From assembly GCA_902802535.1 (NCBI GenBank), contig CADCML010000007.1:26937-90936 (forward strand): a stretch of 64,000 nt of DNA, in the 5' to 3' direction. Below the pieces are notes generated by a model that saw only the letters and a list, made by a program, of their open reading frames with translations, ran no database searches and was not told the DNA's origin. Within the stretch, counting starts at the first letter, position 1. The number at the start of each line of letters is the position of its first letter. The translations under genes and the position numbers were made by a program. Below are positions 1 to 64,000 of the stretch, in pieces. The stretch comes from an uncultured Bacteroidia bacterium (GTDB lineage: Bacteria; Bacteroidota; Bacteroidia; Bacteroidales; F082).

Positions 1-429
1 CACCTGTGCCCATCCGCTAATGCCAGGACGTACCGTATGACGCAACCTCTCCTCCTCGGTATACCAAGGAAGATATTCCACCAGCAATGGTCTTGGCCCA
101 ATAAACGACATGTCGCCTTTAAAAACATTGATCAACTGCGGCAACTCATCAATAGATAGTTTCCTGACCACAGCACCGACCTTAGTGAGTCTGTCTTTAT
201 CAGGCAAAAGTTTGCCATCTGCATCCCGTTCGTCGGTCATGGTCTTGAACTTGATGATTTTAAAAATCTTCTCATCCTTGCCCGGACGCTCTTGAAAGAA
301 AAACGCTCCTGCGCCTTTGTTGGCGAAATGAAGGAAGATGGCAACCAATAAGATAAACCAACCAATACACAATAGTGCTATGCTGGAGATAAGGATGTCT
401 AAGAGACGTTTGAAGAAGTGTTTGTACAT
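1..429 (-). CDS. Small phosphoglycosyl transferase ('bacterial sugar transferase', PglC / WbaP C-terminal type); 3' end runs off the window
   Basis: Not in the ORF track because there is no stop inside the window. My minus-strand translation from ATG 429-427 reads MYKHFFKRLLDILISSIALLCIGWFILLVAIFLHFANKG...FKTMTDERD...IDELPQLINVFKGDMSFIGPRPLL. This shows the N-terminal hydrophobic helix plus the DELPQL and GDMSxxGPRP motifs of the family. Confidence 0.85.
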   Translation of the reverse strand, partial: MYKHFFKRLLDILISSIALLCIGWFILLVAIFLHFANKGAGAFFFQERPGKDEKIFKIIKFKTMTDERDADGKLLPDKDRLTKVGAVVRKLSIDELPQLINVFKGDMSFIGPRPLLVEYLPWYTEEERLRHTVRPGISGWAQV

Positions 430-435
430 AACCTA

Positions 436-1626
436 CTATTTAACTATCTTGTCAAAAATATCCATGTATTTATCCACAGCCACTTCTAAGGAAAACTGCT
501 CTTTGCCTAGTTTGAAAGCATTCTCGCCCTGGACTTTAAGCAATTCATCGTTCGTCATATAATCTACAAACGCTTTTGCAGCCTCATCGCTCACTTTGGG
601 AGGTAACACATAGCCACAATTGTGCTTGCGGATGGCATCGGCCTGCCAACCTTCATGATTAATCACCATCGGACGATGAGCCGCCAAAGTATCGAAGAAT
701 TTGTTGGCTGAGTTGTCCCACAGGGCGGGAATGTCAATCACAAACGAGCTGCCAACCGTGGAGATAGAATAGAGATAAGGCAAATCGTTTTTCCTAACAG
801 GGTCAAAAATGAAAACATTCTTGTTCAACACGCCCAACCTCTCTGCCTGCTTAATATTATCTTCCTTTTCTTTGCCTTTGCCCACCAGATAATACCACAC
901 ATCGGGATTGTACTTTATTGTATGCGCTGCCATGTCAATGATGTAGCCCACACCATTCACATTGCCAAAAGTACCGGCGTAAAGCAGCACCTTTTTCCCT
1001 TCTGGCACGGTGATGTCTATTTCCTTCTTAATCTCGGCAAAGCGGTTCACCTCACTGATATTGGGAATCACGACAGATTTATCATTCGGATAACGCCGTT
1101 TGATGTTTTCATCCATGCCAGTTGACAATGGTACCAAAGCAGCAGCTTTCTTGTAGATGCGCATCTCGAAGCCATAGAGAATCTTCTGCAAGAGCTTGTT
1201 TTTGAAATAGCCCATGGCGATAGGCACTCCCGGCCACACATCACGAATCTCAAACACGTACGGTTTCTTTCTTCTGCGGTGCATCACCAACGCGGGATAA
1301 CCGATGGATAACGGTGTGGAGGTAGCCAATACCACATCGCAATCCAACGACAGCGCCTTTTTCTTGGAGTTCTGCATAAAGCTGATGAAGGCTTTCATGC
1401 GCTCCTTAAAACCCATATAATTGCTATAAGGGCAGTTCAATTCATGGAACTTGATGCCCTCGCGTTCATATTCTTTCCACTTCGGGTCACAGGGCTTGCC
1501 CGAGTAACTGGTGATGACAGTTACATCAACCCCTCTTTTCACAAATGAAGTGGCCAAATCATATTTTCTGGTACCACCTGCATTTTCAGGAAAACCAAAG
1601 CCCTGAGTGATGTATAACAATTTCAT
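436..1626 (-). CDS. Glycosyltransferase family 4 (WbuB-like)
   Basis: 396 aa. The N-terminus MKLLYITQGFGFPENAGGTRKYDLATSFVKRGVDVTVIT is typical of GT4 enzymes in O-antigen loci, and the gene sits in glycan-locus context. Confidence 0.8.
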   Translation of the reverse strand: MKLLYITQGFGFPENAGGTRKYDLATSFVKRGVDVTVITSYSGKPCDPKWKEYEREGIKFHELNCPYSNYMGFKERMKAFISFMQNSKKKALSLDCDVVLATSTPLSIGYPALVMHRRRKKPYVFEIRDVWPGVPIAMGYFKNKLLQKILYGFEMRIYKKAAALVPLSTGMDENIKRRYPNDKSVVIPNISEVNRFAEIKKEIDITVPEGKKVLLYAGTFGNVNGVGYIIDMAAHTIKYNPDVWYYLVGKGKEKEDNIKQAERLGVLNKNVFIFDPVRKNDLPYLYSISTVGSSFVIDIPALWDNSANKFFDTLAAHRPMVINHEGWQADAIRKHNCGYVLPPKVSDEAAKAFVDYMTNDELLKVQGENAFKLGKEQFSLEVAVDKYMDIFDKIVK

Positions 1627-1646
1627 ATTGAATGATTTTTAAATGG

Positions 1647-2681
1647 TCAAATTGAATCAAGATCCCAAAATGAAAGGTTCCATTGTTTATTCATAAACCA
1701 ATCATCTTTTTCTTTGATGATAAATGGATTAGGATGGGATGATTTCACAAACATGGTATGCTTTAAGGCATTATACAATTCTGAATCCTCTAAAGCCCAT
1801 ATTCTCACAAAGGCAACATCAGTGTAGTGCTTTGAGAAATACTGTAAAACTAACGAGATAATCCGTGATAGTTGCGTAACTGACTCTTCCTTGCTAACTA
1901 TTTTCTGAATCTTTATTATTGGCAATCCATTGAAATGTCCAAAACCATAGATAACTGTAGCAATGACGACATTATCATGCATTATGGCCAACGATTTCAA
2001 CCCTTTGCTGTTTTTCTGCCATTGAATTGTTGATTCATCATGTGACAAGTTAAGGACATCATTCTTGTCATCCCACAACAACTCATTTATTCCACATTCC
2101 TTGATTTCGTATTTTTTTTGAAAACATGATTTCAACCGCGGAACAATTTTCTGCAAGGCGATACCACTTTTTAGAATGCGGGAAAGTCCTTTTTCTCTGG
2201 ACACAAAACTCCCGACATTATTGACCATAACCATATTGCTCAAAGACAAAATGGTTCTCCATCCCATTTTTTGGAAACCGGGATAAGAATTGCGGTAATT
2301 CGGGAAACCGATGATGGCCTTATAATCGGTGTTGGCAAATACATAATCAACAGCATAATTGACCACCTTTGACCAAATGCCGTAACCTCTTGCCTCGGGC
2401 ACTACTCCACTCTCGCACGATTGAAGCACTTTAATGCTTGCCCCCTGATACTTGTATTCCATTGGCATATAACCATTCATGCCCACAAGGACACCGTCCA
2501 TGTAGGCTCCGAAAAACAAGGAATGGCCAAGAGGGTTGTCATGATGCTTTGCAATCCATTGCTGTTTCTTTTCCTCATAACCCAGTCTGGTACTGAAAGC
2601 AGCCCGATATACTCTCAATTGTTCATCAATTGTATCGTCAGACAACAGCACAACAGATATTGGCTTGTCATTTTTTTTCAT
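1647..2681 (-). CDS. GNAT-type N-acetyltransferase with an extra C-terminal domain
   Basis: 344 aa. The segment VLVGMNGYMPMEY...LQSCESGVVPEARGYGIWSKVV resembles the acetyl-CoA binding core of GNATs. I do not recognise the C-terminal half. Confidence 0.55.
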   Translation of the reverse strand: MKKNDKPISVVLLSDDTIDEQLRVYRAAFSTRLGYEEKKQQWIAKHHDNPLGHSLFFGAYMDGVLVGMNGYMPMEYKYQGASIKVLQSCESGVVPEARGYGIWSKVVNYAVDYVFANTDYKAIIGFPNYRNSYPGFQKMGWRTILSLSNMVMVNNVGSFVSREKGLSRILKSGIALQKIVPRLKSCFQKKYEIKECGINELLWDDKNDVLNLSHDESTIQWQKNSKGLKSLAIMHDNVVIATVIYGFGHFNGLPIIKIQKIVSKEESVTQLSRIISLVLQYFSKHYTDVAFVRIWALEDSELYNALKHTMFVKSSHPNPFIIKEKDDWFMNKQWNLSFWDLDSI

Positions 2682-2769
2682 ATTTCGATTTATTGTCTTG
2701 CTATTTCGCTACTGTATCTTTATCCTTTTTTGTCTGGCATTTAGATTGGTCGTTAGCCTTCCCTCTGTT

Positions 2770-3813
2770 CTATGCTATATGCAACTTATTTAAAACTTTG
2801 ACAAAACACTTATTATGGAACCAAATGAGAGGGATTACGCAAAGAATGACTGTGATATCTGCCAACAATGCATACCAAATACTTGTTTCAACAGGGAACG
2901 CTGGTAAAACCTTATTACCAAGAAATTTTACTATTCTTAAAATGGGTTGGTGGAATGCAAATATAACAAGTGTATTTTGTCCAAGCCAGCCAAGAATTTT
3001 TATCTCTCCTTTAATAAACGACCAAAACAATAATGACAAACCGATAATCCCAAGATAGGATAGCAACTCAAAAATACAAACATTCCCAAAAACGTTCACC
3101 CCCATGTTCACATTATTGTTCAAATAAACCGACAAGACGATATAAACAACAATCAATGCCAGACTTATAAAACCAACTGCATTTTTAGTTGTTGGTGAAT
3201 TGTTTACCTTCACCTCATCACTTGCACACCGTTCACATAAGCCATGTACGAAAAACATCCTGAAAATATTGCCAAGCCAGAAGAATTGCAGTGCTACACA
3301 TGCTATGTTCAAACCCCATGGCAAATTCATCTTAAAACAAAAACCGCAACAAGCCAACACGGAAACTAAAATAAGTTGCTTCCATTTACTTGAAATACGA
3401 CTGATTAAAAAGAAAAGCAATTCCGTGACAAACAAGCATGGCAAAAACCATAGAATAACGTTATGAACCATCAATCCGTGCCACCTTGCACCATAAAGCA
3501 TACCTAATAGCGGCTGCCACCATTCAATATTGAATGATCTGAAATTCCTTTCAAAAAACAACCAATATAACCATGTTATTATGTAGAAAACTAAATAGGG
3601 AATTACTAAAGAGTTGAATCTACTCTTAAAGAATTGTTTCCAATCATATTTCTTCTCATCACACACCAATCCTGATAGGAAGAAAAACAACGGCATGTGA
3701 AATCCATAGATTATATTATGGGCATTATTTGTTAGCAAAGTATGCCCAAAAAGAACAAGCAAAATCCCACATCCCCGAATATTATCTATCCAGTTAATTC
3801 TATTGTTTCCCAT
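2770..3813 (-). CDS. Acyltransferase family 3 (membrane O-acyltransferase)
   Basis: 347 aa, polytopic and hydrophobic. N-terminal signature RINWIDNIRGCGILLVLFGH (R-x10-H). Confidence 0.8.
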   Translation of the reverse strand: MGNNRINWIDNIRGCGILLVLFGHTLLTNNAHNIIYGFHMPLFFFLSGLVCDEKKYDWKQFFKSRFNSLVIPYLVFYIITWLYWLFFERNFRSFNIEWWQPLLGMLYGARWHGLMVHNVILWFLPCLFVTELLFFLISRISSKWKQLILVSVLACCGFCFKMNLPWGLNIACVALQFFWLGNIFRMFFVHGLCERCASDEVKVNNSPTTKNAVGFISLALIVVYIVLSVYLNNNVNMGVNVFGNVCIFELLSYLGIIGLSLLFWSFIKGEIKILGWLGQNTLVIFAFHQPILRIVKFLGNKVLPAFPVETSIWYALLADITVILCVIPLIWFHNKCFVKVLNKLHIA

Positions 3814-3830
3814 CTGTTTTCAAATTTTAA

Positions 3831-4610
3831 TTATTGACTTTCTTTTACAAAGTCTATTGTTTTCACCACTTTAACTTCTGGACAATTTGCCAAGAATGAC
3901 AGTATCTCGGAGAATCTTTCATGATCATAATAGAATTTATCCTTACCCCATCCCGCATCGGTCTTACGCAACACACTGTGAAAGTTCAGTATCACCGAAT
4001 CTCCATCCTGTATCTTTTTTATCAGTTTTATGATTTGTTGCAGTGTGTGATAACAGTTTACAGCAACTGAAGGCAAGATGACTGGCAGATTATTGTGAAT
4101 AATACATTTTTTATTTAACCAGCAAAACAAACTTCCGTTGTGAATCTTACTATCAAGCAACGTGAAAGCTGAATACATAAGTCCCTCACGCCTGGTACGA
4201 ATGCCTGATCTAACGTATGACAGTGTACCCTGTTCCAACAAGGTATCTATCCCTGTTTCGTGAATGTTATCCTTCGTCAAAATGGATGTGGGACTGGCAA
4301 AGCCAATACCTTCAACATTCACGCCCCAAGCCTTCATATCTTCAATATTACGGAGCACACCCTCTTTGGTGTTGTCATGAGTGGCACCATGACAGGCTAT
4401 TTCCACCAATCCAGATTGTTGACAGTCAATAACTTGAAAGCTTTTCATGGCCTTGCTGTCGGCTGATGGCATATTCATCTTAGCAGTACCATTCACAAAG
4501 CCAGAAATCACATTAAGTGTGGCGGGTGTATTATAAATTTTTAGAAGAGGAAACACACGGGTGTAAAAGTCCTCTCTTGAGTCATCAAACGACAAAATGA
4601 TTTTTTTCAT
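3831..4610 (-). CDS. Polysaccharide deacetylase (NodB-like)
   Basis: 259 aa. It has LSFDDS (the TFDD-type motif) and CHGATH (HxxxH), as in NodB homology domains. Confidence 0.7.
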   Translation of the reverse strand: MKKIILSFDDSREDFYTRVFPLLKIYNTPATLNVISGFVNGTAKMNMPSADSKAMKSFQVIDCQQSGLVEIACHGATHDNTKEGVLRNIEDMKAWGVNVEGIGFASPTSILTKDNIHETGIDTLLEQGTLSYVRSGIRTRREGLMYSAFTLLDSKIHNGSLFCWLNKKCIIHNNLPVILPSVAVNCYHTLQQIIKLIKKIQDGDSVILNFHSVLRKTDAGWGKDKFYYDHERFSEILSFLANCPEVKVVKTIDFVKESQ

Positions 4611-4692
4611 AAAAAGATTTTCTTGCCTAAGTTCAACTTATTAATTCAGTATATTTGACTCGAATTTAAGCATTTAGAATTTCAACAATAAG

Positions 4693-5730
4693 TTACTCCA
4701 ACAATCCGATTTTCTTCAGATTAGGAAGACCAAGCACTATCTCCCTGTCATATTTTTTTGATTCTGATTTACAATTCAGCCTTAATGGCTCTATGGCCTC
4801 CCTGTGGTTTATAATCCATTTTATTGTTTCATATAAACGATCATCGTCTTTGGGAGGAATAATAAAACCCGTTTTCCCGTCTTGAATCACTTCACTATTA
4901 TAATGCCAATCTGTGGTGACAACTGGCAAGCCTGCAATAAAAGCATCAATAAAAACGCCAGGGAAACCTTCTCCGTTGTAATAGGTCGGAAAAAGCATAA
5001 TATCATAGGAAGATAACGTCTTGTAACCGTCAATTGTGGTTAAGTTCAATAAACCATTATATCTTGCATTTACTGTCTTATTAACATGTTCTTGAAATGT
5101 TGTGTAGTTCGTGTTGACAATGCCATAAAAATCCATTGATATTTTATCGGAAAGACCTTCCGCATTTAATCGTTTTAAGCAATTAAAAATATTTTCTACA
5201 CCTTTTTCTGGTAAAATACGTGCAACAAACACAAACCTGGTCTGGCTGTAGTCATGCTTGACAATTGGAATATCATAAACAGGCTTGGAGTTTGGTACAT
5301 ATATTGCGTTATTTAACCCAAATTCGTGCAGTGTTTCAACCATTTGGGGGCTTTGTACATATATGGCTTTTAAGTAAGAGTAGTGATTTGCAGGGATAAT
5401 TCCATTTTTTATACGGCCAACAAAACCATTTCCCACAACCCAATAATACACATCATTTTGAATTCTAAAGCGATATAAAAAATCCAAGATTTTAACTGCA
5501 CTTGTCTCGCAAGATACAATGACTTTAGCTTTTCTGACGAAAAACAAATAAAATAAAAGTTTTACGGCTGATAGCGGTCGTTGTTTCCACTTATATGTAT
5601 CCACAGCATAGACTTTCCTAAATACTTTGCTAAATCTATCCACGAAAAGCCTGTTTTTTGTGGTGTCACCTCCATGAGGGATTTCGCCCAATTGAAGCGG
5701 GCCGATAAAAATTAGATTTTTCATTTTCAA
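4693..5730 (-). CDS. Glycosyltransferase (GT4/GT1 fold)
   Basis: 345 aa. C-terminal EGFPGVFIDAFIAGLPVVTTDWHYNSEVIQDGKTGFII is an E-x7-E type motif. Confidence 0.8.
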   Translation of the reverse strand: MKMKNLIFIGPLQLGEIPHGGDTTKNRLFVDRFSKVFRKVYAVDTYKWKQRPLSAVKLLFYLFFVRKAKVIVSCETSAVKILDFLYRFRIQNDVYYWVVGNGFVGRIKNGIIPANHYSYLKAIYVQSPQMVETLHEFGLNNAIYVPNSKPVYDIPIVKHDYSQTRFVFVARILPEKGVENIFNCLKRLNAEGLSDKISMDFYGIVNTNYTTFQEHVNKTVNARYNGLLNLTTIDGYKTLSSYDIMLFPTYYNGEGFPGVFIDAFIAGLPVVTTDWHYNSEVIQDGKTGFIIPPKDDDRLYETIKWIINHREAIEPLRLNCKSESKKYDREIVLGLPNLKKIGLLE

Positions 5731-5877
5731 ATATTTTAATCTCTCAAGTTTTTTTCCCCTACTTGTGATAAGGTTTTTAAATCACCCCGAACTATTTTCA
5801 CCTTTTGCGTTTAGGATGAATAAATCTTCCATAAGGACAATTGGCAGATTGATGAGATAGCCGTATTTTTGCCTAAA

Positions 5878-6453
5878 TTATTCGTTGTGTTCTGTATATT
5901 TTTTCCCGTCTTTCATGATGATTTTGGCCGGAATACCAGAAACCACACAATTGTCAGGAACATCCTTAATGACAACAGAATTAGCAGCAATAGTAACATT
6001 ATTTCCAATAGTGATAGGCCCAAGGATGGTGACTCCAGTTGCAATATATACATTATCACCAATGCGGATGTTGGCATCCTTATCAGGACGACGTTTTCCT
6101 ATCAACACATTGGGCAAAACCGTAGCATTGGCGCCAATTTGCACATCACCGTTCACTCTGAAAAAACCCGGATGGACATAATAAAAACCAGGTCCCAGAC
6201 AATGTGAAGCTACGTTGATGCCATATTTCAACGCCATCTTCCGCTGTTTCAACGAACAATAAAGCAAAGCGGGTAAGTTATACCAATGCTTGTTGTTTTG
6301 ATAATACTCAAGATAGCGGATGTTTCTAAAATAAGAATATATCATCCAAGTCTCACTATAAGTGAACTTTGTCCACCACTTTGGTTTGTGCTTACCATAT
6401 CGAGCCAGATCAGCGGCAAGATATTCTTTTAGGTCTTGTTTGGTTTTAATCAT
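5878..6453 (-). CDS. Hexapeptide-repeat O-acetyltransferase (serine acetyltransferase-like)
   Basis: 191 aa. Left-handed beta-helix repeats IGANATVLPNVLIG...IGDNVYIATGVTILGPITIGNNVTIAANSVV. Confidence 0.75.
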   Translation of the reverse strand: MIKTKQDLKEYLAADLARYGKHKPKWWTKFTYSETWMIYSYFRNIRYLEYYQNNKHWYNLPALLYCSLKQRKMALKYGINVASHCLGPGFYYVHPGFFRVNGDVQIGANATVLPNVLIGKRRPDKDANIRIGDNVYIATGVTILGPITIGNNVTIAANSVVIKDVPDNCVVSGIPAKIIMKDGKKYTEHNE

Positions 6454-7525
6454 TGATTAGTTGTAAATATTGATTTAAGAAACTTTTTTTCAAAAAGCGT
6501 GCGCTCGACAACGCTTCGCTATGTTTACCCATCTTCCATTTTGTCTGCGCATCCAAATCCATGTATTTGATGATTTTTTCGGCCATATCATCCACATCCT
6601 TGGGATTGAATATGTAGCCGTTTTTCCCATCTTCCATGATGTAAGGAATGTCGCTCACTCGGCTTCCCAAAGCAGGGAGTCCACAACACATGGCCTCGCA
6701 CAACACATTAGGGAAGCCTTCCCAAAGCGAGGGAATTATCATCAGGTTATGCTTGCGATATTCCTCCTCAATGGTGCTCGACTGGTTGCAGAAACTCACG
6801 AAATCCTTAATGCCAAGTTCATCCACCAAAGCATCACAATGCTCAGCGATGTTGCGGCCAAAGAAATCCACATGGAACTTACGCCCCGTTTGTGCCACTT
6901 TGGCAATAGCCCTCAAAAAGTTGGGAATATTCTTGGCTTCGTTGTAACGACCCACAAAAATCGCATTGGTGTTCTCATACTCCCCCACTGTTTTTTCTAT
7001 TGGATAGAACTTCTCCTCATCCACGAAATTGTTGATAGCAATCACCTTGTCTTTCAAAAACGGGAAATGCTCTTTGATGAACTTGGATTCCGTTGTAGAA
7101 TTGGGTACAATCACATCGGCAAAGCGATACAACCGATGCTTCGCTGTTGAGCTTCGGGTAATTTGTCTTGTAATTGTACGTTCTGAAACAATCAGCTTAT
7201 ACTTCTTCCGATGAAGCAGGTGATCCACGCACAACAGTTTGGAAATGCCCTTGTAGTAACTAATAACCACATCGGGGCTATACCCTTTGAGGACTTTACG
7301 CAGCTCAAACAAGCGGGTACTGGTTTTCCGCATTGAAGGTGTATAGGCAAAATCCACATGGTTGTTTGCCAATTCATCTTCCAAAAAGTGGTCGTTTTCA
7401 TAATGGATCCAAAAGACCACCTTCACAAGATAACCAGCCTGATGCAACAATTTGGCCAACTCAGTCATCTGGCGCTGGGCACCACCAGAGCCGAGGGAGT
7501 CTATAATACATAGTATTCGTTTCAT
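6446..7525 (-). CDS. Glycosyltransferase family 4
   Basis: 359 aa. MKRILCIIDSLGSGGAQRQM at the N-terminus and EGFPNVLCEAMCCGLPALGSRVSDIPYIMEDGKNGYIF at the C-terminus. It overlaps its neighbours, so translation is probably coupled. Confidence 0.85.
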   Translation of the reverse strand: MKRILCIIDSLGSGGAQRQMTELAKLLHQAGYLVKVVFWIHYENDHFLEDELANNHVDFAYTPSMRKTSTRLFELRKVLKGYSPDVVISYYKGISKLLCVDHLLHRKKYKLIVSERTITRQITRSSTAKHRLYRFADVIVPNSTTESKFIKEHFPFLKDKVIAINNFVDEEKFYPIEKTVGEYENTNAIFVGRYNEAKNIPNFLRAIAKVAQTGRKFHVDFFGRNIAEHCDALVDELGIKDFVSFCNQSSTIEEEYRKHNLMIIPSLWEGFPNVLCEAMCCGLPALGSRVSDIPYIMEDGKNGYIFNPKDVDDMAEKIIKYMDLDAQTKWKMGKHSEALSSARFLKKSFLNQYLQLIND

Positions 7526-8667
7526 GCCAGATTCCTTTCCGTTTTATACCACCCCAAAGCTGTTCCCATGCTGATCATGGCCACCGCCAAAGTTTCGCTC
7601 GTAAATCCCATGGAATATAAGGTTTTAAAGAACCAGATGAGAAGACCAGAAAGAAATGCCATTTTCATCTCAAACGATTCTATTCTTCGCACTTGCAGGA
7701 ATAAAGCAATAAACACGGCCAAATATAATACTACCCCAAGCAAACCATAATCGACCAACACTTCAAGCCAGTCATTATGAGCGCGGTGATGGTTGGTTGA
7801 TTCCAGTCCCACCGTTCCGTCAAAGCCTCTTCCTAACAAAAGATTAGCAAAGTTATCGGAATCGAGCCAAGCGTGCCAAGCAGCAGCGTAAATCCTGTCG
7901 CGACCAGAAGCGTCTCCTTCCTGGGTTTTTTCAATTCTATGCATAAGATAGTCGTTGTTGACAATCCAACGATATGTCATAATAGAGCCAGCAACAATTA
8001 CAACTAATACCAAAACCATCTTCATCATGGAACGACGACTATCTTTAAACATACTGAATACGAACAGAACAGAAGGAATTACGGCCGCAAGAATATTGCC
8101 ACGTTTGGCACTTGACAAAATGAAAAACAAGCACACAAAAAAAGTAATCCATTTCTGGATTCGATTCTTCATAAGAAACAGCATAGGCATCAACATCAGC
8201 ATTGCAACTGAAGCGTTATTGGTAATATCCGTGTCTTCATCCACTGCCAAATTAATTATTGCCATTCTTGTGTAATGATAATATTGCAAAATGGCGGTGA
8301 TAAGCAAAACAATTCCCATCACAGTGATGAAACGATCATTCATCACCCCTTTTTGTGACAAACAAACAAACAAACTTAAAGGTAGCAAGGCACAAAGTAT
8401 GTTGCCAATTTGGGTCGTCGAAGGATTCTTCCATAGATAACTGAAAAAAAAATGAAGCAAATTGATTACTACGAATAGTAAAACCGCTTTTTCGCATGGC
8501 AGGTGTTTTCCTTTCTCAAACACAATTACATATAAAGACAATAGCACTAACCCCAACCGCCATATCAAGTTTGAAAACGGAAACAGCCATCCCACCATAT
8601 TGCCGGCTATACACAACAAAGCAAGGTTACGGATAAGATTGTATTTGTTAATATGCATATAATTCAA
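7522..8667 (-). CDS. wzy: O-antigen polymerase / O-antigen ligase family membrane protein
   Basis: 381 aa and polytopic. It has a Wzy_C-like segment HHRAHNDWLEVLVDYGLLGVVLYLAVF and overlaps both neighbours by 4 nt. Confidence 0.65.
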   Translation of the reverse strand: MNYMHINKYNLIRNLALLCIAGNMVGWLFPFSNLIWRLGLVLLSLYVIVFEKGKHLPCEKAVLLFVVINLLHFFFSYLWKNPSTTQIGNILCALLPLSLFVCLSQKGVMNDRFITVMGIVLLITAILQYYHYTRMAIINLAVDEDTDITNNASVAMLMLMPMLFLMKNRIQKWITFFVCLFFILSSAKRGNILAAVIPSVLFVFSMFKDSRRSMMKMVLVLVVIVAGSIMTYRWIVNNDYLMHRIEKTQEGDASGRDRIYAAAWHAWLDSDNFANLLLGRGFDGTVGLESTNHHRAHNDWLEVLVDYGLLGVVLYLAVFIALFLQVRRIESFEMKMAFLSGLLIWFFKTLYSMGFTSETLAVAMISMGTALGWYKTERNLA

Positions 8668-9668
8668 TGTATTAAGTTTTCTACCATCCAGCCATAGAAA
8701 TCAGGTTCCGGCTCATCATGCCATTGCAGGTCAGAAGTGTAATAACCCGGACAATGCGAAATGCCTTTGGTACCGAAACCATAACTCATCTCAACGATTA
8801 ATGGTTTTTCTTTATCGTAAATAAAATCAAAAGCAACAGATTGAAGTTTGAGCTTTTGAGCGACTTGGAAAGCTATTTCCAAAACCTTCTTGTCGGCTTC
8901 AACATATTCGAAATGACCGCTGCCTGAAGCCCTGAAATCCCCTTTTCTGCAATACCTTCTTTCACACAATGCACGCTCGCCTCCAATGACAACAACTCGG
9001 GTGTCGAATTCATTGTTCGGAATAAACTCCTGAAAATAAGCATATCCTTTCTCGCGGCCATGCATCTTGGCAAAATCGGTGATAACAAACAAACGGCCAA
9101 TGCCTTTTAGCACTCCCACAAAAGAGTCTTTGCCTTCTCTCCATTTGCGATAACGTTCCTTCAGATAACCAGCACGGTCAAATTGAGAGAACCCTCTTCC
9201 AAAGGCCTTTCCTACCAGCTTTCGCGCTTCGCGGGCTGTGTGCGCCAACATCACATTGGCTGCGCCAGCACCACCTCGCAATTTGAAAACTTTTGGGAAC
9301 GATGTTTTCGAAATCCAATCCAATGCCTCTTTTTCTGTGTAAAAAACGTAGGAAGGAACCAATGGGGCTCCTATTGCCTCAAGCAGGTATTTTTGTCCCA
9401 CTTTGTCATCAAAATGCCAACAGGTATGCCAATCCGGAAAAACACATTTACCCGATTCTTCCAACGAATAAATCAATTGTTTGGCAAACAGGATATCTCT
9501 GGGATCGGCATGGTGATGATGCCACATAAAAGCATCACAGTCTTTCACTTGTTCAACAACATCAGAACTGTAAGCATTTATAATTTTATAGTCAATGCCT
9601 TTTTGTTTGCAATACTCAATCCAGTGATCACTGAAACTACCTGGATTGTTATGGATGGCGATTTTCAT
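8664..9668 (-). CDS. ATP-grasp domain protein
   Basis: 334 aa. DDKVGQKYLLEAIGAPLVPSYVF...FPKVFKLRGGAGAANVML is a typical ATP-grasp central-domain pattern. It overlaps the CapA-like gene by 4 nt. Confidence 0.6.
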   Translation of the reverse strand: MKIAIHNNPGSFSDHWIEYCKQKGIDYKIINAYSSDVVEQVKDCDAFMWHHHHADPRDILFAKQLIYSLEESGKCVFPDWHTCWHFDDKVGQKYLLEAIGAPLVPSYVFYTEKEALDWISKTSFPKVFKLRGGAGAANVMLAHTAREARKLVGKAFGRGFSQFDRAGYLKERYRKWREGKDSFVGVLKGIGRLFVITDFAKMHGREKGYAYFQEFIPNNEFDTRVVVIGGERALCERRYCRKGDFRASGSGHFEYVEADKKVLEIAFQVAQKLKLQSVAFDFIYDKEKPLIVEMSYGFGTKGISHCPGYYTSDLQWHDEPEPDFYGWMVENLIH

Positions 9669-10792
9669 TTATCTAATTGCTGTTTTAGTCCTAATAATAG
9701 TATATCTTTATGCGATTCACATTGTATATTTGCCAACAATTTATTCAATCGCTTTTTGGTTACAAATGAGGGTAACAATCCTTTTGAATACAGGCTTTTA
9801 AAGAGATTGGATGAATATGGGGCCAATATATCTTGGGCAGTCATAAATCCTCTTGTCGCGTGTTTTTCAAAACTTTGTTTCAAAAGAGCGTCTTCTTCAA
9901 TAATCAGATTAAGTTGCTTGATGCTCGCCTCAAAACTTGACATATCTTGCATTAACGCAACTCTTGCAGCACTTTCCGAACATTGAACATAGGGTATAAT
10001 ACGATAATCTATCCGCTTGCCAAAACTAATTTCAACCATAAAGCCTTCTTCTCGCAACTTGTCCTCTTTGGCTTGGACTTTATCAAAACAAAAATTACCC
10101 AAACCATAAAAAATAGGCTTGTCTTTATATACTTCATATCCACTATAGCAATGCTGGTGATGATTTACTACTGCATCCGCACCATTATCAATGAAAAATC
10201 GATAGGTTTCTTTCATTCTCGGACTAGGCAAATTATAAAGCTCAGTTCCTCCATGAACAATCATCAGAACAAAATCGGCTTTAGTCTTGGCTTCTTGGAT
10301 AGCATAATAGTTTTTTACCAGATTAAGCGATGCAGAACCTCCATGTTTTTCGGATGCTATGGACCATTCGTTTTCACAAATATTGATGATGGCCAAGGTT
10401 TGTCCATTGATCTCCCTATACAGAATATGTTCTGCTTCTTCTATATCCTTACCACCTCCTACATGATCAACATGATACTTTTTGCAAGCATGTAATGTGT
10501 CCTCAACCCCCACTTGTCCGTAATCTCGAAAATGGTTGTTAGCCAAAGTGACACAATTGAATCCAGCTTGGGCAACACATTCCATCGATTGTTCCGTACA
10601 ACGAAGATTAGGTCCAGTTTTTTCAATGGGTTTGGCTACTCGCATTACCACAGGTGATTCAAAATTGACAATGGCATAATCAACAGCCTTGATAATTGGC
10701 TTAACTTCATCCAAGCAACTATAATCGCCTTTTTCAATTTGAGCGGCAGTACGGCGACGAGGAACAAAATCGCCAGCTATGAGCACATTCAT
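9665..10792 (-). CDS. CapA / PGA_cap family metallophosphatase-like protein
   Basis: 375 aa. It starts MNVLIAGDFVP and has NFESPV and LANNHFRDYG, which match the CapA (poly-gamma-glutamate capsule) family pattern. Confidence 0.65.
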   Translation of the reverse strand: MNVLIAGDFVPRRRTAAQIEKGDYSCLDEVKPIIKAVDYAIVNFESPVVMRVAKPIEKTGPNLRCTEQSMECVAQAGFNCVTLANNHFRDYGQVGVEDTLHACKKYHVDHVGGGKDIEEAEHILYREINGQTLAIINICENEWSIASEKHGGSASLNLVKNYYAIQEAKTKADFVLMIVHGGTELYNLPSPRMKETYRFFIDNGADAVVNHHQHCYSGYEVYKDKPIFYGLGNFCFDKVQAKEDKLREEGFMVEISFGKRIDYRIIPYVQCSESAARVALMQDMSSFEASIKQLNLIIEEDALLKQSFEKHATRGFMTAQDILAPYSSNLFKSLYSKGLLPSFVTKKRLNKLLANIQCESHKDILLLGLKQQLDK

Positions 10793-11895
10793 TTCTCTAC
10801 TAAATTTAAAAATTGTTGGCCCACATTACAAATGTCGTATTGTGAAATGTCGGCCTTAATATGTTGATGGTTGTAGTTCCCATTCAAGAACTCTTCCACA
10901 ATATCAGACTCGTTAAAATCAGTCGTGATGTCTATGATGGGTCTGGTTGTTAAATAATAATCTATCAGCTTGCTTGGTGACTGAACACCACTGTTATTGT
11001 TAATGTTCACTAAAAAGTCCATTTGTGACAAATCCCACAAAAGCTGCTCCCTTGGAACATAGTTTTTCACAGTCAATTTATCCCCTAATGCTGATTTGTA
11101 TTTTTCAAAAAAGGAACGGCTTTTTGTGTAGACCACAAACTCAAAAGGCTGGTTAACCTTTTCGCATAAATATTGCAAAAATCTTGATGGGTCTCTATAG
11201 CCCGGATAGATAGCGCCCGCGTATGCAAATCGCGGGATGGCATTGCCATTAAAGTGTTTGTCAATTCGAACGTTTGAAAAATCAAATCCTTGTGGAATTA
11301 CTCTTAGCTTGTCTTGGACTTTCTCGGAATAAGCTTTTTTTGCTGCTTCCAAAGGAATGGCGATATAGTCTGTTTGCTTGCCCCAAAAATCTTCAATTCT
11401 TTGAAAATAACTTGGATGAGCATTCTTAACAGAATTACCCATATAAGGATCGCCGCAATCTGAAACCCAGGTTTTTGGGAAAACTGAAAGATTCTTCTTT
11501 TTTGCTATGGCTGCACCCCAATGAATAGGATATGGGATGGCAACCGTAACCAGCATATCGACATTGCGTAGTTGGCCAACAACTTTCTTTGTCTTCCACA
11601 TCAGTTCTATATCTGGAAACTCAAGATACTTACCAAGCAAACGTTTTAAAAACCTGTCTAATGAATTTTTTCTTGCGTAACCGTCGCTATTTAAAGTTGC
11701 AAAATGCATTTTTCCCAACGAGCAAACATGAACTCCTGTAGTTTCTTCAAATTCGCGATAATTATATTTTCCCAACACTGCGTATAAATAAACCTCATGT
11801 CCTTGCTTGGCAAAATATTTTGCTAATTCAGTAGCTCGAAACGGACGTGGAGCTATTGCAGGATAGATACACCTACTAATTACAACTATTTTCAT
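10789..11895 (-). CDS. Glycosyltransferase (GT4-like)
   Basis: 368 aa. MKIVVISRCIYPAIAPRPFRATELAKYFAKQGHEVYLYAV. Assigned from glycan-operon context and a Rossmann-like N-terminus. Confidence 0.55.
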   Translation of the reverse strand: MKIVVISRCIYPAIAPRPFRATELAKYFAKQGHEVYLYAVLGKYNYREFEETTGVHVCSLGKMHFATLNSDGYARKNSLDRFLKRLLGKYLEFPDIELMWKTKKVVGQLRNVDMLVTVAIPYPIHWGAAIAKKKNLSVFPKTWVSDCGDPYMGNSVKNAHPSYFQRIEDFWGKQTDYIAIPLEAAKKAYSEKVQDKLRVIPQGFDFSNVRIDKHFNGNAIPRFAYAGAIYPGYRDPSRFLQYLCEKVNQPFEFVVYTKSRSFFEKYKSALGDKLTVKNYVPREQLLWDLSQMDFLVNINNNSGVQSPSKLIDYYLTTRPIIDITTDFNESDIVEEFLNGNYNHQHIKADISQYDICNVGQQFLNLVEK

Positions 11896-11924
11896 AAAAT
11901 AAATATTGATTAGAATACAATTGA

Positions 11925-12563
11925 TTATTGCAACATCATTTCGATGTATTTATTCCGTTTCAAGTGCTTTTTAGCAAACTCCTTAAATTCTTCTTTCGGC
12001 ACAAATCCATAATACTCTTCCTCATACTTTGTTGGCACAAATTTCTCTTTGTCCAATTCCTTGATGAGTTTGGCCGGATTGCCGCCAATTACGCAATAAC
12101 CATCTGGGAAGCTCTTTGTTACCACACTGCCAGCGCCCACCACCGTGCGCGGACCAAGATGTACTCCTGGCATAATCATCACATTCATGCCTATCCAACA
12201 ATAATCGTCAATACGGACTTCTTTCTTAAAATGTTTAGAATGATCGTATACATCATGATTCGCGCTAATAATGCCAACATTTCTAGCAATGGTAACATAA
12301 TCTCCAATGTATATTCCCCCATTACCTTGGATATAATTATTTGTTTGAATTCCTAGCTTTGAATTAATTCCAACATAGATATTTTTGGGGTGCGTTACCA
12401 AAGAAGTGTCATTAACTGGCCAATAAAGTCTTTTATCTTTTTTCAGCCAAAAACGACACCATTGCTTAAATGTCACTCTGCTTGTCTGTGATTTTAGAAA
12501 CCGATGATATTTTTTCAATGGAGGAAATACAAAGTAGACAAATGCTTTAATAATATTTTTCAT
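11925..12563 (-). CDS. Hexapeptide-repeat acetyltransferase (WbbJ / maltose O-acetyltransferase-like)
   Basis: 212 aa. IGDYVTIARNVGIISANHD...IGMNVMIMPGVHLGPRTVVGAGSVVTKSFPDGYCVIGGNPAK. Confidence 0.75.
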   Translation of the reverse strand: MKNIIKAFVYFVFPPLKKYHRFLKSQTSRVTFKQWCRFWLKKDKRLYWPVNDTSLVTHPKNIYVGINSKLGIQTNNYIQGNGGIYIGDYVTIARNVGIISANHDVYDHSKHFKKEVRIDDYCWIGMNVMIMPGVHLGPRTVVGAGSVVTKSFPDGYCVIGGNPAKLIKELDKEKFVPTKYEEEYYGFVPKEEFKEFAKKHLKRNKYIEMMLQ

Positions 12564-14032
12564 TTTTTCTTAATTAAAGGTTTTACAAGTCCAATATAAT
12601 CCATTTTCACAAGGATACTATAAACAAAATAAACCAAAACATAAACAATCACGCTAACAAACAAAACCACCCATGAATTGAAGTGACACAGGTCTATTAG
12701 AACCCATCTTTCCAGCAATAAGAATAATGCTGAAGGAATGATTATCAACCCTATAAGTTTTAGTGGGAACAATTGATAGAATTTCACCCCAAAAAACTTA
12801 CTCACCATGAATAACATGGCAAATATTTTACCCACATGGCAAAGCATGGAAATCCAACTTATGGCGTATGGTGAGTTTATGGTCTTTACGCTTATGAATT
12901 CAAGAAGCACAACTATCAAGGCAGTGAACATGTGTACTCTGGAATAGTATTTCACCTTTCCAATGTTGATAATCAACGGACCGTATGAAATGAGTGTAAA
13001 GAAATTCGTAATAAGTTTAATTCTGAAATAGTTTTGCGAATCGACATATTTCCCGCTATAGAGTGTCACCATCACCACATCAGCGAAAACCATACAATAA
13101 ATCACCAAGGGATAAATAAGCTTGGCTGTTTTTTCAAACACACTCATCCATAAGGGATAAACTTCTTTTTTGGGATCCACTTTCTCATGACTTAGCCGTG
13201 AGAATATAGGGGACAAAACAGTAGCACAAGCTCCTACAATCATTCCAACAAAAGGCAATTCCATCGACCCATTTGAGAATTCTGCAAAAACCTCGTTGCC
13301 AAAATAACGGCTGACAAAGAATTGGTCGGCAGAATGAATCAAGATTCCCCATAAACTGGCTGTCAGCAACGGAATCGAAAAACGAAAAATATCTTTATAA
13401 GTGATTTTGCATTTTTCAGTTCCCTCATTTCTGACAGGCAGATACTTAAGATACAAAGCAAGCAAAAAGGTAATAAAAGACGAAACCACAAATCCCCACA
13501 GTGCTTGTTCATATCCCAAGTTCCATACCATCACTGGAAGTGCAACGCACAACAATTTGAATATGTTTGTTGAAATATGATAAAGCGCAATATACCTAGA
13601 CTGTCTGAAAGTGGCTAAAATGCCATCCAGTCCCATCGTCGGAAGCAGGAAAAACGGCACAATGGCAAAAATCCTTAATGCTTTCGTTAGTTCCGGGTTT
13701 TTTAAAATCAGAGCAATTTGAGGCGAGAAAACGAACAACAATAAAGAAAACACCCCACCTAACAAAAAGAAAAGATTTGTAATTTTACGGATCAGACTTT
13801 TTGATTGAGCCAATTCAACCCTTGGTAAAAAATAAGAAAAAGCCTTTGGCAAACCTAGCGTAAAAACGGTGAGCAATGTACTATATACATACATCACCTG
13901 TTTGTATGTTCCATAATCAGCCTTGTTGAAATAGCGGCTGAGTATCATAGAACTCACTATAGCAAAGCCATGAGCACATAAGCTCCCTGCCGCTACCCAT
14001 GCGGCTTGTTTGGTGTTGTTGGTGCTAGCCAT
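12560..14032 (-). CDS. wzx: Oligosaccharide flippase (polysaccharide biosynthesis protein, MOP superfamily)
   Basis: 490 aa with about 12-14 hydrophobic segments. The N-terminus AAGSLCAHGFAIVSSMILSRYFNKADYGTY is typical of Wzx. Confidence 0.75.
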   Translation of the reverse strand: MASTNNTKQAAWVAAGSLCAHGFAIVSSMILSRYFNKADYGTYKQVMYVYSTLLTVFTLGLPKAFSYFLPRVELAQSKSLIRKITNLFFLLGGVFSLLLFVFSPQIALILKNPELTKALRIFAIVPFFLLPTMGLDGILATFRQSRYIALYHISTNIFKLLCVALPVMVWNLGYEQALWGFVVSSFITFLLALYLKYLPVRNEGTEKCKITYKDIFRFSIPLLTASLWGILIHSADQFFVSRYFGNEVFAEFSNGSMELPFVGMIVGACATVLSPIFSRLSHEKVDPKKEVYPLWMSVFEKTAKLIYPLVIYCMVFADVVMVTLYSGKYVDSQNYFRIKLITNFFTLISYGPLIINIGKVKYYSRVHMFTALIVVLLEFISVKTINSPYAISWISMLCHVGKIFAMLFMVSKFFGVKFYQLFPLKLIGLIIIPSALFLLLERWVLIDLCHFNSWVVLFVSVIVYVLVYFVYSILVKMDYIGLVKPLIKKK

Positions 14033-14033
14033 T

Positions 14034-15041
14034 TTAATTGATAATTTTTAACGACAATTTCTTTCCTAAATCTATGAATTTCTTTTCAACAAGGTGGTAA
14101 CTTAGCAGCGACAGCACAATGGTTACAGCCAAAGTACTGCACAATAGTAAGGTGAAATTATTAATATGACATTGGTTCAACAAGAATCGAATGACTACCG
14201 AGTGAATGAGGTATATTGAAAATGAAGCATCGCCCAAGGCAAGCATAATATGATGAATTAGCCATTTTCCAGCTAACACTTCATTGGCTTTATACACGAT
14301 GCAGAACATCAAAGGACTTATAAGCAATGAAAAATAGAATCTATAGCGAGTACAAAGTACTGCCACATAAGCAAATAAAGCCAATACAGAAACAATTTTC
14401 AAAACAGTTCGGTCAATCTTAATGTTTTGAATCTTGTCATTCAATAAAGCAATGACGATGCCCTCGCAAAAAAAGAAAATGTGATGTGCACCTATCAGAC
14501 TATACAAATATCCCACGAAGCCTTTCATTGGAAAGATCTTGTTCAACCCAAAACCAATGACAAACAAAACCAAAATGACAGGCAAAAGCCGCTTTTTGGA
14601 AATGCCTAAAAGAAGCAATATGGTTAACAAAGCGTAGAAATACAGCTCATAACAAGTTGACCATGCTTGACCAACAATCAGACTTTTAAAACCAATAGGA
14701 CCCGAAAAAGGTATCATTAGAATATTTTGTATAATGGTAACCGCATTATACACCGTCCCGTCATAAACCACTCTATAAGCTGTATATATGATTAAGCATA
14801 ACAGATATGCAGGATAGATCCTGAATATCCTTTTTATGGCAAAGGCTTTCCAAGATGAATAGTCTTTGGTGGTCAAATATATAATAAAGCCTGAAAGGAG
14901 GAAGAAAATGTCGACACCCCATTGTCCAGCAAAAAATACCCCGTTAGGTTGAATATCCAGCCTTTGAAGCACATGGGTGAGAAGCACCCATAGTGCTGCA
15001 AACGCACGCAAATATTGGAGTGAATAAATCCTGTTGTTCAT
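14034..15041 (-). CDS. Acyltransferase family 3 (membrane O-acyltransferase)
   Basis: 335 aa. LQYLRAFAALWVLLTH (R-x10-H), polytopic. Confidence 0.8.
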   Translation of the reverse strand: MNNRIYSLQYLRAFAALWVLLTHVLQRLDIQPNGVFFAGQWGVDIFFLLSGFIIYLTTKDYSSWKAFAIKRIFRIYPAYLLCLIIYTAYRVVYDGTVYNAVTIIQNILMIPFSGPIGFKSLIVGQAWSTCYELYFYALLTILLLLGISKKRLLPVILVLFVIGFGLNKIFPMKGFVGYLYSLIGAHHIFFFCEGIVIALLNDKIQNIKIDRTVLKIVSVLALFAYVAVLCTRYRFYFSLLISPLMFCIVYKANEVLAGKWLIHHIMLALGDASFSIYLIHSVVIRFLLNQCHINNFTLLLCSTLAVTIVLSLLSYHLVEKKFIDLGKKLSLKIIN

Positions 15042-15096
15042 AAAATGCAGTTATAGTAGTTTTGCTTTGCCAATGTCATATCTAACAATGTAAATA

Positions 15097-16320
15097 CTAT
15101 ATATGATACACCCCTTCCAGCGGGCAAATATTATGGCAATCCAAAATCACCTTGCCTTTTAGTTTATCCCAATTCTGCTTGATATGGTCGTGCTTTACCA
15201 TGATGACCACCATATCGACCTCACTCAAGAACTGGTCGAAGTCGAGGATTTGGTTCGGGACAATCTCCTTTTCGGTAAAGAAGGGGTCGAAGCTCTTCAG
15301 TGGACGGGCGAGATGGCGCTCCTGAATGTCAATCATCTGGAGGGTCGGGCTTTCGCGCACATCATCCACATTCTCCTTATAGGTGATGCCATAGAGGCCC
15401 ACGCGACGATTGTCGGTGATATGATGGGCTTCCATTATCTCGTGTATGCGCTCCAGCACGAAGACAGGTTGATAATCGTTGGTCTTCATAGACTCATCTA
15501 TAACTTTGGCCAGTTGTGGATAATCGCCCACAAGGAACCAAGGATCAACACTGATGCAGTGGCCACCCACACCAGGGCCAGGTTGCAGGATGTTGACACG
15601 TGGGTGCATATTACAGATACGGATAATCTCGTAAACATCCATGTTGTCGTGACGGCAGATGCGGCTCAACTCATTGGCAAAGGCAATATTTACTGCACGA
15701 TAGGTATTCTCAACCACCTTGGTCATCTCCGCAGTACGAATGTCGGTCACCACAATCTCGCCTTGGCAGAAGCTGGCGTAGTATTTCTTCACTTTCTCAC
15801 CAATCTCACGGCTGTCAGCACCAATGGTGCGGTTGTTGTGGAGCAATTCATACACCATATTGCCAGGGATGATACGCTCAGGAGCGTGAACAAGGTTTAT
15901 GTCCTCTCCGATCATAAAGCCATTGGCCTCTATGACGGGACGCACAAACTTGTCGATAGTGCCGGGGCTCACGGTGCTCTCAATTACCACAGTTGCGCCT
16001 TTTGGGCAAACCTTCATCACGTCTTTGACGGCGGCCACCACGTAACAGGCATCCACTTTCTTGCTAAACTTGTCGTAAGGCGTAGGTACGCTGACGATAT
16101 ACATGTCAGTCTTTTGGTATTCGGTCGTGAACTTGATACCAGCTTTCAATGCGTCTTGGAAGAGTTCATCCAGACCGTCTTCCTTGAAAGTGGTCTTGCC
16201 AGCGTTGAGGGTGGCAACCAGTTCCTTGTTATAGTCAGTGCCGATGACTTCCACACCGTGGGAGGCCATCATTAATGCTGTGGGCAGTCCGATATAGCCC
16301 AGTCCAATTACGTTAATCAT
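15097..16320 (-). CDS. wecC: UDP-N-acetyl-D-mannosamine dehydrogenase
   Basis: 407 aa. It has MINVIGLGYIGLPTA (Rossmann) and the catalytic GVGGHCISVDPWF, and it sits directly downstream of wecB. Confidence 0.85.
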   Translation of the reverse strand: MINVIGLGYIGLPTALMMASHGVEVIGTDYNKELVATLNAGKTTFKEDGLDELFQDALKAGIKFTTEYQKTDMYIVSVPTPYDKFSKKVDACYVVAAVKDVMKVCPKGATVVIESTVSPGTIDKFVRPVIEANGFMIGEDINLVHAPERIIPGNMVYELLHNNRTIGADSREIGEKVKKYYASFCQGEIVVTDIRTAEMTKVVENTYRAVNIAFANELSRICRHDNMDVYEIIRICNMHPRVNILQPGPGVGGHCISVDPWFLVGDYPQLAKVIDESMKTNDYQPVFVLERIHEIMEAHHITDNRRVGLYGITYKENVDDVRESPTLQMIDIQERHLARPLKSFDPFFTEKEIVPNQILDFDQFLSEVDMVVIMVKHDHIKQNWDKLKGKVILDCHNICPLEGVYHI

Positions 16321-16361
16321 TGTTATTCAAATTTGATTATTACATTCGAGTTTTATTTTAA

Positions 16362-16424
16362 CTCCACGTATCTCGCGAATCTCCACGTATCTTTTAATAC
16401 TTGCGATACGAGTGATACGTGGAA
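16362..16424. repeat. Inverted repeat made of GATACGTGGAG-type units in the wecB-wecC spacer
   Basis: CTCCACGTATCtcgCG (16362-16377) and CTCCACGTATC (16381-16391) face GATACGagtGATACGTGGAA (16405-16424). The same motif family recurs at 24067-24088 and 27527-27548. Confidence 0.8.
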
Positions 16425-16427
16425 AAA

Positions 16428-17600
16428 TCAGATTTCGTAGCGGTCAACTTCTTCTCCCTTTAACACCTTTACTATACGCTCGCAGGCTTTGCCGTCACCG
16501 TATGGGTTCACGGCCTTGCTCATGTGCTCGTAAGCGGAGGCATCATCAAGGAGGGTGCTCACTTCGTTTACAATCAGGTCATGGTTGGTGCCCACAAGGT
16601 GTACAGTACCGCTCTTGAGGGCTTCGGGGCGCTCGGTGGTGTCGCGCATCACTAAGACGGGCTTGCCCAAACCAGGAGCCTCTTCCTGAATGCCGCCGCT
16701 GTCAGTAAGCACTACAGTCGACTTCTCCATCAGATAGACGAATTCCAAGTATTGGAGAGGTTCTATGAAGAAGAAATTGGGACGGGTAAGGTCTTCACCA
16801 AACACCTCGTGGATTGGCTTGCGCACGTTTGGGTTGAGGTGCATGGGATAAACGAAATCCACATCAGGGTACTTCTCGCTGAGGTCTTTCATGGCAGTGA
16901 CCATGCTTATGAAGCCTTCACCGAAATTCTCACGACGATGACCTGTGATCAGCACTAACTTCTTTCCGTGGTTAAGACGTGTGACATCATAACCGGCGGT
17001 TTTCAATACATTGATTTGTTCATTAGCTAATGTTTTGTCGTTTTTCAACTTATCCACCACAAGGTGCAACGCATCGATAACGGTGTTACCTGTCACGAAG
17101 ATTTGTCCCCAGGCCTTTTCCTCTTTCAGATTCTTCTCCGATAATGGTGTGGGCGAGAAGTTGTAGGTAGCGATTCGCCCCGTAATCTGTCGGTTCATCT
17201 CCTCCGGCCAAGGGCTGTAAATATTATGGGTGCGCAGACCTGCCTCCACATGACCAACGGGAATCTGCTGGTAAAATGCGGCGAGTGCTGCTGCAGTGCT
17301 TGTTGTTGTATCGCCATGCACCAAAACCACATCAGGTTTGCATTTTTGGAACACATCGCGCATACCTGTGAGCACTCGGGCTGTGACATCATAGAGGTCC
17401 TGCCCCTGCTTCATAATGTTCAGGTCGTAGTCAGGCTTAACATCGAATATGGTAAGTACCTGGTCCAACATTTCACGGTGTTGTCCCGTGACGCACACGA
17501 TGGTTTCAAAGTCATCAGGGTATTTCTGGAATTCCTTCACCAGTGGGCACATCTTGATGGCCTCGGGGCGGGTTCCGAAGACGAGCATTACTTTTTTCAT
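16428..17600 (-). CDS. wecB: UDP-N-acetylglucosamine 2-epimerase (non-hydrolysing)
   Basis: 390 aa. MKKVMLVFGTRPEAIKMCPL...HVEAGLRT...SGGIQEEAPGLGKPVLVMRDTTERPE. Confidence 0.9.
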   Translation of the reverse strand: MKKVMLVFGTRPEAIKMCPLVKEFQKYPDDFETIVCVTGQHREMLDQVLTIFDVKPDYDLNIMKQGQDLYDVTARVLTGMRDVFQKCKPDVVLVHGDTTTSTAAALAAFYQQIPVGHVEAGLRTHNIYSPWPEEMNRQITGRIATYNFSPTPLSEKNLKEEKAWGQIFVTGNTVIDALHLVVDKLKNDKTLANEQINVLKTAGYDVTRLNHGKKLVLITGHRRENFGEGFISMVTAMKDLSEKYPDVDFVYPMHLNPNVRKPIHEVFGEDLTRPNFFFIEPLQYLEFVYLMEKSTVVLTDSGGIQEEAPGLGKPVLVMRDTTERPEALKSGTVHLVGTNHDLIVNEVSTLLDDASAYEHMSKAVNPYGDGKACERIVKVLKGEEVDRYEI

Positions 17601-17744
17601 AATTGTCGCTACGATTTTATTTTATGATAATCAGAAACTCGGGCCACACAGAGACAAACACTGTTTTCCCCCCTGATTTCACAAATGGATAAAAAAACTT
17701 ATTCTTTCCTTAATTCTTAATCTCTCTTATCACTGGCAATAAAG

Positions 17745-17966
17745 CTATTTATGATTCTTCTTTGGCTGTACTTTGCGGGAATGAGCCAGTACAGGGCAAA
17801 GATAAATGCGTATGTGGTTATGATGGTATCCAACTTCCTTAAAAGCATAGAAAAAATGCATGAACACAATCAGCAGCGCCAAGATAGTACGCATTAGGGT
17901 TACTTCGTCGAGGCAGATTTTTGGTTTTATTGCCTTTGTTTCAGAAATGTTATCAGTTTCTTTCAT
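17745..17966 (-). pseudogene. N-terminal remnant of an acyltransferase family 3 gene
   Basis: The 73-aa ORF contains LDEVTLMRTILALLIVFMH. It has the same R-x10-H spacing as the two intact AT3 genes in this window (2770-3813 and 14034-15041) but stops after about 35 more residues. Confidence 0.4.
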
Positions 17967-18220
17967 TGTTATTAGATAGTTGGAATAGAAAATTCTGTTT
18001 CCACATTAAAGTAAGATGATGGTTGGTCGGATGATGGAGACTTAGGGGAGGAGTTTTTTGTTGGTAGGTTGGTGGGTTGGTGACATATAATTATAAGTTG
18101 ATTTTTTCAGGATAGAATCTTTGTGGAATTAGCGGGTTGGGGGCGTTGAAAAAGTGTGGATAACCTATTGTTTTGTTCTAAACGAGAACGAGCGAGAAAC
18201 AGTAATGTCTTTGTTAAGAG

Positions 18221-18742
18221 TTAAGAATCAAAGTTAGAGTTCGTTTCCCTTTCCCTCTCAATAATAGCATTTAGATTACGTATTATATTATGAAGATTAC
18301 TGTCACAAGCAGGACTGCTTAATTTTGCCATATAGGCATTGATTAGTCCAAGTTCTTCAACTGTAATACTATCAATATGACAAACAAATTTGTCAGCAAT
18401 TCTTTTCAACAGCGTCCTAATAGACATTTCTGACCAATTTTCAAATCTTGAGTCGAGATATTCATCAATGGCATTGGCCACCTCTGGGCGACCCGTCAAA
18501 CGATAATAGTTTTGAAACGTATAATTCTTATCCCCCATTTCAAGAAACATAGAACGGAACAAAACTATCGTTGCGTCAAAAACCATCAGATACTCTTTAT
18601 TGTTGATGGCATCCGTGGGATTGATTTGCGAAAGCCTATCTAGCCGATAGTTCAACTGCTCGATATTAAAGATGAACTGCGAAGAGAAAGGTGTGTTAAA
18701 AACCTTCTTTATTAATTCGGGGTCGAGGGATTGGATGTTCAT
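18221..18742 (-). CDS. Hypothetical protein D of the four-gene operon (all-helical, no family recognised)
   Basis: The track ORF begins at a TTG (18751). The first ATG is at 18742 (MNIQSLDPEL...), 1 nt after the TAA of the upstream gene (TAAtATG). It contains KRIADKFVCH (R-x7-H). Confidence 0.6.
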   Translation of the reverse strand: MNIQSLDPELIKKVFNTPFSSQFIFNIEQLNYRLDRLSQINPTDAINNKEYLMVFDATIVLFRSMFLEMGDKNYTFQNYYRLTGRPEVANAIDEYLDSRFENWSEMSIRTLLKRIADKFVCHIDSITVEELGLINAYMAKLSSPACDSNLHNIIRNLNAIIERERETNSNFDS

Positions 18743-18743
18743 A

Positions 18744-20023
18744 TTATGCAATTCTATTTATCAATTCCTGCGTTACCACTTTGGCTGAGCCATATACTTT
18801 CGTTGACCAGTCATCAGTTCCACTATTCAAGTCAAGTCGACTTTGGACAATTCCAATTTGGTTTTTGATGTCAACTATTGACTCTGTTGTTTCCTCCATC
18901 ACGTTCCGGTAGAAAGGTGAAGTGAACTTGCCAGTAAGATATGATGGATCGGTGGTGATATATAACTTTGAGAGGTATTGATGATACTTACTTAAAGTGT
19001 CTTTCTCAGGCCTAACCTTTTTACCCTTTATCCAAGTGGTTAGTTGTCCCGTAGCTGTCGGTTTAATATGACTCCGCAAAAACAATTCGTAATAGCCAGT
19101 TTTAGAACCATGATGTGCTATCTTGAAAATACCAGCACTAACTCCTTTCATACTCAAACAATCATTCACACTTTGCCAACCACATTCACTGTCGGATGAA
19201 ACCTCCAAGTCAGCCCCCAACACGACATGATGCCCTTTTGCGGTAAACAACAATGCAACGCTTCTATCATTGATATTCGGTTTGGTGGCTTTATTGTTCC
19301 CTTTTAATTTATCCAAATCAGCAAAATCGTCTTCTGTCAACTCTTCTTCGTTTATTCCCAATTCGGTTTCAAGAGTAGCGAATACTTCTTCCGATATCTC
19401 ATCGGCATTTTTAATCTCATCGGTTGATAAGGCAGATAGCTTTTCTTTCTGCTCCAACAATTGCCCTTGCTCTGCTGTAGCATGAGCTAGTTCGTCGTAA
19501 AACAGTTCCAATTCCTTTTGTGACGGGCTCAACGCTTTACACACACATTCGTCGGTTTCGAACACTGGTAAATCCTGAAGAAGACGAATAACTTTTATGC
19601 CTTTCTCTTTTACCTTATCCATTGCCAAGATAAGCTCTTTTCTCACCCCTCTGTCAGGTTCATAAAGATTACTGCGCTCTATTTCATATAGAAATTTAAG
19701 CTTCTCGCTCGCAATAGCCACGCAAAAAACACATCGCTCGAACATTCGTCGAGTACTTTGTGAAGTCCCTGTATGTGATCGTCATGCCAATGCGTACAGA
19801 TTACATACTTTACCTGCTCTTTAATATTTACTCCTATCTCTTTCAAATAGGCAATAGGTAGGCAAGTCTGGTTTATTACATCAATACAACTATCAACAAT
19901 TGCCCATTCATTGTTGCAATAACGAACTACGACACTTTCACCATAACCCGATGAACCACCAATAAGAGTCACTTCAAGTTCATCATTGCCTAAAGGCAGT
20001 ATCTTTGATGCTATTCCAACCAT
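18744..20023 (-). pseudogene. ComEC/Rec2-type metallo-beta-lactamase-fold hydrolase, reading frame broken at an A6 tract (protein C of the operon)
   Basis: ORF 19679-20023 carries HWHDDH (HxHxDH). ORF 18744-19745 carries NDRSVALLF...GADLE...KIAHHGSKTG. The two frames overlap at 19679-19745. Adding one A/T to the A6 run at 19724-19729 fuses them (..SSDVFF|CVAIASEK..) into about 426 aa. Confidence 0.75.
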
Positions 20024-20547
20024 CCTATACCGTCAAATAGTTTTTGTGCTTCAATCATGGCTAGTTCATCTACGGCTTGCTTGTTTGGGATGATGGGAAA
20101 ACGGAATCTCACCTCCGATTTCTTCACATACATTCCCTTCTTGTTGCGAAACAAACCAACTGTCCAATAAAACGTTGCACCTTCTTCCATCTGATCTTGA
20201 TTCAAAATAGCAACTTTGTTGACATTGAACTTCGCTATTTTTGAAGTGGTTTTTTGACGGATAGGGTCAATACGTGCTGTGAACGTGTTGCCACTTATCT
20301 CCAACACCCTGCCTATCCATTGCACAAATTTATCATCAATTTCTTTATTTGGGTTTCTTTCTATCGTGGTTTCCTGGGCAGCCGAATTCGAAAATACAAT
20401 TCTTCGCATGTGTGTAGTATCTGGAATTGCGGAACTCCTAACTTCTTGCTTTAACACAAAGTCAAGTTTGCCAAGTTCCCGCTCATCGGATTGCTCATTA
20501 GATGCAATTGTAGTTTCTTCATTAAATACAAGGTCGGATTGTGTCAT
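20011..20547 (-). CDS. Hypothetical protein B of the four-gene operon
   Basis: 178 aa. ATGA start/stop overlap with gene A, and a 13-nt overlap with the MBL gene. No family recognised. Confidence 0.6.
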   Translation of the reverse strand: MTQSDLVFNEETTIASNEQSDERELGKLDFVLKQEVRSSAIPDTTHMRRIVFSNSAAQETTIERNPNKEIDDKFVQWIGRVLEISGNTFTARIDPIRQKTTSKIAKFNVNKVAILNQDQMEEGATFYWTVGLFRNKKGMYVKKSEVRFRFPIIPNKQAVDELAMIEAQKLFDGIGWLE

Positions 20548-21209
20548 GCTATCTTATCCATTATATTCTTAACCACAAAATCGTAATCATTTAAACAAAG
20601 TTCAAAATTCTCCGCTATTTTCTGTGCAGCCAAAAGAGATTTATGAGTGTCTTCGGGCATCTGATAATGATAGTTCATATTGATATCGACACAAAATTCT
20701 ACGTTTTCGTAAGTGGCAGGTTGAATCATAAGAGATTTCGTTGTCAACAATTTTGATTTATCGTCAATAATTGACAGAAAATTCAACTTGGGTTCTTTAA
20801 AAGTTTCATTCCATATATCCAATGGATTCAAAAATTTACCGAACTCATAATAATCCCTAGCGTTTCCCAAAGTAGAAATCACTCCATGATTAATACCAAA
20901 AGAGAAGATTGGTATGTCGGGCAAGGCATTCAACACGGCTATCACTAAATCTTTTAGAAGAACCAGTTTGGCTGCATCCTTAATGCGAAATTCAGCTCTT
21001 TCTGGTTTTATGACAACATTCAACCAGTCGCCTACTGGAAAAGAAGACAACTTTTGATGAACCACAAAACCTTTGGCATCATCGTCAATTCGGATATCTT
21101 GCTGTGAAATAATCCCTTTATCTTTCAACCAAAAAGGATGAAACAATAAAGGATTGAATATTCCCAGTAAAACAATACTATAACTTTCAGTTAATTTATT
21201 CAGTTTCAT
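20544..21209 (-). CDS. Hypothetical protein A of the four-gene operon
   Basis: The track ORF extends to 21341. I prefer the ATG at 21209 (MKLNKLTESYSIVLLGIFNPLLFHPFWL...), giving 222 aa. No family recognised. Confidence 0.55.
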   Translation of the reverse strand: MKLNKLTESYSIVLLGIFNPLLFHPFWLKDKGIISQQDIRIDDDAKGFVVHQKLSSFPVGDWLNVVIKPERAEFRIKDAAKLVLLKDLVIAVLNALPDIPIFSFGINHGVISTLGNARDYYEFGKFLNPLDIWNETFKEPKLNFLSIIDDKSKLLTTKSLMIQPATYENVEFCVDINMNYHYQMPEDTHKSLLAAQKIAENFELCLNDYDFVVKNIMDKIA

Positions 21210-21467
21210 TTTTACAAAAAGATTTACGCGAGATTTTATATTAGTCTTATGTTTGAGTTTTTCTTGTTGACTTTTTATTGGAATATTTTTCGACACAAAC
21301 TTAAAGCCGCGCTCCAAACTTCCAATAACAACACAGTGCATAAGCCATAATCTGCTATGTCCTTTATCACAACGTTATAGAACTCAAATATTCCAAAAAA
21401 TCTTTCACTTCCTTGAACGACACTTCCTGCGTTTGTGAGGAAATCACTTGTGGATAGGTTCGCTATG

Positions 21468-22127
21468 TTATTTCAATCTCTTCAATGGTGCAGTAGCATA
21501 AACTTTGTCAGGATAATCGGTCATCTTCACTACTCTTGACTTAATGGCCTCAAAGTCAAAGTGATAACCCAACATTTTGATGCTTGGTATCAAATCCTCG
21601 TCAATATCTCCAAAATAAATCACGGCCTTGTCCGCCATGATGGGATCGTATACTGGGTAACGCTTCAACAACATGCGCTTCAAATCGTTGTATGAATAAT
21701 GCATTGACAAGAATGCTATATCCACAAAGTCTTTTGGACGCTTCCCCGAATTGATAATGGCATGCATCTTCATGGCTGCGATGTCAGCTATAGAGGCAAT
21801 ACGCATACCGTCTTCTATCACGGCATTATCTAACCATGGGAACGGGTGATAGATGATGTCTATCTTAACACCTCTAACAAAACCTATCAATGTCCCATCT
21901 TCAATGACCGATGGCGTAAAACCGTAATTGTTAATCAACAACGACTGTACTCGCAAACCATCAAAGGGTTCAGTGGTGAACAAATCCAAGTCTTCACTCT
22001 CTCTATGACCTATTTGGAGACTGAGCGCAGTACCTCCTACCAATCGGGTAGAAGCTAACAACGATTCCGACTGGAGTGCCTTTAACAGCCCAAGTGTGCT
22101 TTCCTTAACTGTGCTTGTTTGTAACAT
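21468..22127 (-). CDS. Nucleotidyltransferase AbiEii/AbiGii toxin family protein
   Basis: 219 aa. The N-terminal LLKALQSESLLASTRLVGGTALSLQIGHRESEDLDLF matches the conserved GGTAL...HR.S.DLD nucleotidyltransferase motif of this family. Confidence 0.75.
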   Translation of the reverse strand: MLQTSTVKESTLGLLKALQSESLLASTRLVGGTALSLQIGHRESEDLDLFTTEPFDGLRVQSLLINNYGFTPSVIEDGTLIGFVRGVKIDIIYHPFPWLDNAVIEDGMRIASIADIAAMKMHAIINSGKRPKDFVDIAFLSMHYSYNDLKRMLLKRYPVYDPIMADKAVIYFGDIDEDLIPSIKMLGYHFDFEAIKSRVVKMTDYPDKVYATAPLKRLK

Positions 22128-22411
22128 CTGGTTTCTGTTTTTTCAATATTCAGAGCACGGCACATGAAGTCGAGTTCACGCGGGGTAAGGTCGACCACTT
22201 CGTCACGTGCAATACGACGAAAACCACGTATGCCCCCATAAAGGTCAAAGGCGGCATACCAATCGAAGAGACGACCCATCTTTATGACACGCTCAACGAC
22301 AACGCGATGAAACTTCTGCCAGTCAAAGTCGTCAAGACGATATTCCCAAAGCAGCCCATGGTTGATTTGGTGTTTTCCTTTTTCGATTTTATATGTCTGA
22401 AAGATTTTCAT
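22082..22411 (-). CDS. Small partner protein of the Bacteroidota AbiEii-type module (putative antitoxin)
   Basis: 109 aa. From memory, the pattern W.Y.L..FDW...H..VVERVI..G.L.DW......YG plus a C-terminal ..E..RCY.Q recurs upstream of AbiEii-type genes in Bacteroidota. It overlaps the toxin gene by 46 nt. Confidence 0.5.
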   Translation of the reverse strand: MKIFQTYKIEKGKHQINHGLLWEYRLDDFDWQKFHRVVVERVIKMGRLFDWYAAFDLYGGIRGFRRIARDEVVDLTPRELDFMCRALNIEKTETRCYKQAQLRKAHLGC

Positions 22412-22620
22412 AGTCTTGATAATTGATGAATCTTGTTGACAAGGCCCTCAAAGCTGTTGTTTGGGCGGAAAAGGTATTAATTATGGATGGTCCTTTTATT
22501 CAATTGAGAGTTGAGAGGGCACTACCCATGACCAACAACAAGAAAACTACTTAGTTCCGAAAAAGCTGTTCATTTCATCAACGGTCAAGTTGCCGCTAGC
22601 AATGATACGCGGCTGCACTA

Positions 22621-23619
22621 CTACACCCCCACCAAACTGAAAGCCTCGCTATAGGGTATGGTCTCTGGCTGGTGGAGATGGTTCTTCCAAGCCGGCTCAC
22701 GATGACTCAAGTCCGAGATGTCGTGCGCCGAAAGGCCTTTCATCTTTTCACAAACCTCGTCAATCACATCCTTTTCTTGAGGCGTGAAGCAACTCATGTC
22801 GGCCTCCGTCGTAGCAGTCAGTGTCACACATTCCTGGTCGTGTACCAATTTGGTTTGTTGTTCTACCTCGTCGAAAGCACTATAGACACGGTCCCAGCGT
22901 TGCGGGACGGGACCAAAGTCAATAGCATTATAGGCCAATCCCGAGATAGCCATGCCACGTTCGCGATATGATAGGAAGTCGATGTAGAACAACACCTTGT
23001 TCATCTTGGTCTGGAAGGTGTCGCCCATCTCCCCAAGGATGTACAGCAACAGGTTCTTCAGCCTTGCCGTCGAAAGCGGTGCAAAGCCGTTAGCCACACC
23101 GCGTCCGCTACGAAACAAACGGTCTAAGGTCCATCGCTCGCTGTGCCATTCGTCGCTTTGGGCAATGACTTCTTCCATCCGGGCGACAATCTTATCGTAT
23201 TCCCTGTCGGTCAGCTGATGACGTGAACTATTGACGAGGTCAAGAAACACCTTGGGATTCATCACCGAACGTATCATCTTGCCGTTGCTCTCGCTTGGCA
23301 CCTCACCCATCTCATATAGCCGGTATTGGTTGGCTCCAAAGCCAAGGATGACCGACATCTTCGAGGCACTCAACCCATAACGCTCGCGTAAGGCAATGAT
23401 TTCGTCAGTATAAGGGATACCATGCTTGGCGCGATACTGGTTGGTCACCTGGTTGAGCCAGACGCCATCGCTCTCCGTCGTGGTATAACTCTCTCCTTCG
23501 GCATCATCGTGAAACGATATATATATGAAATCATACTTCTCGCCCCGATATGTCTCCGAGTCGGGTTCGTAAACCACCCGCATGGGCTTCCCTGTTATTG
23601 GACTTATCGGCACTTTCAT
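22621..23619 (-). CDS. MqsA-like HTH antitoxin fused to a Panacea (DUF4065, SocA-like) domain
   Basis: 332 aa. The XRE-type HTH is IIALRERYGLSASKMSVILGFGANQYRLYEMG. The C-terminal KMNKVLFYIDFLSYRERGMAISGLAYNAIDFGPVPQRWDRVY fits the DUF4065 pattern. Confidence 0.65.
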   Translation of the reverse strand: MKVPISPITGKPMRVVYEPDSETYRGEKYDFIYISFHDDAEGESYTTTESDGVWLNQVTNQYRAKHGIPYTDEIIALRERYGLSASKMSVILGFGANQYRLYEMGEVPSESNGKMIRSVMNPKVFLDLVNSSRHQLTDREYDKIVARMEEVIAQSDEWHSERWTLDRLFRSGRGVANGFAPLSTARLKNLLLYILGEMGDTFQTKMNKVLFYIDFLSYRERGMAISGLAYNAIDFGPVPQRWDRVYSAFDEVEQQTKLVHDQECVTLTATTEADMSCFTPQEKDVIDEVCEKMKGLSAHDISDLSHREPAWKNHLHQPETIPYSEAFSLVGV

Positions 23620-23626
23620 CTTGATG

Positions 23627-23986
23627 CTATTTAAATGGATACACTAACGGATGCTCAGCAATATGAAACGATATGCAGATAGTTTGGCCATTCTCGTATC
23701 CCAATGTAATCTTGATGTACACCTCACGCTCTTTCACATCCTTGCCGAAAACCCACATCTCGCCCTCCTTGTTCAGCACGTCGATGACGGGACCTTCCAC
23801 ATAGTCTTGCGGCAAAAGGCTTTTCACGATCAACTCACGCTGCATTTGCGTAATGTCCAACTCCAACAAAGCCTTTCTGTTCTTTTGCCGATCATCCCTA
23901 AATATTATCCCGAACACCTGTGCCTTGATGTTAAATTGCTCCAAAAACGCCTTAACCTCTTCTATCGATATCATCGACACATCCAT
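23627..23986 (-). CDS. MqsR-like toxin (putative)
   Basis: The C-terminal EVYIKITLGYENGQTICISFHIAEHPL resembles MqsR (..VYLKITV..LIVSFKEK). Its stop is 8 nt upstream of the antitoxin ATG. The track start at 24004 lies inside a TATTTTTG -7 box, so I prefer ATG 23986 (or 23974). Confidence 0.45.
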   Translation of the reverse strand: MDVSMISIEEVKAFLEQFNIKAQVFGIIFRDDRQKNRKALLELDITQMQRELIVKSLLPQDYVEGPVIDVLNKEGEMWVFGKDVKEREVYIKITLGYENGQTICISFHIAEHPLVYPFK

Positions 23987-24066
23987 TTTTCGGCAAAAAT
24001 ACAAATAATTATTCGATTAGTATCAATTTTTCAACGATAAAGTTGAAAAACACAAAACTTTTACTC

Positions 24067-24088
24067 GTGATACGCGAGATATATGGAG
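24067..24088 (+). repeat. 22-nt junction motif GTGATACGCGAGATATATGGAG
   Basis: It lies directly 3' of the TviB-like gene. It is a near-identical direct copy of 27527-27548 and is related to the units at 16362-16424. Confidence 0.8.
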
Positions 24089-24095
24089 CTTATAA

Positions 24096-25364
24096 TTACA
24101 GTCTCCCGTCCACCAGCTTCCTATCCAACGTGCACTTCACATCAAATACCACATGCTTCTCCTTCAGCAAGCCGAGAATGTCCAGTCCTTCGAACTTCTT
24201 GTGAGCCACAGCAGCTATGGCAGCATCGAACTTCTCGGTAGGCAGTTCGTTCACCACCTTGATGCCATACTCATGTTCCACAATAGTAGGATTGGCCCAC
24301 GGATCATAGACGGTGATGTGGAGGTTATACTCTTTCAAAGCCTTGTAGATGTCGATGACCTTGGTGTTACGTACATCGGGGCAGTTCTCTTTGAAGGTGA
24401 AGCCAAGAATAAGGATGTTGGAGTTCAATACCTGAATACCCTTCTTCAGCATCAGCTTGATGGTTTCGGTGGCGACGTACTCACCCATGCCGTCGTTCAT
24501 ACGACGACCGGCAAGAATGATTTCAGGGTTGTAGCCATGACGCTGGGCACACTGGGCCAAATAATAGGGATCAACACCAATGCAGTGACCACCCACCAGA
24601 CCGGGACGGAAAGGCAAGAAGTTCCATTTGGTGCCGGCAGCTTCCAGCACGTCAAGGGTATCGATGCCCATCTTGTTGAAGATCTTCGAGAGCTCATTCA
24701 CGAAGGCGATGTTGATATCGCGCTGTGAGTTCTCAATCACCTTGGCAGCCTCAGCCACCTTCATGGTCGGAGCAAGATGCGTGCCGGCCGTAATGACACT
24801 GGCATACACCTCGTTGACGTATTTGCCAATCTCAGGGGTAGAACCCGAGGTTACTTTCTTGATATGCTCCACGGTGTGCTGCTTGTCACCCGGGTTGATA
24901 CGCTCAGGGCTGTAGCCAGCATAGAAATCCACGTTCATCTTCATACCAGAGACTTTCTCCACCACGGGGATGCACTCGTCCTCGGTAACGCCAGGATAGA
25001 CGGTTGATTCATAAACCACCACATCACCTTTGCCGATGACCTTACCAACGGTAGTGCTAGCACCCACCAAAGGCGTCAGATCAGGGTTGTTATCGCTATC
25101 CACGGGCGTAGGCACGGCAACAATATAGAAGTTACAGTCACGAATCTTTTCAATGTCGCTGGTGCAGATGAAACCGTGGTTTTTGATGGCATCTTGAAGA
25201 AGGTCATCTGCCACCTCAAGTGTTGCATCGTGTCCAGCCATGAGTGCGTCACAACGTTGCTGGTTCATATCGAAACCAACAGTTGGGTATTTTGTTGAGA
25301 AAAGGCGTGCCAATGGCAGGCCAACGTAACCGAGACCGATTACACAAATTTTAGTGTCTTTCAT
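24096..25364 (-). CDS. UDP-N-acetyl-hexosamine 6-dehydrogenase (TviB/WbpO-like nucleotide-sugar dehydrogenase)
   Basis: MKDTKICVIGLGYVGLPLA and the catalytic LVGGHCIGVDPYY. The track start at 25388 is a TTG; the first ATG is at 25364. Confidence 0.8.
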   Translation of the reverse strand: MKDTKICVIGLGYVGLPLARLFSTKYPTVGFDMNQQRCDALMAGHDATLEVADDLLQDAIKNHGFICTSDIEKIRDCNFYIVAVPTPVDSDNNPDLTPLVGASTTVGKVIGKGDVVVYESTVYPGVTEDECIPVVEKVSGMKMNVDFYAGYSPERINPGDKQHTVEHIKKVTSGSTPEIGKYVNEVYASVITAGTHLAPTMKVAEAAKVIENSQRDINIAFVNELSKIFNKMGIDTLDVLEAAGTKWNFLPFRPGLVGGHCIGVDPYYLAQCAQRHGYNPEIILAGRRMNDGMGEYVATETIKLMLKKGIQVLNSNILILGFTFKENCPDVRNTKVIDIYKALKEYNLHITVYDPWANPTIVEHEYGIKVVNELPTEKFDAAIAAVAHKKFEGLDILGLLKEKHVVFDVKCTLDRKLVDGRL

Positions 25365-25388
25365 TTTATTATCTTTATTAATTATCAA

Positions 25389-26360
25389 TTATAGATTAGC
25401 TTTGTACCATTCAATAGCTTCATTCAAACCTCTTGAAAAGTCATATTCAGGATCATATCCTAATAATCTTTTTGCTTTTGAAATATCTGCATTCGAGTGT
25501 TTTATATCGCCAGGTCTATCAGGACCAAATTTCGGTTCAATATTCTTACCCAACGCCTTCGTGAGGTCATAATAAATATCAATCAGATATTCACGTCCAC
25601 CATATGCCACGTTAAATGCCTCACCACTAGCTTCATCTGGAGCCAAGCAAGCCTTGAGATTAGCTTCTATCACATTTTCTATATAGGTAAAGTCACGACT
25701 CTGTTTTCCATCGCCATTGATAGTCGGCTGCTCATTGTTAATCAACAACTTGATAAATTTAGGAATAACAGCTGCGTATGCTCCATTAGGATCTTGACGA
25801 CGTCCAAATACATTAAAGTATCGGAGTCCGATTGTTTTTAAGCTATAGTGCCTAGAATACTGTTTCGCCCATTCCTCGTCAGTTCTTTTGGTCAACGCGT
25901 AAGGAGAAAGCAAGTTACCTTCAACCCCTTCTTGTTTTGGCAAATGAACTTCATCACCATACACCGACGAACTAGAAGCATATACAAATGTCTTAACACC
26001 ATTCTGTCGTGCTGCTTCCATCATATTTAGTGTACCTAGAATATTATTTGCGCAATAGAACAACGGCATTTCGATGCTTCGTGGTACGCTACCCCATGCA
26101 GCTTGGTTCAGTACATAGTCAACACCTTTGCATGCTTTCATACAAGTATCAAGGTCTTTTATATCGCCTTTGACAAACTCATATTCCGGATTATCTTTAA
26201 ACAAGTCAACATTAGCTTGCTTTCCAGTACTCAAATCATCCAAACAGCGAACTTTATATCCTAATTTTAGTATAGCTTCGCAAAGGTTGGATCCAATGAA
26301 TCCAGCACCACCAGTAACGAGAAATAATGTATCCTTGGGGAATTTTAAATCTGTATACAT
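25389..26360 (-). CDS. NAD-dependent epimerase, TviC/WbpP-like
   Basis: [15 protein letters not shown] and YALTKRTDE (YxxxK). I trimmed the start to ATG 26360, which avoids a 38-nt overlap with the upstream gene. Confidence 0.75.
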   Translation of the reverse strand: MYTDLKFPKDTLFLVTGGAGFIGSNLCEAILKLGYKVRCLDDLSTGKQANVDLFKDNPEYEFVKGDIKDLDTCMKACKGVDYVLNQAAWGSVPRSIEMPLFYCANNILGTLNMMEAARQNGVKTFVYASSSSVYGDEVHLPKQEGVEGNLLSPYALTKRTDEEWAKQYSRHYSLKTIGLRYFNVFGRRQDPNGAYAAVIPKFIKLLINNEQPTINGDGKQSRDFTYIENVIEANLKACLAPDEASGEAFNVAYGGREYLIDIYYDLTKALGKNIEPKFGPDRPGDIKHSNADISKAKRLLGYDPEYDFSRGLNEAIEWYKANL

Positions 26361-26370
26361 AATATTGTGA

Positions 26371-27429
26371 TTATTTCTTTTTATAAAATTCATAATACCA
26401 CTCCGCAAACTTTCTCAACCCCTCTCTCAACGTTATCTTCGGCACAAAACCAAAATCTCTTTCCAATGCGCTCGCATCAGCGTATGTAGTCGGCACATCG
26501 CCCGGTTGCATCGGGACAAGCTTCTTATGAGCCTCAAAGTCATAATCTTTCGGCAAAACACCTGCTCTGACAAGCTCTTCCTGCAAAATCTGCACGAAAT
26601 CCAACAGGTTCTCCGGCTGTCCTCCACCTATGTTATATATAGCATACGGCGGAATCGGCAGTCCGTCCTCACCTGTCTTACGCTCAGGTGCCTTATTCAT
26701 AACCCTCACTACGCCTTCAACAATGTCGTCAACAAAAGTGAAGTCACGACGGCAATTTCCATAATTGAAAATCTGAATGGTCTCGCCCTTCACAAGCTTG
26801 TTAGTAAAGCCGAAATACGCCATATCTGGCCTACCAGCCGGGCCATAAACCGTGAAAAACCTCAGTCCTGTCGTCGGGATGTTGTACAATTTACTGTAGC
26901 AATGCGCAAAAAGCTCATTACTCTTTTTGGTAGCCGCATAGAGGCTAACAGGATTGTCCACTCGGTCATCCACGCTGAACGGCACCTTCTTATTACCGCC
27001 GTATACAGAACTCGAACTGGCATAAACTAAATGCTCAACAGGATAGTGTCGGCAAGCTTCAAGAATGTTGTAGAAACCAATGATGTTGCTCTGAATATAA
27101 GCGTCAGGGTTCTCGATGCTGTAACGCACACCTGCCTGAGCTGCGAGGTTGACAACGATGTCAAACTTATGCTCGGCAAAGAGGCGGTCGATTAAAGCTT
27201 TGTCAGCCAAATCGCCCTTGACGAATTGATAAGTACAAGCCCTTCCTGAATCCTTCCCTGAAGGGACGGACTTTTCTATTTCATGCAAGCGGTATTCCTT
27301 GAGGGAAACATCATAGTAGTTATTGAGGTTATCGAGACCGACGATGGTGCCCTCGGTCATATCTTTCAGAAGACGCATCACGAGGTTGGCACCTATGAAG
27401 CCTGCCGAACCGGTAACTAATATATTCAT
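26371..27429 (-). CDS. NAD-dependent epimerase, UDP-glucuronate 4-epimerase-like
   Basis: 352 aa. MNILVTGSAGFIGANL and YAATKKSNE (YxxxK). Confidence 0.75.
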   Translation of the reverse strand: MNILVTGSAGFIGANLVMRLLKDMTEGTIVGLDNLNNYYDVSLKEYRLHEIEKSVPSGKDSGRACTYQFVKGDLADKALIDRLFAEHKFDIVVNLAAQAGVRYSIENPDAYIQSNIIGFYNILEACRHYPVEHLVYASSSSVYGGNKKVPFSVDDRVDNPVSLYAATKKSNELFAHCYSKLYNIPTTGLRFFTVYGPAGRPDMAYFGFTNKLVKGETIQIFNYGNCRRDFTFVDDIVEGVVRVMNKAPERKTGEDGLPIPPYAIYNIGGGQPENLLDFVQILQEELVRAGVLPKDYDFEAHKKLVPMQPGDVPTTYADASALERDFGFVPKITLREGLRKFAEWYYEFYKKK

Positions 27430-27526
27430 AGTTTTAAATTATTTTCATTTGGAGCGGTGGGACACCTAAAATCAAGCACCGATTGCCTCGTATAAAGTTT
27501 AGTTTATCGGCAGTCATAAAATACTT

Positions 27527-27548
27527 GTGATACGCGCGACACGTGGAG
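27527..27548 (+). repeat. 22-nt junction motif GTGATACGCGCGACACGTGGAG
   Basis: It lies about 100 nt upstream (5') of the UDP-GlcA epimerase-like gene. It is a direct copy of 24067-24088, matching at 18 of 22 positions. Confidence 0.8.
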
Positions 27549-27617
27549 ATTAAAGCCGTACTTGCCATTGAGACCGAGAACATGGACATTGTTCTCAAGG
27601 ACTGTTTTTGGGGCGTA

Positions 27618-28841
27618 CTATACAAACAATTGTTGAGACTTGAATGTGGCGAACACGTCCACTGAATGAAATGTGACGGCATCCTCTTTTATGACCGAAA
27701 CCATGTTGCGATAATTGCGAGAGCCAAGATAGCTTCGGATGTTGAAAGAAGGGGCGTCTTCCAACAAATAGGCAGCCCCTTTCTGGTAAAGCACCACTTT
27801 ATCATAATACTCCACAACACAACCTTGTGGCACCACAACACTCTTCAGCGGTTTTTGTTTGCTCCATCCTGCACTCGGCTGAAAGTGGAATGCCTTGGTT
27901 GAGTATCGAACACCTCGACTCTCGTCGCCAGACATGATATTTATATTGACAATACTTCCGTCCTTTAGGATAAAGAAACTGTTGTGCTGACTGTTGAAAC
28001 AGTAACGGATATCATCTGTACCGATATTTGTGCTACTTCCAAGCATATCGCCAGACTTTACAATAGCCTCTCCAATCTTTGTAATCACTTTCTGTTCACG
28101 TACATCGAAACGGAAACGGGTATTGCTTGAAGACAGGTCGGCATTCTTCGTGGCATTCTGCAAATAGCTGAAAGAATTTGCAGAATCATAGTTTATTAAA
28201 TCCAAATTGCTCCAACCGGTTCTTACAGAGCGACCTGAAACATTGTCTTTATCCTTAATCCTCAACTTGTCCATACCAAGTGCATCGCCATAGAACAATC
28301 CGTTCTGATCGGCTGAAAGCACGACCATACCTCCACGAGCCGAGACAGAGATGATTTTTGAACCGAAACATTTGTCAAAACGCGAAGGATTGATAGGTAT
28401 GCGTGTCTGGGTAAAGTCGGGGTTGAGCCGTGAAGCCATCATCCCCGAACGATCAGCCACAAACATCTTCATACCATACATACATACATCCAACGGCAAC
28501 TCCGTCCATTTACCCATAGTCTGGCAATCCGCCTCTATGTCGGAAAAATCCAATTCGAACGACTCTTCTTTTGTGGCTCGCTGCCAGAGGTATTCGAGCG
28601 ACTTCTTTACCTCTTCTATGCCAAAGAGCAAATGCGCCGCCTTGCTGTTGTAGTATTCATTATGCAGGAATGAGAGCTTCAACAATTTCTCAAACCTGGG
28701 ATGGCGGTTGCACAATGCATAAACAACTGTGCGATATGGAATATAAAGAATCCTTCCGTCGGCCATGAACAGAAACAAATAACCTCCATAAAGGTAACTT
28801 TCAACGGTCTTTGCTTTTATGCTAAAATTAAGTGTTTTCAT
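27618..28841 (-). CDS. Hypothetical protein, 407 aa (no family recognised)
   Basis: A long clean ORF whose ATG overlaps the stop of the upstream 147-aa gene (ATGA). I saw no signal peptide or TM segment. Confidence 0.6.
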   Translation of the reverse strand: MKTLNFSIKAKTVESYLYGGYLFLFMADGRILYIPYRTVVYALCNRHPRFEKLLKLSFLHNEYYNSKAAHLLFGIEEVKKSLEYLWQRATKEESFELDFSDIEADCQTMGKWTELPLDVCMYGMKMFVADRSGMMASRLNPDFTQTRIPINPSRFDKCFGSKIISVSARGGMVVLSADQNGLFYGDALGMDKLRIKDKDNVSGRSVRTGWSNLDLINYDSANSFSYLQNATKNADLSSSNTRFRFDVREQKVITKIGEAIVKSGDMLGSSTNIGTDDIRYCFNSQHNSFFILKDGSIVNINIMSGDESRGVRYSTKAFHFQPSAGWSKQKPLKSVVVPQGCVVEYYDKVVLYQKGAAYLLEDAPSFNIRSYLGSRNYRNMVSVIKEDAVTFHSVDVFATFKSQQLFV

Positions 28842-29281
28842 AACTCATGGGCCAATAGTCGTCGGTAGGTTATCTCGCTTATCAATTGCTTGTTCTTCCA
28901 ATACTCCACAAGATCATCGCCAATACTCGCGCTATCTATAGGATAGCCGTGCCATGAATCTAACTCGTTGGAGGGCTTTGGGAAAAAGGCAAGGCGTTCT
29001 TCGTTGTCCTTCCCAAGGACATAGTCGCATCCGTCGAGCATAGAATATAATCCCTTTCCATCATCGTTCATCCAGCATTTTCTACCCCCTTTGGAGGTGT
29101 CAGGAGTGTCTGCAATTTCAAATACCTCATATTGTTCACTCTGCGTCAGTATCCATCTGTTCTTGTCATCCTTTTTCCTTGCAGTCGGGTTGTGATATGA
29201 AACTGGCTGATAGTAATGACCATTCGGTGTCGGACCGAATTTCCCTGCTATCATACTATGCGATGCAAAGACATGAGCCAT
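28838..29281 (-). CDS. Hypothetical protein, 147 aa (no family recognised)
   Basis: ATG start at 29281. It contains FFPKPSNELDSWHGYPI. It is coupled to the 407-aa gene. Confidence 0.55.
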   Translation of the reverse strand: MAHVFASHSMIAGKFGPTPNGHYYQPVSYHNPTARKKDDKNRWILTQSEQYEVFEIADTPDTSKGGRKCWMNDDGKGLYSMLDGCDYVLGKDNEERLAFFPKPSNELDSWHGYPIDSASIGDDLVEYWKNKQLISEITYRRLLAHEL

Positions 29282-29441
29282 ACGTGATGTTCGATATTAT
29301 TGCTAAAGTACAAAGTTTTCTTCAAAGCGATGAGAAAACCACCCGCTTTAGCTTTCTTTATTTATAGTATGGTCGCTTTCTATCAGCATCCTGAAACTAT
29401 CGGCATCACCACACTTGAAACTTGATGTCCGAAACTTGAAA

Positions 29442-30197
29442 CTAAATATGCTCCTCCACTCCCCTGAAATGCACATTCAATTCATGCAAATGCTCCAGAA
29501 GTGTTCCAAGTGATGTTCCCTCGGTCATCTTGGCGAAGGCATTGACATCCTTAGGGAAGCACTTGCCGCCATAGCCGAACTTGCCATCGGGACCTGGAAC
29601 GTAGGTGTGCGTGTCGTTGATATAGCCCGAGAGTAGAATGCCGGTATGCACCTTGCGCCAGTCGGCTCCCATCTGCTCGCAGTACTCACGGCAGGCGTTG
29701 AAGTAGGTGACCTTATAGGCTCCGAATACATTATGCATATACTTGGTGAGCTCGGCTTCCAAGGGGGTAATCACGGTGAACTTCTTGCCCACGAAGATCT
29801 TGGTAAGCAAGTCATGCGCCCCAGTAAACACCATGGTCTGCTTCTTGAAGTCCTCGATATGCGTACGTTCGGTGAGGAACTCGGGCATATAGTGCACCTT
29901 ATGTCCCGTCTCGCGCGAGAGCATCTCGCTGGTGCCAGGCAGGATGGTGGTGCGGACAAACACGGGCACATCTGGGAGTTTGGTAATCAACTCCTTCATG
30001 AGTCTCAGATCCTGTGTGCCGTCCTCTTCTGTAGGGACATGGATTTGCAAGAATGCAATGTCGATATTGCTCAAATCATCATTGTAGCCCTTGGGAGGGT
30101 CGCTGATGAAGAGTTTGCATTCGGGGTTGTTGTGTTCCAACCAATCTTTGAGGGCTCCACCCACGAAGCCACATCCGATGATTCCCACGTTGATCAT
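29442..30197 (-). CDS. Short nucleotide-sugar dehydrogenase-family protein lacking the C-terminal UDP-binding domain
   Basis: 251 aa. MINVGIIGCGFVGGAL (Rossmann) and GYGGKCFPKDV (the catalytic-Cys motif of UDP-glucose/GDP-mannose dehydrogenases). The protein ends about 40 residues after that motif. Confidence 0.6.
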   Translation of the reverse strand: MINVGIIGCGFVGGALKDWLEHNNPECKLFISDPPKGYNDDLSNIDIAFLQIHVPTEEDGTQDLRLMKELITKLPDVPVFVRTTILPGTSEMLSRETGHKVHYMPEFLTERTHIEDFKKQTMVFTGAHDLLTKIFVGKKFTVITPLEAELTKYMHNVFGAYKVTYFNACREYCEQMGADWRKVHTGILLSGYINDTHTYVPGPDGKFGYGGKCFPKDVNAFAKMTEGTSLGTLLEHLHELNVHFRGVEEHI

Positions 30198-30268
30198 CTT
30201 GTTGTTTTGTTTTTATAATAAATAAAAATTAAAAAATTAAGTTAATACAAATAAAATCGAGTCAAAGT

Positions 30269-31192
30269 TTAAAGGTTAGGTTGGTCTCGAAACAAATCCG
30301 AGTTAATATCTTCCTTCATCTCGTCAATAACCTTAAGGAGGTACTGTCCATACTGATTCTTGAGCATAGGTCTTGCTATCTCTCGCATGCGCTCCTCATT
30401 AATCCAACCATTGCGGTAAGCAATACCCTCAAGACAAGCCACTTTTAATCCCTGACGTTTCTCTATAACCTCCACGAAAGTCGAAGCCTCGCTTAACGAA
30501 TCATGGGTTCCTGTATCCAACCAAGCGAAGCCCCTTCCGAGGGTTTGTACTTTTAGTTCGCCCGCCTTCAGAAATTCCTGGTTCACAGTAGTAATTTCTA
30601 ATTCCCCACGAGCCGACGGCTTAATGTGCTTAGCTATGTTGACCACTTTGTTGGGGTAGAAATAGAGACCTACCACAGCATAGTTGCTTTTTGGTGCTTT
30701 AGGTTTTTCCTCTATGCTCAAGCAGTTGCCCTGTTTATCGAACTCTGCCACACCGTAGCGTTCTGGATCACTCACCCAATAGCCAAATACTGTCGCTTTT
30801 TTGTTCTGTTCCGCATCCTTCACAGCATTCTTTAACAGCGAAGTGAAACCACTGCCATAGAAAATATTGTCGCCTAAAACAAGACATGCACAATCGTCAC
30901 CAATAAACTTCTCGCCTATGATGAAAGCTTGCGCCAACCCGTCAGGACTTGGTTGTTCTGCGTATTCAAAATGAACACCATAATCTGAGCCGTTTCCTAA
31001 CAGGCGTTTGAAACCTGGCAAATCGTATGGTGTACTGATGATGAGAATATCTCTGATACCTGCCAACATCAAGGCAGAAATCGGATAATACACCATTGGC
31101 TTGTCGTAGATGGGAAGCAATTGCTTGCTCACCCCTTTCGTAATCGGGTACAACCTTGTTCCGGAACCGCCGGCAAGTACGATGCCTTTCAT
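30269..31192 (-). CDS. rfbA: Glucose-1-phosphate thymidylyltransferase
   Basis: [18 protein letters not shown]... from ATG 31192. The track start at 31222 adds 10 residues. Confidence 0.9.
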
Positions 31193-31461
31193 TGTTTTTG
31201 ATTTTAAGTGATATTTTTTCAACCTTGGGAAGGATTGTATAATCCATCTGTATGAAACTCATTTATGTTGACATAGCTGTCATGTTGTTTCGACAGCTTC
31301 GCCCCGTCAGTCACATTTTGTGTTGACAAACTAATGGTTTTGTGCAAGTTGCAAGACAAAGAAACGCATGAAGCATTATCTTCGTCTGCCTAATTATACA
31401 ATTATACAATTTGCAATATTATTAAATAATTCAATACCTTCGCTCAAAAAATCGAAAATTT

Positions 31462-32040
31462 TTAATTTTTAATTTCCATCATCTTCCTCCACTTGAAATA
31501 GCCGAATACCGCGATGATGACATACAAGGCATACAGGCTGGCTTTGAAGGGGATATCCTTGTAAAAATACAACGCACAGGTAACGATGTCGACCACAATC
31601 CATACGAACCACTGTTCCAGATACTTACGCGCCAAAGCCCAAATGCCGACAATGCTCAAGGCGGTGGTAAAAGCATCGGCCAAAGGGACATTGGAGTTGG
31701 TGAAACGGCTCAAAATAAAGTAGATGGCTGCCCATATTACTGCGGCAAGACCCATCCAGATAAAAGCCATGCGCTTGGGCATGTGTCGTATGGGAAGGTC
31801 GGTAGTTTTCTGTTTGTGACGCATCCATGCAATGAAGCCATAGACGGTCATGGCCAGATAGTAGAACTCCATGCCGCAGTCGGCGTAAAGTCCTTTCTGA
31901 TAGTACAATACGATACCCAACGACTGCATGACGAAGCCGACGACCCACATCCACACGCTGGCTTTGTATTCCAAAAGGATGTAGGCCAGTCCGAGTGTGG
32001 TAGTGGTGATGTCGAGCCAGTGGGCAGCAAGGAACTCCAT
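31462..32040 (-). CDS. pnuC: Nicotinamide riboside transporter PnuC family
   Basis: About 192 aa and polytopic: ...LEYKASVWMWVVGFVMQSLGIVLYYQKGLYADCGMEFYYLAMTVYGFIAWMRH. The track start is a GTG; the ATG at 32040 lies 2 nt after the upstream TGA. Confidence 0.75.
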   Translation of the reverse strand: MEFLAAHWLDITTTTLGLAYILLEYKASVWMWVVGFVMQSLGIVLYYQKGLYADCGMEFYYLAMTVYGFIAWMRHKQKTTDLPIRHMPKRMAFIWMGLAAVIWAAIYFILSRFTNSNVPLADAFTTALSIVGIWALARKYLEQWFVWIVVDIVTCALYFYKDIPFKASLYALYVIIAVFGYFKWRKMMEIKN

Positions 32041-32042
32041 AA

Positions 32043-33383
32043 TCACACCCTCTCTTTCATCTCATCGGCATAAGCGATGAATTCCCCAACATTCATGACT
32101 TTGAGAAACACCAGTCCGTGCGTGGCGCGGACGAGCGGATGTGCATTCTCATAGAAAAAGTTTTTCCCCAACACCAACTGTATGTCCTTCAACTGCTTTA
32201 CCCAGATTTGCTCTGCCAATTCGCTGAATGGGCCATCGAAGTCGGGGTTGGGAAACTCTGCCTTGACTTGGGTCAGGTAGCTGTCCTTGAAAGCTTTTTC
32301 GAAGACAGCGAAGGCGTTGAGCGAAACGGGTACGTAAACATTGGCTTCAGCAGGGTGGAAAGTCGACCACACATTGCGGTAACCGAAAATCCTCAAATCG
32401 CGCAAATCAGTTTCTTCATTCCACAGCCTTATGGCATCAGCAATGGTCTGCATGACCTTGTAATGCGTGTTGGGACCTTGACCCTCCGAGTCGATAGCCA
32501 CTGTGATGACCGTAGGTTTCAGCGTGCGTAGCTGGTTGAGGATGAGAGCAATGTCGCGCTGTTGGCTCAAACTCTTGGCCTCGGAGGCCTCGTTCCCACT
32601 TTCATACAGCTCCAACCTAAGATGGTGAATATGGTTCAGTGAAGTGCCAGCACCAGCCCAAACCAATTCTTCCTCAAACTCGCGTACCTGACCTTTGAGT
32701 TGTTGTATCTCGCGGCTGTTGGCCTTCCCCGCCTTGATGTTCTCTATCTCCGTCTGAAAACGTGTTTCAATGTCTTCAATGCTCTTCAGATTCCATAACC
32801 CTACAGCATCACGAACGATACGGTGGCAGAAACCACGCCGCATTTCATCAGGGTTCTTGCGAGCGATGTTGTCGAGATAATGATAGAGATCCTTCTCTTG
32901 TTTGAAGCGATATCCTTGTTCGAAGAAGTCGGGATAATGCACCATCTGAATGCGATCCTGATGAAGGTAGCCAAGGGTGTCTTGCAGTGCCTCCAACAAG
33001 AACGCATCGGTAACGCTGTGATAGCCCGACGTCATGATGGCAAAATGCACCTGGTTCGACGGCGTCCCTAACTGCCGGTTGATGAAAGGCATGATACCCA
33101 GCATGATGTCATCATGATGAGGACCTGTGTGGTAGATGACCTCGTTCTCAATGGGTTTCACACCACGCCAAAACTTGGTTTCCACATCAGCAATCACACG
33201 TTGCACCACATCAAGACTCAAGTTGGGAATCTTGGCACAGCGGGAGTCGTTTTGCAAGTCGTCAAGCGTCAGTTTATGGGCATAGTGGTCAAGGATTTTG
33301 CAAAGGCCAATGACTGCATGTTCGGTCTTTTCGAAGGTCCATGGGCCTTCGTCAAAATAGGAAGGGTTGGTTTTGTTGAACAT
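32043..33383 (-). CDS. PIG-L/LmbE-like domain protein (possibly related to the C-terminal extension of long Bacteroidetes NagB proteins)
   Basis: About 446 aa from ATG 33383. HTGPHHDDIMLG resembles the (A/P)HPDD motif of LmbE/PIG-L deacetylases. This assignment is tentative. Confidence 0.35.
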   Translation of the reverse strand: MFNKTNPSYFDEGPWTFEKTEHAVIGLCKILDHYAHKLTLDDLQNDSRCAKIPNLSLDVVQRVIADVETKFWRGVKPIENEVIYHTGPHHDDIMLGIMPFINRQLGTPSNQVHFAIMTSGYHSVTDAFLLEALQDTLGYLHQDRIQMVHYPDFFEQGYRFKQEKDLYHYLDNIARKNPDEMRRGFCHRIVRDAVGLWNLKSIEDIETRFQTEIENIKAGKANSREIQQLKGQVREFEEELVWAGAGTSLNHIHHLRLELYESGNEASEAKSLSQQRDIALILNQLRTLKPTVITVAIDSEGQGPNTHYKVMQTIADAIRLWNEETDLRDLRIFGYRNVWSTFHPAEANVYVPVSLNAFAVFEKAFKDSYLTQVKAEFPNPDFDGPFSELAEQIWVKQLKDIQLVLGKNFFYENAHPLVRATHGLVFLKVMNVGEFIAYADEMKERV

Positions 33384-33388
33384 ATAAC

Positions 33389-34693
33389 TCAATCCCGCTT
33401 GAAAATATCGCGGGTATAGACTTTATCTTTTACATCATCCAAACAGGAATCGTAGCGGTTGGCGATGATGGCTTGGCTTTGGCTTTGAGCCTTGAACTTG
33501 GCAATGTCATTTACCACAAGGCTACCGAAAAACGTCGTCCCATCAGATAAAGTAGGTTCATAAATAATGACCTCTGCACCTTTGGCCTTGATGCGTTTCA
33601 TCACGCCTTGGATGCTCGACTGGCGGAAATTGTCGCTGTTCGACTTCATCGTCAGGCGATACACACCGATGACGCAACGATGCTCATTGGCGGCATTGTA
33701 TTGGCCTTGGTCATAATAGTCATAATATCCAGCTTTCTTCAGCACCTGGTCAGCGATGAAATCCTTACGGGTGCGGTTACTTTCCACAATAGCACGTATC
33801 AAATCTTCTGGTACATCCTCGTAGTTGGCTAAAAGTTGCTTGGTGTCTTTGGGAAGACAATAGCCGCCATAACCGAAACTGGGGTTGTTGTAATGGCTGC
33901 CGATGCGCGGGTCAAGACAAATGCCGTCGATGATGGCTTGTGGGTCAAGACCTTTTACTTCGGCATAGGTATCCAATTCATTGAAATAACTTACACGCAA
34001 AGCCAAATAGGTGTTAGCAAAAAGCTTGACGGCCTCAGCCTCCTTCATGCCCATAAAGAGAGTCGGCACATCCTGCTTGATGGCACCTTGTTGAAGCAAG
34101 GAAGCAAAAGTCCTAGCTTTTTCTTCAAGGTCAACGCTGACTACCTTGCGGATGGCTTCATTTTCTTCGTCAAAACCATCGATTTGCTTGGGATAACCAA
34201 CGATGATGCGGCTGGGATAGAGGTTGTCGTACAAAGCTTTACTCTCGCGCAAAAACTCGGGCGAGAAGAGCAGGTTGAATTTCTTGACACCTTTGGCCGC
34301 ATATTTCACATAAAGGCTACGGGTGTAACCTACAGGAATGGTAGATTTTATAACCATTACCGCGTCAGGATTGACCTTCAGGACTAAATCTATCACTTCC
34401 TCAACATGGCTCGTGTCGAAGAAATTCTTTTGCGGGTCGTAGTTGGTCGGGGCGGCGATGACAACAAACTCAGCATCACGATAAGCCGAGGCTCCGTCCA
34501 AAGTGGCTGTCAGGTCAAGTTCTTTTTCGGCCAGGTATTTTTCGATGTACTCGTCCTGAATGGGCGATTTCTTGTGGTTGATGAGGTCGACCTTTTCAGG
34601 GATGACGTCAACAGCGGTAACGTGGTTGTGTTGTGCCAACAAGGTGGCAATGCTCAGGCCCACGTAGCCTGTGCCTGCTACTGCGATATTCAT
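33389..34693 (-). CDS. ugd: UDP-glucose 6-dehydrogenase
   Basis: 434 aa. [16 protein letters not shown] and [10 protein letters not shown]. Confidence 0.85.
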
Positions 34694-34712
34694 GGTTTTA
34701 TATTATTTACTT

Positions 34713-36472
<1,760 letters not shown>

Positions 36473-36516
36473 GGTATTTAAATGTTTAATTGTTAACTGT
36501 TTAATGATTGATTTGA

Positions 36517-38688
36517 TTATGATAAATGCTTTTTGATGTAATCCTGAATAGATTTATCGAACTCCTTGGTCTCTTCGCGAATCTGTTGGACGAAACCAAC
36601 TTCATCGAGCTTGCCGATGACGGCGATTTTTTCGTCTTCATTGCGGAAAGTAGCGTTGCGGAATTCGTTTTCGTAATCTTTCTTGCGGCTTTCGTAAACT
36701 TGGTCGCAGATGAAGTGTTGGATACGGATGGCCTTTTCCAAATTCTCAAGCCACATTTCTTTAGTTAGAATATCGGCGTCGTCCTTGTAAAGGAACATCA
36801 ACGAGAAATAGGCATGGCGCAGTTTTTCTGCCTGATAGTTTTCCCACAACTCGTCGTAGCGGTGATGGATTTCATCCCAGGTGTTGAGCACGCCGTCACG
36901 GATGTCGGCACGAAGCTGGTCAACATCATCTTCCGGCATGGTCTGGCCGCCAAGATTAATCCACTTGCGGAGGCGCATACCTCTCATCTGGTTCACGATG
37001 GTTTCCATGTCCGTATCGGGATGGGCTTCCAAATAACGCATCAAGGTATTGACGGCATAAAAGGTAATCATATCGCCATAAGCATGATAAGCCTCCAAAG
37101 GTTTGAGAATACGCACTTTACGTTTGCCTTTCTCCATGTGCTCGCCAAAGACATCCAACGATTTCACCGTTTTAGGTTCGTTGTCAAAGAGGTTCTTGCC
37201 GCATTCGCGAAGGTCGTAATACTCATATTTTTCGGGGTTTTCACCTTTTTTGCGGAGATAAGCCTTGGCTACCCAAACTTCCAACAATTTGCGCCCTTCA
37301 ATGATTTCTTCGATAGTATCTGGCGCAAGTGTTTCAAACTCAATATTTTGAATCTTACGTTTGCGCTTGTCGCGCTTCACATATTTCGAAGTGTTGCGCG
37401 CTATGGCGTACATGTTGTACATCCACCAATAGGCGGGCATGACCTCCAACTCGTCCTTTGATACATTGTTGTTCACCAAGCAGAACGGCAACATAATGTT
37501 GAGTTCGCTCGGATAATCGGCCTTGGAGAGCAATGTGAACGAAGCAAACTTGGAAGAGTGCTTCACGCTGGAGCAAAGTCCCGGCCAGAAACCGCGCGAG
37601 ACAGTGGCACCCGCTGCCATATTGCTTTGTCCCATCACGCACGCGGAAATGAGGAATGAGTTGTTATGGTGTTGTTCGTGCGAGGGGAAAATCAGGTTAT
37701 TCAAAACTTCGCAGCAAGAAATGGTGGAATTATCGCCCAGTACTGAATGTATGAGGCGCGCGCCATATTTCAGGTTGCAGTTGTCGCCCAGCACGAAGCG
37801 CGTGGCTACAACAGAATAGAAAATGCGGCAGCCGTAGCCCGTTACGCCGTTCACCAAAATGACACCTTCACCAATCTGCGAAGGTTCCTCTTCCGAAGAA
37901 TTGATGGTGATGTTCTTCAATTTGCTTGCACCTTTAATATAACAGTGCGGCCCGACTTTGGCATCCTTCAGAATCCAGCAGTTCTTGATGACGCACGATT
38001 CTCCGATGGTACCATAATAACCACGGTGGAAGTCGACGCTGTTTTGGGTAATCTCCTTGAGACGTTCTTGCAATTTGGTGTCGTCAGTGTATTTCGCCCA
38101 AAGATAAGCGTCAGCAGTAATCATGCCGTCGAAAGGCAGGATTTTACGGGTTCCGATTTCGTTCATCACCTCAAGCCACACACGCACATCCTCCGGCTCG
38201 CCTTCTTTAATAGTGCCGTTGCCGAATTTGGAGTGGTCGGTGGTGGAGATTTCCTGGATGTTGAACAGAATGCAACGGTCGCCGATGATGTAATTGGCCA
38301 TGTAATGTACATCGTGGATGGCCACATCGTCACCAATGTCGCAAGAGATGATGCTACTGTTGGAAATGCCGACCGGCACACGAAGGTCGTGATATTGCAG
38401 CACCTTACGGCTAATCCGACCGATGCGAATCTTTCCGAAGAAATGGTTGTTATGAACCATGTTGGTGTCGAACTCATCCGTTACCCAAATGTCTTCCCAA
38501 TTGGTCGCAGAATTGGCATTTTTCACCAAACGTTCAATTTCATCGGTATGCAAGCGCCGCCAGCCGCCTTCGGGTTTCTTTACCTGCAGGTTGCGGTAAT
38601 AATATTCGTCGTGACCGTCATGCAAATACTTCTCGTCGATGAAGTTTTTATATATCCGGTCATAGTCAATGATAGTTACTTTATCCAT
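36517..38688 (-). CDS. Large conserved Bacteroidota protein with beta-helix-like repeats (DUF4954-like by memory)
   Basis: 723 aa. It has repeated I/V-G-D/N hexapeptide-like stretches in the first half and sits next to nagB, as I recall for DUF4954 proteins. The name is unverified. Confidence 0.45.
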
Positions 38689-38871
38689 TAATGTAATTTG
38701 GTATTTATTTAGTTTTCAATAGATTAGTTGTTTTCAATAAAATTTCGACTGAGTTCGGGTTATGCCCGTCGTCCCAGTCTGAAATTACGGAAAAGGACTA
38801 ACCACGACACCGTAGCGAATGCCGATTCTCCTGAAAACCGATGAATAAATTGCTACGAACATGAGATTGGT

Positions 38872-40014
38872 TTATCTGTTTTTATACATGTCGTCGTAAT
38901 ACTTCTGGTAGTCGCCAGAGGTGACATTGTCCATCCATTCTTGGTTGTCCAAATACCAGCGGACGGTTTTTTCGATGCCCTCCTCGAACTGGAGGCTCGG
39001 TTCCCAGCCCAATTCCTTTTGGAGTTTCGTGGAGTCGATGGCATAGCGCAAGTCGTGGCCGGCGCGGTCAGTGACGTATGTAATCAAATCCATGTCGGCA
39101 CCTTCGGGACGACCAAGCAAGCGGTCAACAGTGTTAATCAAAACCTTGATGAGGTCGATGTTCTTCCACTCGTTGAAGCCGCCGATGTTGTAGGTTTCGG
39201 CAATCTTGCCCTCATGGAAAATCAAGTCAATTGCCCTTGCATGGTCTTCCACATACAACCAGTCACGCACGTTCTCGCCTTTACCGTAAACGGGCAACGG
39301 CTTGCGATGGCGAATGTTGTTGATGAACAACGGTATCAGTTTCTCGGGGAACTGGTACGGGCCATAATTGTTGGAGCAATTGGTCACCACTGTCGGCAGG
39401 CCGTAGGTGTCGTGGAAAGCACGCACAAAATGGTCGCTACTGGCTTTGGCCGCACTATAAGGGCTGTGCGGCTGATATTTCAAATCCTCAGTGAAGAACT
39501 TGCTGCCGTAGGCCAAATGGTGTTTGCCACTGCTGGCCTTAGTGCTGAACGGCGGCATGATGCCTTCGGGATCGGTCAGTTCAAGGGCACCGTAGACTTC
39601 ATCGGTGGAGATATGATAAAAGCGTTTGCCTTCCCATTTCTCCGGCAGGCTTTCCCAATAAAGTTTGGCGGCCTGCAACAGACTTAGAGTTCCCATCACG
39701 TTGGTCTGCGCAAAGGTGAACGGGTCTTTAATCGACCTATCCACATGACTCTCAGCGGCAAGGTGGATGATGCCGTCCACATGCTCGTCCTGCATCAACT
39801 TGTAAATCGTCTCGAAGTCGCAAATGTCGGCCTTAACGAATTTGTAGTTCGGCTTGTCCTCGATGTCTTTCAGGTTGGCCAAGTTGCCGGCGTAGGTCAG
39901 CTTGTCGAGGTTGATGATTTTGTATTCGGGATACTTGTTCACAAACAGGCGCACGACATGGTTTCCGATGAAGCCCGCTCCGCCAGTGATGATGATGGTT
40001 CTTTTAAAGTTCAT
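38872..40014 (-). CDS. rfbB: dTDP-glucose 4,6-dehydratase
   Basis: 380 aa. [22 protein letters not shown], and YSAAKASSD (YxxxK). Confidence 0.9.
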   Translation of the reverse strand: MNFKRTIIITGGAGFIGNHVVRLFVNKYPEYKIINLDKLTYAGNLANLKDIEDKPNYKFVKADICDFETIYKLMQDEHVDGIIHLAAESHVDRSIKDPFTFAQTNVMGTLSLLQAAKLYWESLPEKWEGKRFYHISTDEVYGALELTDPEGIMPPFSTKASSGKHHLAYGSKFFTEDLKYQPHSPYSAAKASSDHFVRAFHDTYGLPTVVTNCSNNYGPYQFPEKLIPLFINNIRHRKPLPVYGKGENVRDWLYVEDHARAIDLIFHEGKIAETYNIGGFNEWKNIDLIKVLINTVDRLLGRPEGADMDLITYVTDRAGHDLRYAIDSTKLQKELGWEPSLQFEEGIEKTVRWYLDNQEWMDNVTSGDYQKYYDDMYKNR

Positions 40015-40032
40015 GGTTTATGTATTATTGTT

Positions 40033-41043
40033 TTAATATCCGTTAGGGTTGTTCCGCTGCCAATTCCATGAGTCGCGGCACATTTCTTCGAGACCGTACT
40101 TTGCTTTCCATCCTAATTCGCGTTCTGCCTTGGCGGGATTGGAATAACAGGTGGCAATGTCGCCCGCACGGCGTGGCTTGATGCTGTACGGAATCTTGAT
40201 GCCATTGACCTTCTCGAAGGTCTTCACCACATCCAACACTGAGTATCCCTGACCCGTGCCAAGATTGTAAATCGCACAACCACAGTTTCTTTCAATGGCT
40301 TGCAGTGCAGCCACATGACCTCGTGCCAAGTCTACGACATGGATGTAATCACGCACACCTGTACCATCGGGTGTTGGATAATCGTTGCCGAAAACGCCAA
40401 GCTCGGGACGCTTACCCACAGCCACTTGTGTGACGTAGGGCATCAGGTTGTTCGGGATGCCATTAGGGTTCTCCCCTATCCTGCCGCTCGGATGCGCACC
40501 GATAGGGTTAAAATAACGCAATAAGACAATGTTCCATTCCTTGTCGGCCTTTTGCATGTCCATCATGATTTCCTCCAACATGCTCTTGGTCTGACCGTAA
40601 GGATTGGTGCAATGCCCCTTGGGACACTCCTCCGTGATGGGAATAATGGCAGGGTCGCCGTAGACTGTGGCCGAAGACGAAAAGATGATGTTCTTGCAGC
40701 CATGCTTGCGCATCACGTCCAAAAGGATGAGCGTACCGCTGATGTTGTTTTCGTAGTATTCCCAAGGCTTTTCAACGCTTTCGCCCACGGCTTTCAGTCC
40801 AGCGAAGTGGATGCAAGCATCGAAACGGTGGACTTCCATCACGCGATTGAGACCTTCGCGGTCGCGGATGTCGACTTCGTAGAAAGGAATTTCCTTGCCT
40901 GTCAACTCCGACACGCGCTCCAGCGACTTACGGTTGGAGTTGCTCAAATTGTCAATAACAACGGTCTTGTGTCCCGCCGCATTAAGTTCCACCAAAGTAT
41001 GTGAACCGATGAAACCGGCACCGCCTGTTACTAAAATGTTCAT
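40033..41043 (-). CDS. galE: UDP-glucose 4-epimerase
   Basis: 336 aa. [15 protein letters not shown] and YGQTKSMLE (YxxxK). Confidence 0.9.
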
Positions 41044-41078
41044 TTTTTGGAATTTGCTATTGCTTTATTGTGCGAGTA

Positions 41079-41152
41079 GTAGTCGTTTCGTGTCAGAGAT
41101 AGCGGGTCATGCCCGCTATGAGGGGCTTGGGAGAGAGAAAGTCGTTTAGGTT
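41079..41152 (+). repeat. ~74-nt direct repeat, copy 1 (contains hairpin AGCGGGTCATGCCCGCT)
   Basis: GTAGTCGTTTCGTGTCAGAGATAGCGGGTCATGCCCGCTATGAGGGGCTTGGG...GTCGTTTAGGTT. There are 2 mismatches over the first 52 nt against copy 2. Confidence 0.85.
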
Positions 41153-41227
41153 GAGTTTAAGAAAACTGTGCTTTATTGAAAAACCCAGAGCGGGGTATCC
41201 TCATGGCGGGCAAGGACCCGCCATCCC

Positions 41228-41593
41228 TCACGCTTTGGGACTTCCTGCTACAAGTACTCCTAAATCGTATGTTTCTTTAACACTATGTATATACTCATCA
41301 TCCACACCTATGTCTTCTGTCAAGTCTTTCCATTCTGGATTAAAGTCATTTATCAACGCTTCTTTCCAATCCCTATGCCACTTTTTCAATTGCTTTTCTC
41401 TATGAATAGCTATATCAAGTCGTTCGTATATCTCGTAATAAACCAACATCTCCAAGTTATAACGATCAGAGAAACCTGCATTAATGTGTAGCTTATGTTC
41501 CGCTATCCGACGTTGAAGGTCTCTTGTCACCCCCGTATAAAGAGTAGTTCTATTCTTGTTTGTGAGTATGTATACTATTCCTTGGAGAGTCAT
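41228..41593 (-). CDS. GIY-YIG nuclease family protein (small, URI-domain only)
   Basis: 121 aa. GIVYILTNKNRTTLYTGVTRDLQRRIAEHK...YYEIYERLDIAIHREKQLKKW has the GIY..YxG..R..E..N-type layout. Confidence 0.8.
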   Translation of the reverse strand: MTLQGIVYILTNKNRTTLYTGVTRDLQRRIAEHKLHINAGFSDRYNLEMLVYYEIYERLDIAIHREKQLKKWHRDWKEALINDFNPEWKDLTEDIGVDDEYIHSVKETYDLGVLVAGSPKA

Positions 41594-41597
41594 CAGG

Positions 41598-41670
41598 GTA
41601 GTCGTTTCGTGTCAAAGATAGCGGGTCAAGCCCGCTATGAGGGGCTTGGGGCGAATGTGTCGTTTAGGTT
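41598..41670 (+). repeat. ~74-nt direct repeat, copy 2
   Basis: GTAGTCGTTTCGTGTCAAAGATAGCGGGTCAAGCCCGCTATGAGGGGCTTGGG...GTCGTTTAGGTT. It abuts the methyltransferase stop codon. Confidence 0.85.
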
Positions 41671-43420
41671 AGGGTTTTTGATAATCTAAATTGATAATCA
41701 TATCTCTTTCTTCATTATCAAACTGATACATCGAAAAAATCATCTCATCAATTTCTTTTGGGGCATCTTTGTCGCCGAGCAAAGCGCGGTCGACCAACAC
41801 CGTGAGCTGTTCGTCTTGCTCTGGTGTGATTTTCGGGAATGGCAAAGCCATGAGGTTGCCTTTCAAGATTTTCAGGTCGCCGAAACGTTTGACGTAGAGG
41901 AAGTTGAACAACGATGAATTCAAAAACGCCAATACCGTCTTCATGCTCATGCCTTCCACCTCAGGGATGAGGATGTTCGCGCTGTTGAGGAAAAGTCTTT
42001 GCTTGTCATCGTAAGTGAAACAAAGGCGGCTGCTGACGAATTTATACACCAATTTTTCCTTCGCTCGGTAGAACTCGTCTTTGGCACATTGTTGGAAATC
42101 AGCGCGTTGGTATTTGATGTAACGGCTTGCATTCTTCAGGCTGTATTTGCCGATATCCTTGCCCGTGTAAATCTTCTCTAAACCTTGTGCAGCGCGCGTT
42201 TTCAGTTTCTTGGCATTGTTGCCCGTGATGATGCCGAGTGCCCATTGGCTGTGCGACAAATCATCGTTACGCATCCGCTCGGCTTTGGCAAGGATGGCCT
42301 CTTCGCGGTCGCTGCGGATGGGAATGGCACAAAAAGCATCTTCTGTAACGATGAGTTCCTTGTGTGTCACCTCGTTTTTCGCCGTTCTGACGGTGTAAGT
42401 CTGTTTGTCAAACACGGGTTTCCTGCTGACTTTCAAGCTGATGAAATCCGTAAATACGCCCTTGAACCGTTCGTGATACTGTCGGATGCTCTCCATGCGC
42501 GTCTCGTGCGTGACAAAGTGGCGGAAATCGGCGTGAACCTTGATTTTCAAGATGGACGAAGGCAACAGGAAATGTTGTATCCCATTCTTGTTCAACAACT
42601 TGAACGCCTCAGTAAAGAACAAGGCTGCCTTTTCGTGCGACGAGATGATGTCCGACTCGTGTCGTTTGCCGCGTTCCGTGCCCCATGGTGGGTTGGTGAC
42701 GATGTAGTCGAACTTCATGTCACCCAAAGCCAACTCAGCATGGTTCAAAAAATCAAACTGGTAAATCTGTGGATAAACAGATGAATCACTGAATTTTACA
42801 ATCAGATTGGCTTTGGCAATCATCACGGCAAGCGGATCATTGTCGATGCCGTATAATTGCTCCATTTGTGCATGTCTCACCTTCAATAAAAAGATACCGC
42901 TACCGCAACAAGGGTCAAGGAACCGTTCTCCGTTCAAAAGTCTGATATCAGAAAGCATCTCTTCGACTATCACCGGCTTGGTATAATAAAGCCCTTTCAA
43001 AATGCGGCTCCCTTCAGCCGTGATGGATTGATAGATAAAACCAATCCAGTCATCTTGTCGGTTTTTGAGGATTTGGCGGGGTATCTCAATGTCAATCCGC
43101 TGATAATGTGCATATTCCTCAAAGAAACGACGTCGGTTTGTTTCATTCACCTTGTTGTGTTCCAAATAAGAAACGCAAAGACTGAAAATCAGGTCGTTGA
43201 TGGGATAATACAAGGCTTTCAGTTCCTCAACAAATCGAGGCAAGCTGGCCGCCATCACATAGCCTTCGGGAGTGATGATTTTCTGCGAGCGGCTCTTGTT
43301 GGCCCTGCGCGTCAATCGGTCGGCACCCTTGTTTTTCAGCTTGTCCCAGTTACGTTGAGTGGCTTTCGATATGAGAATCTTCGTCTCCGTCATGATACAG
43401 CTTCGCCTCCTAAGTCCCAT
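41669..43420 (-). CDS. N6-adenine DNA methyltransferase, gamma class (Eco57I/TaqI-like), no cognate nuclease seen
   Basis: Motif I is FLDPCCGSGIFLL and motif IV is NPPWG (DYIVTNPPWGTE), followed by a long C-terminal target-recognition-like region. The start could be ATG 43420 or ATG 43393. Confidence 0.8.
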   Translation of the reverse strand: MGLRRRSCIMTETKILISKATQRNWDKLKNKGADRLTRRANKSRSQKIITPEGYVMAASLPRFVEELKALYYPINDLIFSLCVSYLEHNKVNETNRRRFFEEYAHYQRIDIEIPRQILKNRQDDWIGFIYQSITAEGSRILKGLYYTKPVIVEEMLSDIRLLNGERFLDPCCGSGIFLLKVRHAQMEQLYGIDNDPLAVMIAKANLIVKFSDSSVYPQIYQFDFLNHAELALGDMKFDYIVTNPPWGTERGKRHESDIISSHEKAALFFTEAFKLLNKNGIQHFLLPSSILKIKVHADFRHFVTHETRMESIRQYHERFKGVFTDFISLKVSRKPVFDKQTYTVRTAKNEVTHKELIVTEDAFCAIPIRSDREEAILAKAERMRNDDLSHSQWALGIITGNNAKKLKTRAAQGLEKIYTGKDIGKYSLKNASRYIKYQRADFQQCAKDEFYRAKEKLVYKFVSSRLCFTYDDKQRLFLNSANILIPEVEGMSMKTVLAFLNSSLFNFLYVKRFGDLKILKGNLMALPFPKITPEQDEQLTVLVDRALLGDKDAPKEIDEMIFSMYQFDNEERDMIINLDYQKP

Positions 43421-43566
43421 CAAGATTACTTAACGAACTCTATTTCAACCATATATAAAATCGCCTAAATAGGCATATTAAACTTGCAAATATAAGGTTT
43501 TATTGGGATTTGCAACATTTTTATTTAATAAATTAAATTGGAGGTGCATTTCATGCGTTTTTTGAG

Positions 43567-43574
43567 TAATTTTG
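43567..43574 (+). promoter_or_regulatory. Candidate Bacteroidetes -7 box (TAATTTTG) for tsaB
   Basis: It matches the TAnnTTTG consensus and lies about 20 nt upstream of the tsaB ATG. Confidence 0.35.
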
Positions 43575-43594
43575 CCTCATAAAAACCCAAGAAA

Positions 43595-44290
43595 ATGATA
43601 CTTTGTTTGGAAACGGCCACACCGGTTTGCTCGGTGGCACTCAACGACGGATGTTGCACTATCGCCTTGCGTGAAACAGAAGGACAAAACGCTCATTCAG
43701 AGAAGATTACCAACTTCATCCGTGAGGTGATGGAAACGGCCAAAATCGATTATAAACAATTGGACGCCGTGGCGGTGAGCCAAGGTCCGGGCTCCTATAC
43801 GGGCCTGCGCATCGGCGTGAGCACAGCCAAAGGCATCTGCTATGCCGCCGACCTGCCTTTGATGGCCATCGACACGCTTGAAGCCATGGCTTACGGCATG
43901 AAGGCCAAACTTGGCAGCCAAATCTGTGAGAATGACCTGCTTATTCCTATGATTGACGCTCGCCGCATGGAAGTCTACGCTGCTGTCTTTGATGCCAACT
44001 TACAGAGAATCAACGACACAGCGGCCTTGGTCATCGACGAGAACACGTTTGTCGACCTGCAAAAATACCATCGTCTTTGGCTTTTCGGCGATGGTGCACC
44101 CAAACTAAAGCAAGTGTTTGAGAACCAACCAAATGTAAACATTGTAGACGGCTTTAAACCCTCAGCGGCTTATATGCTGAATTTGGCGGACAAGGCCTTG
44201 CGGGAGCATAACTTCGTCGACGTGGCCTATTTTGAACCATTCTATTTGAAGGACTTCATCGCCGGCAAACCGCATGTGAAAGGATTGTAA
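43595..44290 (+). CDS. tsaB: tRNA threonylcarbamoyladenosine biosynthesis protein TsaB
   Basis: 231 aa. MILCLETATPVCSVAL...VSQGPGSYTGLRIGVSTAKG. Confidence 0.85.
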   Translation: MILCLETATPVCSVALNDGCCTIALRETEGQNAHSEKITNFIREVMETAKIDYKQLDAVAVSQGPGSYTGLRIGVSTAKGICYAADLPLMAIDTLEAMAYGMKAKLGSQICENDLLIPMIDARRMEVYAAVFDANLQRINDTAALVIDENTFVDLQKYHRLWLFGDGAPKLKQVFENQPNVNIVDGFKPSAAYMLNLADKALREHNFVDVAYFEPFYLKDFIAGKPHVKGL

Positions 44291-44291
44291 A

Positions 44292-45509
44292 ATGAAAAGA
44301 CTATTACTCATCACACTAATCTTAGCGGCAGGGCTTACCGCTTTCGCGCAAGCACCGCATCTCTACGATCACACCTATCCAGTGATTGCGGACGAAAATC
44401 CTGAAATCCGCGCTCTCATAGACTCGGTTTCCGTCGACAGCATCAAGGCGAACATCGAGCACCTCTGTTCCTACCATAATCGTCGCTACGACAGCCGTTT
44501 TATCTGGGATGTACAAGACTGGTTAATAAGCCGTTACCAAGCTTTTGGCATCGATACGGTGATGCTGCACGACTTCCCCGTGCCCGACTCCGACATTGAA
44601 ACCGCCGACAACATCCTTGCCGTGCAATGGGGCACCAAAACACCCAACGAATATGTCATTTGCGGAGCGCATTACGACTCATGGAACCCTGACGGCACCG
44701 ACCCCGACACCATCCGTTCACCTGGTGCCGACGACAACGCTTCAGGCGTGTCGGGTATCCTCGAAACAGCCAGATTATTAAGCAATTATACTTTCGACCG
44801 AACCATCATTTATGCCAATTGGTGCGCCGAGGAAATCGGGCTGGTAGGCAGTGCCGCCTATGCCCAAGACATGGCTGCACAAAACATGGACATTGTGGGC
44901 TATTTCAACTTGGACATGACGGGCTATCTCGAAGAAGGCACCGACATCCACGTCCACTTGCTGTATACTACCCAAGACTCACTCATCGCCAATTATGTCT
45001 TCAATTTCAGCCACGTTTACTTCCCCGAAATGCTCATCAAACAGAATTGGCTGGCCTGGGGCGACAGCGACTATTCCTCATTCAACCGCAACGGTTACCC
45101 CGCCGTGCATCCTTTCGAGGATGTTTATGCCAGTTCGCCTTACATTCATACAAGGCAAGACATTTTAGGACTGAGTGTCAACAACTTGGAACAGTCGAAA
45201 CGGTTCACGGAACTCAATTTGGGTTTAGTGGCGACTTTGGCGGGACTCAACCACGATGGAATGGCTGATGACAAAACGGTGAATGTTGCCCTTTATCCCA
45301 ACCCGACAAAAGAAGCCGTCAATATTGCATGTGATGATGGACTTCAACGCATTGAGGTGTACAACACTTTGGGACAACAAATAGATGTCTACCGTTTGCG
45401 AGACGACCGTCATACCATCCTCAATACCAGCAGCTATGCCACAGGCATCTATATGCTACGCTTGGTGACCACCCAAGGCGTCACAACAAAACAGTTGGTA
45501 ATCAGATAA
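44292..45509 (+). CDS. M28 family metallopeptidase with T9SS C-terminal sorting domain
   Basis: 405 aa. It has a signal peptide, the GADDNASG zinc-ligand motif, and a C-terminal VALYPNPTKE...GIYMLRLVTTQGVTTKQLVIR (type A CTD). Confidence 0.8.
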   Translation: MKRLLLITLILAAGLTAFAQAPHLYDHTYPVIADENPEIRALIDSVSVDSIKANIEHLCSYHNRRYDSRFIWDVQDWLISRYQAFGIDTVMLHDFPVPDSDIETADNILAVQWGTKTPNEYVICGAHYDSWNPDGTDPDTIRSPGADDNASGVSGILETARLLSNYTFDRTIIYANWCAEEIGLVGSAAYAQDMAAQNMDIVGYFNLDMTGYLEEGTDIHVHLLYTTQDSLIANYVFNFSHVYFPEMLIKQNWLAWGDSDYSSFNRNGYPAVHPFEDVYASSPYIHTRQDILGLSVNNLEQSKRFTELNLGLVATLAGLNHDGMADDKTVNVALYPNPTKEAVNIACDDGLQRIEVYNTLGQQIDVYRLRDDRHTILNTSSYATGIYMLRLVTTQGVTTKQLVIR

Positions 45510-45514
45510 TTGTA

Positions 45515-47032
45515 TTAACCCAAAGCCTTCACACCGACATCGATACGCTTTAGGGTCTCTTCCTTGCCCAAAAGTTCAAGGATTTCGCCGATGTGCGGGC
45601 CTTTGCCGGCACCGACCACCATCAGACGGAGACCGTTCATCACCAAGCCCGTATTCAGCTCATTGCTTGTAATCCAGTTGTTCAAAGTCTCGTCAATGTT
45701 GGCCAAAGTGAAAGGCTCAATGCCATTGATGACCTCTTTTACTTTGAGCATGGTTTCAGCGGAGTTTTCTTTCCAGCGTTTCTTGACAGTCACGGGGTCG
45801 TATTCCGTCGGAGCCTCGAAGAAAAAGAAACTTTGGTCCCAGATTTCCTTCACAAAATTGACCCTATCCTTCACCAAACCAGCCACTTTCACAGCGAAAT
45901 CAAGTGAAGTTTCAATGCCTTTTTCGTCTTTCAGCCAAGCCTGATAGTCCTTGCCGACTTCCTCATTCGACTTGCGCATCAGCCATTCGTGGTTGAACCA
46001 TTTCGTTTTCTCCACGTTGAACTTTGCACCGCTCTTGCTGCAACGCTCAAGCGAGAAGGCCTGAATGAGTTCGTCCATCGTGAAGATTTCCTGCTCGGTG
46101 CCAGGGTTCCAACCCAGCAACGCCAACATGTTGATGAAGGCTTCAGGATAATAGCCCGACTGCTTATAGCCCATGGCCGTTTCGCCAGTCTTCGGGTCGA
46201 CCCAATACAACGGGAAAACGGGAAAACCGAGGCGGTCGCCGTCGCGCTTGCTGAGTTTGCCGTTGCCGTCGGGTTTGAGCAACAAGGGCAGATGGGCAAA
46301 CTGAGGTGCCTCCCAACCGAAAGCCTCGTAAAGCATGACATGCAGCGGCATCGAAGGCAACCATTCCTCGCCACGGATGACGTGACTAATTTGCATCAGA
46401 TGGTCGTCGACGATGTTGGCCAAGTGGTAGGTCGGCATACCGTCACTCTTGAACAAAACCTTGTCGTCCAATGTGTTGGTCTGCACCTTCACCTCGCCAC
46501 GAATCAGGTCGTGCATGACGATTTCGCGATTCTCAGGAATCATGAAACGCACCGTGTAAGGTGTGCCATCGGCCATCAGTTTATCGACCTCTTCTTTGCT
46601 CATTGTCAAGCTGTTGCGCAGATGCTTACGGCTTTGGCAGTTGTAAATGAAGGTCTGCTTGTTGGCTTCGGCTTCCTTGCGGTAATGGTCGAGCTCCTCG
46701 GCCGTGTCGAAGGCGATGTAAGCGCAGCCTTTAGACAACAACTCGTCGCTGTATTGTTTATAAAGGTGTTTGCGGTTGCTCTGCTTGTAAGGGCCGAAAT
46801 CGCCGCCCACGTAGTCGCTTTCGTCGAACTTGATGCCGCACCAATCGAGCGATTCAACAATATATTGTTCGGCTCCTGGCACGAAACGCGTCTGGTCGGT
46901 GTCCTCAATACGGAGAATCATTTTGCCACCGTTCTTCTTGGCAAACAGATAGTTATATAAAGCTGTGCGCACACCCCCGATGTGCAAGGGACCCGTTGGG
47001 CTGGGGGCAAATCTTACTCTGACTTCTTTCAT
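45515..47032 (-). CDS. gltX: Glutamate--tRNA ligase
   Basis: [20 protein letters not shown] (HIGH) and GKLSKRDG (KMSKS). I trimmed the start to ATG 47032. Confidence 0.9.
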
Positions 47033-47115
47033 GATGGTTGCTAATTGCGGCCGCAAAAGTAGTAAATTTGCATGAAACCGACAAAAACAATATCTTTGCC
47101 GAAAAATTTACAACA

Positions 47116-48297
47116 GTGGAAGACAACTACCAACTCATCACAAAGACCGCCGCCGGACTTGAAGAGGTGCTGGCTCGCGAAATCAAGGCTTTGGGGGCCA
47201 AGAATGTGCGCCCCATGCACCGTGCCGTCATTTGCGAAGGCAACAAGGAGCTGATGTACCGTATCAATTACGAGGTGCGCACGGCCCTCAAGGTGCTGAA
47301 GCCCTTCAAGAACTTTTTCGCCAAGAATCCTGACGACTTATATAATAAGGTGAAGGAAATCAATTGGTGCGAGCTGCTCCGTACCGACCAGACTTTCTGC
47401 GTCGATGCCGTAACGAGCGGGCGGTTCTTCACCCATTCGCAATATGCCGGCCTGACCATGAAAGATGCCATCGTCGACCAATTCCGCGATGTTTATGGCA
47501 TCCGCCCGAATATCAACACTTTGAATCCCGACTTGCGCATCAACTTGCACATCCGCGAGGACAAGGTGACCATTCTCTTCGACAGTTCGGGAGAATCGTT
47601 ACATCACCGTGGTTATCGCAAACAAGTTGACAAGGCCCCGATGAACGAGGTACTGGCCGCAGGACTCATCCAACTCACAAGCTGGAAGGCCAACTGCAAT
47701 TTTTTGGATTGCATGTGCGGTTCGGGCACATTACCCATCGAGGCAGCGATGTACGCAATGAAAATTCCGCCAGGCTACTATCGCAAGCAGTGGGGTTTCA
47801 TGAAATGGGACGACTACGATGCCGAGCTTTGGCAACGCATCCGCACTGAAGCTGATGCCAAGATTTGTGACTTCGACTACGAGATTTGGGCTTCCGACCG
47901 TTCACCGAAGGCCATCGCCATCGCCGAGGGCAACATCAACTACGCCCACTTGCAGCATGATATCCACCTGATGAAGAAGGACATGCACGACCTTACCCCA
48001 CCCGAAGGTGGCGGCATCCTCATCATCAACCCACCCTACGGCGACCGCTTGGAGGAAGACGACATCGACACGCTCTACGAGGAAATCGGCCGCACACTAA
48101 AGCACAACTTCCAAGGCTTCCAATGCTGGCTCATCACCGATGATGCTGTGGCCTTGCGCCATGTTGGGCTGAAACCTACCGCCAAGATTCCGATTTGGAA
48201 TGGGCCTTTGGAATGTCGTTTCGTCAGGTTCGACATTTTTGAAGGGTCTTTGAAGGATAAAAAGGCTCGGGAAGCGGAAGATATCCATCAAGAATAA
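47116..48297 (+). CDS. THUMP-domain class I SAM-dependent RNA methyltransferase (RlmL/K-like)
   Basis: GSGTLPIEAAM and INPPYGDRL. The track start at 47038 is a TTG next to the gltX start. An in-frame GTG at 47116 gives (M)EDNYQLITKTAAGLEEVL, downstream of TAnnTTTG boxes at 47063-47070 and 47091-47098. Confidence 0.75.
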   Translation: MEDNYQLITKTAAGLEEVLAREIKALGAKNVRPMHRAVICEGNKELMYRINYEVRTALKVLKPFKNFFAKNPDDLYNKVKEINWCELLRTDQTFCVDAVTSGRFFTHSQYAGLTMKDAIVDQFRDVYGIRPNINTLNPDLRINLHIREDKVTILFDSSGESLHHRGYRKQVDKAPMNEVLAAGLIQLTSWKANCNFLDCMCGSGTLPIEAAMYAMKIPPGYYRKQWGFMKWDDYDAELWQRIRTEADAKICDFDYEIWASDRSPKAIAIAEGNINYAHLQHDIHLMKKDMHDLTPPEGGGILIINPPYGDRLEEDDIDTLYEEIGRTLKHNFQGFQCWLITDDAVALRHVGLKPTAKIPIWNGPLECRFVRFDIFEGSLKDKKAREAEDIHQE

Positions 48298-48370
48298 AGT
48301 TATAATCTGCGTAAAGTCGAGTTTTTTTGTCGTTTGCGCGGATTACAAACAAGCAAAATCTGTACAGATT

Positions 48371-48934
48371 TCACTTCTTATTAAACAAATTCATCGTCCT
48401 ATCCGGTCCCTGCGTGACGAAACTCTTAATGATTTCGACAGCCTCGTCACATTTTTGGTCAACGATGGGTTCTTCTGAGGGTTTCCATTGCCCTAACACG
48501 AAATCAATCTGACGACCGCGTGGGAAGTCATCGCCCAAGCCAAAACGCAGGCGGCAGAACACGTTGGTGCCCAGTTTTTCGATGATATCGGTCAGGCCAT
48601 TGTGGCCACCGTCAGCCCCTTGTTTGCGGAGGCGCAACGTGCCCAATGGCAAAGCAATGTCATCGTTGACAACCAAAAGATTCTCTATCGGTATCTTCTC
48701 ATAACCAAGCCAATACTTCACCGCCTTGCCACTGAGGTTCATGTAGGTTGTCGGCTTGATAACCACAAGCGTTTTCCCCTTGTATTTCATTTCTGAAATC
48801 TGCGCCAAACGGCTCGTAGTGAAGGAGCCTTCCAAGTCCTTCGCCAGACGGTCGGCAATCTTGAAGCCGATGTTGTGGCGCGTGTTGTCGTACTCGGCAC
48901 CGATGTTTCCCAAACAGGCTATCAGGTATTTCAT
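48371..48934 (-). CDS. pth: Peptidyl-tRNA hydrolase
   Basis: MKYLIACLGNIGAEYDNTRHNIGF from ATG 48934 (187 aa). Longer alternatives start at 49000 and 49033. Confidence 0.85.
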   Translation of the reverse strand: MKYLIACLGNIGAEYDNTRHNIGFKIADRLAKDLEGSFTTSRLAQISEMKYKGKTLVVIKPTTYMNLSGKAVKYWLGYEKIPIENLLVVNDDIALPLGTLRLRKQGADGGHNGLTDIIEKLGTNVFCRLRFGLGDDFPRGRQIDFVLGQWKPSEEPIVDQKCDEAVEIIKSFVTQGPDRTMNLFNKK

Positions 48935-49054
48935 TTCGTCAGGTTGATCTTGTTTTCCTCTGTGGAAAAGACGCGCAAAGATACTATTAATTAATGACAT
49001 GGTGAATTTCGATTGAATATCGGGCCGACACATGGGTCAGACCCAACAACAAAT

Positions 49055-49079
49055 TAAAAAAGGCCGCCCGAAGACGGCC
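49055..49079 (-). terminator. Rho-independent terminator after rplY
   Basis: The minus strand reads GGCCGTCTTCGGGCGGCC followed by a run of 7 T. Confidence 0.7.
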
Positions 49080-49102
49080 ATTTATCGTTGAAAAACAAGG
49101 AT

Positions 49103-49678
49103 TTATTCTTCTGTTTCCTCGGTTGCAACAACGCCACGAGCCGTGTTGACGGCAAAGATGACGGTGTAACCAGGAGTGATGGGGGTCACGTTCTCAATGT
49201 TCAAATCCTTCACCTTGATGGATTCGTTGATGTTGACACCGCTGATGTTGACTTTCACATAGTCCGGCAGGTCCTTAATCAGACCGCAAACCTTTATTTT
49301 CTTGATACCCTTCTTGGGTTTGCCACCACGCATGACACCGGCAGCTGAGCCTTCGAGAGTGATAGGCAACGTAACGGTGATGGGCTTGTCTTCCTTCACG
49401 ATGAGGAAGTCGGCATGCAAAACCTTGTCGGTCACAGGGTGATACTGGATATCCTGGAGGATGGTCTTGTAAGTCTTGCCATTGACTTCAAAGTCAATGA
49501 TGTAGGTTTCAGGCGTGAAGAGAATCTTGCTGAAATTCTTCTCGGCTGTGGCGAAGTGAATCTGCTCTTCACCAGCACCATACATGACACAAGGAACCAT
49601 CTCGGCTTGACGCAAAGCCTTAGTATCCTTTTTCCCTACGTTCTCGCGAAGAGAACCGCTCAATGATACAGTTTTCAT
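49103..49678 (-). CDS. rplY: 50S ribosomal protein L25 / general stress protein Ctc
   Basis: 191 aa. MKTVSLSGSLRENVGKKDTKALRQAEMVPCVMYG. Confidence 0.85.
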   Translation of the reverse strand: MKTVSLSGSLRENVGKKDTKALRQAEMVPCVMYGAGEEQIHFATAEKNFSKILFTPETYIIDFEVNGKTYKTILQDIQYHPVTDKVLHADFLIVKEDKPITVTLPITLEGSAAGVMRGGKPKKGIKKIKVCGLIKDLPDYVKVNISGVNINESIKVKDLNIENVTPITPGYTVIFAVNTARGVVATEETEE

Positions 49679-49681
49679 TGA

Positions 49682-50617
49682 TTATTTGAATAGTGAGCTA
49701 ATGCTCTCGTATGATTCCACGCGGCGGATGACATCGGCAAACAGAGATGCCGTGCTAACCACCTTGATTTTCTTGGAAGCGTTGTCACGAAGCGGAATGG
49801 AATCGGTGACCACCACCTCGCTAAACACCGAATTGTCCAGACGTTCCATCGCAGGACCACTGCACACAGCATGGGTGGCGAAGGCCCGTACGCTTTTGGC
49901 CCCGTTGTCCATCAACAGTTGTCCCGCCTTGACGATGGTGCCGGCCGTATCGATGATGTCGTCAACGATGATGACGTTTTTGTCCTTCACGTCGCCGATG
50001 AGGGTCATGCTGTCGACCACATTGGCACGCGGACGATGTTTGTGGCAGATGGCAAGGTCGCATCCCAAGCGTTTGGCGTATGCCGAAGCACGTTTCGAAG
50101 CGCCCAAATCGGGTGCAGCAATCAACAAGTCTTCGATTTCCATCGTCTTGATATGGTCGATGAAGAGCGTAGAAGCATAAAGGGCATCCACGGGAATGTC
50201 GAAGAAACCTTGGATTTGGTCGGCATGAAGGTCAAGGGTAACGATACGGTTGACGCCGGCAGCAGTAAGCAAGTTGGCCACCAACTTCGAACCGATGCTC
50301 ACGCGGGGCTGGTCCTTGCGGTCTTGGCGTGCCCAACCGAAATAAGGAATCACGGCGATGATTTTATGTGCCGAGGCACGCTTGGCTGCATCAATCATCA
50401 GCAACAACTCCATTAAGTTATCTGTGGAGGGCATGGTGGACTGCACGATAAACACGTGATGACCACGGATGCTTTCCTCATAGGAAGGTTGAAACTCGCC
50501 ATCGGAGAAAACAGAAACCGACGACTTCCCCAACGGAATACCATAGGCTTCAGCGATTTTCGCACCCAATTCCGAGGTGGCTCTTCCGGCAAAAATGGAA
50601 ACAAATTTTCCTGACAT
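49682..50617 (-). CDS. prs: Ribose-phosphate pyrophosphokinase
   Basis: 311 aa. DLHADQIQGFFDIPVD and VIIVDDIIDTAGT. Confidence 0.9.
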   Translation of the reverse strand: MSGKFVSIFAGRATSELGAKIAEAYGIPLGKSSVSVFSDGEFQPSYEESIRGHHVFIVQSTMPSTDNLMELLLMIDAAKRASAHKIIAVIPYFGWARQDRKDQPRVSIGSKLVANLLTAAGVNRIVTLDLHADQIQGFFDIPVDALYASTLFIDHIKTMEIEDLLIAAPDLGASKRASAYAKRLGCDLAICHKHRPRANVVDSMTLIGDVKDKNVIIVDDIIDTAGTIVKAGQLLMDNGAKSVRAFATHAVCSGPAMERLDNSVFSEVVVTDSIPLRDNASKKIKVVSTASLFADVIRRVESYESISSLFK

Positions 50618-50727
50618 TGTATATAATGTTTGACTTTTTCGGGCTGCAAAATTAGAGATTTTCTCGAAGCGAACCTATTAAAAACACATTTTTTTCAAAA
50701 CATGCTTGCTGTGAATGAAAAAATCCG

Positions 50728-50735
50728 TATTTTTG
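50728..50735 (+). promoter_or_regulatory. Candidate -7 box (TATTTTTG) for tRNA-Leu
   Basis: It matches the TAnnTTTG consensus, about 27 nt upstream of the tRNA 5' end. A second box (TAATTTTG on the minus strand, 50647-50654) is placed correctly for prs. Confidence 0.35.
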
Positions 50736-50762
50736 CAGCCGCGTTTGACGCGATAGCCCCAT

Positions 50763-50846
50763 GCCGAAGTGGCGGAATCGGTAGACGCGTCGGTCTCAAA
50801 AACCGATGAGGTTACACTCGTGCCGGTTCGATCCCGGCCTTCGGTA
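50763..50846 (+). tRNA. tRNA-Leu (anticodon CAA), type II with long variable arm
   Basis: GCCGAAGTGGCGGAATCGGTAGACGCGTCGGTCTCAAAAACCGATGAGGTTACACTCGTGCCGGTTCGATCCCGGCCTTCGGTA. The acceptor stem is GCCGAAG/CTTCGGT, the anticodon loop is CTCAAAA, and the T-arm is GGTTCGATCC. No CCA is encoded. Confidence 0.9.
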
Positions 50847-50847
50847 C
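50836..50847 (+). repeat. attL core (GGCCTTCGGTAC)
   Basis: It is identical to 55995-56006 and forms the 3' acceptor strand of tRNA-Leu. Confidence 0.75.
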
Positions 50848-50853
50848 TCCAAA

Positions 50854-50892
50854 CCCCTTATAATTGTTTGATTATGAGGGGTTTTTATTTTT
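50854..50892 (+). terminator. Hairpin plus T-run just inside the element, acting as the tRNA-Leu terminator
   Basis: CCCCTTATAAT-tgtttg-ATTATGAGGGG forms an 11-bp stem with one G-U pair, followed by TTTTTATTTTT. Confidence 0.6.
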
Positions 50893-50896
50893 GCAA

Positions 50897-50919
50897 GGTG
50901 TACTAAAAGTGTACTAATT
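50897..50919 (+). repeat. Tandem GTGTACTAA sites, left end (candidate integrase arm-type sites)
   Basis: GGTGTACTAAAAGTGTACTAATT. The same arrangement occurs at 55858-55881. Confidence 0.6.
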
Positions 50920-51208
50920 GAATATTTTGGTACTTTCAGGGGGTGTTTTGCCCATAAAAAACGGTGTAGGATAACGCCCCACACCGTACCAAAAGAAAAT
51001 TAGTTGCTGTTGAAAACAACCGCTGCAAAGATAGGGAAATTTCCCAACCGTTGAGCAAATGGCGGGATTGGGGCTGCTCATCGTTGAGCGGTCAAGGTTG
51101 CTTTTGTCGGGGGTCTGAAAAGTCCAAAAACTCCAACAGCCCGCCTTTGAGGGTGTGGAATGTTGTAGAGTTTTGGCAAACGCTGTCTGCCGGCCCCCGC
51201 CCTGCTCA

Positions 51209-51535
51209 TCAGTCGTCTTTGTCAATCCATCTTTGCACTGCCTTTGTTTCCATTGTGTCCTGCCAATCTGTGAAAAGGGTCTTTGTCACAATATCGGCTT
51301 TGGAATATGCCGCCCCCTCTACCTCATCGGCTCGCTCAACCTTTGGCAACAGATAGGGCAACAGTTTTTCAATGAAAGCCAACCTGTCTTTTGGCTCTAA
51401 TCGCTTCAAGTCCTTTTCTATCTGCTCCCTGTTGCCGTTTATCAGTTCAACAAGCCAATTCCTTATTGTGGTCGTCACTCTGTTGGGCGTTCCCTTTGGT
51501 CGCCCGTTGGGGTTGTTTGTTTTGCCTTTTTCCAT
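51209..51535 (-). CDS. DUF5681-like small protein
   Basis: MEKGKTNNPNGRPKGTPNRV... from ATG 51535. The track start at 51571 is a TTG. The NPNGRPKG motif is typical of DUF5681, by memory. Confidence 0.55.
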   Translation of the reverse strand: MEKGKTNNPNGRPKGTPNRVTTTIRNWLVELINGNREQIEKDLKRLEPKDRLAFIEKLLPYLLPKVERADEVEGAAYSKADIVTKTLFTDWQDTMETKAVQRWIDKDD

Positions 51536-51578
51536 AGTGTGAAATTCTCTGTTTTTCTCTGTTGTTTTCAAAGGGTCA

Positions 51579-51631
51579 ATTTACCAAAGTTTGGTAAAAC
51601 ATTCCACTTATTATAAGGACTTTTCAATTTT
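51579..51631. repeat. 53-nt direct repeat, copy 1, containing the palindrome TTACCAAAGTTTGGTAA
   Basis: It is identical to 52593-52645 except for the central base of the palindrome. It lies upstream of the DUF5681 gene. Confidence 0.85.
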
Positions 51632-51641
51632 CAGCCCTCGT

Positions 51642-52574
51642 TCATCGTGCATATTGGGCAACATCAGATATTGCCTTTTCAAGTTCCAAAATCATGTCGT
51701 TTTTTGCCTCGTTGGGGGCTTGCATGATCCTGTAAAGTTCAGATTTCAGGCGGCTGTAATATTTGGGGTCTGAAAAGGTGTCCTTTGCTTTCAGGTCTGC
51801 CAAAAACTCATCAATACAACTTTGCCCGCCCCGCTGCAAAAGAATTGCAAAAAGGGCGGTTTGTGCCTCTTTTGGGGTCTTAATATTGTCTGTCATTGTG
51901 CTTATAGTGTTGATTTTCTTAATGGTGTCAAACTCGCTTTTCCATTGCTGAATAATGGAGTAGTAAAAGCCGCTATCTGTCAAGGTCGCCCCTGTTATCG
52001 GGTCGGGGGACTTCAACAGCCGCTGCACATTCTTTGCAAGCCTCATTTCATACCTCATCAGATTGCAACCGTTGAGCGTGGGCGGGATAATTGCCCCCTT
52101 TGCGCTCGCTTCTTTGGTTTTGTCATAGAATATCAGTTGCCTGAAATATTGGCTGTAATATAGTGTGTCGGGGTGTGCTTGCAGCCGCTTGAAATGGGGC
52201 TTGTTGCCCAATCCGCTGTAATAGTCTGTTGGCGGTCGCTTGGTCGGGATAACCGTTGAAACATCAAGGCGGGTAACTTTTGCCGTTGCCATATTCAGGC
52301 GGGTTTCATCGCTCATCCTCTCCAAAGCCTCTTTTGCTGTTTGCCGTGTCAGGGTGTAAACATTTGAGGGCAAATAATACTTTGCCAAACTGCCTTTGAG
52401 GGAAATGCCTGTTTGGAAACAACAAACGCTGTAATCCCCCAATTTGCCGCTGCAACTGTACCCCCTTTTGTCGCTCTGCTGCTCCACTACCTCACAAAGA
52501 TAGGGCAACACGGCAAAGGGGTTTCCCTCTACTGTGTCGCCTCTGTCAATCCAAAAATTCACGGTGTCAAACAT
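51642..52574 (-). CDS. Replication initiation protein, phage/plasmid gene II/X (rolling-circle) family
   Basis: MFDTVNFWIDRGD...ISLKGSLAKYYLPSNVYTL...AKEALERMSDETRLNMATAKVTRLDVST...LYYSQYFRQLIFYDKTKE follows the layout I remember for this family. I trimmed the start to ATG 52574 because the longer start is encoded by the repeat. Confidence 0.6.
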   Translation of the reverse strand: MFDTVNFWIDRGDTVEGNPFAVLPYLCEVVEQQSDKRGYSCSGKLGDYSVCCFQTGISLKGSLAKYYLPSNVYTLTRQTAKEALERMSDETRLNMATAKVTRLDVSTVIPTKRPPTDYYSGLGNKPHFKRLQAHPDTLYYSQYFRQLIFYDKTKEASAKGAIIPPTLNGCNLMRYEMRLAKNVQRLLKSPDPITGATLTDSGFYYSIIQQWKSEFDTIKKINTISTMTDNIKTPKEAQTALFAILLQRGGQSCIDEFLADLKAKDTFSDPKYYSRLKSELYRIMQAPNEAKNDMILELEKAISDVAQYAR

Positions 52575-52592
52575 AGCCTTTGGGGTTTCTCT

Positions 52593-52645
52593 ATTTACCA
52601 AAATTTGGTAAAACATTCCACTTATTATAAGGACTTTTCAATTTT
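52593..52645. repeat. 53-nt direct repeat, copy 2, containing the palindrome TTACCAAAATTTGGTAA
   Basis: See copy 1. It lies upstream of the Rep gene. Confidence 0.85.
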
Positions 52646-52650
52646 TGGGG

Positions 52651-53208
52651 TCAATACTGAAAGAATGTCTTTGCCGTTGCCCTCATCGTTTCCAACCCCT
52701 CATTATAAACCCCGTCTGCAAGTGCTTTGGCGTTGCCCAAAATGGTATTGTAGCCATCGGGAATAATAAGCACCTCAACAGCCTGCCAATCGGGGGCAAT
52801 CAGGAAAAGAAAGCCATCGTTTTTGACCTCTAAAAACGGGTTGGGCTTTTTGTCTTTGCTGTAAGTCTTTGCCCTGTTGGGGTTGCCATATCCCACAAAT
52901 CCGCTTCCATCGCTTTGGATCGAGCCATCGAGCAAATAAACACTACTGAAATTCAGGCTGTCTTTGCCCATCAAAAACCTGTCAGCCCGCCTTTGGTCGG
53001 GGCTGTCTATTATCCCCCTCGTTTCATTCAGATAAAGAATGATTTGCCCCTTTTTGTTTTTCAGGCTCTCCAAAGGCTTGTAATATCCCGCCCATCGTGT
53101 AAGGTCAAAGCGCGGGACTTTTGCACCCAATTTGATTTTGTTTCTACTCTTTACCTCATCGGGCAACTGCTCTAATTTGAGGTAGGCACTGAAAATGTTA
53201 GTTTCCAT
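52651..53208 (-). CDS. Hypothetical protein, 185 aa (element cargo)
   Basis: ATG at 53208, overlapping the Xis-like gene by 11 nt. No family recognised. Confidence 0.55.
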   Translation of the reverse strand: METNIFSAYLKLEQLPDEVKSRNKIKLGAKVPRFDLTRWAGYYKPLESLKNKKGQIILYLNETRGIIDSPDQRRADRFLMGKDSLNFSSVYLLDGSIQSDGSGFVGYGNPNRAKTYSKDKKPNPFLEVKNDGFLFLIAPDWQAVEVLIIPDGYNTILGNAKALADGVYNEGLETMRATAKTFFQY

Positions 53209-53494
53209 GTTGCCCCCCTTTCTTCAAGCAATACTGTTGAGCCTTTTGGCTAATTTCAGCCTCTGTTGAAACTCTGTTGCTTTGCAGCCATTGTTCCAAT
53301 TCCACACGGTTGAAATAGCACATTTTCCCCATAGGCTTGTAATGGGGGATTTTCTGCTGCATTGTCAGTTTGTAAAGGTAGGACTTTGAAACGCCCAAAT
53401 ACCTTGCCGCCTCATCGCTTGTAAGCACCTCTTTTGTGCAATTGATAATGTTTGCCGTTATCAGGTCGGCAACCTGTCTTAATTCCTCGCTCAT
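53198..53494 (-). CDS. Excisionase-family helix-turn-helix DNA-binding protein
   Basis: 98 aa. LTSDEAARYLGVSKSYLYKLTMQQKIPHYKPMGKMCYFNRVELEQWL. Confidence 0.75.
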   Translation of the reverse strand: MSEELRQVADLITANIINCTKEVLTSDEAARYLGVSKSYLYKLTMQQKIPHYKPMGKMCYFNRVELEQWLQSNRVSTEAEISQKAQQYCLKKGGQHGN

Positions 53495-53638
53495 CGTTTT
53501 GTTGTTTGCGGGTTGGGGCTGTCAAGGGGTCGGGGGAAACAGCCGCCCCCATCTTTGCCCGTGTGTTGAGCGGTCAAGGCGTTTCCCGTGCCTTGCCCAC
53601 TGTTTCACGGTGCAAAAATCCCTACTATTGGAAAATAA

Positions 53639-53671
53639 GAATTGTGTGTGAATTGTGTATGAATTGTGTGC
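53639..53671 (+). repeat. Three tandem 11-bp repeats (GAATTGTGTGT / GAATTGTGTAT / GAATTGTGTGC)
   Basis: Read directly from the sequence. They are followed by the partially complementary CACACAACACACA and lie in the spacer upstream of the Xis-like gene. Confidence 0.8.
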
Positions 53672-53684
53672 CACACAACACACA

Positions 53685-53712
53685 TAAAAAAAGCACCCTT
53701 GTAAGGTGCTTT
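53685..53712 (-). terminator. Rho-independent terminator after the 276-aa gene
   Basis: The minus strand reads AAAGCACCttacaaGGGTGCTTT followed by a T-run. Confidence 0.65.
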
Positions 53713-53715
53713 CAT

Positions 53716-54546
53716 TCAGTCATTGAAAAGGCTGTCAATTTCTCCCCGCCATTGTTGGGGCTTTTTCACATTGAATGTTGCTGTATATGCACTATCAAGC
53801 CGCTTTTCATCAAACAGTTTTTCCAAAGCCTTGTAATGTATCATTTTTGAGTCTCTAACATCGGGGCTATATACTTTCATTATGAAATAACACAAAGCCG
53901 CCTTTGCCCCTTTTCTCCCTCCAAAAGTCCATTTGTAGCCGTTCCCCGTCTGTTCCATAAATCCCGCCTGTATAGCCTTTGCAAAGTATTTCTTTGCCCC
54001 GTCTGTCATTATATCGGGTTGAGCGGGGCGGCTCTGCTCATCAATGAGCGGTTGAGCGGGGGCGGGCTGCTCCCGTTTCTTGTCAGCCCATGCCTCTACT
54101 GCTTTGATTATTTCCTCAAATGATGATGTTTTTTCAAAATGTGTTCCTGTTGAATAGTCATGCCTTGTTCTCTCAACGACAAAATCTGCATATTGCCCCC
54201 GTGTTTGGCGTGTGTCGCTGTTTATGCCTTGTAACCAATCATTGGAGCGGGATATTATCAACGCTTCATCAGCGGTGTTTTTTGGCTTGTTTTTTGGCTC
54301 TCCAAAATAATGTTTTATTTCTTCAACAATAACTTTGGCAAGCTGCTTTTCATTGGTTGTATTTATCAGGATAACACCCCCCAATGTGGGAAAAACCTTT
54401 GCTTTGCTGTCTTTCAGTAAAACATTTAATTGTTCCTCTGTCTTTTTATAGTTTGCCGCCATTTTCTTGCAACACAATTCTATTGATAAGCTGCTTATTT
54501 TGGTTTGCTCATCAATACATTTTCTCGGCTCATCGTGTGTTTTCAT
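53716..54546 (-). CDS. Hypothetical protein, 276 aa (element cargo)
   Basis: ATG at 54546, 12 nt after the integrase stop. No family recognised. It has a proline/glutamine-rich linker QPAPAQPLIDEQSRPAQPD. Confidence 0.55.
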   Translation of the reverse strand: MKTHDEPRKCIDEQTKISSLSIELCCKKMAANYKKTEEQLNVLLKDSKAKVFPTLGGVILINTTNEKQLAKVIVEEIKHYFGEPKNKPKNTADEALIISRSNDWLQGINSDTRQTRGQYADFVVERTRHDYSTGTHFEKTSSFEEIIKAVEAWADKKREQPAPAQPLIDEQSRPAQPDIMTDGAKKYFAKAIQAGFMEQTGNGYKWTFGGRKGAKAALCYFIMKVYSPDVRDSKMIHYKALEKLFDEKRLDSAYTATFNVKKPQQWRGEIDSLFND

Positions 54547-54557
54547 ACTTCAAACAA

Positions 54558-55802
54558 TCAAAATTCTGCAATTTCCAAAGTCGGCAAACTGTTGATAGCT
54601 TTCTGCTTCAACTCATCAACAGCGCGGGTGTATTTCTCTGTGTGCTTCAATCCTGAATGTCCCAACAGGCTTGCAACCGTCTTAATGTTTGCTCCATTAT
54701 TCAGGATATTCACGGCAAAAGAATGCCTTGCACAATGCCATGTAATATGCTTTTCAATTCCCGCCCGTTTTACCCATCTTTTCACGGCTTTACTACACAT
54801 TTCATAACTCGGCAATTGAAATATAAGGCTGTCTTTGCCCTGCTCATCGGTTGGCTCTCCAATCAGCCTCAACAATCCATCGTTGAGCGGGATAACAACC
54901 CCGCTATTGGCTGAATGTCCCTTTGTCTTATTCTGCTCAAACTTCAAAAGGCGGTTTGAATAGTCCACATTGGCAAAGGTCAAGTCCTTAACATCGCAAA
55001 ACCTCAACCCACAATAAAGGCTCAAAATGAAAGCCCGCCTAATATTGGGGTTTTCCCCCGTGTAGTGTGTGCCTATCAAAGCCTTTTCCTCATCAAGTGA
55101 AAGCACATCTTTTCTCAAAATTTGGTCGTCTGTTTTGATAGAAACCCCGTTGCAAGGGTTTTTTGTCATATAGTCATGGTCTATTGCATACTTTACAACT
55201 TTCTTGAAGCGTTGGAAAACGCCCTTTGCACCCTCGCCCCTGCTTCTACTTTGCAAGTATTCTGTAAAGGCAATCATCATATCTTTGTCCATCTGTTCAG
55301 GCTTAATGCCTTTTGCAAAACGGGTGTATTCGGGTGTGTCTTTCAGAAAGTCATTGAAACGCCTGAAAGCCATTTGCAGCATTCTAACATCTTTCTTTGT
55401 GTAGGTGTCAATGTAGGACTGAAAGAATTGCAAAAAGTCAATTTGGCGGTCTTTCTTCAACCTGAAACCCTCTTTCTTTTCCAACAATTCCTGCTCTTTC
55501 TCAAAGCGTATTTTCTTTGCCAATTGCAAGGTTTCTTTGTTTTGGTTTCTGTCAAAGGGGGTCTTTGGGTTGGAAATCAAAAACAGGTTCAGGCTTTCTT
55601 TGCTTCTAATATGCTTTACCCTGTATTTGGGCGTTCCCGCCATCTTTCCGCTTTGATACAAAACAGGCTCGCCCATCTCATCCAAAACAGGCTCGCTTTG
55701 TCTGCCTAAATAGTACTCCAAATAAAGGCTAATTCTGCCATCTGCCAACTCCCGCTGCTCCAAACGCGGGTTGTCTTTGGTTTTGTTTTCAACTTTTGCC
55801 AT
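54558..55802 (-). CDS. Tyrosine-type site-specific integrase (Bacteroidales type)
   Basis: MAKVENKTKDNPRLEQRELADGRISLYLEYY from ATG 55802. The C-terminal catalytic region is HCARHSFAVNIL...LLGHSGLKHTEKY (R..HxxR..H..Y). Confidence 0.85.
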   Translation of the reverse strand: MAKVENKTKDNPRLEQRELADGRISLYLEYYLGRQSEPVLDEMGEPVLYQSGKMAGTPKYRVKHIRSKESLNLFLISNPKTPFDRNQNKETLQLAKKIRFEKEQELLEKKEGFRLKKDRQIDFLQFFQSYIDTYTKKDVRMLQMAFRRFNDFLKDTPEYTRFAKGIKPEQMDKDMMIAFTEYLQSRSRGEGAKGVFQRFKKVVKYAIDHDYMTKNPCNGVSIKTDDQILRKDVLSLDEEKALIGTHYTGENPNIRRAFILSLYCGLRFCDVKDLTFANVDYSNRLLKFEQNKTKGHSANSGVVIPLNDGLLRLIGEPTDEQGKDSLIFQLPSYEMCSKAVKRWVKRAGIEKHITWHCARHSFAVNILNNGANIKTVASLLGHSGLKHTEKYTRAVDELKQKAINSLPTLEIAEF

Positions 55803-55857
55803 GATACAACTAATTTTCTTTCTTTTGGTGTCACAAAAGTACACTTTTTTTTCATAA

Positions 55858-55881
55858 GGTGTACTAAAAGGTGTACTAATT
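55858..55881 (+). repeat. Tandem GTGTACTAA sites, right end, flanked by inverted AAAAGTACACTTTTTT copies
   Basis: GGTGTACTAAAAGGTGTACTAATT. GTACAC copies in the opposite orientation lie at about 55839 and 55892. Confidence 0.6.
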
Positions 55882-55994
55882 TTCAAAAAAAAGTACACTT
55901 TTTTGAAAACAAGGGAAAACAACAAAAAAGAAAAGCACTCAAAATCAATGCTTTTCTGTTCCTTTGGTTTCTTATTTTTTCACGGTTTTGTCTT

Positions 55995-56006
55995 GGCCTT
56001 CGGTAC
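55995..56006 (+). repeat. attR core (GGCCTTCGGTAC)
   Basis: It is identical to 50836-50847. The 14 nt to its left still resemble the tRNA T-arm (6 of 14 matches). Confidence 0.75.
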
Positions 56007-56014
56007 AACGAAAA

Positions 56015-56037
56015 ACAGCCCCGAGTTTCGAGGCTGT
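56015..56037. terminator. Bidirectional hairpin terminator (glmS, and the pre-insertion tRNA-Leu)
   Basis: ACAGCCccgagtttcgaGGCTGT is flanked by an A-run on the left and a T-run on the right. Confidence 0.6.
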
Positions 56038-56058
56038 TTTTCTTTTGGTTTTCTTGAT

Positions 56059-57903
56059 TTACTCCACCGTGACAGACTTGGCCAAATTGCGCGGCTGGTC
56101 GACGTTGCAGCCTCGCATCACGGCGATGTGGTAGGCTAAGATTTGCAGCGGCACCGTCGCCAACAAAGGCGAATAGAGACATTCTGTTTCGGGAATCTCG
56201 ATGACATAGTCGGCCATTTTGCGCGCCAAAACGTCCTTCTCGCTGATGACAGCGATGATTTTGCCGTCACGCGCCTTCACCTCTTGTATATTACTGAGCA
56301 CCTTTTCATAAGTGCTGTGGTTGGTGGCGATAAAGACAACAGGCATATCCTTGTCAATCAAGGCGATGGGACCATGCTTCATTTCGGCTGCGGGATAACC
56401 CTCAGCGTGAATGTAAGAGATTTCCTTCAACTTCAAGGCACCTTCGAGAGCCACGGGGTAATTCTGCAAACGACCGAGATACAGCATGTTGCGCACATCC
56501 TTGTATTTCTCTGCAATTTCTTTCACATGGCCGCTGTGGTCGAGAGTCCACTGGATTTTTTCGGGGATGCGGTCGAGTTCCTGAATGAATTCGAGGCGCT
56601 CCTCGTCTTTCATCGAACCTTTCAGTTCGGCCAAACGCAAGGCCAACATGGCCATCACTGTCACTTGCGAGGTGAAAGCCTTGGTGGAGGCCACACCGAT
56701 TTCCGGACCGGCATGGGTGTAAATGCCTGCGTCAGTGGCTCTTGAAATGGACGACCCAATGACGTTGCAGATGCCCAAAACGACCGCGCCCTTTTCTTTC
56801 GCCAACTGGATGGCGGCCAAGGTATCGGCGGTTTCACCCGACTGAGAGACGGCAATCACTACATCGTGGGGCGTGATGACCGGATTGCGGTAACGGAACT
56901 CGGAGGCGTATTCCACCTTGACGGGAATCTTGGCCAAGTTCTCAATCATATAACTGCCTACAAGGCTGGCATGCCATGAAGTGCCGCAAGCCACGAAAAC
57001 AATATTGTCGGCATAAAGCAACTGCTTTTCATACTGCCGGATGCCGCCCAAACACACGGTGTTGCTCTCAGGATGCAAACGGCCACGCATGGTGTCGCGC
57101 ACAATGGTCGGCTGCTCATAGATTTCCTTCATCATGAAATGGTCGAAACCGGCCTTCTCGATGCTGTCAAGATTCATCTTCAGCTCTTGGACATAAGGAG
57201 CAGCTTCCACATCCTGTATCGTCTTGATGTGCAATTCTTCGCCCAACTTGATTCTCGCAACTTGCTCATCTTCAAGATAAACCACTTTTTGTGTGCGACC
57301 CACGATAGGCGTGGCGTCAGAAGCAATGAAATACTCGCCTTCGCCAATGCCAATCACCATGGGACTGCCCTTTCGGGCGGCAATCAATTGGTCGGGATGG
57401 CCTTTTTCCACGATAACGATGGCGTAGGCACCCACCACGTGGTTCAAGGCGATGCGAACAGCTTCAAAGAGGTCGACATGCTCACTTTGTTGCACGTCTT
57501 CGATGAGGTTGGTCAGCACTTCCGTGTCGGTCGACGACTTGAACCTAAAGCCGCGCTTTTCCAATTCCTTGCGCAGACTCAAATAATTCTCGATGATGCC
57601 ATTGTGAATCAAGGCAATGTTGCCCGATTGTGAACAATGTGGGTGAGCGTTCACTTCATTGGGCTCGCCATGGGTGGCCCAGCGCGTATGCGCTATTCCG
57701 ATATGTCCACTGACATCCTTAGGAGCAGCAAAGGCCACCAAATCGGAGACCTTGCCTTTAGTTTTGTATACGTTGAGTTGGTTGGACTCATTGAGCAGTG
57801 CCACACCGGCGCTGTCGTAACCACGATATTCGAGGCGCTTCAAGCCCTCAATGAGGATAGGATAGGCCTCTTGACGGCCTACATAAGCTACAATTCCACA
57901 CAT
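56059..57903 (-). CDS. glmS: Glutamine--fructose-6-phosphate aminotransferase
   Basis: 614 aa. It has the N-terminal MCGIVAY and the C-terminal NLAKSVTVE. Confidence 0.95.
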   Translation of the reverse strand: MCGIVAYVGRQEAYPILIEGLKRLEYRGYDSAGVALLNESNQLNVYKTKGKVSDLVAFAAPKDVSGHIGIAHTRWATHGEPNEVNAHPHCSQSGNIALIHNGIIENYLSLRKELEKRGFRFKSSTDTEVLTNLIEDVQQSEHVDLFEAVRIALNHVVGAYAIVIVEKGHPDQLIAARKGSPMVIGIGEGEYFIASDATPIVGRTQKVVYLEDEQVARIKLGEELHIKTIQDVEAAPYVQELKMNLDSIEKAGFDHFMMKEIYEQPTIVRDTMRGRLHPESNTVCLGGIRQYEKQLLYADNIVFVACGTSWHASLVGSYMIENLAKIPVKVEYASEFRYRNPVITPHDVVIAVSQSGETADTLAAIQLAKEKGAVVLGICNVIGSSISRATDAGIYTHAGPEIGVASTKAFTSQVTVMAMLALRLAELKGSMKDEERLEFIQELDRIPEKIQWTLDHSGHVKEIAEKYKDVRNMLYLGRLQNYPVALEGALKLKEISYIHAEGYPAAEMKHGPIALIDKDMPVVFIATNHSTYEKVLSNIQEVKARDGKIIAVISEKDVLARKMADYVIEIPETECLYSPLLATVPLQILAYHIAVMRGCNVDQPRNLAKSVTVE

Positions 57904-57968
57904 AGTTGCGTTGATTTAAAAGGCGCAAAAATATGTGTTTGGAAAAAACGATGCAAGAATTTTTTGAA

Positions 57969-58559
57969 TTAATTGAACAAATCCTTCACATTGGGAGCCT
58001 TGTCGGCACCTTCCGAAGCCTCGAAATAAGGTTTCTTGTCGAAGCCGAACATGCCCGCGATGATGTTGGCCGGGAAGCGACGAACCGCAGTGTTATAGGC
58101 TCTGGCCGTCTCGTTGAACTCACGACGGGCATTGGCGATGGCGTTTTCGCAACCTTCCAACTGCGACTGCAGGTCAAGATAGTTCTGGTTGGCCTTCAAA
58201 TCGGGATACTGCTCAACTGTAACCAAAAGGCGCGACAATGCACTCGACATCTGGTCTTGGGCCGCTTGGAAAGCCTTCATGTTTTCCTCGGTCAGGTTGT
58301 TGGCATCAAGGGTGACCGATGTGGCCTTGGCGCGGGCTTCAACGACGGCTTCCAACGTGCCAGCTTCATATTCGGCGTAGTTTTTCACCGTGGCAACAAG
58401 ATTCGGAATAAGGTCGGCGCGCTTTTGGTAAGCCGTTTGCACGTTACCTACAGCCTTTTCAACTGTTTCTTGCTTGGAAACCAACCCGTTGTAGACACTT
58501 ACACCCCAAATGGCAAGCATTGCCAACAGGGCAATAATGACAATAATTCCTTTTTTCAT
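57969..58559 (-). CDS. lemA: LemA family protein
   Basis: 196 aa. It has an N-terminal TM helix followed by QYPDLKANQNYLDLQSQLEGCENAIANARREFN. Confidence 0.8.
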   Translation of the reverse strand: MKKGIIVIIALLAMLAIWGVSVYNGLVSKQETVEKAVGNVQTAYQKRADLIPNLVATVKNYAEYEAGTLEAVVEARAKATSVTLDANNLTEENMKAFQAAQDQMSSALSRLLVTVEQYPDLKANQNYLDLQSQLEGCENAIANARREFNETARAYNTAVRRFPANIIAGMFGFDKKPYFEASEGADKAPNVKDLFN

Positions 58560-58680
58560 AACAATGTGATTTTAATGATACAATATTACAATACTTAGCG
58601 ATGTTTAAACTGAGTGCAAAGGTAAACATTTTTTTCGTACTTTTGCAATTTTCACATACTTACCAAACCTATTTTGTCAA

Positions 58681-59799
58681 ATGATTGATAATCAATATAA
58701 AAACACCAACGACACCATCGAAAAACAATTGATTAATCGTGGTTGTCAGCTGGACGAACCCTTTACCACCGGTCAGCATGTGCTGGCATGCGGTCGTTGC
58801 AAACTGAGCCAATTCGATTGGTTGAAAGACTATGAAAACCAAGAGATTACTGGAAATGTTTGCTTGGCGGAAGTACGTTTCAAAAACGATCGGAAGGACT
58901 ATTTCACCTATGCCGAGGACTTGGATTTGGAAGTGGGCGAGTTGGTAGCCGTTGAAGCTGCCATCGGACACGACATCGGCATCGTCACCCTTTTGGGCGA
59001 GATTGTGAAACACCAGTTGAAGCGCAAGAAATACCGCACGCCGCTCAATGAAATGAAGAAAATCTACCGTCGGGCACGACCCAACGACGTGGAAAAATGG
59101 CTCGCCGCCATTAAGCTGGAAGACAGCACCTTGGCACGCACACGCACCATTGCCGAAAACCTCGGTTTGGAGATGAAGTTGAACGACGTGGAATACCAAG
59201 GCGACAAGACCAAAGCCATCTTTTATTACACCGCCGACGGTCGCGTCGATTTCCGCGAACTCATCAAGAAATTGGCCGAGGAATTCCACATCAGGATTGA
59301 GATGCGGCAGATTGGCGTACGCCAAGAGTCGGCCAAACTGGGCGGCATCGGTTCGTGCGGACGCGAATTGTGCTGTGCCTCATGGATGTGCGACTTCCAA
59401 TCGGTGATGACTGGCGTTGCCCGCGTGCAGCAACTCTCGCCTAATCCGCAGAAATTGGCCGGACAATGCGGCAAGCTGAAATGCTGCCTCAACTTCGAGT
59501 ATGAAGCATACGTGGAGGCGTTAAAAGAATTTTCTGACCCCAATATCGTGCTGCATTTCGAAAGCGGCGATGCCGTGCATCAGAAAAACGACGTCTTCAA
59601 AGGCATCATGTGGTATTCCTATACCAACGACAAGAGCAACATCATGGCCATTCCCGTCGGCAAGGTGAAAGACATCATCGCCATGAACAAAAAAGGACAG
59701 AAACCCAAGAAACTGGAAGACTTTGCCATCACCCAAGAAGCCCACACCAACACCAACGAAGGTTACGGCGAGGCGGATTTGAAGAAAATGAGCGACTGA
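58681..59799 (+). CDS. PSP1 domain protein (RicT/YaaT-like)
   Basis: 372 aa. It has Cys clusters GSCGRELCCASW and CGKLKCCLNFE in a PSP1 C-terminal-type region. Confidence 0.7.
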   Translation: MIDNQYKNTNDTIEKQLINRGCQLDEPFTTGQHVLACGRCKLSQFDWLKDYENQEITGNVCLAEVRFKNDRKDYFTYAEDLDLEVGELVAVEAAIGHDIGIVTLLGEIVKHQLKRKKYRTPLNEMKKIYRRARPNDVEKWLAAIKLEDSTLARTRTIAENLGLEMKLNDVEYQGDKTKAIFYYTADGRVDFRELIKKLAEEFHIRIEMRQIGVRQESAKLGGIGSCGRELCCASWMCDFQSVMTGVARVQQLSPNPQKLAGQCGKLKCCLNFEYEAYVEALKEFSDPNIVLHFESGDAVHQKNDVFKGIMWYSYTNDKSNIMAIPVGKVKDIIAMNKKGQKPKKLEDFAITQEAHTNTNEGYGEADLKKMSD

Positions 59800-59800
59800 T

Positions 59801-60265
59801 ATGAAGAGAATAATCCATTGGACATTAGCCGTTTGCTTGGCATTGGTATTGGCTTCGTGCGACAACGACTCGTTCGACAAGCGCACCGTCATCCCTGAAG
59901 CCGAGTGGCGGCAGGAAGACCGTGTGGCCTTCGATGTCGACATCAACGACACCATTAGTCCTTACTCGTTCGGCATCGGGTTGCGGCATCTTGAGAACTA
60001 CCGTTACAGCAACCTCTTTGTCTTCCTCCATACCCGAATGCCTAACGGCAACCTCACCCACGACACCATCGAATGTACCCTCGCCACAGCCGAAGGCAAA
60101 TGGATTGGCAAGAGTAGCGGTAGTATGCGCGACCTGATTGTTCCGCTCAACGAGAACCTGCTCTTCCCTCTTTCAGGAACCTACCATTTCGAAATCGAGC
60201 AAGCCATGCGCGAGCCCGTCTTGAAAGGCATTTCCGACATCGGACTTTACATCGACAAACAATAA
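59801..60265 (+). CDS. gldH: Gliding-motility lipoprotein GldH family
   Basis: 154 aa. It has the lipobox LVLASC, and it sits between the PSP1 gene and the PBP1A gene, as is typical in Bacteroidota. Confidence 0.65.
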   Translation: MKRIIHWTLAVCLALVLASCDNDSFDKRTVIPEAEWRQEDRVAFDVDINDTISPYSFGIGLRHLENYRYSNLFVFLHTRMPNGNLTHDTIECTLATAEGKWIGKSSGSMRDLIVPLNENLLFPLSGTYHFEIEQAMREPVLKGISDIGLYIDKQ

Positions 60266-60269
60266 TACC

Positions 60270-62516
60270 ATGAACTATAAGAAGAAAACCAAACCAATCA
60301 AATCAAACGCCATCAGAAACCTGTGGATTATCTTCGGGTCGATGCTGTTGCTCCTTATACTGTTTTTCTTCTGTGTCGCCAAAGGTGTCTTTGGCACGAT
60401 GCCCAGTTTCGAGGAACTGGAAAACCCGCGTACCAACTTGGCCACTGAAATCATTTCAGCCGACGGCAAGATTTTGGGTACCTATTATGTGGAAAACCGC
60501 AGCAATGTGCGTTATTCCGAGCTCTCACCCTACATGCCCGAAGCCCTCATCAGCATTGAGGACGAACGCTTCACCGAGCACTCCGGCATCGACGAAAAAG
60601 CCTTGTTCCGCGTGGCTTTCGGCGTGCTTACGGGCAACAAGAAAGGTGGCGGCAGCACCATCACGCAACAGTTGGCCAAAAACCTTTTCCCCCGTGGCGA
60701 AAACCTCAGCAAACCCAAACTCGTTTTGCGCAAGTTCCAAGAATGGATTACGGCCACCAAATTGGAGCACAACTATTCGAAGGAAGAAATCATCGCCATG
60801 TACTTGAACACTGTCGCATTTGGCCACAATGCATACGGCATCCGCGCGGCAGCCAGCACTTTCTTCGACAAGAAACCCATTGAAATGAACATCGAAGAAT
60901 GTGCCTTGATGGCCGGGGTGGTGAATGCACCCACACGATACAGTCCGGTTCGAAACCCAGAAAGCTCCAAGGGTAGGCGCAATTTGGTCTTAAGAAAGAT
61001 GGCCGAAAACGGATTCATCACCCAAGCCGAATGTGACTCCATTTCGCAGATTCCGTTGGACATGTCGCATTTCAGCATCAAAGACCACAACAGCGGTCAG
61101 GCCACCTATTTCCGTGAGTTCCTTCGTGGCGAGCTGAACGAATGGGCCAAAAACACCACCCGAGCCGACGGCACACCTTACAACATTTACCGCGACGGCC
61201 TACGCATCTATACCACCATCGACTCGCGGATGCAGAAATATGCCGAGGATGCCGTCAAGGAGTTCATGGGCAAGGAGCTGCAACCGATGTTCTACAGCCA
61301 TTGGAAAGGCTATCGCAACGCGCCTTTCTCCAACTTGACCGCCGACGAAATCGACCATATCCTTGAAACCGCAATGAAGCGCACCGACCGCTACCGCAAC
61401 CTTAAAAACGAAGGCGTGCCCATCGATTCCATCAAAGCTGAGTTCAAACGTCCTGTGCCGATGACCGTTTTCTCATGGAAAGGCCCCATCGACACGGTGA
61501 TGACCCCAATGGATTCCATCCGTTATTACAAATGGTTCCTGCAAGCCAGCCTCATCTCCATCGAGTCGCACACGGGTCATGTGAAAGCTTACGTGGGTGG
61601 TTTGGATTACCGTTTCTTCAAATACGACCATGTCACGCAGGCGCGCCGACAAGTGGGCTCTACCTTCAAACCTTTCCTCTATTCCTTGGCCATGCAAGAA
61701 GGCGAGTTCACGCCTTGCACCAGAATACCCAACATTCCCTACAACATTCAGCTTGAGGACGGCAAGTTCTGGTCGCCAGGCAATGCTGGAGGCCATGTTG
61801 GCGAGGAAATCACGTTGAAATTTGCTTTGGCACAGTCCAACAACTGGGTTTCAGCCTATTTGATGAACCGTTTCGGTCCCAATGCCGTCATCGCCCAAGC
61901 CCGAAGAATGGGTGTGGAATCGCCTATCGATGCAGTTCCTGCCATTTGCTTGGGTGTTTGCGACTTGAAACTCATCGAGATGGTCGGTGCTATGAGCACC
62001 TTCGCCAACCAAGGCGTTTACATCAAGCCGATGTTCATCACCCGTATCGAAGACAAGAACGGCAATGTCATCCAGCGTTTCAGCTCCGAGGAATCGGAAG
62101 CCATGAGTGAAGTGACGGCCTATAAGATGGTGGAACTGATGAAAGGCGTGGTGCAGAGCGGCACAGGTATCCGCTTGCGTTCCACGTATGGTTTCACCAA
62201 TCCCATCGCCGGCAAAACGGGAACCACGCAGAAAAACAGCGACGGCTATTTCATGGGCATCACCCCCGACCTCACCACGGGCGTTTGGGTAGGTGCCGAA
62301 GACCGAAGCGTACATTTCCGCTCCACCAAACTCGGACAAGGCTCGCATACGGCACTGCCCATTTGGGCCATGTATATGAAAAAAGTATATGCCGACAAAA
62401 GCCTGAATATCAGTAAGGGTGACTTCGCTAAACCATACGCTCCTGGCATCGACCTCAACTTCGACTGCAACCGCTACGATGATGAGGAAAGCATAGAATC
62501 CATTGATGAGTTTTAA
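60270..62516 (+). CDS. mrcA: Penicillin-binding protein 1A (bifunctional transglycosylase/transpeptidase)
   Basis: 748 aa. The transglycosylase motifs are EDERFTEHSGID and GGSTITQQLAKN. The transpeptidase motifs are STFKP (SxxK), SNN and KTGTT. Confidence 0.9.
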   Translation: MNYKKKTKPIKSNAIRNLWIIFGSMLLLLILFFFCVAKGVFGTMPSFEELENPRTNLATEIISADGKILGTYYVENRSNVRYSELSPYMPEALISIEDERFTEHSGIDEKALFRVAFGVLTGNKKGGGSTITQQLAKNLFPRGENLSKPKLVLRKFQEWITATKLEHNYSKEEIIAMYLNTVAFGHNAYGIRAAASTFFDKKPIEMNIEECALMAGVVNAPTRYSPVRNPESSKGRRNLVLRKMAENGFITQAECDSISQIPLDMSHFSIKDHNSGQATYFREFLRGELNEWAKNTTRADGTPYNIYRDGLRIYTTIDSRMQKYAEDAVKEFMGKELQPMFYSHWKGYRNAPFSNLTADEIDHILETAMKRTDRYRNLKNEGVPIDSIKAEFKRPVPMTVFSWKGPIDTVMTPMDSIRYYKWFLQASLISIESHTGHVKAYVGGLDYRFFKYDHVTQARRQVGSTFKPFLYSLAMQEGEFTPCTRIPNIPYNIQLEDGKFWSPGNAGGHVGEEITLKFALAQSNNWVSAYLMNRFGPNAVIAQARRMGVESPIDAVPAICLGVCDLKLIEMVGAMSTFANQGVYIKPMFITRIEDKNGNVIQRFSSEESEAMSEVTAYKMVELMKGVVQSGTGIRLRSTYGFTNPIAGKTGTTQKNSDGYFMGITPDLTTGVWVGAEDRSVHFRSTKLGQGSHTALPIWAMYMKKVYADKSLNISKGDFAKPYAPGIDLNFDCNRYDDEESIESIDEF

Positions 62517-62599
62517 ATAAAAAGACGGCCCTTCAACAAGCTTAGGGAACTGCATTAATAACTGAGCCTGTCGAAGACGCCGATGCAAAAAACATAGTT

Positions 62600-63613
62600 A
62601 TGACTTCAAACTTTGTAGATTACGTCAAGATATTCTGCCGTTCGGGCAAGGGCGGCGCGGGTTCGCTGCATTTCCGCCATGAGAAATACATTCCAAAAGG
62701 CGGCCCTGACGGTGGCGACGGTGGACGCGGCGGCAATGTCATCCTGCGCGGCAACGCCCAACTCTGGACTTTGCTCCACCTGCGCTACACCAAACATATC
62801 TTTGCTGGCGACGGTGTGCCAGGCGGCAAAAACCAACTTACTGGTGCAGCAGGCGAGGATGTTTATCTCGATGTGCCGTTGGGCACGGTCGCCTATCTTG
62901 CCGAAGACCACAACACGATGTTGGGCGAAATCACTGAAGACAAACAGGAAATCGTGTTGCTCAAAGGCGGTCGCGGTGGTAAGGGCAACGCCTTTTTCAA
63001 GACGGCCACCCTCCAAGCACCCAAGTTTGCCCAGCCTGGAGAACCTTGTCAAGAAGAATGGATTACACTGGAACTCAAGTTGTTAGCTGATGTCGGTTTA
63101 GTCGGTTTCCCCAATGCGGGTAAGTCTACTTTATTGTCTGTCGTTTCGGCGGCCAAGCCCGAGATTGCCGACTATCCTTTCACGACCTTGGTACCCAACC
63201 TTGGCATTGTCAGTTATCGCGACCATCGCAGCTTCGTCATGGCCGACATTCCAGGTATCATCGAAGGCGCGGCAGAAGGCAAAGGTTTGGGAATTAGATT
63301 CTTGCGCCATATTGAACGCAATTCGACCTTGCTGTTCATGGTGCCCGCCAACACCGAAGACGTTAAAAAGGAATATGACATCCTGCTCAACGAATTGAAG
63401 AAATACAACCCCGAGTTGATAGACAAGGACCGCATTTTGGCCATCACGAAATGTGACCTTGTGGACGACGATGCCCTCAAGGAAATCAAGAAGCACCTGC
63501 CTAAGAAGGTGCCGCATGTCTTTATCAGCTCCGTCATCGGCAAAGGCATCGACGAACTGAAGGACTTGATTTGGATGATGTTGAACAAGGGCGACGAAGG
63601 AGAAGACTGGTAA
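62600..63613 (+). CDS. obg: GTPase Obg/CgtA
   Basis: 337 aa. It has the glycine-rich Obg fold [14 protein letters not shown] and the G1 motif GFPNAGKST. Confidence 0.9.
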
Positions 63614-63625
63614 ACTCTACGATTT

Positions 63626-64000
63626 ATGGAAACCCTTTCTCAAATCGACTCTGACCTTTTCCTCTTCCTCAACGGCCTCCATTCCGATTGGCTTGACAAC
63701 GTGATGATTGCCATTACGCTGATGTGGGCTTGGATTCCCTTATACCTATTATTAATATATTGGGTTGTGAAACAGTATGGCAAACGTTGTTGGTGGATTT
63801 TTCTGGCCGTTGGCATCGTGGTGCTTTGTTCCGACCAACTTTCGGCGCATGTCTGCAAACCTTTATTTCATAGATTGAGACCATGTTATAATGCTGATTT
63901 TCAGGATTTAATTTATTTGCCCAAAGGTTTGGCAGGCGGAAAGTACGGCTTTGTTTCCTCCCATGCTGCCAATACTTTTGCTGTTGCTGCCTTCCTGACA
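63626..64000 (+). CDS. PAP2 family phosphatase (BcrC/undecaprenyl-diphosphatase-like), 3' end outside the window
   Basis: Not in the track. My translation from ATG 63626 reads METLSQIDSDLFLFLNGLHSDWLDNVMIAI...KPLFHRLRPC...FVSSHAANTFAVAAFL, which shows the KxxxxxxRP and SGH-type PAP2 motifs. Confidence 0.75.
   Translation, partial: METLSQIDSDLFLFLNGLHSDWLDNVMIAITLMWAWIPLYLLLIYWVVKQYGKRCWWIFLAVGIVVLCSDQLSAHVCKPLFHRLRPCYNADFQDLIYLPKGLAGGKYGFVSSHAANTFAVAAFLT

What the first reader, a model, noticed from the sequence alone, without database searches (positions are those of the whole stretch)
50836..56006. Compact (~5.2 kb) integrative element in tRNA-Leu carrying a rolling-circle Rep but no mobilisation or virion genes
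The element is bounded by the 12-bp direct repeat GGCCTTCGGTAC (50836-50847 and 55995-56006). The left copy completes the tRNA-Leu(CAA) acceptor stem. The sequence left of the right copy still resembles the T-arm, as expected if attP mimics the tRNA.

All genes are on the minus strand: tyrosine integrase, a 276-aa unknown, an Xis-like HTH, a 185-aa unknown, a gene II/X-family RCR replication protein, and a DUF5681-like protein. I saw no relaxase/Mob, no coupling protein, and no capsid, Zot or terminase large subunit.

Bacteroides NBU-type elements are known to target the 3' end of a tRNA-Leu gene, but they are larger and carry mob genes. An Int-Xis-Rep element this small would need a helper. 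It could be a phage-satellite-like or hitch-hiking integrative replicon, and in that case DUF5681 might act as a packaging or redirecting factor. That last point is speculative.
Basis: partly seen in the sequence, partly recalled or inferred. Interest (0 to 1): 0.65.

Follow-up and report, generated by a model that had tools for sequence, protein, structure and literature searches.

The report
Tiny tRNA-Leu integrative rolling-circle element
A 5.16-kb mobile element sits in a tRNA-Leu gene of an uncultured rumen Bacteroidales bacterium. It carries only an integrase, an excisionase-like protein, a filamentous-phage-type replication protein flanked by two copies of its likely origin, and a small-terminase-like protein, and it belongs to a large, apparently undescribed family that most likely spreads by hijacking helper phages.

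Summary
tRNA-Leu(CAA) ends at 50847, and GGCCTTCGGTAC occurs only at 50836-47 and 55995-56006. Five metagenome contigs from related strains carry the exact predicted empty junction.

The gene calls also hold: a tyrosine integrase with an arm-binding domain, an HTH_17/excisionase, and a Phage_CRI (gene II) Rep. The Rep model matches Rep_trans initiators (RepDE, RepSTK1). No relaxase, coupling protein, Zot or capsid gene was detected.

New findings:
1. The module Int, variable protein, HTH, p185, Rep and usually p120 recurs in 29 genome loci and 80 metagenome loci. Almost all are Bacteroidales. Delimited relatives span about 5-7.4 kb and use different integrases and att sites.
2. Rep is bracketed by two direct 56-nt repeats. 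Their order and spacing resemble the M13 (+) origin core. The pair is conserved and evolves in concert across the family.
3. p120 (DUF5681-like) is homologous to phage proteins encoded just upstream of TerL. One relative carries a true Terminase_2 TerS in that slot.

Best reading: a minimal, helper-dependent satellite-like replicon that replicates by rolling circle. Integration is shown. Replication is strongly inferred. Phage-mediated transfer is inferred only. No circular, concatemeric or virion-borne form could be tested.

The parts
50763..50847 (+). tRNA-Leu(CAA), the integration target. Its last 12 nt are the attL core.
   Evidence: ARAGORN; Rfam RF00005, 57.8 bits.
50836..50847 (.). attL core repeat GGCCTTCGGTAC.
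   Evidence: Only two copies in the window, 0.08 expected. Empty sites hold a single copy.
50848..56006 (-). The inserted element: 5,159 bp counting one core copy. All genes are on the minus strand.
   Evidence: Presence/absence polymorphism against L005, L008, L011, L012 and L013. Lower G+C than the flanks.
50851..50884 (+). Terminator-like hairpin supplied by the element directly after the tRNA. It replaces the host hairpin, which is now at 56007-56045.
   Evidence: Consensus scan: 15-pair stem plus a T run. Function is inferred.
50895..50916 (-). Left-arm repeats GTGTACTAA x2, candidate integrase arm-type sites.
   Evidence: 6 of the window's 14 GTACAC hexamers lie in the two element ends. 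D16 repeat. Int has an Arm-DNA-bind_5 domain. Relatives show analogous end repeats.
50961..50987 (-). Terminator-like hairpin downstream of p120.
   Evidence: Consensus scan.
51209..51535 (-). p120, 108 aa from the conserved ATG (the ORF extends to a TTG at 51571). A DUF5681-like protein with a GRPKGxPNK motif, related to proteins in the small-terminase position of phages.
   Evidence: DUF5681 at 18.9 bits, below the 27.5 cut-off. 9 of 12 family members hit DUF5681, best E 4.7e-7. hhalign probability 97% to phage proteins overlapping TerL. Downstream ORFs gave 31 TerL-domain hits in 42 distinct IMG/VR loci.
51576..51631 (-). Origin-like repeat 2, between Rep and p120. Palindrome at 51580-51598; CTTATAATAAG at 51607-51617.
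   Evidence: 56-nt direct repeat, 96% identical to copy 1. 35-nt core found twice, 0 expected. Conserved in relatives.
51642..52574 (-). Rep, 310 aa: a rolling-circle initiator of the gene II / Cri (Phage_CRI) family.
   Evidence: PF05144 at 39.2 bits against a 21.7 cut-off. AF2 model pLDDT 84. Foldseek top hits RepDE 4cwc and RepSTK1 4cij, E 9e-7. The invariant Y164 in FYDK lies opposite M13 gpII Y197 in an alignment that is not itself significant.
52590..52645 (-). Origin-like repeat 1, ending 16 nt upstream of the Rep ATG. Palindrome at 52594-52612; CTTATAATAAG at 52621-52631. Proposed double-strand origin and nick region.
   Evidence: The layout matches the M13 (+) origin core read. The hairpin has an 8-bp stem and a 3-nt loop, as in M13's second hairpin.
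52651..53208 (-). p185, a conserved protein of unknown fold. Its start overlaps the HTH gene by 11 nt, and it almost always lies directly upstream of Rep.
   Evidence: Syntenic in most genome and metagenome loci. 142 homologs, none with a Pfam domain. AF2 pLDDT 90.4. No fold match in PDB or BFVD. No sequence match in PDB.
53198..53494 (-). HTH_17 / excisionase-family DNA-binding protein (Xis- or AlpA-like).
   Evidence: PF12728 at 57.4 bits; TIGR01764 at 50.2 bits against a 28.8 cut-off.
53639..53669 (-). Three ACACAATTC repeats spaced 11 bp apart, in the 220-bp gap upstream of the HTH-p185-Rep-p120 genes. Candidate operator.
   Evidence: Read directly from the sequence. Function is inferred.
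53689..53713 (-). Terminator-like hairpin ending the int-p276 transcription unit.
   Evidence: Consensus scan: 11-pair stem plus a T run.
53716..54546 (-). p276, the occupant of a variable slot. Its N-terminus is variable; its C-terminal ~110 aa (LAYFI...KPKGY..ID type) is shared by the slot proteins of relatives.
   Evidence: No family hit. C-terminal alignment A6. No PDB sequence hit.
54558..55802 (-). Tyrosine integrase, 414 aa, with arm-binding, SAM-like and catalytic domains.
   Evidence: PF00589 at 78 bits, PF13102 at 58 bits, PF17293 at 30 bits; phrog_1.
55839..55898 (.). Right-arm cluster of four GTACAC sites in both orientations: candidate arm-type sites and the int promoter region.
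   Evidence: (I1, D16).
55995..56006 (.). attR core repeat GGCCTTCGGTAC.

Best explanation
This is a minimal, site-specific integrative replicon that depends on a helper, most likely a tailed phage. In other words it is a phage-satellite-like element.

**Shown.** A tyrosine integrase element of 5,159 bp is inserted into the 3' end of tRNA-Leu(CAA). It duplicates a 12-bp core. Related strains lack it.

**Strongly inferred.**
- After excision by Int and the HTH_17 protein, the gene II-type Rep nicks the coding strand at the origin-like repeat just upstream of its own gene.
- The likely nick region is the TATAATAAG motif, about 10 nt before the TTTACCAAAnTTTGGTAAA palindrome.
- Rep then drives rolling-circle replication.

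**Inferred.**
- The small-terminase-like p120, encoded right after the second origin copy, hands the replicated DNA to a helper phage's large terminase and capsids. The element has neither of its own.
- A 5-kb unit would have to be packaged as a multimer, as in PICMI and VEIME satellites.
- After delivery, Int re-inserts the element into tRNA-Leu.

**Open.** The role of the second origin copy is unresolved. The main options are:
- a terminator that stops replication running into the chromosome if Rep fires before excision;
- a Rep-binding operator for p120;
- a true second origin, which would split the circle into a 1.0-kb rep arc and a 4.1-kb arc.
For: **Integration**
- Searches show the tRNA, the repeat and the empty sites.
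- Arm-type repeats lie at both ends, and Int has an arm-binding domain.
- The same element abuts different downstream flanks in runs X2 and X3.
- A related element sits at tRNA-Leu next to prs in a genome with a different neighbouring gene.

**Family**
- The module recurs in 29 genome loci and 80 metagenome loci.
- Integrases diverge to 23-27% identity.
- Other members use tRNA-Leu(TAA), tRNA-Glu, tRNA-Met or non-tRNA sites. The delimited ones span 5.0-7.4 kb.

**Replication**
- Rep scores above the PF05144 cut-off and has a Rep_trans-type fold at E 9e-7.
- Its invariant FYDK tyrosine lies opposite gpII Y197 in an alignment that is not itself significant.
- The origin-like motif is found only next to Rep, on Rep's coding strand.
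- MAFFT places it in register with the M13 (+) origin.
- The two copies within one element are 88% identical on average, against 68% between elements. That indicates concerted evolution.

**Packaging**
- p120 matches the proteins just upstream of TerL in MW202710 and MW202462 with hhalign probability 97.5% and 97.2%.
- At least 370 IMG/VR stretches encode relatives.
- Of 42 distinct downstream ORFs, 21 hit Terminase_6N and 10 hit Terminase_3.
- Locus L026 has a Terminase_2 TerS (66.8 bits) in the p120 slot, directly after the second origin copy.

**Other**
- No structural, TerL, relaxase or coupling-protein genes were found.
- Metatranscriptome contigs cover Rep and p185.
- PICMI and VEIME satellites show that 5-6-kb integrative elements can travel as concatemers in full-size capsids (PMC10803314, PMC9618062).
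Against: - No excised circle, concatemer or virion-borne copy was seen. Only assembled Logan contigs were available.
- None of about 110 related contigs is circular or tandem.
- Element depth equals flank depth in run X1.
- No helper was identified.
- The closest viral p120 relatives (40-65% identity) are followed by arrays of small ORFs, not by TerL. In Bacteroides phage BF1-TP2 the homolog lies by the lysogeny module. So p120 could be a DNA-binding regulator instead.
- The window's own p120 is below the DUF5681 cut-off.
- p120 shows no profile similarity to the Terminase_2 TerS of L026.
- Only one of about 110 relatives has a classical TerS.
- A gene II-type Rep terminates at each origin passage. 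Concatemer formation is therefore not the default, and two origins would work against it.
- The nick-site hairpin that is strong in M13 is only a 4-bp stem here. The fold z-scores are not significant.
- The exact origin pattern has no hit in IMG/VR.
Confidence: 0.45

Rival explanations
1. It is an integrative mobilizable element. Rep acts as a non-canonical relaxase, the repeat serves as oriT, and a co-resident Bacteroidales conjugative element supplies the coupling protein and mating pore.
For: Streptococcal IMEs commonly encode putative relaxases related to rolling-circle initiators, including 21 elements of the PHA00330 (gene II-like) type. Some of these are in tRNA-Leu, and some lack a coupling protein (PMC5704250). 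The element has Int, Xis and a nicking enzyme with a cognate site, which is all an IME needs. NBU1 also uses the 3' end of tRNA-Leu.
Against: All characterised Bacteroidetes IMEs use MobP or MobV relaxases with VirD4-type helpers. In Firmicutes, relaxases of the initiator type go with TcpA-type coupling proteins; whether these occur in Bacteroidales was not examined here. No accessory Mob protein was found. This reading does not explain the terminase-related gene or the TerS in L026. The streptococcal cases are themselves predictions, not demonstrations.
Confidence: 0.2
2. It is a satellite of a filamentous (inovirus-like) phage, analogous to TLC-phi or RS1 of Vibrio cholerae. Rep makes single-stranded circles from the origin, and a helper inovirus coats and extrudes them.
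For: The Rep family (Phage_CRI) is the family of Ff gene II. TLC, a ~5-kb integrative satellite of a filamentous phage that has no morphogenesis genes, is recalled from the literature to encode a Cri replicase of this family (papers listed, not read). The origin layout resembles Ff. Two direct Ff origins are known to release the intervening segment as a single-stranded circle (PMC11962056).
Against: No inovirus-like helper (Zot/pI ATPase, coat proteins) was seen in the window or in any related locus. No Rep relative was found in 50,697 phage records, and only 2 in IMG/VR. The element uses its own tyrosine integrase rather than Xer. The terminase-related p120 has no role in filamentous assembly. 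No packaging-signal hairpin was identified.
Confidence: 0.1
3. It is an integrative rolling-circle plasmid with no dedicated transfer route. It persists by integration and replicates after excision only to avoid loss. It spreads occasionally by generalised transduction, vesicles or transformation, and it may benefit the host through cargo.
For: No transfer gene is proven. Depth is one copy per genome. Relatives carry small cargo: Fic/DOC, lipoproteins and WYL_2.
Against: The family is very widespread, with swapped integrases and att sites. That implies efficient horizontal movement. The window's element carries no obvious cargo. The conserved p120/TerS slot would be unexplained.
Confidence: 0.15
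4. It is an autonomous minimal temperate single-stranded-DNA virus. The conserved beta-rich p185 would be a novel capsid protein next to Rep, giving a Rep plus Cap architecture.
For: p185 is confidently predicted with eight beta-strands and C-terminal helices. It is almost always adjacent to Rep.
Against: There is no fold similarity to any capsid in PDB or BFVD: best TM below 0.35 and E above 0.04. There are no PHROG hits. No lysis or entry genes were found. The family is nearly absent from viral collections.
Confidence: 0.03

Closest known systems
PICMI (phage-inducible chromosomal minimalist islands, Vibrionaceae) and marine VEIMEs
   Same: A very small integrative element (PICMI115 is 6,110 bp) with an integrase, an AlpA/HTH excision regulator and its own replication gene. 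It has no capsid or remodelling genes. Transfer is as concatemers in full-size helper capsids, consistent with rolling-circle-like replication (PMC10803314, PMC9618062).
   Different: PICMI replicates with a primase and has no terS. It integrates next to fis and is found in Vibrio. The element here has a gene II-type HUH-less Rep with Ff-like origins and a terminase-related gene, uses tRNA genes, and is found in Bacteroidales. Its helper dependence and packaging are not shown.
TLC-phi / RS1 satellites of Vibrio filamentous phages
   Same: A ~5-kb integrated element that lacks virion genes. TLC is recalled from the literature to encode a Cri replicase of the Phage_CRI family (papers listed, not read here).
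   Different: TLC uses host XerCD at dif, not its own integrase. Its helper is a filamentous phage. It has no terminase-like gene and no origin pair around rep.
Streptococcal IMEs with PHA00330-type putative relaxases (for example IME_SpnA45_tRNAleu)
   Same: An integrase plus a gene II-related nicking protein in a compact element. Some are in tRNA-Leu (PMC5704250, PMC5357655).
   Different: They are in Firmicutes, usually with a TcpA coupling protein. Their function is predicted, not shown. No p185, p120 or origin pair is described for them.
NBU1/NBU2 and Tn4555-type Bacteroides mobilizable elements
   Same: The host order is the same. They carry a tyrosine integrase and target the 3' end of a tRNA (NBU1 uses tRNA-Leu). 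That they also carry HTH_17-type excision proteins is recalled, not checked here.
   Different: They are 10-12 kb and carry a MobP relaxase and oriT. They have no rolling-circle Rep. The element here has no Mob gene.
Ff (M13/f1) gene II protein and (+) origin; engineered two-origin cassettes
   Same: The Rep family is the same. The origin core has the same order: nick motif, GTGGA, 6 nt, then a CCAAA palindrome. Two direct origins flanking a segment is exactly the design used to release short single-stranded circles (PMC11962056).
   Different: Sequence identity is low and nhmmer does not link them. The nick-site hairpin is weak here. In Ff a single origin lies about 225 nt upstream of gene II. 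A natural origin pair bracketing rep is not a feature of Ff.
PICI / cf-PICI satellites
   Same: They have integrase and regulator modules, their own replicon, and a small terminase that redirects helper packaging.
   Different: They are 10-15 kb with a primase/helicase replicon and capsid-remodelling or capsid genes, and are found in Proteobacteria and Firmicutes.

Membership tests
tRNA-targeting tyrosine-integrase integrative elements | A tyrosine recombinase gene at one end. | tested here: met
   PF00589 at 78.2 bits, plus SAM-like and arm-binding domains.
tRNA-targeting tyrosine-integrase integrative elements | A direct repeat of the tRNA 3' end at both borders, and empty sites in relatives. 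| tested here: met
tRNA-targeting tyrosine-integrase integrative elements | An excised circular form (attP). | not testable with these tools
   Only assembled contigs were available. No circular contig was found.
Phage_CRI / gene II rolling-circle initiators | A profile match above the curated threshold. | tested here: met
   PF05144 at 39.2 bits against 21.7, E 8e-10. All listed homologs carry PF05144.
Phage_CRI / gene II rolling-circle initiators | A Rep_trans-type (TBP-like) catalytic fold. | tested here: met
   Foldseek hits 4cwc and 4cij, E 9e-7, probability 1.0, followed by TBP folds.
Phage_CRI / gene II rolling-circle initiators | A conserved catalytic tyrosine equivalent to gpII Tyr197. 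| tested here: inconclusive
   Y164 (FYDK) is invariant in 20 sequences and pairs with Y197 in hhalign. That alignment alone is not significant, with probability 0.2. The identity of Tyr197 as the catalytic residue is from memory (Asano et al. 1999).
Phage_CRI / gene II rolling-circle initiators | A cognate origin with a nick site and an adjacent inverted-repeat binding site. | tested here: inconclusive
   A conserved motif lies next to Rep, in register with the M13 origin. Nicking was not tested.
Phage satellites (PICI, PICMI, VEIME kind) | Integrated, with its own excision and replication genes and no capsid, tail or TerL genes. | tested here: met
Phage satellites (PICI, PICMI, VEIME kind) | A packaging-redirection gene such as terS. 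| tested here: inconclusive
   p120 is homologous to proteins in the TerS position. L026 has Terminase_2. The closest relatives are not next to TerL.
Phage satellites (PICI, PICMI, VEIME kind) | Induction by a helper phage and encapsidation in helper particles. | not testable with these tools
   No raw reads or virome runs could be examined. No helper was identified.
Inoviridae prophage | A pI/Zot morphogenesis ATPase and small coat proteins. | tested here: not met
   No such hit among the six proteins. There is no unassigned coding space.
Bacteroides NBU/Tn4555-type IMEs | A MobP or MobV relaxase with oriT. | tested here: not met
   No relaxase family hit. The feature list is from PMC5704250.
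DUF5681 (PF18932) | A score above the gathering threshold of 27.5 bits. | tested here: not met
   The window's p120 scores 18.9 bits. 9 of 12 orthologs match at E<=0.01, best 4.7e-7. About half of the database homologs are pre-annotated PF18932. It is a related member at the family's edge.

The most novel reading that the evidence does not exclude
The family is a previously unrecognised class of rolling-circle phage satellites of Bacteroidales in which rep is deliberately bracketed by two functional Ff-type origins. Rep would start at the upstream copy and terminate at the downstream one. That would release a self-amplifying ~1.0-kb rep-only single-stranded minicircle, even from the integrated state. 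The remaining 4.1-kb arc would replicate in trans. This would be a natural counterpart of the engineered two-origin cassette and, in effect, a bipartite bacterial replicon.
Probability: 0.15. Interest if true: 0.8.

Novelty: new variant of a known kind. Interest (0 to 1): 0.62.

Why it matters
- Bacteroidales dominate gut and rumen communities, yet no phage satellite family has been described for them. I found no paper linking Bacteroidales, Phage_CRI and integrases, or describing Bacteroidales satellites.
- This element belongs to a family with about 1,700 Rep clusters at 50% identity. Related elements recur in rumen, termite-gut and digester metagenomes.
- If it is a satellite, its 5.16 kb undercuts the smallest characterised one, PICMI115 at 6.11 kb. 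It would show that Int, Xis, an RCR module and a TerS-like protein are enough.
- It also gives DUF5681 a testable role as a small terminase.
- It presents a conserved natural origin-rep-origin arrangement whose logic is unknown.
- The 56-nt origin plus the 310-aa Rep could become a compact replication module for genetic tools in Bacteroidales.

Tried and rejected
**Searches that gave nothing**
- Circular or tandem contigs: none among the full-length small contigs checked or the 80 metagenome loci.
- Read-level junctions: every run is held only as Logan contigs, so neither attP nor the 1,014-nt circle could be tested.
- A contig in run X27 joins 51578 to 52593, a rep-less form. Its depth is 2.8 and the 56-nt repeat exceeds the assembler's word length, so I treat it as weak.
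- p185: no Pfam, NCBIfam, PHROG or PADLOC hit. No PDB or BFVD fold match despite pLDDT 90. No PDB sequence hit.
- p276 and its shared C-terminal domain: no hit anywhere.
- Rep against 50,697 phage records: no match. Against plasmids: one distant match, which turned out to be a similar integrated element in Parabacteroides distasonis.
- Profile search of Rep against PDB sequences: nothing.
- The exact origin pattern in IMG/VR: 0 hits.
- p120 against the Terminase_2 TerS of L026: unrelated.

**Readings considered and dropped**
- The palindrome as a Bacteroides promoter (-33 TTTG / -7 TAnnTTTG). The only good -7 match overlaps the Rep start codon, and the p120 copy has none.
- The repeats as a TerS pac site. 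The motif tracks Rep, not p120, and persists in loci that lack p120 or carry a different TerS.
- An inovirus prophage, because Zot and coat genes are absent.

Full report
**1.
- A single tRNA-Leu(CAA) lies at 50763-50847 on the + strand.
- The 12-mer GGCCTTCGGTAC occurs only at 50836-50847 and 55995-56006. Shuffles expect 0.08 copies.
- I looked up the exact prs protein next to the tRNA and obtained ten contigs from rumen and gut metagenomes.
- In L005, L008, L011, L012 and L013 the tRNA is followed directly by AACGAAAAACAGCC and then glmS. L006 and L010 differ by one base.
- L001 carries the occupied site with identical genes.
- The insertion is 5,147 bp plus one core copy. Its G+C is lower than that of the flanks.
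- The host is an uncultured rumen 'Bacteroidales bacterium'.

**2. Anatomy.** All genes are on the minus strand.
- Int (54558-55802) has arm-binding, SAM-like and catalytic domains.
- p276 (53716-54546) follows 12 nt later. A terminator-like hairpin lies at 53689-53713.
- A 220-bp gap holds three ACACAATTC repeats spaced 11 bp apart.
- Next come the HTH_17/excisionase-family gene (53198-53494) and p185 (52651-53208), which overlaps it by 11 nt.
- Then come Rep and p120.
- Family alignments move the Rep start to M15 (52574) and the p120 start to 51535.
- GTACAC-containing repeats cluster at both ends. They account for 6 of the window's 14 copies and fit arm-type sites.
- The element brings its own terminator-like hairpin for the tRNA at 50851-50884.
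- No relaxase, coupling protein, Zot, coat, capsid or TerL is detectable in Pfam, NCBIfam, PHROGs or PADLOC.

**3. Rep.**
- Rep scores 39.2 bits on PF05144, against a cut-off of 21.7.
- Its AlphaFold model (pLDDT 84) matches the Rep_trans initiators RepDE and RepSTK1 at E 9e-7, followed by TBP-like folds.
- Invariant motifs include RxDxST, TLYY, FYDKxxE and RYE.
- In an hhalign against M13 gpII these pair with SRIDAT, AYLK (Tyr197) and RFE. The single-sequence comparison is not significant by itself.

**4. A family, not a one-off.**
- Rep has 359 database homologs, all about 310 aa and all carrying PF05144.
- An exhaustive search finds 1,719 clusters at 50% identity with E<=1e-3.
- 29 loci in species-representative genomes are nearly all Bacteroidales. 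One bin is labelled Synergistales. A further 80 metagenome loci were retrieved.
- These loci share the order Int, variable protein, HTH_17, p185, Rep and often p120.
- Integrases fall to 23-27% identity while the HTH-p185-Rep block stays syntenic.
- Candidate borders give sizes of 5.0-7.4 kb in tRNA-Leu(CAA), tRNA-Leu(TAA), tRNA-Glu, tRNA-Met or non-tRNA sites.
- The 'variable slot' proteins share a C-terminal domain of about 110 aa, including the window's p276.
- Extra genes in larger members are small unknowns, Fic/DOC, lipoproteins and WYL_2.
- In runs X2 and X3 the same element abuts different downstream sequence.
- A close relative occupies tRNA-Leu next to prs in a genome with a different neighbouring gene.

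**5. Two origin-like repeats bracket Rep.**
- A 56-nt direct repeat, 96% identical, lies at 52590-52645 and again at 51576-51631. The first copy ends 16 nt before the Rep ATG. The second lies between Rep and p120.
- Its 35-nt core occurs twice in the window, with 0 expected.
- Each copy reads, on the coding strand, CTTATAATAAG-TGGAATGTTT-TTACCAAAnTTTGGTAAA.
- The same arrangement flanks Rep in at least a dozen genome loci and many metagenome loci.
- An nhmmer model of the motif hits nowhere else in the window or the loci.
- Copies within one element are 88% identical on average, against 68% between elements. The variable spacer co-varies within pairs. That indicates concerted evolution.
- The M13 (+) origin core reads CTTTAATAGTGGACTCTTGTTCCAAACTGGAACAA. 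It has the same order and spacing: nick motif, GTGGA, 6 nt, then a CCAAA palindrome. MAFFT places it in register.
- As single strands, both sequences form an 8-bp, 3-nt-loop hairpin at the palindrome. M13's strong nick-site hairpin is only a 4-bp stem here.
- For Ff, pII cuts at GTTCTTT/AATA. Two direct (+) origins cause replication to start at one and end at the other, releasing the segment between them as a circle (PMC11962056).
- By analogy, the repeats are the cognate origins of this Rep. Why two are kept is unresolved. The options are a safety terminator, a Rep operator for p120, or a real split into 1.0-kb and 4.1-kb circles.
- One low-depth contig in run X27 lacks exactly the 1,014 bp between the repeats. 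It may be an assembly effect.

**6. p120 and packaging.**
- The window's p120 is below the DUF5681 cut-off. Even so, 9 of 12 orthologs hit it.
- The family has at least 3,295 members.
- In two uncultured Caudoviricetes genomes the homolog overlaps the start of a Terminase_3 TerL, and a portal gene follows. hhalign gives 97.5% and 97.2% probability.
- IMG/VR holds at least 370 stretches encoding relatives.
- In 53 of 79 fetched loci an ORF of at least 150 aa starts within -80 to +300 nt of the stop.
- Of 42 distinct such ORFs, 21 hit Terminase_6N and 10 hit Terminase_3 at E<=1e-5.
- In relative L026 the slot after the second origin copy holds a Terminase_2 TerS (66.8 bits). It has 195 phage matches, many annotated as small terminase.
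- Caveats apply. The closest viral relatives precede arrays of small ORFs, or sit in other small Int-HTH elements. In Bacteroides phage BF1-TP2 the homolog lies by the lysogeny module. p120 is also unrelated in profile to Terminase_2.

**7. What could not be shown.**
- Runs holding the element are available only as assembled contigs. Excision, circles, concatemers and encapsidation are therefore untested.
- Element depth equals flank depth in run X1.
- Metatranscriptome contigs cover Rep, p185 and part of p276. That is weak evidence of expression.
- p185 has a confident model but no structural or sequence relative. Its role is unknown.

**8. Verdict.**
- The element is a member of a large, apparently undescribed family of minimal integrative rolling-circle replicons in Bacteroidales.
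- The best-supported lifestyle is satellite-like hitch-hiking on tailed phages, at about 0.45. The rivals are:
  - conjugative mobilisation with Rep as relaxase, about 0.2;
  - an integrative plasmid with no dedicated transfer route, about 0.15;
  - a filamentous-phage satellite, about 0.1;
  - an autonomous virus, about 0.03.
- It resembles PICMI and VEIME satellites in minimalism, and TLC-phi and Ff in its replication module.
- It differs from all of them in combining a gene II-type Rep, an origin pair around rep, a DUF5681 terminase-like gene and a tRNA-targeting integrase.

Noticed in passing
L005:12300-17100 (also L007 and L009); the window equivalent lies between 48297 and 48371: Some strains carry an extra ~5-kb block between pth and rlmL: four unknown genes of 146, 107, 258 and 273 aa plus a 464-aa ATPase_2/AAA_16 protein. 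The window and L006 lack it. This is a second strain-variable island near the tRNA.
   Followed up: no
window 51093-51205: The non-coding stretch between attL and p120 varies among otherwise near-identical copies. Contigs in runs X2, X3 and X4 skip 75 bp (51131-51205) and carry 9 other bases there. In X3 a contig holds about 660 bp of other sequence in place of 51093-51205.
   Followed up: partly
L015 (NZ_OY725790.1, Parabacteroides distasonis, 52-61 kb): A record typed as a 278-kb 'plasmid' holds a distant relative. It has an integrase, a 400-aa protein, an HTH and a Rep-like protein (25% identity), then eight small ORFs, with no p185. tRNA genes lie nearby.
   Followed up: partly
L028:443-1372 (minus strand) and 6508-7464: One termite-gut Dysgonamonadaceae contig carries two diverged Rep genes about 5 kb apart on opposite strands, together with 48-49-nt repeats. 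This suggests adjacent or nested elements.
   Followed up: no
L016:9372-9557, L034:9306-9515, L053:8296-8502, L055:8293-8496, L196:5254-5439: In many relatives and viral contigs, p120 is followed by an overlapping ORF of 61-72 aa. The window's p120 is longer and lacks this partner. The pair may form a two-part unit.
   Followed up: no
L024:4506-6057, L026:5329-6102, L025:62-823, L055:8986-10730: Several relatives carry Fic/DOC genes, and one context has an AbiC-like gene. Cargo therefore looks like toxin or defence functions.
   Followed up: partly
L023 (BNVH01000087.1): A contig binned as 'Synergistales bacterium' carries a typical family member (Rep 54% identical). This is either mis-binning or spread outside Bacteroidota.
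   Followed up: no
L139:1507-5285 (IMG/VR 55-kb contig): The closest viral-collection relative of p120 (65% identity) sits in another small module of Int, HTH and four small genes, with no Rep or p185. p120 may therefore mark a wider superfamily of elements with swapped replication modules.
   Followed up: partly
window 41228-43423: ORFs of 584 aa and 121 aa match in size and position the genes annotated N6_Mtase/Eco57I/TaqI_C and GIY-YIG in L006. This looks like a type IIG-like restriction-modification gene beside a GIY-YIG nuclease.
   Followed up: no
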